Source: Eledone cirrhosa (Eukaryota). Taken from it: a stretch of 64,000 bases of DNA. This document shows positions 1 through 64,000 of this stretch, one piece after another (positions within the stretch are counted from its first letter, which is position 1; each line of letters begins with the position of its first letter). The stretch spans positions 28,334,001 through 28,398,000 of the forward strand of contig OZ024762.1 of the NCBI GenBank assembly GCA_964016885.1. The letters are read 5' to 3'. Below the pieces are notes generated by a model. The model was not told the origin of the DNA, made no database searches, and saw only the letters and a program-made list of their open reading frames with translations. The position numbers were made by a program, and so were the translations under genes.

Positions 1-453
1 AATAGACGGAACCGCGACAGAAATTGCAACTGCCGCGACAGAGGACGCTGCCCCCTTAGAGGATACTGCTTGACTGATAGGGTTATATATAGATGCACTA
101 TTACTAGCCACAATAGCGTTAAACATTATATAGGGGCCACCTCCGGCCCGTTCAAAATTAGGTTTCGAACACATCTCCACTCTTTCACAAATAGAAAACT
201 AAGGCACTCCACTTCGCTCGCGGACTACATCACATCACTAAAGGACTTAAACATCAGCTTCTCCACGCACTGGGAGATTGTCGGCAGGGCTGCACCGTAC
301 AACTTCAAGAGGAAATGCGATCTTTGCCTCATGGAGCTCTACCACATCATAACTGCACCCCACGAGCTCATCAACAGCAGAGCTGAAACAGCGATAAGTT
401 GTACACATCGCTTAAAAATATCCTTCTTTAGATGGGTTAAGAATGAAGAGTGA
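1..453 (+). CDS. C-terminal GIY-YIG endonuclease of a PLE polyprotein (partial, open from base 1)
   Basis: Frame 1 reads CNCRDRGRCPLRGYC..VIYRCTI..HYIGATSGPFKIRFRTHLHSF..CDLC..E..SCTH; homologous to the C-terminus of 14403-16829. Confidence 0.9.
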   Translation, partial: NRRNRDRNCNCRDRGRCPLRGYCLTDRVIYRCTITSHNSVKHYIGATSGPFKIRFRTHLHSFTNRKLRHSTSLADYITSLKDLNISFSTHWEIVGRAAPYNFKRKCDLCLMELYHIITAPHELINSRAETAISCTHRLKISFFRWVKNEE

Positions 454-750
454 AATAGTACACTGGATCTCCCTGCAACAAGTCTTAACACCCCGGCGGG
501 CAGGCGCAGCAAAATAACACCCAGAAAATAATCCTTGCATACCAGACCCAGCCTGAGACAAACGGATGCGGCAAAAAAACCCAAAAAAAAACCAAATTTA
601 TCCGGGAAAGACTGCCCTAACACCGGCCAGAGTTACCTCCCTTGACCTGCTGCAAAATCAAAACAAGATATTTTTGCGAGCAATGAATCTTGATGTAGAT
701 TTAACCCCCAAAACTCTTTCCGAACTATATAAGGAACACTTGTGATTATT

Positions 751-795
751 TATGCCCTTGAGAAGGACAACTGGGCGAAACGTACGTAGGTTATA
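751..795 (+). ncRNA. Degenerate minimal type I hammerhead-like motif (U3-A8 core variant)
   Basis: TATGCCC-TTGAGAA-GGACAACTGGGC-GAAA-CGTACG-TA-GGTTATA: stem I 6/7 paired, palindromic stem III, GUA site; stem II poorly paired. Confidence 0.6.
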
Positions 796-1006
796 TTTTA
801 AATAAACATATTTTAACGGTCTATTCTCCGATTTTTTACTTTCCCACGTGCTTACGCTCTGCTAACTCTCTAGCCCACTAAATATTAACACTTCGAATAT
901 TTAATACTGCCGGCACTAGTATCGAGCACCTTTGGCATACGCTACTTGGCAAATAACTATATGTATCACCTATCCCTCCTTTTTCTCTCTTTCTCGATAC
1001 GTAAAT

Positions 1007-1018
1007 ACTATATATATG

Positions 1019-1108
<90 letters not shown>

Positions 1109-1230
1109 CATATATATGTATATATATATATATGTATATATATATATTTATATGTATATATATATATGTATATATATATATATGTATATATGTTTATATA
1201 TATATGTATATATATATATACATATATATG

Positions 1231-1318
<88 letters not shown>

Positions 1319-1336
1319 TATGTATATATATATGTA

Positions 1337-1410
<74 letters not shown>
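1007..1410. repeat. (TA)n microsatellite between the 3' ends of two PLEs
   Basis: Direct reading. Confidence 0.97.
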
Positions 1411-2210
1411 TAAAAAAATAATGAATAAAACAATGAAACAGTTCCTTATATTAAACAAAAAAAGTTCATTATTTAACGATCGTTTCTGGGATATATATGT
1501 GTTAGAATTGGCATGTATATTTAACAGATCTATGTACAAAATTATACAAAATTATACAAACTATCAAAATTAAATATACATACCAACTCATATATATGCC
1601 GTCTTCAGAAATAATGAAATATATTTATTGATAATAACAACAATTCAAAATTACAGGTCTGTTTGGGATCAGAGTTCAAATTGACCAATGGAAACACAAA
1701 AAGTTTATACAGTTAGGTGTGTGTATATATGTAAGTAACTTCGTTCACAGATATGCATAAAAATATATGTTCACATGCATACGCATGCCGAAAAGATGTA
1801 TGTAAATACAAAAATTCAGGGCTAATGTCTCTGTATGTTTATAATCTACAGATAAAATACATATACGCATATAAACATATAAATATAAAAATAAATATAT
1901 ACACATTCATATACTCACACATATACATACATTCACACACACACGCGCATATACGCATAAACATACACTAAACCACGAACATACATACACACACACACTC
2001 ACACACACATATATGTGTATATACTATTATCATAAGCATATGGACATTAATGCGCGCACATAAACACTGCCACACATATTTAGATCCAGATACAGAAAGT
2101 AGGTGGGGGGGGGGAGAGGTCAGTATTTACTGGTGTCAGCAAACTGCCTATTTATAAATGTATCTATAAATTTAGAAATAAAAAGAAGAAGAAAAAAGAA
2201 AAATATTAAG

Positions 2211-2247
<37 letters not shown>

Positions 2248-2271
2248 AAGTAAAATATAAAATATACATCG

Positions 2272-2325
<54 letters not shown>

Positions 2326-2466
2326 TCATATACATACACATAAACACATACATACACATACATATACATACACACACCATATATATACACATACACATAC
2401 ACACACGCGCATACATATAGAGACACATACATATACACATATAAATACATAGACATATACATATAT

Positions 2467-2520
<54 letters not shown>

Positions 2521-2581
2521 ATAAATACACTCATGTATATACACATATACACATACATACCCACACACATATATATATATA
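1411..2581 (-). mobile_element. Distal 3' UTR of the inverted (left) arm of PLE family B, separated from 11266-14398 by the RTE insertion
   Basis: ~1940-2580 is the reverse complement of ~19085-19808 (e.g. GGTCAGTATTTACTGGTGTCAGCAAACTGCC); 1411-1940 continues it and holds an HHR. Confidence 0.85.
1465..1618 (-). ncRNA. Type I hammerhead ribozyme with ~115-nt extended stem II
   Basis: Minus strand: TTCATTATTT-CTGAAGA-[stem II with 9-bp and 19-bp helices]-GAAA-CGATCG-TT-AAATAATGAA; perfect 10-bp stem I, palindromic stem III, GUU site. Confidence 0.85.
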
Positions 2582-2643
2582 TGATGGCTGCCCCCTCGTT
2601 ATCGAGTATGGCCATTGCACAATAAAAAAAAAAAAAAAAAAAA

Positions 2644-2692
<49 letters not shown>

Positions 2693-2694
<2 letters not shown>

Positions 2695-5600
2695 GTAACC
2701 CCAAGGAGAGGGGCTACAGGAGACGGATGCATAACATCTGGAACGAGATTGGTTTATTTAAATTAGATGAACAAAAATTGGCCGGGCAGGCTCGGGTAAT
2801 AAGAACTAATGGGTGGATAAGCGAGCTGGAACTGGAGGAACTGAGCAGAGAGAATGGCTTGGAGATGGCGGGTGTAGTATGCCAGACAAGCGAGCCGGCG
2901 GGAAATGAAGGTGAGGAGGTCCTGAGAGCGGAGGAACCACCCGAAGCAGACAATGATCTGAATACTGAGATAAATAATACCTGGAACAGAGATACGGCCA
3001 CTGAGGAGATGAATGCTGACGGGCTAGGACAAGATTCGGTTGACATCCTAAATTTAGTGGTAGATGAGTTGAACAATGATAGTGGGAGACCTATGAACCT
3101 AAGATTTGTAGACAGGAAAAAATTAAAAGAAACAACAGCTAAGGTAAACAAAGTCATCCCATACCTTGAGGCGAGGAGTCTTCACCAGTGCAACAATATC
3201 CTCAAAGCAACAGCAAATACGGTGAGGAAACTACTTGGTATAAAAGCGAGAGGAAACAACAGACAAGAAAGAGCAGAGCCGTGGTGGAAGAAGCGACTGA
3301 GTGGGCAAATCGGGGAAATGAGAAATGACATAGGAAAGCTTGAGTCACTACTGAATGGGACACTAAAAAACATAGGCACTAAAAATAGACTGGAAATAAA
3401 ATACAAAACTAGGAGTAAAAAGCTAAATATTATCATAGAGGAATTGAAGCAACGCATTGTAGCAAAGAGTGCCAAAATCAGGCGATACGAGAACAGAGTC
3501 AGTCAGTATAAACAGAACCGCATGTTCGACAACAACCAGAAGATGCTGTTTGGACAGCTTGAGGGGAAAGAAAGAGGCACCGACTTGATCCCTGGGGCGG
3601 AACAAGCTAAAACATTCTGGAGAGGAATATGGGAGCAGGATGTTAGACACAATGCCCAGGCAGGGTGGATTGAGACAGTACAGAGGGAGATCGGTGAGCA
3701 GGCACAGCAACAGACTGATTTGAGTATCACAGTTGAAACTCTTAAGGGGCAAGCCAAAAAACTAACCAACTGGAAATCACCAGGCCCAGATGGTGTGCAG
3801 GGGTATTGGATTAAACATTTAACATCCCTCCACCCGAAGCTGACGGCCATGTTCAATGACTGCTTGGTGTCGGGTGAGGTGCCAGAGTGGTTGACAAAAG
3901 GTACCACAGTTCTGATAATGAAAGACCGAATCAAGGGTAATGATGTTACCAACTATAGACCTATCACATGTCTGCCCGTAATGTGGAAACTGTTGACGAG
4001 CATTGTGTCTGAGGAAATCTACCATCACCTCCACACAAACAACTTGTTGCCGGACGAACAGAAAGGATGCCGAAAGAAGTCACGTGGTACAAAGGACCAG
4101 TTGCTTATTGATAAGATGGTAATGGGGAATTGCAGGAGGAGACACACTGATCTTGCCATGGGATGGATAGACTACAGAAAGGCATTTGACATGGTGCCTC
4201 ATTCCTGGATCACCAAAAGCCTGGAGATCTTCAGGGTGGCAGATAACATCAGAGAGTTGCTGGGCAGGAGTATGGGGTCCTGGGAGACAGAGTTGACATC
4301 AACTGGAGTATCCTTGGGAAGCGTGAAGATCAAGAGAGGTATCTTCCAGGGAGATAGCCTGTCCCCTCTGTTGTTTGTCCTTGCCCTGATGCCCTTGACC
4401 ATTATGCTGCGAAAAGTGAGAGCAGGATACAAGTTGGGAAGGGGAGAGCTTACCATCAATCACCTCCTCTTCATGGACGATCTTAAGCTCTTCGGGAAAA
4501 GTGAGAAGGAGTTGGATGTGCTTGTTGACACTGTCCGTATTTTCAGCAGTGATATATGTATGCAGTTTGGTATTGGTAAATGTGGAGTCATTGTGATGAG
4601 GAGGGGTAGGTTGAGCAGAAGTAACGGGATCCAGATACCAACAGGTGAGATGATAAAGGAAATTGACTCTGAGGAAGGATACAAGTATTTGGGCGTTCTG
4701 GAGGCTGATGGCATAAAGAACAAAAAAATGAAGGAATTGTTAAGAACTGAATACATTCGGAGAGTAAGGAGCGTATTGAAGTCACATCTGAACAGCAGAA
4801 ATGCCATAAGCGCAGTAAATTCCCGAGCTGTGTCTATTATTAGGTACAGTGCGGGAATTCTGAGATGGAATGTTGCTGAACAAAAAGAAATGGATAGGAA
4901 GACTAGGAAGCTATTGACTATCTACAACATGTTCCACAAGAGGAGTGATGTCGATAGACTCTACCTAAGGAGATCTGAGGGTGGAAGAGGTCTTATCAGC
5001 ATAGAGGACTGTGTTCAGATGGAGAAAAACAACCTATACAAATACGTGACCTATAGTAAGGAGCCAATGCTCAGAGCTGTACTGAAGGAGGGGAGAGTAG
5101 GCCAGGGGATACCCAAGGAGGAAATAACATCAAGGAGGAAGAGCAGCCTTAAGGGAAAATCCCTTCATAGTACCTTCTTTGAGAAAACTGAATTTAGAGA
5201 TCCACAGACATGGAACTGGTTGAGAAGAGGAGACCTCAAAAAGGCTACAGAAGGAATGCTAATGGCTGCGCAGGAGCAGGCCCTCAAAACGAAGTGGTTG
5301 AAGCACCATATCTACAAGGAGGAGGCTAGCCCACTGTGCAGGATCTGTGGAGAGAGAGAGGAGACTGTGGCTCACATTGTGTCCGAGTGTAAACACCTAG
5401 CCCAGACCCACTATAAGGGCTGGAGACACGATGTGATGGGCAGGGTGATCCACTGGCACCTGTGCAAAGTAAACAATCTACCACATTCTGAGAAATGGTA
5501 TGAGCATAGGCCAGAGGCGGTGATGGAGAACAGTCAGGTGAAGGTGCTGTGGGATTTTAGGATACAGACGGACAAAAAACTGGAACACAATAGACCTGAC

Positions 5601-5983
5601 CTGGTGGTTGTGGACAAAGAAAAAAGATCGTGCCTGATTGTGGATGTGGCCTGCCCGTTCGACACGAGAGTGCAAGAGAAGGAGAGGGAGAAAATTAACC
5701 GATACCAGGACCTAAAGTGGGAGGTGAAAAGGATTTGGAACTGCCATGAAGTCAAAGTGATCCCGATTGTCATAGGCGCACTGGGGACTATCTCCAAAGG
5801 TTTCCAGGGATGGTTAAAGAAAATCGGCCCCTTCACGCTTTTTGGAACGCTTCAAAAGGCATGCTTGCTTGGAACGGCAAGAACCCTCCGATACGTCCTG
5901 AATATCTGAGGCTGCAGGTAGTGGCTTGATATTCAATCCAACGGACTTTCCAGTTAACCAACATCAATGACTGAGATTCAAGG
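2693..5983 (+). mobile_element. Dong/R4-clade non-LTR retrotransposon, slightly 5'-truncated, inserted in (TAA)n
   Basis: RT + RLE ORF, short 3' UTR, (AAT)n on both sides (2646-2692 and 5984-6050). Confidence 0.9.
2727..5909 (+). CDS. R4/Dong polyprotein: reverse transcriptase, CCHC knuckle, restriction-like endonuclease
   Basis: WIDYRKAFD, GIFQGD, LFMDD; CRICGEREETVAHIVSEC; RHD; RPDLVVVD..IVDVACP..EK..RY. The frame is open upstream to 2694 (SNPKERGYRRRM), so the true start is probably lost. Confidence 0.95.
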   Translation: MHNIWNEIGLFKLDEQKLAGQARVIRTNGWISELELEELSRENGLEMAGVVCQTSEPAGNEGEEVLRAEEPPEADNDLNTEINNTWNRDTATEEMNADGLGQDSVDILNLVVDELNNDSGRPMNLRFVDRKKLKETTAKVNKVIPYLEARSLHQCNNILKATANTVRKLLGIKARGNNRQERAEPWWKKRLSGQIGEMRNDIGKLESLLNGTLKNIGTKNRLEIKYKTRSKKLNIIIEELKQRIVAKSAKIRRYENRVSQYKQNRMFDNNQKMLFGQLEGKERGTDLIPGAEQAKTFWRGIWEQDVRHNAQAGWIETVQREIGEQAQQQTDLSITVETLKGQAKKLTNWKSPGPDGVQGYWIKHLTSLHPKLTAMFNDCLVSGEVPEWLTKGTTVLIMKDRIKGNDVTNYRPITCLPVMWKLLTSIVSEEIYHHLHTNNLLPDEQKGCRKKSRGTKDQLLIDKMVMGNCRRRHTDLAMGWIDYRKAFDMVPHSWITKSLEIFRVADNIRELLGRSMGSWETELTSTGVSLGSVKIKRGIFQGDSLSPLLFVLALMPLTIMLRKVRAGYKLGRGELTINHLLFMDDLKLFGKSEKELDVLVDTVRIFSSDICMQFGIGKCGVIVMRRGRLSRSNGIQIPTGEMIKEIDSEEGYKYLGVLEADGIKNKKMKELLRTEYIRRVRSVLKSHLNSRNAISAVNSRAVSIIRYSAGILRWNVAEQKEMDRKTRKLLTIYNMFHKRSDVDRLYLRRSEGGRGLISIEDCVQMEKNNLYKYVTYSKEPMLRAVLKEGRVGQGIPKEEITSRRKSSLKGKSLHSTFFEKTEFRDPQTWNWLRRGDLKKATEGMLMAAQEQALKTKWLKHHIYKEEASPLCRICGEREETVAHIVSECKHLAQTHYKGWRHDVMGRVIHWHLCKVNNLPHSEKWYEHRPEAVMENSQVKVLWDFRIQTDKKLEHNRPDLVVVDKEKRSCLIVDVACPFDTRVQEKEREKINRYQDLKWEVKRIWNCHEVKVIPIVIGALGTISKGFQGWLKKIGPFTLFGTLQKACLLGTARTLRYVLNI

Positions 5984-6096
5984 AATAACAATAACAATAA
6001 TAATAATAATAATAATAGCAATAATAATAATAACGACAACAACAATAATAATATACATATTCATATATATATACACACACACGCACGCACATAAGC

Positions 6097-6136
<40 letters not shown>

Positions 6137-6144
6137 GATAGCAA

Positions 6145-9100
6145 CTAACAGTGCTGCGATCGAATGTGGCTTTTTAGCCCAGCCAATGATCCAAAATGTC
6201 TTGCACAGAGTCGGCAACCAAAACATTTACTGGGAATAGTCGGCTGTGGTTGGAGTTCGTGTACTTTTGCATGTCGCTTGAGTCCTCCTGCTGATTTACA
6301 TTCTCTACCACATGTTTGGCAAGCATGATGAGTAGCATCTCCAACAGCAGCCTGGTAGTCAACCACTGGTCTTACTTTATGACTGCGAAGATGACTTTCG
6401 AGTCCAGCTTTGCTTAGGCAGAGTCTCGCACAGACGCTGCATGTCAGAAACATAGGAGGACCCTCGCCGTCTGGAAGTGCAACAGCAATACCCTTCCTCA
6501 CGTCCCGCTTTACTTTCTCGTGTGCGATTCGAGATGCCTCAAAGGCAACTTTTCCCTCATATACAGTCTTTCTCCATTTATTACGATCAGCAGCAATATT
6601 TTCCCATGTATCAGCAGAGATGTTAGCGTCTCTCAGAGAGGCCTTCAAGGAATCCTTATACCTCTTTTTTGGTTTATGTGGCGGTCGTTTTCCTTTAACC
6701 AACTCTCCATAGAAGAGTTGTTTTGGTATTCTAGAATCCTTCATCCTGGCAAGGTGACCACTCCGACGGAGTCGCTGCTTAAGCACAAGAGCTTCTATAC
6801 TGTCACACATAGAGCTTTCCAAAATCTCGACATCACTGATGTGGTCCCTCCAGCGAACGCCATGTATCCGTCTGAGACACATCTGATGGAAACGCTCCAA
6901 TTGCTTAAGGTGGCGTCGATATGTGACCCAGGTCTCGCAGGCATAAAGAAGACAAGAGAGTACACATGCCCTGTACACCTTTACCTTTGTCCTCCTGCAT
7001 ATGTCTCGCCGACCCCAGAGTCGCCTTTCTAGCTTTCCGAAAGCATCACTTGCTTTCCTAATCCTAAGTGAGATTTCACTGTCAAGGTTGCCGTATCGAT
7101 TGACAGTGCTTCCCAGGTAGACAAACTGATCAACCACTCCAAGTCGTTTGCCATACACATAGATGTTTGGTTCAGTGTACTGCCTACCAGGTGCAGGTTG
7201 GTACATGACGACGGTTTTCTTGAGACTGACAGTCAAACCCAGGGCAGTGCAAGCGTCAGAAAATACATTCAAAATGTGCTGCATATCACTCTCTGTGTGC
7301 GCTACAAGATCGCAATCATCTGCATACAAGAGGTCTCTTATGACTGATGTAAATACTTTTGTCTTCGCAGCAAAGCGCCTGATGTTAAATATGCTGCCTG
7401 AGGTTCGATATCGGATGTAAACACCATGCTCGCAATTCCTGAATGCAATACAGAAAACCATTGCAAAGTATATGGCAAACAGGGTCGGTGCTGGAATATC
7501 CCCCTGTTTCACTCCATTTTTTACTGAGATAGGCTCCGACATGTTACCTCCGACATTAACCCAAGCCTTCATGTCGTCATGGAAAGACCTAACTAAAGCA
7601 AGGAACTTATCAGGGCAACCAAGTTTCTGGAGAACCTTCCATAATGCATCTCTGTTGACAGTATCGAAAGCCTTTGTCAGATCGACAAAAACCTGATACA
7701 GATCCAAGCCCTGTTCAATGCACTTCTCCTGGAGCTGTCTAGCTGAGAAGATCATATCAGTAGTGCCGCGTCCAACACGAAAACCAGATTGACTTTCAGG
7801 AAGGACACAATCTGCAATGTGTGTCAGCAGACGGTCCAGAAGCACCCTACATAAAACTTTCCCCACGACAGAAAGCAATGATATACCTCTGTAGTTCCCA
7901 CAATCATTCCTGTTACCCTTTCCCTTGTACAAGACCACCATTACTGCATCTCTCCAGTCCTCAGGCACGGATTCATTAGCCCATATCCTTCCAAACAGAG
8001 AGTGAAGATGTTGCAGGAGTCTCTCACCACCATATTGTAGGAGCTCAGCATGTATGCCATCCATACCTGGAGATCTTCCACTGTTCAGCTTCGAAATAGC
8101 CACTGCAACCTCCACAAGTGTCGGAGGCTCTGCGAGAGCTACTTTCACAGGACTTTCCGGAATGAGATTGAGGAAATCTTCACTGACGACAGACGGCTGA
8201 TTCAAAAGATCATCAAAGTGCTCCCGCCACCTTCGTAGAATTCCCTGTGAGTCACGAAGAAGTTCTTTGCCATCCCTGCTGCGAATCGGTGTCACCAGAG
8301 AAGAAGACGGTCCATAAACCTCACGCAAGAGACTGTACAACAGCTTTGTGTTATTGCAATCAGACGCAGTTTGTATCTCACCAGCCTTCTCACTCCACCA
8401 CTGATCCTTCATCTGAGAAAGACTCCGCCTAACACGTGATTTTACATCCCTGAGCTCCTCATGCAACGTATTCCTCTCCTGTGGTCTTGCCGTCAAGTAG
8501 CGTGACAGAGCGCGCCTCTTATCAGCCAACAAGTCATCTATATGCACATCTTTCTCATTAAACCAGTCCTGATGTTTTCTCTGCACCAATCCCAGAACAC
8601 GTCTGCCTACATCATAAACCGACTTTTTAAGGGTCGGCCAATCCTCACCAAGATCTGCAGCCTGCATCTCTTCTTCCAATGTCCTCTTCACATTTTTATC
8701 CTTAAGACGAGCAGCATTCAATCTTTTGGGCAGGGTAACACCAGGAGCCCGGATTTTACGTTTGGTGATTAGATTCACTTTTGCGCGTACCAGGCGGTGG
8801 TCCGTCCAGCACTCAGCTCCACGAAGAACACGAACACACCGCACATCCTGTCTGTCACGCATCCTGACTAGGACGTAGTCCAAAAGATGCCATTCCTTAG
8901 ATGCAGGATGCATCCATGTGGTCTTGAATTTGTTCTTTTGTTGGAACATGGTGTTGGTAACACACAGATCCAGCTCCTCACACATCTGCAGCAAGAGCAT
9001 ACCATTGCTGTTACACTTTCCCACCCCATGCCTTCCGATTACATTCCATGTGTTAAAATCCCTACCCACTCTAGCATTAAAGTCACCAAGCACGATGACT

Positions 9101-9690
9101 TTGTCTGCCTGAGGGATATTTCTTAAAACACCTTTCAAGGCATGGTAAAAGGACAGTTTTTCTTCATCGACAGAATTCATAGTTGGAGCATACACACTCA
9201 CCAGGGTAGCATATCTTCCCTTGTCCAGCGGAACTCTCATGGACATAAGACGCTCACTAATCCCCACTGGGAATTCTTCCAATTTATTCACCAGTACAGT
9301 CTTAACAGCAAATCCTACCCCAGCCTCTCTTCTGGTTCCTTCATCTCTTCCTTTCCAGAAGAATGTATATTCTCCACAAAATTCCGTAAGATGACCATCC
9401 CCAGCTAACCTCGTCTCAGACAAAGCCACGATGTCAAGATCGTAACGTCGAAGCTCCTTCGCAACAAGAGCGGTCCTTCGTTCAGGACGCTCCAAAGAAT
9501 CCCTGTCAAGCAGCGTCCGTACGTTCCAGCAGCCAAGACTAAATGCCCTGTTTGGCTCTATTACAATGGCACGATGACGGGCGGGCCCAGGTTGTGATAA
9601 CTTGGGGCCCCTGCCCTTATTGCCAATGATCCCTTTTGTTCCAGAACCCAAATTGGCAATTATCTCGTTTACATTGTTCTGGAACATCAT
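6145..9690 (-). CDS. RTE (BovB-like) polyprotein: APE endonuclease + RT + three C-terminal C2H2 fingers
   Basis: GCWNVRTL, ALSETR, GDFNA, TDHRLV; FVDLTKAFD, GVKQG, LYADD; CSVC..H..H, CQTC..H..H, CRLC..H..H. Confidence 0.95.
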   Translation of the reverse strand: MMFQNNVNEIIANLGSGTKGIIGNKGRGPKLSQPGPARHRAIVIEPNRAFSLGCWNVRTLLDRDSLERPERRTALVAKELRRYDLDIVALSETRLAGDGHLTEFCGEYTFFWKGRDEGTRREAGVGFAVKTVLVNKLEEFPVGISERLMSMRVPLDKGRYATLVSVYAPTMNSVDEEKLSFYHALKGVLRNIPQADKVIVLGDFNARVGRDFNTWNVIGRHGVGKCNSNGMLLLQMCEELDLCVTNTMFQQKNKFKTTWMHPASKEWHLLDYVLVRMRDRQDVRCVRVLRGAECWTDHRLVRAKVNLITKRKIRAPGVTLPKRLNAARLKDKNVKRTLEEEMQAADLGEDWPTLKKSVYDVGRRVLGLVQRKHQDWFNEKDVHIDDLLADKRRALSRYLTARPQERNTLHEELRDVKSRVRRSLSQMKDQWWSEKAGEIQTASDCNNTKLLYSLLREVYGPSSSLVTPIRSRDGKELLRDSQGILRRWREHFDDLLNQPSVVSEDFLNLIPESPVKVALAEPPTLVEVAVAISKLNSGRSPGMDGIHAELLQYGGERLLQHLHSLFGRIWANESVPEDWRDAVMVVLYKGKGNRNDCGNYRGISLLSVVGKVLCRVLLDRLLTHIADCVLPESQSGFRVGRGTTDMIFSARQLQEKCIEQGLDLYQVFVDLTKAFDTVNRDALWKVLQKLGCPDKFLALVRSFHDDMKAWVNVGGNMSEPISVKNGVKQGDIPAPTLFAIYFAMVFCIAFRNCEHGVYIRYRTSGSIFNIRRFAAKTKVFTSVIRDLLYADDCDLVAHTESDMQHILNVFSDACTALGLTVSLKKTVVMYQPAPGRQYTEPNIYVYGKRLGVVDQFVYLGSTVNRYGNLDSEISLRIRKASDAFGKLERRLWGRRDICRRTKVKVYRACVLSCLLYACETWVTYRRHLKQLERFHQMCLRRIHGVRWRDHISDVEILESSMCDSIEALVLKQRLRRSGHLARMKDSRIPKQLFYGELVKGKRPPHKPKKRYKDSLKASLRDANISADTWENIAADRNKWRKTVYEGKVAFEASRIAHEKVKRDVRKGIAVALPDGEGPPMFLTCSVCARLCLSKAGLESHLRSHKVRPVVDYQAAVGDATHHACQTCGRECKSAGGLKRHAKVHELQPQPTIPSKCFGCRLCARHFGSLAGLKSHIRSQHC

Positions 9691-9699
9691 TGAATTGGG

Positions 9700-9730
<31 letters not shown>

Positions 9731-9735
9731 TAATA

Positions 9736-9770
<35 letters not shown>

Positions 9771-11265
9771 ACACTATTAATAATTATTAATGCACTCGTG
9801 CAATGCCTGTGCGTGACGAATATTTTTAAAGTGAGGAAAGACTGTGCACTGAACCAATCCCACTCTCTGAGCGACAGTAGCTATAACCCGAAAAGAAGAA
9901 AAGATCAACATCATCGGTAACTACTGAGCCGCAGGTTTTATATCGGAGTTAACCCAGTTTCCTGAGATGCCTTCTCCTAGAAGAATACCCTGACATGGGC
10001 TAGGGGTTCTTCACTCCCAGTGGTTTAACTGCGCGATCGGGCATCCAGCCCGATTATTTCTATGTCCCCGCGCAAAAAAAAAAAAAAAAAAAAAAAATTA
10101 CTTATTGACACTTATACGTACGACATACACACACACGCATACATATGCGTGCACACAGCAACACTCACACACACAACAAACACACACACACGCTACTCTA
10201 CTCACTTACACGCACACACACACATATATATATATATATTACCGTCATTACTGATACAAGATTACCAGATTATGTCAACTGTTGACTTTCAAGAGTTTGT
10301 ATAGTTGAAGCCGATCGTATTACAGTCCAGTATTACTATAATTGCTTTACAGCATAGAGTTATGGCTCTCCACGGAGTCAACAAAAGAGAGTACCAGTGA
10401 TGCGCTGGCCAGTCGCTGGATCCGTGCCAAAAGCAGAAAAATTATTATTAAAGTTGTTCTTAAGGCCAGGTCGCTGGTGATGGTGATGGCGACGGCGGTG
10501 GCGGTGGTGGTGGTGGTGGCAGTTGATGTTGTTGTTCTGTTGTGTGTGTGTGTGTGTGTGTGTGTTTTGTTATTTTGAGTTTTTTTTTTTTTTTTTCCTT
10601 TCTTTTTTTTTTTTCTCCTTTTTTTTTTTTTTTTCCCCTTCCCTTTTCTTTTTTCTTTTCCCTTCCTTTTTTTATGTTTTGATGCCGCTGTTGTTGTTGT
10701 TGTTGTAATTGTTGTAAATGTTCATTTCAGTTCATTCTGAAGCTGTTGTTGCTGTAAACATTAGGGCCGGTGTTGTTGTTGTTGTAGATGTTGGGGTTGA
10801 AATCTGGTTGTTTGACTGAGTGATGTATATACACACATATACATACACACACATATATATATATACATTCATCAGAGAGTAGAGAGTTTGACAACAGGTC
10901 GATGACTTTAGTCTCGATAGGGTATGGTATGGTAATGACATGTGATGGTGGGGAGAGAGTGTAGACGTTATTGTGGTGGTGTGGACAGTGAGATGTATCT
11001 AGTTCATTTGACCGTTTTCTTCTCTTAGCAAAATTTGAATTCTAGCCATGTTATATTGAGATGTAAGTAAATGTAAAATATAAATAAGGATTGCTCTGCT
11101 AAAATATACTAAAATATTTGTGTAACTTCCACAAACTTCTGTCGTGACATTCCCGAGACCAGTAACCAACAAATTGTTGTATTTTGATGTTTCAGAATAC
11201 AAAAATTAATTAAAAACTTACCCCACGAAGAGACAGCGTGTGTTGTCCTATCTATAAGCTCCCTC

Positions 11266-14398
<3,133 letters not shown>

Positions 14399-14402
14399 AT
14401 AC

Positions 14403-16829
14403 TTGTTAACCTCTTTAAAGAATATACCAATACCTTCTAAGGATGACTTCTTACTCCTTATGATTCAAAAAACCAACCAATTTATCAGAAGAGTTAGATG
14501 GAGGGCCTACCACTTCGATAAAAAATCTAAATATGCAGATAGGAAATATATGTATGATTTCAATACTTACAAGAATCCACCACACAACTCTTTACTTGAA
14601 GACTTTGAGAAAGACCTTTTTAATTTAATTAAACACCTCAAATTTAAGAAGTATAAATCTGTCTTTCAAAAGGACCTTGATTCTACCCTATTGGACCTAA
14701 AAAAGTCTAAAAAAATCCATGTCCACTCGGACAAAACTGGTAACTTGTATCACATGGATATTGAAGATTATAATGAGTTCATATATAAAGAACTCAGGAA
14801 AAATTATAAAAAATCTAATAATGCGTCACTCACCAACATCAACAACAAAACACACAACATAGTAAAAAAACTAAACATTGAAGATAGAACTGAACCTTTG
14901 GCATTGAAAAGACCACACTTCAACCTGAAGGATCATAAATCAAACTTTAACTCAAATCCTTCTATAAGACTTATATGTCCCTCCAAATCTGATATTGGAA
15001 TAATTAGCAAAAAAATTTTGGATAGAGTCATCCCACAAATAAGAAAACACGTTAATTTACCACTCTGGGAAAACACTTCCCAGGTAATTAACTGGTTTAA
15101 AAATATTAGATGTAAATCTTCTGCTTCATTTCTACAATTTGATATAGATAATTACTATTCTTCTATATCACCTATACTCCTGAACAAAGCATTGATATTT
15201 GCTAAAAATAGATCTAACTTAACTTTGGATGACATTAATATTATTACACATGCTAGACTAACACTTATTGAATTTCAGAATGAATACTGGACCAGAAACA
15301 CATATAGTAATCTATTTGATATTACTATGGGTTCAAGCGATTCCGCCCAAATTACTGATCTTGTGGGCCTCTTTCTCCTTTTCAACATAAATGCCTCCTT
15401 TCCCCACCTTAAAGGTGGTTTATATCGTGATGACTGTCTTCTTCTTTCCAACAACCTTAGCCTTTCAGAAATAGAAAAAAACAAAAAGCATATTAGAACT
15501 TTCCTTAAAGACTATTATAGTCTTCATATTACTTTTGAAAAAACAAGTAAAGTAGTAAATTTCCTAGATATAACTTTAGACTTAGCTACGGGTATCTACC
15601 AACCTTACCATAAACCCAACCAAAACTTACACTACATACACTCACAATCTAATCACCCTAAATCTATCCTTAAAAACCTTGCATATAATATATCACTTAG
15701 AATTTCTAACCTTTCTTCTAACCAAGATGTATTTGATAAAAATGCGACCTTCTATAATGAAGCTCTAGATAGAAGTGGCCACAAAAATAGATTAGAATAT
15801 ATACCTTCTACTAAAAATAAAAATACTATAAACATACAACCTAATATTACCAACAAACACCAAATGAAAAGTACACACCTAAATGCCACCCACACTATAC
15901 CCCAAAATACCAACAACTCTTCTAATATAAAGTATAGTAACTCTCAAAAAACTACTCATCATACAACTCTAATAAATGTTAATAATAAAACTTCTAATAA
16001 ACAAGATAAAACACCTAAATCTATAAATCTAACTAAAAATGTGCGTGGTGAGATCATTAACATTAATCCTCCTAGTAAACATCACGATACAACCTATAAA
16101 AATAATAAACAACATAGAAACCGTAATAGACGAGTTACTTGGTATAATGCTCCATTTAATTTACAAATTAAGGATAATATTGCTAAAAAATTTGTTTATA
16201 TCCTAGAGAAAAACTTCCCGCCAAACCACAAATACCATCAAATCTTAAATAGGTCTACAGTTAAATTCTCATACTCAACAACCAATAACATAAAACAAAA
16301 TATAAGTGCCTATAATGCATATAAATGTAAGAATACCATAAGTATACCACCAATACATCAAACTAACCATAATATCTCCTCAAATACAGAATTAACGAAA
16401 GGTTGTAACTGTAGAAACAAAGCAAACTGCCCATTAAAAGGAAATTGTCTTGTTAACAACATAGTTTATAAATGTAATGTTAAAACTAAAGATTCTATTT
16501 GCTCATATATAGGAGCTACTTCTAACAATTTTAAGGCAAGGTTTAATACCCACAAACATAGTTTTAAAAATGCCGCACTGGCTAATACAACATCTCTAGC
16601 AGAAAAAATGAATAGTTATAAAAATAAGAATATAGAATATGATATGACCTGGAGTGTGCTCAAAAGAGCCACCCCTTATCAAAATAATAGAAATGAATGT
16701 AGATTATGTTCCCAAGAACTATTTGAAATAATGAAATCTAAGGATATCCTATTAAATAAACGACAGGAATTAATTATATCGTATAATCATAAACTAAGAA
16801 AAACATTTAAATATTATAAACCTAATTAA
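14403..16829 (+). CDS. PLE reverse transcriptase + C-terminal GIY-YIG endonuclease (Hydra-clade-like); native start probably lost at the inversion junction
   Basis: SLKNIPIP, DKTGN, LKDHK, FDIDNYYSSI, ITMGS, LYRDD, NFLDITL, WYNAPF, CNCRNKANCPLKGNC, IVY..YIGAT..FKARF..HKHSF, CRLC. Clade assignment is from remembered motifs. Confidence 0.92.
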   Translation: MLTSLKNIPIPSKDDFLLLMIQKTNQFIRRVRWRAYHFDKKSKYADRKYMYDFNTYKNPPHNSLLEDFEKDLFNLIKHLKFKKYKSVFQKDLDSTLLDLKKSKKIHVHSDKTGNLYHMDIEDYNEFIYKELRKNYKKSNNASLTNINNKTHNIVKKLNIEDRTEPLALKRPHFNLKDHKSNFNSNPSIRLICPSKSDIGIISKKILDRVIPQIRKHVNLPLWENTSQVINWFKNIRCKSSASFLQFDIDNYYSSISPILLNKALIFAKNRSNLTLDDINIITHARLTLIEFQNEYWTRNTYSNLFDITMGSSDSAQITDLVGLFLLFNINASFPHLKGGLYRDDCLLLSNNLSLSEIEKNKKHIRTFLKDYYSLHITFEKTSKVVNFLDITLDLATGIYQPYHKPNQNLHYIHSQSNHPKSILKNLAYNISLRISNLSSNQDVFDKNATFYNEALDRSGHKNRLEYIPSTKNKNTINIQPNITNKHQMKSTHLNATHTIPQNTNNSSNIKYSNSQKTTHHTTLINVNNKTSNKQDKTPKSINLTKNVRGEIININPPSKHHDTTYKNNKQHRNRNRRVTWYNAPFNLQIKDNIAKKFVYILEKNFPPNHKYHQILNRSTVKFSYSTTNNIKQNISAYNAYKCKNTISIPPIHQTNHNISSNTELTKGCNCRNKANCPLKGNCLVNNIVYKCNVKTKDSICSYIGATSNNFKARFNTHKHSFKNAALANTTSLAEKMNSYKNKNIEYDMTWSVLKRATPYQNNRNECRLCSQELFEIMKSKDILLNKRQELIISYNHKLRKTFKYYKPN

Positions 16830-17322
16830 TAACATTATTTTAGATATTAATATATAATTTAATTTAATTGTTAGTTAACCTATAAATTTAATTTAATTAA
16901 AATTCTACTACAGATGAGATTATAAAATATTGTGTAATCATAAATTGTGAAAAACTTTTAAATATTACTAATATATACTTTGTAAATTAATTTATAGATT
17001 AATTTTAATTTATTTAACCTTTTATTAAAATTCCTTTACAGATAAAATATAACAAAATATCGTGTATTCAATGACAGAGAAATATTTTTTAATATTATAG
17101 ACCTAATTAATGTACAATTTAGAAATATATTTATAATTTGGTTTTAATTTGGTTAACCTAAAAATTTAATTTAATTGGCTTAAAATTAAAATCCTAATAC
17201 AGAGTGCAGAGTGTCATGTAATCATAGACTGAGATAGGTTTTAGATGTATACCTAGTTAATATATTCTTTGCAATTTTTGAAAAAATATGTATATATATA
17301 AGTATGTGTGTGTATATATATA

Positions 17323-17397
<75 letters not shown>

Positions 17398-17800
17398 ATA
17401 TATATATATGAATATATATGTGTGTATATATTAATTTTAATTTTTGTTTACCTATAATTATATTCTACTATAGATAAAATACAATATCTGTTTTAATTAT
17501 TATAAACCTAATTAACATATACTATAGAAATTAATATATAATTTTTAATTTAGTTAACCTATAATTTATATTCTACTACCGATGTAATACTTTATTTGGT
17601 TTTTTTCCCTATTACTAAATTCATTTCCTAATATTGATACCATAACCTTAAATAATTTTAATTTAGTTATACTATAATTAATACTCTACTACTATTTAAC
17701 TTCAAAATTCCGCTTCAAATATTATAAACCTAAGTAGTATACACCTTAGAAATCAATATATTAACTATCTTTAATTTAGTTAACCTATAATTAATAGTCT
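16780..17800 (+). repeat. Degenerate ~110-150 bp tandem repeats in the PLE-B 3' UTR (mirrored at ~12500-13540)
   Basis: Recurrent ATTATAAACCTAATTAA and TTAGTTAACCTATAA motifs. Confidence 0.7.
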
Positions 17801-18080
17801 AATTATATTAAAATGCATAATTTTGCCTTCTTTCTTACATTTCCTAATACTGAAACTACTATGTAAACACATATTATGATCTAAATGCAGATTAATATTC
17901 TATGTTTCTTGAAACCTATATTTACTATAACCCCCCCCCCCCCCTTCCCCCCCTATTATTATTTGTATTTGTAAGCGTGGATGTATGTATGTATATGTAG
18001 GTAGGTATGTATGTTTGGGTGTTTGTATGTGAGTATAAAAATACATATGTGCGCATGTAAATAAGGGTGTATGATTGTAT

Positions 18081-18125
<45 letters not shown>

Positions 18126-18240
18126 TGTATCTATGTATTTATGTGGGTATATGTGTGTATGTATATGTATGCGCATGTATACGTCTATGTGTATATGTGT
18201 GTATGTGTATATATGTACGTATATGTGCATGTATATGTGA

Positions 18241-18284
<44 letters not shown>

Positions 18285-18330
18285 AGTTGATGTGTGTATG
18301 TGTATATATATATATGTATGTAAATGTATG

Positions 18331-18399
<69 letters not shown>

Positions 18400-18520
18400 G
18401 TGTATATATATATATATATGTATGTGTGTGCATATTTGTCTGACTGGGTGTATTAATTTATTTATTTATTTATTTATTTTATTTTATTTTTTTATTTCTT
18501 TATTTTTATATATATGTATA

Positions 18521-18565
<45 letters not shown>

Positions 18566-18861
18566 GTGTGTGTGTATGTATATGTATGTATGTATGTATG
18601 TATGTGTATATATATGTGTGTGTGTGTGTATGTGTGTATATATTTATATGTGTATATATATCTTTATTTATATATGTATATATGTGTATATATATCCCTT
18701 TATTTATGTATGTCTGAGTTGTGTGAGCGTGTGGTTGTGTTTGTATGTGTATACGCATACATGGATGTGTATGTATGTGTATATATGCGTATATATATGT
18801 GTGTATGTGTGTGTGTATATATGTATGTCTATGTATGAGTATATATATGTATGTATGTATA

Positions 18862-18930
<69 letters not shown>

Positions 18931-18996
18931 TATATACGTGTGTGTATATATATATATATATTTGTGTATATGTGTATGTGTACATGTGTGTGTGTA

Positions 18997-19102
<106 letters not shown>

Positions 19103-19143
19103 GGTATGTATGTGTATATGTGTATATACATGAGTGTATTTAT

Positions 19144-19189
<46 letters not shown>

Positions 19190-19402
19190 TGTGAATGTAT
19201 GTATATATGTATGTGTGTATATATATATATATATATATGTGTGTATATATGTATATGTCTATGTATTTATATGTGTATATGTATATGTCTCTATATGTAT
19301 GCGCGTGTGTGTATGTGTATGTGTATATATATGGTGTGTGTATGTATAACTATGTGTATGTATGTGTTTATGTGTATGTATGTGTTTATGTGTATGTATA
19401 TG

Positions 19403-19451
<49 letters not shown>

Positions 19452-19477
19452 ATCGATGTATATTTTATATTTTACTT

Positions 19478-19538
<61 letters not shown>

Positions 19539-19808
19539 CTTAATATTTTTCTTTTTTCTTCTTCTTTTTATTTCTAAATTTATAGATACATTTATAAATA
19601 GGCAGTTTGCTGACACCAGTAAATACTGACCTCTTCCCCCCCCACCTACTTTTTGTATCTGGATCTAAATATGTGTGGCAGTGTTTATGTGCGCGCATTA
19701 ATGTCCATATGCTTATGATAATAGTATATACACATATATGTGTGTGTGAGTGTGTGTGTGTATGTATGTTCGTGGTTGTGTGTATGTTTATGCGTATATG
19801 CGCGTGTG

Positions 19809-21735
19809 CTCTGCAAACCCAAAAGTGTGTGCAGCCAGAGAACACCTGAAAGCTGCCAGGGACCAATTCTATGCTGATCCTACGGAGGAGCGGATGGAGA
19901 CTGTGGAGGTGATGAGGGAAGAGCTCTGTACCACTTACACTGAGGTCAGAGAGGAGGCACTGATAGAGAAGATCAGAAGTGTGGAGAGAGCGGTTGACAT
20001 ATCTGGATGTAAGGAGAGCTGGATGATCATCAACGAGATCACAAGGAGGAAGAAAAGGTGTTCGAGTCAGATCCAGGGAACGGGGCCCGAGGATAGGAAG
20101 AGGAAATGGCTAGACCATTTTAGGACCCTACTAGGAGAGCCACCCTCCACAGCCCAGAGCACTGGGGAGATCAGGCGGCTGTTTGAGGAACTGGATGTTG
20201 AGACAGAGCCCTTCACCAGAGAGGAGCTTCAGAGAGCCAAGAAGAAGATCAAGGAGGGCAAGGCTCATGGAGAAGATGGAGTGGCATCAGAGGTGATGAA
20301 GAGGTGTGATTTTGATGATATCATCCTGGGGTTCTGTAACGGGGAACTGGAGAAAGGAGTTGCCCCGAATCAGTGGAGGATCAGTAACATCGTCCCAGTG
20401 CCAAAGAAGGGAGATCTCTCTAACACCAAAAACTACCGGGGGATCTCACTGACGTCACTTATGGCAAAGACCCTCAACAGGATGATTCTTAACAGGATCC
20501 AGCCTGAGATGGAGAAGAAGCTCAGGGACAACCAGAACGGCTTCAGAAAGGGTAGATCAACCACCAGTCACATCCTGATGCTGAGGAGGATATTAGAGGG
20601 AGCTAGAGCAAAGTGCCTTCCTGCGGTCATGGTTTTCATTGACTTTAGGAATGCCTTTGATTCTGTGGACCGTTACTGCCTGATGAAGATCTTACAGGCT
20701 TATGGAATCCCCAAGAGGATAGTGGACCTGATATCACTGCTCTACACCAACACCAAAGCCCAAGTCATTACACCTGATGGGATGACAGAGTTCTTTGAGA
20801 TACTGGCTGGAGTGCTCCAGGGAGATACATTGGCTCCCTACCTTTTTGTCATCGTAGTGGACTATTGTATGCGCCTTGCACTGGAGAAACACCAGGACTC
20901 TGGATTTACTGTAGCACCGGCTCAGAGCAGGAGAGTTGGGGCGAAAAAGGTATCGGATGCTGAATTTGCCGACGACATAGTTTTTGTGACAAATACAGTG
21001 AAGGAGGCAGAGGATTTGATGCGGGAGGTTGAGACTGTGTCGATGAGTGTGGGGCTGAGAATGAATGAGACTAAAACAAAATATCTGGTAGAGAATGTTG
21101 AGAAGCCAGAGGGGATCACTAATGTAGGCGGGAAGCCGCTGGAATTGGTTGAGGACTTCCTGTATTTGGGAGCAAAGATTGGGAATACGGAGGATGATGT
21201 GGTTGAGAGGAAGAGCAAGGCCTGGGCGGCGTGCCACAGCTTGAGATCGGCGTGGAAGTCGGACCTTCGTAGAGACCTGAAAATCCGCCTCTTCATTGCT
21301 GTAGTGGAGTCTGTGCTGCTGTGTGGGTCTGAGACTTGGACACTGACCAAGAAACTCACTCAGATGGTGGATGGGTGCTACACGAGAATGCTGAGGATGG
21401 CTCTGAACATTAATCAGTATACACTGAGGATGAAAAACTCAGAGCTGTATGGGAGCATCCAAAAAGTCAGCTCAAAAGTGACACAGAGGAGACTGAGGTT
21501 GGCTGGACATGCTCACCGACATCCAGAGTTGACATTGCACTCAGTGCTCCTTTGGGAGCCCCTACATGGACACACTAGAAGAGGAAGACCAAGGTTAACA
21601 TATGTTGATGCCCTAAGGACAGACACTGGTCTGTTGGAGATGCAGGATATGGCAGCGATAATGAGGGACAGAGACCGCTGGAGAGAACTCGTCCATGGAT
21701 CTCGGGAATTTTACCCGCCTTAGATAGATAGATAT
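19809..21735 (+). mobile_element. RTE-X-like LINE copy 1, 5'-truncated (RT only; frame open 19810-21723)
   Basis: [51 protein letters not shown]; ends TAGATAGATAG then TA-rich repeat. Confidence 0.9.
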
Positions 21736-21744
21736 GTATATATG

Positions 21745-21781
<37 letters not shown>

Positions 21782-22156
21782 GTATACATATATATACATA
21801 TATATGTATATATATACATATATATGTATATATATACATATATATGTATATATATACATTGAAACAAAATGAAAACGAAATTTCATTTCTCACTCTTAGT
21901 ATGGCACTTACTTAAATGTAAGTATGCATGTATACGTACATACATATATGTATACAGACGTACAGTAGCATGCACATATATATATATATATACATATATA
22001 CATACATATGCATACAGGTACACATACATATATGCACGTATCAGTTTAGCGGCGCTAACGTCGCTTTGTTCGTTTGTAAACAAACTGAACAGCCTGAATT
22101 TATGCCATACGGTGTTAAGGCAACCACGTCACCTTTTTGTTCAACACTGACACAGG

Positions 22157-22201
22157 AACGATGTACTAGTTTCAAGCTTGTTAGCTATCATCAGCACCGT
22201 T
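22157..22201 (-). ncRNA. Minimal type I hammerhead ribozyme (array 1, copy 1)
   Basis: Minus strand: AACGGTG-CTGATGA-T-AGCT-AACA-AGCT-T-GAAA-CTAG-TA-CATCGTT. Confidence 0.88.
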
Positions 22202-22622
22202 TACCCATCTGCCAGATAGTTGAACGTTCGAAAGTATATACTTTCCTTATGAAAATTAACGGCTGAGCAGCCTAATTTGCATATTGAGTGAGTTAAATCA
22301 GTCAGGCATACCGAAAACGATAAATTGAAACAAAATGAAAACGAAATTTCATTTCTCACTCTTAGTATGGCACTTACTTAAATGTAAGTATGCATGTATA
22401 CGTACATACATATATGTATACAGACGTACAGTAGCATGCACATATATATATATATATACATATATACATACATATGCATACAGGTACACATACATATATG
22501 CACGTATCAGTTTAGCGGCGCTAACGTCGCTTTGTTCGTTTGTAAACAAACTGAACAGCCTGTATTTATGCCATACGGTGTTAAGGCAACCACGTCACCT
22601 TTTTGTTCAACACTGACACAGG

Positions 22623-22667
22623 AACGATGTACTAGTTTCAAGCTTGTTAGCTATCATCAGCACCGTT
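22623..22667 (-). ncRNA. Minimal type I hammerhead ribozyme (array 1, copy 2)
   Basis: Identical to 22157-22201. Confidence 0.88.
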
Positions 22668-23084
22668 TACCCATCTGCCAGATAGTTGAACGTTCGAAAG
22701 TATATACTTTCCTTATGAAAATTAACGGCTGAGCAGCCTAATTTGCATATTGAGTGAGTTAAATCGGTCAGGCATACCGAAAACGATAAATTGAAACAAA
22801 ATGAAAACGAAATTTCATTTCTCACTCTTAGTATGGCACTTACTTAAATGTAAGTATGCATGTATACGTACATACATATATGTATACAGACGTACAGTAG
22901 CATGCACATATATATATATACATATATACATACATATGCATACAGGTACACATACATATATGCACGTATCAGTTTAGCGGCGCTAACGTCGCTTTGTTCG
23001 TTTGTAAACAAACTGAACAGCCTGAATTTATGCCATACGGTGTTAAGGCAACCACGTCACCTTTTTGTTCAACACTGACACAGG

Positions 23085-23129
23085 AACGATGTACTAGTTT
23101 CAAGCTTGTTAGCTATCATCAGCACCGTT
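23085..23129 (-). ncRNA. Minimal type I hammerhead ribozyme (array 1, copy 3)
   Basis: Identical to 22157-22201. Confidence 0.88.
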
Positions 23130-23540
23130 TACCCATCTGCCAGATAGTTGAACGTTCGAAAGTATATACTTTCCTTATGAAAATTAACGGCTGAGCAGCC
23201 TAATTTGCATATTGAGTGAGTTAAATCGGTCAGGCATACCGAAAACGATAAATTGAAACAAAATGAAAACGAAATTTCATTTCTCACTCTTAGTATGGCA
23301 CTTACTTAAATGTAAGTATGCATGTATACGTACATACATATATGTATACAGACGTACAGTAGCATGCACATATATATATATATATACATATATACATACA
23401 GGTACACATACATATATGCACGTATCAGTTTAGCGGCGCTAACGTCGCTTTGTTCGTTTGTAAACAAACTGAACAGCCTGAATTTATGCCATACGGTGTT
23501 AAGGCAACCACGTCACCTTTTTGTTCAACACTGACACAGG

Positions 23541-23585
23541 AACGATGTACTAGTTTCAAGCTTGTTAGCTATCATCAGCACCGTT
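23541..23585 (-). ncRNA. Minimal type I hammerhead ribozyme (array 1, copy 4)
   Basis: Identical to 22157-22201. Confidence 0.88.
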
Positions 23586-23727
23586 TACCCATCTGCCAGA
23601 TAGTTGAACGTTCGAAAGTATATACTTTCCTTATGAAAATTAACGGCTGAGCAGCCTAATTTGCATATTGAGTGAGTTAAATCGGTCAGGCATACCGAAA
23701 ACGATAAATTGAAAGAAAATGAAAACG

Positions 23728-23947
23728 AAAAAGGTGACGTGGTTGCCTTAACACCGTATGGCATAAATTCAGGCTGTTCAGTTTGTTTACAAACGAACAA
23801 AGCGACGTTAGCGCCGCTAAACTGATACGTGCATATATGTATGTGTACCTGTATGCATATGTATGTATATATGTATATATATATATATATGTGCATGCTA
23901 CTGTACGTCTGTATACATATATGTATGTACGTATACATGCATACTTA
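23728..23947 (+). repeat. Inverted partial unit at the 5' end of array 1
   Basis: Reverse complement of ~21919-22138; ends in (TA)n. Confidence 0.93.
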
Positions 23948-24011
23948 TATATATACATATATATGTATATATATACATATATATATATATGTATATATAT
24001 ACATATATATG

Positions 24012-24079
<68 letters not shown>

Positions 24080-24114
24080 CATATATATATATATGTACAT
24101 ATATATATATGTAC

Positions 24115-24166
<52 letters not shown>

Positions 24167-24172
24167 GTACAT

Positions 24173-24255
24173 ATATAGATAATTTAATATATCAACTAAC
24201 ATAAGCGCACAGATGCACGCCCATGCTAGCAAATACACAGGTTATGTCATAGTAC
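24173..24255 (-). repeat. Inverted partial unit at the 5' end of array 2
   Basis: Reverse complement of 24442-24524; abuts (TA)n. Confidence 0.93.
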
Positions 24256-24805
24256 GATGACGCAATGAATTCTCGACAGTTGGATTATGTAACTGTCTTT
24301 ATCCCATTGCAGAAACTAATTAGTTGGAGTGAAAATTTAAGTAAGTAAGTAAAAAATTTTTAAAAATTTTTTTAAAAAATATTTTCTTATTTTACGTCTT
24401 TTATATTATTGTTCTGCATTCTCCTGCATTGAACCACCTAGGTACTATGACATAACCTGTGTATTTGCTAGCATGGGCGTGCATCTGTGCGCTTATGTTA
24501 GTTGATATATTAAATTATCTATATTTATCTCCAAATCACTGATTTGTCGAGCAAACTTGCCAAAACCACTTCTAAAAAAATTTTTTGGGGTGTTAGTAGG
24601 CGTCAGTCATCTTACCAACCCATTCCTTCTAACTAGCCTCTGTGTCACGTGATTGATTCTTTAGAATCGGCCATTTGACCTGAAGCAGTGAGAATTTCGG
24701 TACATAGAATCCAGTCCTCGCCAGCTGTTCGATCTACCGAATTATTATTATTTTTATATGAGCCGCCAGTGTCCGCGCATTGCCTGGAGACTTAACTGAG
24801 AATAG

Positions 24806-24887
24806 ACTCCCTGATGACGCAATGAATTCTCGACAGTTGGATTATGTAACTGTCTTTATCCCATTGCAGAAACTAATTAGTTGGAGT
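24806..24887 (+). ncRNA. Type I hammerhead ribozyme with extended stem II (array 2)
   Basis: ACTCC-CTGATGA-C-GCAATG..GACAGTT..AACTGTC..CATTGC-A-GAAA-CTAATTAG-TT-GGAGT. Confidence 0.85.
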
Positions 24888-25366
24888 GAAAATTTAAGTA
24901 AGTAAGTAAAAAAAATTTTTTTTAAATTTTTTTAAAAAATATTTTCTTATTTTACGTCTTTTATATTATTGTTCTGCATTCTCCTGCATTGAACCACCTA
25001 GGTACTATGACATAACCTGTGTATTTGCTAGCATGGGCGTGCATCTGTGCGCTTATGTTAGTTGATATATTAAATTATCTATATTTATCTCCAAATCACT
25101 GATTTGTCGAGCAAACTTGCCAAAACCACTTCTAAAAAAATTTTTTGGGGGTGTTAGTAGGCGTCAGTCATCTTACCATCCCATTCCTTCTAACTAGCCT
25201 CTGTGTCAGGTGATTGATTCTTTAGAATCGGCCATTTGACCTGAAGCAGTGAGAATTTCGGTACATAGAATCCAGTCCTCGCCAGCTGTTCGATCTACCG
25301 AATTATTATTATTTTTATATGAGCCGCCAGTGTCCGCGCATTGCCTGGAGACTTAACTGAGAATAG

Positions 25367-39300: not shown

Positions 39301-42300
39301 AACAAGACTAGCTTTTATTAAATATTGGGTTGGTCTGTAACAAGGCAATAGCTTTTTATTATATATTGGGTTGGTATGTAACAAGACAGTAGCTTTTATT
39401 CAATATTGGGTTGGCGTGTAACTAGACAGTAGCTTTTATTAAATATTAGGTTGGTCTGTAAAAAAGAAAATAGCTTTTATTAAATATTGGGTTGGTCTGT
39501 AACAAGACAGTAGCTTTTATTAAATATTAGGTTTCTCTGTAACGAGACAGTAGCTTTTATTCAATATTGGGTTGGTGTGTAACAAGACAGTAGCTTGTAT
39601 TCAATATTAGGTTGGTCTGTAACAAGACAGTAGCTTTGATTAAATATTAGGTTTGTGTGTAACAAGATTAGCTTTTATTAAATATTAGGTTGGTGTGTAA
39701 CAAGACAGTAGCTTTTATTAAATATTAGGTTTGTGTGTAAATAGACAGTAGCTTTTATTAAATATTAGGTTGGTCTGTAACAAGATAGTAGTTCTAATTG
39801 TATATTGGGTTGGCGTGTAACAAGACAATAGCTTTTATTAAATATTGGGTTGGTCTGTAACAAGACAGTAGCTTTTATTAAATATTAGGTTTGTCTGTAA
39901 CAAGACAATAGCTTTCATTATATATTGGCTTGGTGTGTAACAAGACAGTAGCTTTTATTTTATATTAGGTTTGTCTGTAACAAGACAGTAGCTTTTATTC
40001 AATATTGGGTTGGTGTGTAACAAGACAGTAGCTTGTATTCAATATTAGGTTGGTCTGTAACAAGACAGTAGCTTTTATTAAATATTAGGTTGGTGTGTAA
40101 CAAGACAGTAGCTTTTATTAAATATTAGGTTTGTGTGTAACTAGACAGTAGCTTTTATTAAATATTAGGTTGGTGTGTAACAAGACGGTAGCTTTTATTA
40201 AATATTAGGTTGGTCTGTAACAAGACGGTAGCTTTTATTAAATATTGAGTTGGTGTGTAACAAGACAGTAGTTTTATTAAATATTTGGTTGGTGTGTAAC
40301 AAGACAGTAGCTTTTATTAAATATTAGGTTTGTCTGTAACAAGACGGTAGCTTTTATTCAATATTCGGTTGGTGTGTAGCTTTTATTAAATATTAGGTTG
40401 GTCTGTAACAAGACAATTGCTTTTATCAAATATTGGGTTGGTGTGTAGCTTTTAGTAAATATTAGGTTGGTCTATAACAAGACGGTAGCTTTTATTCAAT
40501 ATTCGGTTGGTTACAACAAGACAGTAGCTTTTATTATGTATTAGGTTTGTCTGTAACAAGACAGTAGCTTGTATTCAATATTAGGTTGGTCTGTAACAAG
40601 ACAGTAGCTTTTATTAAATATTAGGTTGGTGTGTAACAAGACAGTAGCTTTTATTAAATATTAGGTTGATGTGTAACAAGAAAGTAGCTTTTATTAAATA
40701 TTAGGTTGGTCTGTAATAAGACAATAGCTTTCATTATATATTGGGTTGGTGTGTAACAAGACAGTAGCTTTTATTCAATATTAGGTTGTTGTGTAACATG
40801 ACAGTAGCTTTTATTCAATATTGGGTTGGTGTGTAACAAGACAGTAGCTTGTATTCAATATTAGGTTGGTCTGTAACAAGACAGTAGCTTTCATTATATA
40901 TTGGGTTGGTGTGTAACAAGACAGTAGCTTTTATTAAATATTAGGTTGGTCTGTAACAAGACAGTAGCTTTTATTAAATATTGGGTTGGTGTGTAACAAG
41001 ACAGTAGCTTTTATTATATATTAGGTTGGTCTGTAATAAGACAATAGCTTTCATAATATATTGGGTTGGTGTGTAAAAAGACAGTAGCTTTTATTCAATA
41101 TTATGTTCGTCTGTAACAAGACAGTAGCTTTTATTCAATATTGGGTTGGTGTGTAACAAGACAGTAGCTTGTATTCAATATTAGGTTGGTCTGTAACAAG
41201 ACAGTAGCTTTTATTAAATATTGGGTTGGTGTGTAACAAGACAGTAGCTTTGATTAAATATTAGGTTTGTGTGTAACAAGACTAGCTTTTATTAAATATT
41301 AGGTTGGTGTGTAACAGGGCAGTAGCTTTTATTAAATATTAGGTTTGTGTGTAAATAGACAGTAGCTTTTATTAAATATTAGGTTGGTCTGTAACAAGAT
41401 AGTAGCTTATATTATATATTGGGTTGGGGTGTAACAAGACAGTAGCTTTTATTCTATATTAGGTTTGTCTGTAACAAGACAGTAGCTTGTATTCAATATT
41501 AGGTTGTTCTGTAACAAGACAGTAGCTTTGATTAAATATTAGGTTTGTGTGTAACAAGACTAGCTTTTATTAAATATTAGGTTGGTGTGTAACAAGACAG
41601 TAGCTTTTATTAAATATTATGTTGGTCTGTAACAAGACAATAGCTCTTATTAAATATTGGGTTGGTCTGTAACAAGAAAATAGCTTTTATTATGTATTGG
41701 GTTGGTGTGTAAAAAGACAGTAGCTTTTATTAAATATTAGGTTGGTGTGTAACAAGACAGTAGCTTTCATTAAATATTAGGTTGGTCTGTAACAAGATAG
41801 TAGTTTTTATTGTATATTGGGTTGGTGTGTAAAAAGACAGTAGCTTTTATTCAATATTAGGTTCGTCTGTAACAAGACAGTAGCTTTTATTCAATATTGG
41901 GTTGGTGTGTAACAAGACAGTAGCTTGTATTCAATATTAGGTTGGTCTGTAACAAGACAGTAGCTTTTATTAAATATTGGGTTGTTGTGTAACAAGACAG
42001 TAGCTTTGATTAAATATTAGGTTTGTGTGTAACAAGACTAGCTTTTATTAAATATTAGGTTGGTGTGTAACAAGACAGTAGCTTTTATTAAATATTAGGT
42101 TTGTGTGTAAACAGACAGTAGCTTTTATTAAATATTAGGTTGGTCTGTAACAAGATAGTAGCTTATATTATATATTGGGTTGGGGTGTAACAAGACAGTA
42201 GCTTTTATTCTATATTAGGTTTGTCTGTAACAAGACAGTAGCTTTTATTCAATATTGGGTTGGTGTGTAAAAAGACAGTAGCTTGTATTCAATATTAGGT

Positions 42301-45300
42301 TGGTCTGTAACAAGACAGTAGCTTTGATTAAATATTAGGTTTGTGTGTAACAAGACTAGCTTTTATTAAATATTAGGTTGGTGTGTAACAAGACAGTAGC
42401 TTTTATTAAATATTATGTTGGTCTGTAACAAGACAATAGCTCTTATTATATATTGGGTTGGTCTGTAACAAGAAAATAGCTTTTATTATGTATTGGGTTG
42501 GTGTGTAAAAAGACAGTAGCTTTTATTAAATATTAGGTTGGTGTGTAACAAGACAGTAGCTTTCATTAAATATTAGGTTGGTCTGTAACAAGATAGTAGT
42601 TTTTATTGTATATTGGGTTGGCGTGTAACAAGACAGTAGCTTTTATTCAATCTTGGGTTGGTGTGTAACAAGACAGTAGCTTTTATTAAATATTGTGTTG
42701 GTCTGTAACAAGGCAATAGCTTTTATTAAATATTGGGTTGGTCTGTAACAAGACAGTAGCTTTTATTCAATATTAGGTTTGTCTGTAACAAGACAGTAGC
42801 TTTTATTCAATATTGGGTTGGTGTGTCACAAGACAGTAGCTTGTATTCAATATTAGGTTGGTCTGTAACAAGACAGTAGCTTTTATTAAATATTGGATTC
42901 GTGCGTAACAAGACAGTAGCTTTTATTAAATAATATGTTGGTCTGTAACAAGAAAATATATTTTATTATGTATTGGGTTGGTGTGTAACAAGATAGTAGC
43001 TTTTATTAAATATTAGGTTTGTGTGTAACAAGACAGTAGCTTTTATTATATATTAGGTTGGTGTGTAACAAGACGGTAGCTTTTATTAAATATTTGGTTG
43101 GTGTGTAACAAGACAGTAGCTTTTATTAAATATTAGGTTTGTCTGTAACAAGACGGTAGCTTTTATTCAATATTCGGTTGGTGTGTAGCTTTTATTAAAT
43201 ATTAGGTTGGTCTCTAACAAGACAATAGCTTTTATCAAATATTGGGTTGGTGTGTAACAAGGCAGTAGCTTTTATTAAATATTGGGTTCGTGTGTAACAA
43301 GACAGTAGCTTTTATTAAATATTAGGTTCGTGTGTAACAAGACAGTAGCTTTTATTAAATATTAGGTTTGTCTGTAACAAGACAGTAGATTTTACTCAAT
43401 ATTGGGTTGGTGTGTAACAAGACAGTAGCTTGTATTCAATATTAGGTTGGTCTGTAACAAGACAGTAGCTTTTATTAAATATTGGGTTCGTGCGTAACAA
43501 GACAGTAGCTTTTATTAAATAATATGTTGGTCTGTAACAAGAAAATATCTTTTATTATGTATTGGGTTGGTGTGTAACAAGACAGTAGCTTTTATTAAAT
43601 ATTAGGTTTGTGTGTAACTAGACAGTAGCTTTTATTAAATATTATGTTGGTCTGTAACAAGACAATAGCTCTTATTAAATATTGGGTTGGTCTGTAACAA
43701 GAAAATAGCTTTTATTATGTATTGGGTTGGTGTGTAAGAAGACAGTAGCTTTTATTAAATATTAGGTTGGTGTGTAACAAGACAGTAGCTTTCATTAAAT
43801 ATTAGGTTGGTCTGTAACAAGATAGTAGTTTTTATTGTATATTGGGTTGGTGTGTAAAAAGACAGTAGCTTTTATTCAATATTAGGTTCGTCTGTAACAA
43901 GACAGTAGCTTTTATTCAATATTGGGTTGGTGTGTAACAAGACAGTAGCTTGTATTCAATATTAGGTTGGTCTGTAACAAGACAGTAGCTTTTATTAAAT
44001 ATTGGGTTGTTGTGTAACAAGACAGTAGCTTTGATAAAATATTAGGTTTGTGTGTAACAAGACTAGCTTTTATTAAATATTAGGTTGGTGTGTAACAAGA
44101 CAGTAGCTTTTATTAAATATTAGGTTTGTGTGTAAATAGACAGTAGCTTTTATTAAATATTAGGTTGGTCTGTAACAAGATAGTAGCTTATATTATATAT
44201 TGGGTTGGGGTGTAACAAGACAGTAGCTTTTATTCTATATTAGGTTTGTCTGTAACAAGACAGTAGCTTTTATTCAATATTGGGTTGGTGTGTAAAAAGA
44301 CAGTAGCTTGTATTCAATATTAGGTTGGTCTGTAACAAGACAGTAGCTTTGATTAAATATTAGGTTTGTGTGTAACAAGACTAGCTTTTATTAAATATTA
44401 GGTTGGTGTGTAACAAGACAGTAGCTTTTATTAAATATTATGTTGGTCTGTAACAAGACAATAGCTCTTATTATATATTGGGTTGGTCTGTAACAAGAAA
44501 ATAGCTTTTATTATGTATTGGGTTGGTGTGTAAAAAGACAGTAGCTTTTATTAAATATTAGGTTGGTCTGTAACAAGACAGTAGCTTTCATTAAATATTA
44601 GGTTGGTCTGTAACAAGATAGTAGTTTTTATTGTATATTGGGTTGGCGTGTAACAAGACAGTAGCTTTCATTAAATATTGGATTGCTACGTAACAAGACA
44701 GTAGCTTTTATTAAATATTAGGTTTGTGTGTAACAAGACTGTAGCTTTTATTCAATCTTGGGTTGGTGTGTAACAAGACAGTAGCTTTTATTAAATATTG
44801 TGTTGGTCTGTAACAAGGCAATAGCTTTTATTATATATTGGGTTGGTCTGTAACAAGACAGTAGCTTTTATTCAATATTGGGTTGGCGTGTAACAAGACA
44901 GTAGCTTTTATTCAATATTGGGTTGGTGTGTAACTAGACAGTAGCTTTTATTAAATATTAGGTTGGTCTGTAACAAGACAATAGCTTTTATTAAATATTG
45001 GGTTGGTCTGTAACAAGACAGTAGCTTTTATTCAATATTAGGTTTGTCTGTAACAAGACAGTAGCTTTTATTCAATATTGGGTTGGTGTGTAACAAGACA
45101 GTAGCTTGTATTCAATATTAGGTTGGTCTGTAACAAGACAGTAGCTTTTATTAAATATTGGGTTCGTGCGTAACAAGACAGTAGCTTTTATTAAATAATA
45201 TGTTGGTCTGTAACAAGAAAATATCTTTTATTATGTATTGGGTTGGTGTGTAACAAGACAGTAGCTTTTATTAAATATTAGGTTTGTGTGTAACTAGAGA

Positions 45301-48300
45301 GTAGCTTTTATTAAATATTAGGTTGGTCTGTAACAAGACAGTAGCTTTTATTAAATATTGGGTTGGTGTGTAACAAGACAGTAGCTTTTATTAAATATTA
45401 GGTTGGTCTGTAATAAGACAATAGCTTTCATAATATATTGGGTTGGTGTGTAACAAGACAGTAGCTTGTATTCAATATTAGGTTGGTCTGTAACAAGACA
45501 GTAGCTTTTAATAAATATTGGGTTGGTGTGTAACAAGACAGTAGCTTTGATTAAATATTAGGTTTGTGTGTAACAAGACTAGCTGATATTATATATTGGG
45601 TTGGGGTGTAACAAGACAGTAGCTTTTATTCTATATTAGGTTTGTCTGTAACAAGACAGTAGCTTTTATTCAATATTGGGTTGGTGTGTAACAAGACAGT
45701 AGCTTGTATTCAATATTAGGTTGGTCTGTAACAAGACAGTAGCTTTTATTAAATATTGGGTTGTTGTGTAACAAGACAGTAGCTTTGATTAAATATTAGG
45801 TTTGTGTGTAACAAGACTAGATTTTATTAAATATTAGGTTGGTGTGTAACAAGACAGTAGCTTTTATTAAATATTAGGTTTGTGTGTAAACAGACAGTAG
45901 CTTTTATTAAATATTAGGTTGGTCTGTAACAAGATAGTAGCTTATATTATATATTGGGTTGGGGTGTAACAAGACAGTAGCTTTTATTCAATATTAGGTT
46001 TGTCTGTAACAAGACAGTAGCTTTTATTCAATATTGGGTTGGTGTGTCACAAGACAGTAGCTTGTATTCAATATTAGGTTGGTCTGTAACAAGACAGTAG
46101 CTTTTATTAAATATTGGGTTCGTGCGTAACAAGACAGTAGCTTTTATTAAATAATATGTTGGTCTGTAACAAGAAAATATCTTTTATTATGTATTGGGTT
46201 GGTGTGTAACAAGATAGTAGCTTTTATTAAATATTAGGTTTGTGTGTAACAAGACAGTAGCTTTTATTATATATTAGGTTGGTGTGTAACAAGACGGTAG
46301 CTTTTATTAAATATTTGGTTGGTGTGTAACAAGACAGTAGCTTTTATTAAATATTAGGTTTGTCTGTAACAAGACGGTAGCTTTTATTCAATATTCGGTT
46401 GGTGTGTAGCTTTTATTAAATATTAGGTTGGTCTCTAACAAGACAATAGCTTTTATCAAATATTGGGTTGGTGTGTAACAAGACTGTAGCTTTTATTAAA
46501 TATTGGGTTCGTGTGTAACAAGACAGTAGCTTTTATTAAATATTAGGTTCGTGTGTAACAAGACAGTAGCTTTTATTAAATATTAGGTTTGTCTGTAACA
46601 AGACAGTAGATTTTACTCAATATTGGGTTGGTGTGTAACAAGACAGTAGCTTGTATTCAATATTAGGTTGGTCTGTAACAAGACAGTAGCTTTCATTAAA
46701 TATTGGGTTCGTGCGTAACAAGACAGTAGCTTTTATTAAATAATATGTTGGTCTGTAACAAGAAAATATCTTTTATTATGTATTGGGTTGGTGTGTAACA
46801 AGACAGTAGCTTTTATTAAATATTAGGTTTGTGTGTAACTAGAGAGTAGCTTTTATTAAATATTATGTTGGTCTGTAACAAGACAATAGCTCTTATTAAA
46901 TATTGGGTTGGTCTGTAACAAGAAAATAGCTTTTATTATGTATTGGGTTGGTGTGTAAGAAGACAGTAGCTTTTATTAAATATTAGGTTGGTGTGTAACA
47001 AGACAGTAGCTTTCATTAAATATTAGGTTGGTCTGTAACAAGATAGTAGTTTTTATTGTATATTGGGTTGGTGTGTAAAAAGACAGTAGCTTTTATTCAA
47101 TATTAGGTTCGTCTGTAACAAGACAGTAGCTTTTATTCAATATTGGGTTGGTGTGTAACAAGACAGTAGCTTGTATTCAATATTAGGTTGGTGTGTAACA
47201 AGACAGTAGCTTTTATTAAATATTGGGTTGTTGTGTAACAAGACAGTAGCTTTGATAAAATATTAGGTTTGTGTGTAACAAGACAGTAGCTTTTATTAAA
47301 TATTAGGTTTGTGTGTAAATAGACAGTAGCTTTTATTAAATATTAGGTTGGTCTGTAACAAGATAGTAGCTTATATTATATATTGGGTTGGGGTGTAACA
47401 AGACAGTAGCTTTTATTCAATATTGGGTTGGTGTGTAAAAAGACAGTAGCTTGTATTCAATATTAGGTTGGTCTGTAACAAGACAGTAGCTTTGATTAAA
47501 TATTAGGTTTGTGTGTAACAAGACTAGCTTTTATTAAATATTAGGTTGATGTGTAACAAGACAGTAGCTTTTATTAAATATTATGTTGGTCTGTAACAAG
47601 ACAATAGCTCTTATTATATATTGGGTTGGTCTGTAACAAGAAAATAGCTTTTATTATGTATTGGGTTGGTGTGTAAAAAGACAGTAGCTTTTATTAAATA
47701 TTAGGTTGGTCTGTAACAAGACAGTAGCTTTCATTAAATATTAGGTTGGTCTCTAACAAGATAGTAGTTTTTATTGTATATTGGGTTGGCGTGTAACAAG
47801 ACAGTAGCTTTCATTAAATATTGGATTGCTACGTAACAAGACAGTAGCTTTTATTAAATATTAGGTTTGTGTGTAACAAGTCTGTAGCTTTTATTCAATC
47901 TTGGGTTGGTGTGTAACAAGACAGTAGCTTTTATTAAATATTGTGTTGGTCTGTAACAAGGCAATAGCTTTTATTATATATTGGGTTGGTCTGTAACAAG
48001 ACAGTAGCTTTTATTCAATATTGGGTTGGCGTGTAACAAGACAGTAGCTTTTATTCAATATTGGGTTGGTGTGTAACTAGACAGTAGCTTTTATTAAATA
48101 TTAGGTTGGTCTGTAACAAGACAATAGCTTTTATTAAATATTGGGTTGGTCTGTAACAAGACAGTAGCTTTTATTCAATATTAGGTTTGTCTGTAACAAG
48201 ACAGTAGCTTTTATTCAATATTGGGTTGGTGTGTAACAAGACAGTAGCTTGTATTCAATATTAGGTTGGTCTGTAACAAGACAGTAGCTTTTATTAAATA

Positions 48301-51300
48301 TTGGGTTCGTGCGTAACAAGACAGTAGCTTTTATTAAATAATATGTTGGTCTGTAACAAGAAAATATCTTTTATTATGTATTGGGTTGGTGTGTAACAAG
48401 ACAGTAGCTTTTATTAAATATTAGGTTTGTGTGTAACTAGAGAGTAGCTTTTATTAAATATTAGGTTGGTCTGTAACAAGACAGTAGCTTTTATTAAATA
48501 TTGGGTTGGTGTGTAACAAGACAGTAGCTTTTATTAAATATTAGGTTGGTCTGTAATAAGACAATAGCTTTCATAATATATTGGGTTGGTGTGTAACAAG
48601 ACAGTAGCTTGTATTCAATATTAGGTTGGTCTGTAACAAGACAGTAGCTTTTAATAAATATTGGGTTGGTGTGTAACAAGACAGTAGCTTTGATTAAATA
48701 TTAGGTTTGTGTGTAACAAGACTAGCTGATATTATATATTGGGTTGGGGTGTAACAAGACAGTAGCTTTTATTCTATATTAGGTATGTCTGTAACAAGAC
48801 AGTAGCTTTTATTCAATATTGGGTTTGTGTGTAACAAGACAGTAGCTTGTATTCAATATTAGGTTGGTCTGTAACAAGACAGTAGCTTTGATTAAATATT
48901 AGGTTTGTGTGTAACAAGACTAGCTTTTATTAAATATTAGGTTGGTGTGTAACAAGACAGTAGCTTTTATTAAATATTATGTTGGTCTGTAACAAGACAA
49001 TAGCTCTTATTATATATTGGGTTGGTCTGTAACAAGAAAATAGCTTTTATTATGTATTGGGTTGGTGTGTAAAAAGACAGTAGCTTTTATTAAATATTAG
49101 GTTGGTCTGTAACAAGACAGTAGCTTTCATTAAATATTAGGTTGGTCTGTAACAAGATAGTAGTTTTTATTGTATATTGGGTTGGCGTGTAACAAGACAG
49201 TAGCTTTCATTAAATATTGGATTGCTACGTAACAAGACAGTAGCTTTTATTAAATATTAGGTTTGTGTGTAACAAGTCTGTAGCTTTTATTCAATCTTGG
49301 GTTGGTGTGTAACAAGACAGTAGCTTTTATTAAATATTGTGTTGGTCTGTAACAAGGCAATAGCTTTTATTATATATTGGGTTGGTCTGTAACAAGACAG
49401 TAGCTTTTATTCAATATTGGGTTGGCGTGTAACAAGACAGTAGCTTTTATTCAATATTGGGTTGGTGTGTAACTAGACAGTAGCTTTTATTAAATATTAG
49501 GTTGGTCTGTAACAAGACAATAGCTTTTATTAAATATTGGGTTGGTCTGTAACAAGACAGTAGCTTTTATTCAATATTAGGTTTGTCTGTAACAAGACAG
49601 TAGCTTTTATTCAATATTGGGTTGGTGTGTAACAAGACAGTAGCTTGTATTCAATATTAGGTTGGTCTGTAACAAGACAGTAGCTTTTATTAAATATTGG
49701 GTTCGTGCGTAACAAGACAGTAGCTTTTATTAAATAATATGTTGGTCTGTAACAAGAAAATATCTTTTATTATGTATTGGGTTGGTGTGTAACAAGACAG
49801 TAGCTTTTATTAAATATTAGGTTTGTGTGTAACTAGAGAGTAGCTTTTATTAAATATTAGGTTGGTCTGTAACAAGACAGTAGCTTTTAATAAATATTGG
49901 GTTGGTGTGTAACAAGACAGTAGCTTTTATTAAATATTAGGTTGGTCTGTAATAAGACAATAGCTTTCATAATATATTGGGTTGGTGTGTAACAAGACAG
50001 TAGCTTGTATTCAATATTAGGTTGGTCTGTAACAAGACAGTAGCTTTTAATAAATATTGGGTTGGTGTGTAACAAGACAGTAGCTTTGATTAAATATTAG
50101 GTTTGTGTGTAACAAGACTAGCTGATATTATATATTGGGTTGGGGTGTAACAAGACAGTAGCTTTTATTCTATATTAGGTTTGTCTGTAACAAGACAGTA
50201 GCTTTTATTCAATATTGGGTTTGTGTGTAACAAGACAGTAGCTTGTATTCAATATTAGGTTGGTCTGTAACAAGACAGTAGCTTTGATTAAATATTAGGT
50301 TTGTGTGTAACAAGACTAGCTTTTATTAAATATTAGGTTGGTGTGTAACAAGACAGTAGCTTTTATTAAATATTATGTTGGTCTGTAACAAGACAATAGC
50401 TCTTATTAAATATTGGGTTGGTCTGTAACAAGAAAATAGCTTTTATTATGTATTGCGTTGGTGTGTAAGAAGAGAGTAGCTTTTATTAAATATTAGGTTG
50501 GTGTGTAACAAGACAGTAGCTTTCATTAAATATTAGGTTGGTCTGTAACAAGATAGTAGTTTTTATTGTATATTGGGTTGGCGTGTAACAAGACAGTAGC
50601 TTTTATTAAATATTGGATTGCTACGTACCAAGACAGTAGCTTTTATTAAATATTAGGTTTGTCTCTAACAAGACAGTAGCTTTTATTCAATCTTGGGTTG
50701 GTGTGTAACAAGACAGTAGCTTTTATTAAATATTGGGTTGGTCTGTAACAAGACAATAGCTTTTATTATATATTGGGTTGGTCTGTAACAAGACAGTAGC
50801 TTTTATTCAATATTGGGTTGGCGTGTAACAAGACAGTAGCTTTTATTCAATATTGGGTTGGTGTGTAACTAGACAGTAGCTTTTATTAAATATTAGGTTG
50901 GTCTGTAACAAGACAATAGCTTTTATTAAATATTGGGTTGGTCTGTAACAAGACAGTAGCTTTTATTCAATATTAGGTTTGTCTGTAACAAGACAGTAGC
51001 TTTTATTCAATATTGGGTTGGTGTGTAACAAGACAGTAGCTTGTATTCAATATTAGGTTGGTCTGTAACAAGACAGTAGCTTTTATTAAATATTGGGTTC
51101 GTGCGTAACAAGACAGTAGCTTTTATTAAATAATATGTTGGTCTGTAACAAGAAAATATCTTTTATTATGTATTGGGTTGGTGTGTAACAAGATAGTAGC
51201 TTTTATTAAATATTAGGTTTGTGTGTAACAAGACAGTAGCATTTATTATATATTAGGTTGGTGTGTAACAAGACGGTAGCTTTTATTAAATATTGAGTTG

Positions 51301-54300
51301 GTGTGTAACAAGACAGTAGTTTTATTAAATATTTGGTTGGTGTGTAACAAGACAGTAGCTTTTATTAAATATTAGGTTTGTCTGTAACAAGACGGTAGCT
51401 TTTATTCAATATTCGGTTGGTGTGTAGCTTTTATTAAATATTAGGTTGGTCTCTAACAAGACAATAGCTTTTATCAAATATTGGGTTGGTGTGTAACAAG
51501 GCAGTAGCTTTTATTAAATATTGGGTTCGTGTGTAACAAGACAGTAGCTTTTATTAAATATTAGGTTCGTGTGTAACAAGACAGTAGCTTTTATTATATA
51601 TTAGGTTTGTCTGTAACAAGACAGTAGCTTTTATTAAATAATATGTTGGTCTGTAACAAGAAAATATCTTTTATTATGTATTGGGTTGGTGTGTAACAAG
51701 ACAGTAGCTTTTATTAAATATTAGGTTTGTGTGTAACTAGACAGTAGCTTTTATTAAATATTATGTTGGTCTGTAACAAGACAATAGCTCTTATTAAATA
51801 TTGGGTTTGTCTGTAACAAGAAAATAGCTTTTATTATGTATTGGGTTGGTGTGTAAGAAGACAGTAGCTTTTATTAAATATTAGGTTGGTGTGTAACAAG
51901 ACAGTAGCTTTCATTAAATATTAGGTTGGTCTGTAACAAGATAGTAGTTTTTATTGTATATTGGGTTGGCGTGTAACAAGACAGTAGCTTTTATTAAATA
52001 TTGGATTGCTACGTAACAAGACAGTAGCTTTTATTAAATATTAGGTTTGTCTGTAAGAAGACAGTAGCTTTTATTCAATCTTGCGTTGGTGTGTAACAAG
52101 ACAGTAGCTTTTATTAAATATTGGGTTGGTCTGTAACAAGACAATATCTTTTATTATATATTGGGTTGGTCTGTAACAAGACAGTAGCTTTTATTCAATA
52201 TTGGGTTGGCGTGTTACAAGACAGTAGCTTTTATTCAATATTGGGTTGGTGTGTAACTAGACAGTAGCTTTTATTAAATATTAGGTTGGTCTGTAACAAG
52301 ACAATAGCTTTTATTAAATATTGGGTTGGTCTGTAACAAGACAGTAGCTTGTATTCAATATTAGGTTTGTCTGTAACAAGACGGTAGCTTTTATTCAATA
52401 TTCGGTTTGTGTGTAGCTTTTATTAAATATTAGGTTGGTCTGTAACAAGACAATAGCTTTTATCAAATATTGGGTTGGTGTGTAACAAGACAGTAGCTTT
52501 TAGTAAATATTAGGTACGTCTGTAACAAGACGGTAGCTTTTATTCAATATTCGGTTGGTTACAACAAGACAGTAGCTTTTATTAAGTATTAGGTTGGTCT
52601 GTAACAAGACAGTAGCTTTTATTAAATATTGGTTTGGTGTGTAACAAGACAGTTGCTTTTATTCAATATTAGGTTGGTGTTTGACAAGACAGTAGCTTTT
52701 ATTAAATATTAGGATGATGTGTAACAAGAAAGTAGCTTTTATTAAATATTAGATTGGTCTGTAATAAGACAATAGCTTTCATTATATATTGGTATGGTGT
52801 GTAACAAGACAGTAGCTTTTATTAAATATTGGTTTGGTGTGTAACAAGACAGTAGCTTTTATTCAATATTAGGTTGGTGTTTAACAAGACAGTAGCTTTT
52901 ATTAAATATTAGGTTGATGTGTAACAAGAAAGTAGCTTTTATTAAATATTAGGTTGGTCTGTAATAAGACAATAGCTTTCATTATATATTGGTATGGTGT
53001 GTAACAAGACAGTAGCTTTTATTCAATATTAGGTTGTTGTGTAACAAGACAGTAGCTTTTATTCAATATTAGGTTGGTCTGTAACAAGACAGTAGCTTTC
53101 ATTATATATTGGGTTGGTGTGTAACAAGACAGTAGCTTTTATTAACTATTAGGTTGGTCTGTAACAAGACAGTAGCTTTTATTCAATATTGGGTTTGTGT
53201 GTAACAAGACAGTAGCTTGTATTCAATATTAGGTTGGTCTGTAACAAGACAGTAGCTTTGATTAAATATTAGGTTTGTGTGTAACAAGACTAGCTTTTAT
53301 TAAATATTAGGTTGGTGTGTAACAAGACAGTAGCTTTTATTAAATATTATGTTGGTCTGTAACAAGACAATAGCTCTTATTAAATATTGGGTTGGTCTGT
53401 AACAAGAAAATAGCTTTTATTATGTATTGCGTTGGTGTGTAAGAAGAGAGTAGCTTTTATTAAATATTAGGTTGGTGTGTAACAAGACAGTAGCTTTCAT
53501 TAAATATTAGGTTGGTCTGTAACAAGATAGTAGTTTTTATTGTATATTGGGTTGGCGTGTAACAAGACAGTAGCTTTTATTAAATATTGGATTGCTACGT
53601 AACAAGACAGTAGCTTTTATTAAATATTAGGTTTGTCTCTAACAAGACAGTAGCTTTTATTCAATCTTGGGTTGGTGTGTAACAAGACAGTAGCTTTTAT
53701 TAAATATTGGGTTGGTCTGTAACAAGACAATAGCTTTTATTATATATTGGGTTGGTCTGTAACAAGACAGTAGCTTTTATTCAATATTGGGTTGGCGTGT
53801 AACAAGACCGTAGCTTTTATTCAATATTGGGTTGGTGTGTAACTAGACAGTAGCTTTTATTAAATATTAGGTTGGTCTGTAACAAGACAATAGCTTTTAT
53901 TAAATATTGGGTTGGTCTGTAACAAGACAGTAGCTTTTATTCAATATTAGGTTTTTCTGTAACAAGACAGTAGCTTTTATTCAATATTGGGTTGGTGTGT
54001 AACAAGACAGTAGCTTGTATTCAATATTAGGTTGGTCTGTAACAAGACAGTAGCTTTTATTAAATATTGGGTTCGTGCGTAACAAGACAGTAGCTTTTAT
54101 TAAATAATATGTTGGTCTGTAACAAGAAAATATCTTTTATTATGTATTGGGTTGGTGTGTAACAAGATAGTAGCTTTTATTAAATATTAGGTTGGTGTGT
54201 AACAAGACAGTAGCTTTTATTATATATTAGGTTGGTGTGTAACAAGACGGTAGCTTTTATTAAATATTGAGTTGGTGTGTAACAAGACAGTAGTTTTATT

Positions 54301-57300
54301 AAATATTTGGTTGGTGTGTAACAAGACAGTAGCTTTAATTAAATATTAGGTTTGTCTGTAACAAGACGGTAGCTTTTATTCAATATTCGGTTGGTGTGTA
54401 GCTTTTATTAAATATTAGGTTGGTCTCTAACAAGACAATAGCTTTTATCAAATATTGGGTTGGTGTGTAACAAGGCAGTAGCTTTTATTAAATATTGGGT
54501 TCGTGTGTAACAAGACAGTAGCTTTTATTAAATATTAGGTTCGTGTGTAACAAGACAGTAGCTTTTATTAAATATTAGGTTTGTCTGTAACAAGACAGTA
54601 GCTTTTATTAAATAATATGTTGGTGTGTAACAAGAAAATATCTTTTATTATGTATTGGGTTGGTGTGTAACAAGACAGTAGCTTTTATTAAATATTAGGT
54701 TTGTGTGTAACTAGACAGTAGCTTTTATTAAATATTATGTTGGTCTGTAACAAGACAATAGCTCTTATTAAATATTGGGTTGGTCTGTAACAAGAAAATA
54801 GCTTTTATTATGTATTGGGTTGGTGTGTAAGAAGACAGTAGCTTTTATTAAATATTAGGTTGGTGTGTAACAAGACAGTAGCTTTCATTAAATATTAGGT
54901 TGGTCTGTAACAAGATAGTAGTTTTTATTGTATATTGGGTTGGCGTGTAACAAGACAGTAGCTTTTATTAAATATTGGATTGCTACGTAACAAGACAGTA
55001 GCTTTTATTAAATATTAGGTTTGTCTGTAAGAAGACAGTAGCTTTTATTCAATCTTGCGTTGGTGTGTAACAAGACAGTAGCTTTTATTAAATATTGGGT
55101 TGGTCTGTAACAAGACAATAGCTTTTATTATATATTGGGTTGGTCTGTAACAAGACGGTAGCTTTTATTCAATATTGGGTTGGCGTGTTACAAGACAGTA
55201 GCTTTTATTCAATATTGGGTTGGTGTGTAACTAGACAGTAGCTTTTATTAAATATTAGGTTGGTCTGTAACAAGACAATAGCTTTTATTAAATATTGGGT
55301 TGGTCTGTAACAAGACAGTAGCTTTTATTAAATATTAGGTTTGTCTGTAACAAGACGGTAGCTTTTATTCAATATTCGGTTTGTGTGTAGCTTTTATTAA
55401 ATATTAGGTTGGTCTGTAACAAGACAATAGCTTTTATCAAATATTGGGTTGGTGTGTAACAAGACAGTAGCCTTTACTAAATATTAGGTACGTCTGTAAC
55501 AAGACGGTAGCTTTTATTCAATATTCGGTTGGTTACAACAAGACAGTAGCTTTTATTAAGTATTAGGTTGGTCTGTAACAAGACAGTAGCTTTTATTAAA
55601 TATTGGTTTTGTGTGTAACAAGACAGTAGCTTTTATTCAATATTAGGTTGGTGTTTAACAAGACAGTAGCTTTTATTAAATATTAGGTTGATGTGTAACA
55701 AGAAAGTAGCTTTTATTAAATATTAGGTTGGTCTGTAACAAGACAGTAGCTTTTATTCAATATTGGGTTGGTGTGTAACAAGACAGTAGCTTGTATTCAA
55801 TATTAGGTTGGTCTGTAACAAGACAGTAGCTTTTATTAAATATTGGGTTGTTGTGTAACAAGACAGTAGCTTTGATAAAATATTAGGTTTGTGTGTAACA
55901 AGACAGTAGCTTTTATTAAATATTAGGTTTGTGTGTAAATAGACAGTAGCTTTTATTAAATATTAGGTTGGTCTGTAACAAGATAGTAGCTTATATTATA
56001 TATTGGGTTGGGGTGTAACAAGACAGTAGCTTTTATTCAATATTGGGTTGGTGTGTAAAAAGACAGTAGCTTGTTTAAATATTAGGTTGGTCTGTAACAA
56101 GATAGTAGCTTATATTATATATTGGGTTGGGGTGTAACAAGACAGTAGCTTTTATTCAATATTGGGTTGGTGTGTAAAAAGACAGTAGCTTGTATTCAAT
56201 ATTAGGTTGGTCTGTAACAAGACAGTAGCTTTGATTAAATATTAGGTTTGTGTGTAACAAGACTAGCTTTTATTAAATATTAGGTTGGTGTGTAACAAGA
56301 CAGTAGCTTTTATTAAATATTATGTTGGTCTGTAACAAGACAATAGCTCTTATTATATATTGGGTTGGTCTGTAACAAGAAAATAGCTTTTATTATGTAT
56401 TGGGTTGGTGTGTAAAAAGACAGTAGCTTTTATTAAATATTAGGTTGGTCTGTAACAAGACAGTAGCTTTCATTAAATATTAGGTTGGTCTGTAACAAGA
56501 TAGTAGTTTTTATTGTATATTGGGTTGGCGTGTAACAAGACAGTAGCTTTCATTAAATATTGGATTGCTACGTAACAAGACAGTAGCTTTTATTAAATAT
56601 TAGGTTTGTGTGTAACAAGTCTGTAGCTTTTATTCAATCTTGGGTTGGTGTGTAACAAGACAGTAGCTTTTATTAAATATTGTGTTGGTCTGTAACAAGG
56701 CAATAGCTTTTATTATATATTGGGTTGGTCTGTAACAAGACAGTAGCTTTTATTCAATATTGGGTTGGCGTGTAACAAGACAGTAGCTTTTATTCAATAT
56801 TGGGTTGGTGTGTAACTAGACAGTAGCTTTTATTAAATATTAGGTTGGTCTGTAACAAGACAATAGCTTTTATTAAATATTGGGTTGGTCTGTAACAAGA
56901 CAGTAGCTTTTATTCAATATTAGGTTTGTCTGTAACAAGACAGTAGCTTTTATTCAATATTGGGTTGGTGTGTAACAAGACAGTAGCTTGTATTCAATAT
57001 TAGGTTGGTCTGTAACAAGACAGTAGCTTTTATTAAATATTGGGTTCGTGCGTAACAAGACAGTAGCTTTTATTAAATAATATGTTGGTCTGTAACAAGA
57101 AAATATCTTTTATTATGTATTGGGTTGGTGTGTAACAAGACAGTAGCTTTTATTAAATATTAGGTTTGTGTGTAACTAGAGAGTAGCTTTTATTAAATAT
57201 TAGGTTGGTCTGTAACAAGACAGTAGCTTTTATTAAATATTGGGTTGGTGTGTAACAAGACAGTAGCTTTTATTAAATATTAGGTTGGTCTGTAATAAGA

Positions 57301-60300
57301 CAATAGCTTTCATAATATATTGGGTTGGTGTGTAACAAGACAGTAGCTTGTATTCAATATTAGGTTGGTCTGTAACAAGACAGTAGCTTTTAATAAATAT
57401 TGGGTTGGTGTGTAACAAGACAGTAGCTTTGATTAAATATTAGGTTTGTGTGTAACAAGACTAGCTGATATTATATATTGGGTTGGGGTGTAACAAGACA
57501 GTAGCTTTTATTCTATATTAGGTTTGTCTGTAACAAGATAGTAGCTTTTATTCAATATTGGATTTGTGTGTAACAAGACAGTAGCTTGTATTCAATATTA
57601 GGTTGGTCTGTAACAAGACAGTAGCTTTGATTAAATATTAGGTTTGTGTGTAACAAGACTAGCTTTTATTAAATATTAGGTTGGTGTGTAACAAGACAGT
57701 AGCTTTTATTAAATATTATGTTGGTCTGTAACAAGACAATAGCTCTTATTAAATATTGGGTTGGTCTGTAACAAGAAAATAGCTTTTATTATGTATTGCG
57801 TTGGTGTGTAAGAAGAGAGTAGCTTTTATTAAATATTAGGTTGGTGTGTAACAAGACAGTAGCTTTCATTAAATATTAGGTTGGTCTGTAACAAGATAGT
57901 AGTTTTTATTGTATATTGGGTTGGCGTGTAACAAGACAGTAGCTTTTATTAAATATTGGATTGCTACGTAACAAGACAGTAGCTTTTATTAAATATTAGG
58001 TTTGTCTCTAACAAGACAGTAGCTTTTATTCAATCTTGGGTTGGTGTGTAACAAGACAGTAGCTTTTATTAAATATTGGGTTGGTCTGTAACAAGACAAT
58101 AGCTTTTATTATATATTGGGTTGGTCTGTAACAAGACAGTAGCTTTTATTCAATATTGGGTTGGCGTGTAACAAGACAGTAGCTTTTATTCAATATTGGG
58201 TTGGTGTGTAACTAGACAGTAGCTTTTATTAAATATTAGGTTGGTCTGTAACAAGACAATAGCTTTTATTAAATATTGGGTTGGTCTGTAACAAGACAGT
58301 AGCTTTTATTCAATATTAGGTTTGTCTGTAACAAGACAGTAGCTTTTATTCAATATTGGGTTGGTGTGTAACAAGACAGTAGCTTGTATTCAATATTAGG
58401 TTGGTCTGTAACAAGACAGTAGCTTTTATTAAATATTGGGTTCGTGCGTAACAAGACAGTAGCTTTTATTAAATAATATGTTGGTCTGTAACAAGAAAAT
58501 ATCTTTTATTATGTATTGGGTTGGTGTGTAACAAGATAGTAGCTTTTATTAAATATTAGGTTTGTGTGTAACAAGACAGTAGCATTTATTATATATTAGG
58601 TTGGTGTGTAACAAGACGGTAGCTTTTATTAAATATTGAGTTGGTGTGTAACAAGACAGTAGTTTTATTAAATATTTGGTTGGTGTGTAACAAGACGGTA
58701 GCTTTTATTCAATATTCGGTTGGTGTGTAGCTTTTATTAAATATTAGGTTGGTCTCTAACAAGACAATAGCTTTTATCAAATATTGGGTTGGTGTGTAAC
58801 AAGGCAGTAGCTTTTATTAAATATTGGGTTCGTGTGTAACAAGACAGTAGCTTTTATTAAATATTAGGTTCGTGTGTAACAAGACAGTAGCTTTTATTAT
58901 ATATTAGGTTTGTCTGTAACAAGACAGTAGCTTTTATTAAATAATATGTTGGTCTGTAACAAGAAAATATCTTTTATTATGTATTGGGTTGGTGTGTAAC
59001 AAGACAGTAGCTTTTATTAAATATTAGGTTTGTGTGTAACTAGACAGTAGCTTTTATTAAATATTATGTTGGTCTGTAACAAGACAATAGCTCTTATTAA
59101 ATATTGGGTTTGTCTGTAACAAGAAAATAGCTTTTATTATGTATTGGGTTGGTGTGTAAGAAGACAGTAGCTTTTATTAAATATTAGGTTGGTGTGTAAC
59201 AAGACAGTAGCTTTCATTAAATATTAGGTTGGTCTGTAACAAGATAGTAGTTTTTATTGTATATTGGGTTGGCGTGTAACAAGACAGTAGCTTTTATTAA
59301 ATATTGGATTGCTACGTAACAAGACAGTAGCTTTTATTAAATATTAGGTTTGTCTGTAAGAAGACAGTAGCTTTTATTCAATCTTGCGTTGGTGTGTAAC
59401 AAGACAGTAGCTTTTATTAAATATTGGGTTGGTCTGTAACAAGACAATATCTTTTATTATATATTGGGTTGGTCTGTAACAAGACAGTAGCTTTTATTCA
59501 ATATTGGGTTGGCGTGTTACAAGACAGTAGCTTTTATTCAATATTGGGTTGGTGTGTAACTAGACAGTAGCTTTTATTAAATATTAGGTTGGTCTGTAAC
59601 AAGACAATAGCTTTTATTAAATATTGGGTTGGTCTGTAACAAGACAGTAGCTTTTATTAAATATTAGGTTTGTCTGTAACAAGACGGTAGCTTTTATTCA
59701 ATATTCGGTTTGTGTGTAGCTTTTATTAAATATTAGGTTGGTCTGTAACAAGACAATAGCTTTTATCAAATATTGGGTTGGTGTGTAACAAGACAGTAGC
59801 TTTTAGTAAATATTAGGTACGTCTGTAACAAGACGGTAGCTTTTATTCAATATTCGGTTGGTTACAACAAGACAGTAGCTTTTATTAAGTATTAGGTTGG
59901 TCTGTAACAAGACAGTAGCTTTTATTAAATATTGGTTTGGTGTGTAACAAGACAGTTGCTTTTATTCAATATTAGGTTGGTGTTTGACAAGACAGTAGCT
60001 TTTATTAAATATTAGGTTGATGTGTAACAAGAAAGTAGCTTTTATTAAATATTAGGTTGGTCTGTAATAAGACAATAGCTTTCATTATATATTGGTATGG
60101 TGTGTAACAAGACAGTAGCTTTTATTAAATATTGGTTTGGTGTGTAACAAGACAGTAGCTTTTATTCAATATTAGGTTGGTGTTTAACAAGACAGTAGCT
60201 TTTATTAAATATTAGGTTGATGTGTAACAAGAAAGTAGCTTTTATTAAATATTAGGTTGGTCTGTAATAAGACAATAGCTTTCATTATATATTGGTATGG

Positions 60301-63300
60301 TGTGTAACAAGACAGTAGCTTTTATTCAATATTAGGTTGTTGTGTAACAAGACAGTAGCTTTTATTCAATATTAGGTTGGTCTGTAACAAGACAGTAGCT
60401 TTCATTATATATTGGGTTGGTGTGTAACAAGACAGTAGCTTTTATTAACTATTAGGTTGGTCTGTAACAAGACAGTAGCTTTTATTCAATATTGGGTTTG
60501 TGTGTAACAAGACAGTAGCTTGTATTCAATATTAGGTTGGTCTGTAACAAGACAGTAGCTTTGATTAAATATTAGGTTTGTGTGTAACAAGACTAGCTTT
60601 TATTAAATATTAGGTTGGTGTGTAACAAGACAGTAGCTTTTATTAAATATTATGTTGGTCTGTAACAAGACAATAGCTCTTATTAAATATTGGGTTGGTC
60701 TGTAACAAGAAAATAGCTTTTATTATGTATTGCGTTGGTGTGTAAGAAGAGAGTAGCTTTTATTAAATATTAGGTTGGTGTGTAACAAGACAGTAGCTTT
60801 CATTAAATATTAGGTTGGTCTGTAACAAGATAGTAGTTTTTATTGTATATTGGGTTGGCGTGTAACAAGACAGTAGCTTTTATTAAATATTGGATTGCTA
60901 CGTAACAAGACAGTAGCTTTTATTAAATATTGGGTTGGTCTGTAACAAGACAATAGCTTTTATTATATATTGGGTTGGTCTGTAACAAGACAGTAGCTTT
61001 TATTCAATATTGGGTTGGCGTGTAACAAGACAGTAGCTTTTATTCAATATTGGGTTGGTGTGTAACTAGACATTAGCTTTTATTAAATATTAGGTTGGTC
61101 TGTAACAAGACAATAGCTTTTATTAAATATTGGGTTGGTCTGTAACAAGACAGTAGCTTTTATTCAATATTAGGTTTTTCTGTAACAAGACAGTAGCTTT
61201 TATTCAATATTGGGTTGGTGTGTAACAAGACAGTAGCTTGTATTCAATATTAGGTTGGTCTGTAACAAGACAGTAGCTTTTATTATATATTGGGTTCGTG
61301 CGTAACAAGACAGTAGCTTTTATTAAATAATATGTTGGTCTGTAACAAGAAAATATCTTTTATTATGTATTGGGTTGGTGTGTAACAAGATAGTAGCTTT
61401 TATTAAATATTAGGTTGGTGTGTAACAAGACAGTAGCTTTTATTATATATTAGGTTGGTGTGTAACAAGACGGTAGCTTTTATTAAATATTGAGTTGGTG
61501 TGTAACAAGACAGTAGTTTTATTAAATATTTGGTTGGTGTGTAACAAGACAGTAGCTTTTATTAAATATTAGGTTTCTTTGTAACAAGACGGTAGCTTTT
61601 ATTCAATATTCGGTTGGTGTGTAGCTTTTATTAAATATTAGGTTGGTCTCTAACAAGACAATAGCTTTTATCAAATATTGGGTTGGTGTGTAACAAGGCA
61701 GTAGCTTTTATTAAATATTGGGTTCGTGTGTAACAAGACAGTAGCTTTTATTAAATATTAGGTTCGTGTGTAACAAGACAGTAGCTTTTATTAAATATTA
61801 GGTTTGTCTGTAACAAGACAGTAGCTTTTATTAAATAATATGTTGGTGTGTAACAAGAAAATATCTTTTATTATGTATTGGGTTGGTGTGTAACAAGACA
61901 GTAGCTTTTATTAAATATTAGGTTTGTGTGTAACTAGACAGTAGCTTTTATTAAATATTATGTTGGTCTGTAACAAGACAATAGCTCTTATTAAATATTG
62001 GGTTGGTCTGTAACAAGAAAATAGCTTTTATTATGTATTGGGTTGGTGTGTAAGAAGACAGTAGCTTTTATTAAATATTAGGTTGGTGTGTAACAAGACA
62101 GTAGCTTTCATTAAATATTAGGTTGGTCTGTAACAAGATAGTAGTTTTTATTGTATATTGGGTTGGCGTGTAACAAGACAGTAGCTTTTATTAAATATTG
62201 GATTGCTACGTAACAAGACAGTAGCTTTTATTAAATATTAGGTTTGTCTGTAAGAAGACAGTAGCTTTTATTCAATCTTGCGTTGGTGTGTAACAAGACA
62301 GTAGCTTTTATTAAATATTGGGTTGGTCTGTAACAAGACAATAGCTTTTATTATATATTGGGTTGGTCTGTAACAAGACGGTAGCTTTTATTCAATATTG
62401 GGTTGGCGTGTTACAAGACAGTAGCTTTTATTCAATATTGGGTTGGTGTGTAACTAGACAGTAGCTTTTATTAAATATTAGGTTGGTCTGTAACAAGACA
62501 ATAGCTTTTATTAAATATTGGGTTGGTCTGTAACAAGACAGTAGCTTTTATTAAATATTAGGTTTGTCTGTAACAAGACGGTAGCTTTTATTCAATATTC
62601 GGTTTGTGTGTAGCTTTTATTAAATATTAGGTTGGTCTGTAACAAGACAATAGCTTTTATCAAATATTGGGTTGGTGTGTAACAAGACAGTAGCCTTTAG
62701 TAAATATTAGGTACGTCTGTAACAAGACGGTAGCTTTTATTCAATATTCGGTTGGTTACAACAAGACAGTAGCTTTTATTAAGTATTAGGTTGGTCTGTA
62801 ACAAGACAGTAGCTTTTATTAAATATTGGTTTGGTGTGTAACAAGACAGTAGCTTTTATTCAATATTAGGTTGGTGTTTAACAAGACAGTAGCTTTTATT
62901 AAATATTAGGTTGATGTGTAACAAGAAAGTAGCTTTTATTAAATATTAGGTTGGTCTGTAATAAGACAATAGCTTTCATTATATATAGGTATGGTGTGTA
63001 ACAAGACAGTAGCTTTTATTCAATATTAGGTTGTTGTGTAACAAGACAGTAGCTTTTATTCAATATTAGGTTGGTCTGTAACAAGACAGTAGCTTTCATT
63101 ATATATTGGGTTGGTGTGTAACAAGACAGTAGCTTTTATTAACTATTAGGTTGGTCTGTAACAAGACAGTAGCTTTTATTAAATATTGGGTTGGTGTGTA
63201 ACAAGACAGTAGCTTTTATTAAATATTAGGTTGGTCTGTAATAAGACAATAGCTTTCATAATATATTGGGTTGGTGTGTAAAAAGACAGTGGCTTTTATT

Positions 63301-64000
63301 CAATATTAGGTTCGGCTGTAACAAGACAGTAGCTTTTATTCAATATTGGGTTGGTGTGTAACAAGACAGTAGCTTGTATTCAATATTAGGTTGGTGTGTA
63401 ACAAGACAGTAGCTTTTATTAAATATTGGGTTTGTGTGTAACAAGACAGTAGCTTTGATTAAATATTAGGTTTGTGTGTAACAAGACTAGCTTTTATTAA
63501 ATATTAGGTTGGTGTGTAACAAGACAGTAGCTTTTATTAAATATTAGGTTTGTGTGTAAATAGACAGTAGCTTTTATTAAATATTAGGCTGGTCTCTAAC
63601 AAGATAGTAGCTTATATTATATATTGGGTTGGGGTTTAACAAGACAGTAGTTTTATTAAATATTAGGTTGGTCTGTAACAAGACGGTAGCTTTTATTCAA
63701 TATTCGTTTGGTGTGTAACAAGACAGTAGCTGTTATTAAGTATTAGATTTGTCTGTAAAAAGACAGTAGCTTTTATTAAATATTTGGTTCGTGTGTAAGA
63801 AGACAGTAACTTTTATTAAATATTAGGTTTGTCTGTAACAAGACAGTAGCTTTTATTCAATATTGGGTTGGTGTGTAACAAGACAGTAGCTTGTATTCAA
63901 TATTAGGTTGGTCTGTAACAAGACAGTAGCTTTTATTAAATAATATGTTGGTCTGTAACAAGAAAATATCTTTTATTATGTATTGGGTTGGTGTGTAACA
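36386..64000. repeat. 40-bp satellite, consensus GTAACAAGACAGTAGCTTTTATTAAATATT(A/G)GGTTGGT(C/G)T, roughly 690 copies, running off the window end
   Basis: Uninterrupted tandem array with 38-bp and 29-bp deletion variants and higher-order periodicity. Confidence 0.98.

Follow-up and report, generated by a model that had tools for sequence, protein, structure and literature searches.

The question that we address here is which enzyme moves animal retrozymes, and it is raised by a non-coding array located in a 64-kb window of the Eledone cirrhosa genome (the window being the whole stretch of 64,000 nucleotides that was analysed). Penelope-like elements (PLEs) have been put forward as likely candidates for this role (PMC7229834; PMC7761336), and for Xenopus both the co-occurrence of PLEs with retrozymes and pseudo-LTR homology have been described, with the mechanism left to elucidate (bioRxiv 10.64898/2026.07.22.740005). 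Non-LTR retrozymes and the idea of their mobilisation by PLEs are already published. In searches of the open literature, exclusive of key supplements, retrozyme arrays with ends of PLE type did not come up. The array described here (Array 1) combines ends of apparent PLE type with a purely non-coding, ribozyme-bearing sequence and points to the Hydra clade. It consists of tandem units with an intact type I hammerhead motif, has an inverted 5' copy that lacks a tail of ~61 bp and occupies a (TA)n target. In our judgement, it is probably a young non-autonomous non-LTR retrozyme that derives from a PLE and was inserted by one in a single event, the Hydra clade being the most likely source. The value of this observation is moderate, since the class is known and one locus cannot prove a mechanism.

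Structure of the array

The units are in register from A21858 and measure 466, 466, 462 and 456 bp, with 97.6-99.6% identity to unit 1 (Table 1), in agreement with the four near-identical non-coding units described in the initial annotation. Variation among the four is limited to two substituted columns and two microsatellite indels, each private to one unit, and the partial fifth unit contributes one further substitution; because the differences are so few and all of them private, the insert is judged to be young. The 220-bp inverted piece, reported initially as being joined through an A-run microhomology, overlaps the direct array by three A at 23728-23730. It corresponds to unit positions 62-281, does not include the ribozyme core, has zero mismatches to unit 1 and carries the majority state at every variable position.

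The unit is non-coding, its longest stop-free frame (114 codons) running through the microsatellite. In tblastn with 120 PLE and 120 RTE relatives the unit gave no hits, whereas the control, a PLE 3' end, gave 118; the unit as a coding remnant of either a PLE or an RTE was rejected on this basis. The unit contains no RT/GIY-YIG ORF or remnant of one and is therefore not an autonomous PLE, and a tRNA search of it found none. Its GC content is 36%. The predicted circle folds with -151 kcal/mol and 69% of nucleotides paired, the z-score of -7.2 (versus 60 shuffles) being partly an effect of the TA hairpin and microsatellite, since the antisense circle also reaches -5.1. Rfam microRNA matches on the TA hairpin (e.g. 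mir-297, 50.5 of 90 bits) are simple-sequence matches. Each unit also has one copy of the octamer ATGCAAAT; the window holds four matches to it, all inside the array, versus 6.2 expected. Such an octamer is a component of snRNA-type promoters. A promoter of that type is known for newt satellite 2 (PMC2220036), and the octamer as a promoter element of the array is at most a weak lead.

Table 1. Features of the array and of the neighbouring PLE (positions in the window)
Feature	Position	Strand
Inverted 5'-truncated copy of the neighbouring PLE	11266-14398	
Hydra-clade PLE ORF, 810 aa, with RWR, DKT and CxCX5C motifs	14397-16829	plus
Possible target-site duplication, left copy, 33 bp or only the final 13 bp of it; shares 2 nt with the element	21827-21859	.
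Tail, 59-63 bp; found at the 3' end of the direct array and missing in the inverted copy; between two stem-loops	21858-21918	minus
Unit 1, 466 bp; contains the insert's 3' end in the ribozyme sense	21858-22323	minus
TA/CA-rich microsatellite-like segment of unit 1, folding as a long hairpin (approximate limits)	21915-22040	.
Long interrupted stem extending helix I (predicted, unit 1)	22139-22225	minus
Type I hammerhead, unit 1, 45 nt; predicted cut after A22164	22157-22201	minus
Octamer ATGCAAAT, a single copy in every unit; the ribozyme core follows ~80 nt downstream	22275-22282	minus
Unit 2, 466 bp	22324-22789	minus
Hammerhead, unit 2; predicted cut after 22630	22623-22667	minus
Unit 3, 462 bp; microsatellite shortened by 4 bp	22790-23251	minus
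Hammerhead, unit 3; predicted cut after 23092	23085-23129	minus
Unit 4, 456 bp; microsatellite shortened by 10 bp	23252-23707	minus
Hammerhead, unit 4; predicted cut after 23548	23541-23585	minus
Partial fifth unit, 23 bp; direct array 5'-truncated at monomer nt 284	23708-23730	minus
Inverted piece, 220 bp, equal to monomer nt 26-245	23728-23947	plus
Possible target-site duplication, right copy, 33 bp or its first 13 bp; 2-nt element overlap	23946-23978	.

The hammerhead motif

The 45-nt hammerhead sequence on the minus strand is the same in all four units, every core nucleotide being intact, and it has the parts noted initially: a 7-bp helix I with one G·U, a 4-bp helix II, ACUAGU and GUA. 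In unit 1, helix I is formed by 22201-22195 with 22163-22157, and the core by CUGAUGA (22194-22188) and GAAA (22173-22170). At its base, helix II has a U·U mismatch instead of G10.1-C11.1, followed by four base pairs and an AACA loop. This reading with a tetraloop has pair probabilities of 0.9-1.0; the alternative one, from the Rfam HH9 alignment, consists of the U·U, three base pairs and a 6-nt loop. By contrast with these values, the inner three pairs of helix I, next to the core, reach only 0.18-0.28 in the ensemble. The helix III region is the palindrome ACUAGU and the cleavage site is GUA, which is a natural, somewhat slower site of hammerhead cleavage (PMC1636495).

The hammerhead motif is not a matter of chance. 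A type I descriptor finds the four array hammerheads and nothing else in the 64 kb; on dinucleotide shuffles of the unit it matches once in 20,000, and never when helix I of at least 6 bp is required. The 96-nt hammerhead region folds with -29.1 kcal/mol (z -3.1), and none of 200 shuffles was as good. In Rfam no hammerhead family reached its gathering threshold, Hammerhead_HH9 scoring 18.5 of 52 bits (E 0.023). Tandem non-coding units, each with a type I hammerhead, bear out the retrozyme-like identity proposed earlier. As for the 'dimer-type minimal' ribozyme of the initial annotation, the first half of the label stands on computed energies: closing helix III within a monomer costs ~5 kcal/mol, whereas the intermolecular 6-bp ACUAGU duplex yields -4.8. 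This supports a model in which helix III would be too weak for the monomer, while two copies could form a duplex. The word 'minimal', in the sense in which PMC4209133 uses it, had to be dropped. The U·U at helix II, the PLE insertion signature and the Hydra-clade build of the ribozyme were absent from that annotation.

Ends of the insert and the target site

In monomer numbering that starts at the cleavage site, the 3' end of the direct array is nt 306 and its 5' end nt 284. With the direct array ending at nt 306 and the inverted piece at nt 245, both outer ends are 3' ends in the RNA sense, 59-63 nt apart. The tail that lies between them is known from one copy, and its 59-63 bp compare with the 30-40 bp usual in endonuclease-bearing (EN+) PLEs. 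Both flanks are TA tracts, which makes the target (TA)n, and each outer junction overlaps the tract by 2 nt. The possible target-site duplication has to be read against the periodicity of these flanks, where random cut pairs give a duplication of at least 13 bp in 2,768 of 15,895 cases (17%) and of at least 33 bp in 223 of 15,895 (1.4%). The insert's 5' end has the PLE-type signature, an inverted 5'-truncated copy of the 3' region. Taken together, the inverted copy minus the tail, the (TA)n target and the possible duplication give the ends the look of a PLE insertion.

Mapped onto unit 1, the inverted piece stops on its inner side at 22138, right next to position 22139, where the extended hammerhead stem has its base, and it is tempting to speculate that the inverted cDNA stalled there, although with one event this is anecdotal. 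The four cleavage junctions are identical and free of scars, so that the template must have been continuous over them, i.e. a circle or an uncleaved multimer rather than joined cleaved monomers. A retrotransposed origin, as envisaged in the initial annotation, is supported. Its variant in which cDNA synthesis jumps from one cleaved monomer to the next is disfavoured on two counts: no scars mark the junctions, and both ends of the array, nt 306 and 284, are remote from the cleavage site.

Neighbourhood in the window

The window contains LINE fragments, TA microsatellites and, from 36385 on, a 40-bp satellite. The LINE clade names (RTE, CR1-like) are our reading of the proteins, in which Pfam recognised RVT_1 and endonuclease domains but nothing more, and none of the eight ORFs scanned in the window is L1-like. 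Named protein matches, 37-57% identical, come from a cephalopod, ctenophores, lancelets and a sea urchin. At a distance of 120 bp from Array 1 lies the end of an RTE-like LINE, likewise at a TA tract. Involvement of this LINE by 3' transduction is disfavoured by the opposite sense, the lack of similarity and a separate flank duplication.

The only PLE in the window lies ~5 kb from the array. Pfam has no family for its 810-aa ORF; the motifs RWR, DKT and CxCX5C are found in 93, 105 and 99, respectively, of its 120 listed relatives. Its 3' region holds only a decayed hammerhead-like core and has no similarity to the unit. Like Array 1, this neighbour has an inverted 5'-truncated copy. It shows that machinery of the putative kind has existed in the genome; it is not evidence that its family was the partner.

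A second array, Array 2 (24173-26031), has 561-bp units, an inverted head and a hammerhead of its own that occurs three times. It stands head to head with Array 1 over one TA tract and is unrelated to it in sequence save for a 12-nt match. In Array 2 the inverted piece is separated from the direct 5' end. An unrelated hammerhead array with an inverted head of its own suggests that insertions of this kind may recur in this genome.

Searches beyond the window

The exact ribozyme pattern was not found in metagenome contigs. A looser pattern matched 32 metagenome, 11 genome and one viral contig loci; by blastn none of the 44 is unit-like, and six have a helix I of at least 4 bp together with a helix II of at least 3 bp. 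Three of the 44, the metagenome loci L007, L012 and L026, are tandem repeats of 600-625 bp; their type I hammerhead contains ACUAGU but has G-C as the basal pair of helix II, and they do not resemble the unit in sequence. A search with the PLE protein against genome contigs produced 24 pattern matches, none of which was confirmed. According to a word index, unconfirmed by read alignment, the segment 22020-22330 occurs in 20 of 24 run rows (18 with at least half the words; 15 studies and 16 organism codes), with no RNA run among them. Reads of four of the 24 runs were aligned to 22030-22400 with filters that can drop true records: three runs, including one of RNA, gave no records, and the best-indexed run gave only four pieces of 35-39 nt, less than 90% alike.

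Origin of the array and alternative explanations

According to the explanation that we prefer, the minus strand would be transcribed across several units, and pairs of hammerheads would join through their ACUAGU palindromes and cut after GUA, releasing monomers of 456-466 nt that a host ligase might circularise. A PLE RT/GIY-YIG protein would nick both strands of the TA tract, and reverse transcription would be initiated inside the RNA, at monomer nt 306 as well as at nt 245. One cDNA, copied from a circle or an uncleaved multimer, would extend over four full unit lengths plus 23 nt, whereas the second would reach 220 nt and halt at the foot of the long stem of the hammerhead; the cDNA 3' ends might then anneal via AAA/TTT and be repaired. 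Not all of these steps deserve the same confidence. By analogy with other systems, hammerhead cleavage of the array transcript is somewhat favoured, while circularised monomers fall a little short of an even chance. The complete scenario, in which the array is the fossil of a single event of rolling-circle reverse transcription, with a Hydra-clade PLE protein acting on a ~466-nt ribozyme-made circle from two internal starts through four rounds, is put forward only tentatively. Should it be true, the locus would provide junction-level evidence for PLE mobilisation, going beyond co-occurrence and pseudo-LTR homology and naming the clade, and a minimal non-coding substrate with mapped starts for an in vitro PLE assay. 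Other copies would be expected to end consistently at monomer nt ~306 and ~245, and dimers to be cut after GUA.

The closest alternative shares PLE mobilisation with the preferred explanation and differs in the RNA steps alone: the hammerhead might be a leftover of the parent's pseudo-LTR, passive or dependent on protein, the PLE having mobilised an uncleaved multimeric RNA with no circle. We place this on the unlikely side, although several observations are in its favour. Cleavage by the PLE hammerhead in vitro depends on the protein and is dispensable for insertion (PMC11167929), min-HHRs cleave poorly (PMC4209133), eight of nine Xenopus retrozyme dimers were uncleaved in vitro (bioRxiv 10.64898/2026.07.22.740005), and the inner pairs of helix I are weakly predicted. 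On the other hand, the core is intact in all four copies, with a perfect dimer palindrome and a 7-bp helix I, and circles do accumulate from coral, mussel and axolotl retrozymes (PMC7229834). Alternatively, rolling-circle synthesis may have played no part, a PLE having inserted one or two units together with the inverted piece and the array having then grown to four units on the spot, through slippage or unequal crossing-over. A scenario in which PLE ends are amplified locally has been discussed (bioRxiv 10.64898/2026.07.22.740005), and very recent duplication at the DNA level would likewise leave near-identical units. Nonetheless, no variant is common to two units, which means that stepwise duplication has left no mark, and the inverted piece is in the majority state throughout. 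With only three substitutions and two indels the shared-variant test is weak, and we consider local growth improbable.

A LINE reverse transcriptase (RTE, CR1-like or L1) might instead have twin-primed a multimeric transcript, with the second primer ~40 nt upstream of the first cDNA stop. Since only ~40 nt separate nt 284, the 5' end of the direct array, from nt 245, where the inverted piece starts, twin priming fits the geometry equally well: it predicts an inversion with a small deletion, here monomer nt 246-283, and is known to give 5' inversions with microhomology at all three junctions (PMC2912911) as well as 10-20-bp duplications (PMC4245944). The RTE-like LINE nearby would also agree with it. 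Each of the two models, PLE and twin priming, needs one coincidence of ~60 in 466. What tips the balance towards a PLE is the PLE-like type of the ribozyme, the missing LINE tail (there is neither poly(A) nor a LINE-like 3' tail, nor similarity to the RTE 3' end) and Array 2, whose inverted piece is not next to the direct 5' end. Moreover, human L1 was nearly the sole source of 5' inversions in the assays of PMC4245944, and no ORF scanned in the window is L1-like. Twin priming by a LINE is quite improbable. Finally, the inverted piece or the unit count could be an artefact of assembly or of long-read fold-back in a window rich in microsatellites and nested repeats. This is hardly credible given the private differences of the units, the asymmetric inversion with its tail and possible flanking duplication, and the same inversion pattern in two other elements of the window.

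Relationship to known systems

Non-LTR retrozymes are required to have at least two tandem units with a complete type I hammerhead, and the array has it in four of four. They are non-coding, a few hundred bp long, below 50% GC and form self-paired circles, to which the array corresponds, with a circle that is predicted. Their target-site duplication, when present, exceeds 4 bp; that of the array would be 13 or 33 bp in a periodic TA tract. At 466 bp the unit is slightly larger than the 150-450 bp given in PMC7229834 and inside the range of 51-972 bp of bioRxiv 10.64898/2026.07.22.740005. No sequence relative of the unit was found, and by word search of the main texts of these two sources neither an inverted 5' piece nor a tail is mentioned. 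The weak palindromic helix III is common to the array, axolotl Rtz_353/HHR_Amex2 and newt satellite 2. HHR_Amex2 also has the U·U at the base of helix II and, with a 2-bp helix III, cleaves weakly as a monomer and efficiently as a dimer (PMC7229834). The array ribozyme resembles the min-HHRs of metazoan PLEs in being of type I, in its palindromic helix III region and in its dimer dependence, which for the array follows from computed energies only. It differs in helix II (4 bp versus 7-8 bp), in helix I (7 bp with a predicted extension versus 4-5 bp) and in having U·U instead of G10.1-C11.1 (PMC4209133).

The ends of the array may be compared with EN+ PLE insertions, which are partial tandems with an inverted 5'-truncated copy at the 5' side and a one-ended tail (PMC8557442; PMC3846280). 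The protein of the Poseidon PLE PAc (Anolis) nicks and extends both strands of AT-rich DNA in vitro, and its reverse transcription has two internal RNA start sites, the tail being the stretch between them (PMC11167929). The array is similar in its two putative internal starts near stem-loops that bound the tail, in the AT-rich target and in the position of the ribozyme upstream of the starts. In contrast, PAc is autonomous and has a tail of the 30-40-bp type and an AC-rich start loop, whereas the starts in the array flank U-rich and AU-rich hairpins 59-63 nt apart.

Three groups of EN+ PLEs, Hydra, Naiad and Neptune, use a (TA)n target, as do 26 of the 27 listed families of the Hydra clade (PMC8557442). 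In the 26 rows (25 families, one of them entered twice) of Hydra-clade hammerheads in File S1/S2 of the same paper, we counted 14 with U·U, 10 with U·U, 4 bp and a 4-nt loop, 17 with ACU..AGU in helix III and 12 with a GUA site. There are differences too. All 17 ACU..AGU rows have 3 nt between the two halves and the array has none; its ribozyme lies ~340 nt from the 3' end, versus ~90-210 nt in most Hydra consensus rows; and Hydra-clade PLEs form partial tandems, whereas the array has four full repeats and a longer tail. Nevertheless, the array shares with Hydra-clade PLEs the (TA)n target, the inverted 5'-truncated copy and the build of the hammerhead. Judged by its motifs, the ribozyme is built like the hammerheads of Hydra-clade PLEs, although its U·U also occurs in the axolotl motif.

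Second hammerhead array and the repeat landscape of the window

Close to Array 1, the four-unit retrozyme-like repeat, lies a second, unrelated hammerhead array (Array 2), whose type I ribozyme, with cores at 24811, 25372 and 25933, differs from that of Array 1. It combines a 5-bp helix I with a long helix II that holds an inner hairpin; the helix III palindrome is ACUAAUUAGU and the site is GUU. Array 2 has an 83-bp inverted head, the first base of its direct part falls within the ribozyme core, and its 3′ end is missing, the array there abutting a truncated LINE. In Array 1 itself, a short palindrome located immediately upstream of the extended hammerhead stem (22139-22225) and ~30 nt downstream of the octamer (22275-22282, minus strand) is a possible promoter element.

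Features of the window (positions in window coordinates)
Feature	Position	Strand	Remarks
Intact long retroelement frame	2694-5909	+	1,071 aa
Intact long retroelement frame	6145-9768	-	1,207 aa; APE, RT, C2H2 fingers
Hydra-clade Penelope-like element (PLE)	11266-19535		with inverted copy
RTE-like LINE copies	19750-21735 and 29072-29990		5′-truncated, near-identical pair
Palindrome	22230-22245		perfect, 16 bp; TATATA at centre
Array 2	24173-26031	+	~3.2 units of 561 bp
CR1-like LINE fragments	26070-27118 and 33188-34236		inverted pair; 1,049 nt, 98%
Solo minimal hammerhead-like motif	32748-32781	-	flanked by TA tracts
Satellite	36385-64000		27.6 kb; 40-bp unit

The two intact frames are arranged tail to tail, and we read the shorter one as a reverse transcriptase with a C-terminal restriction-like endonuclease. 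The Hydra-clade PLE has an open frame of 810 aa containing an Asn-rich linker, and its inverted copy (3.1 kb) runs on through TA-rich DNA. Degenerate subrepeats of ~140 bp make up the 3′ region of the element, where a decayed hammerhead-like core is found at 16911. Both RTE-like copies end in short GATA repeats leading into TA tracts, and the left CR1-like fragment borders on a 10-bp A/T repeat that is present four times (26032-26070). In the satellite (~695 copies, 86% matches), 29-bp variants recur, which suggests a higher-order structure.

Hammerhead-like motifs outside the arrays

With a helix II of 6 bp and a helix I of only 2 bp, the solo motif is probably a decayed PLE end. Three loci in public metagenome contigs (L007, L012, L026) represent a related family of tandem repeats of 600-625 bp, whose type I hammerhead is canonical and has ACUAGU and a GUC site; these look like undescribed retrozymes. 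Five further loci (L001, L016, L018, L029, L031) carry hammerhead-like motifs inside imperfect palindromes of 300-360 bp, resembling small inverted PLE-end insertions.
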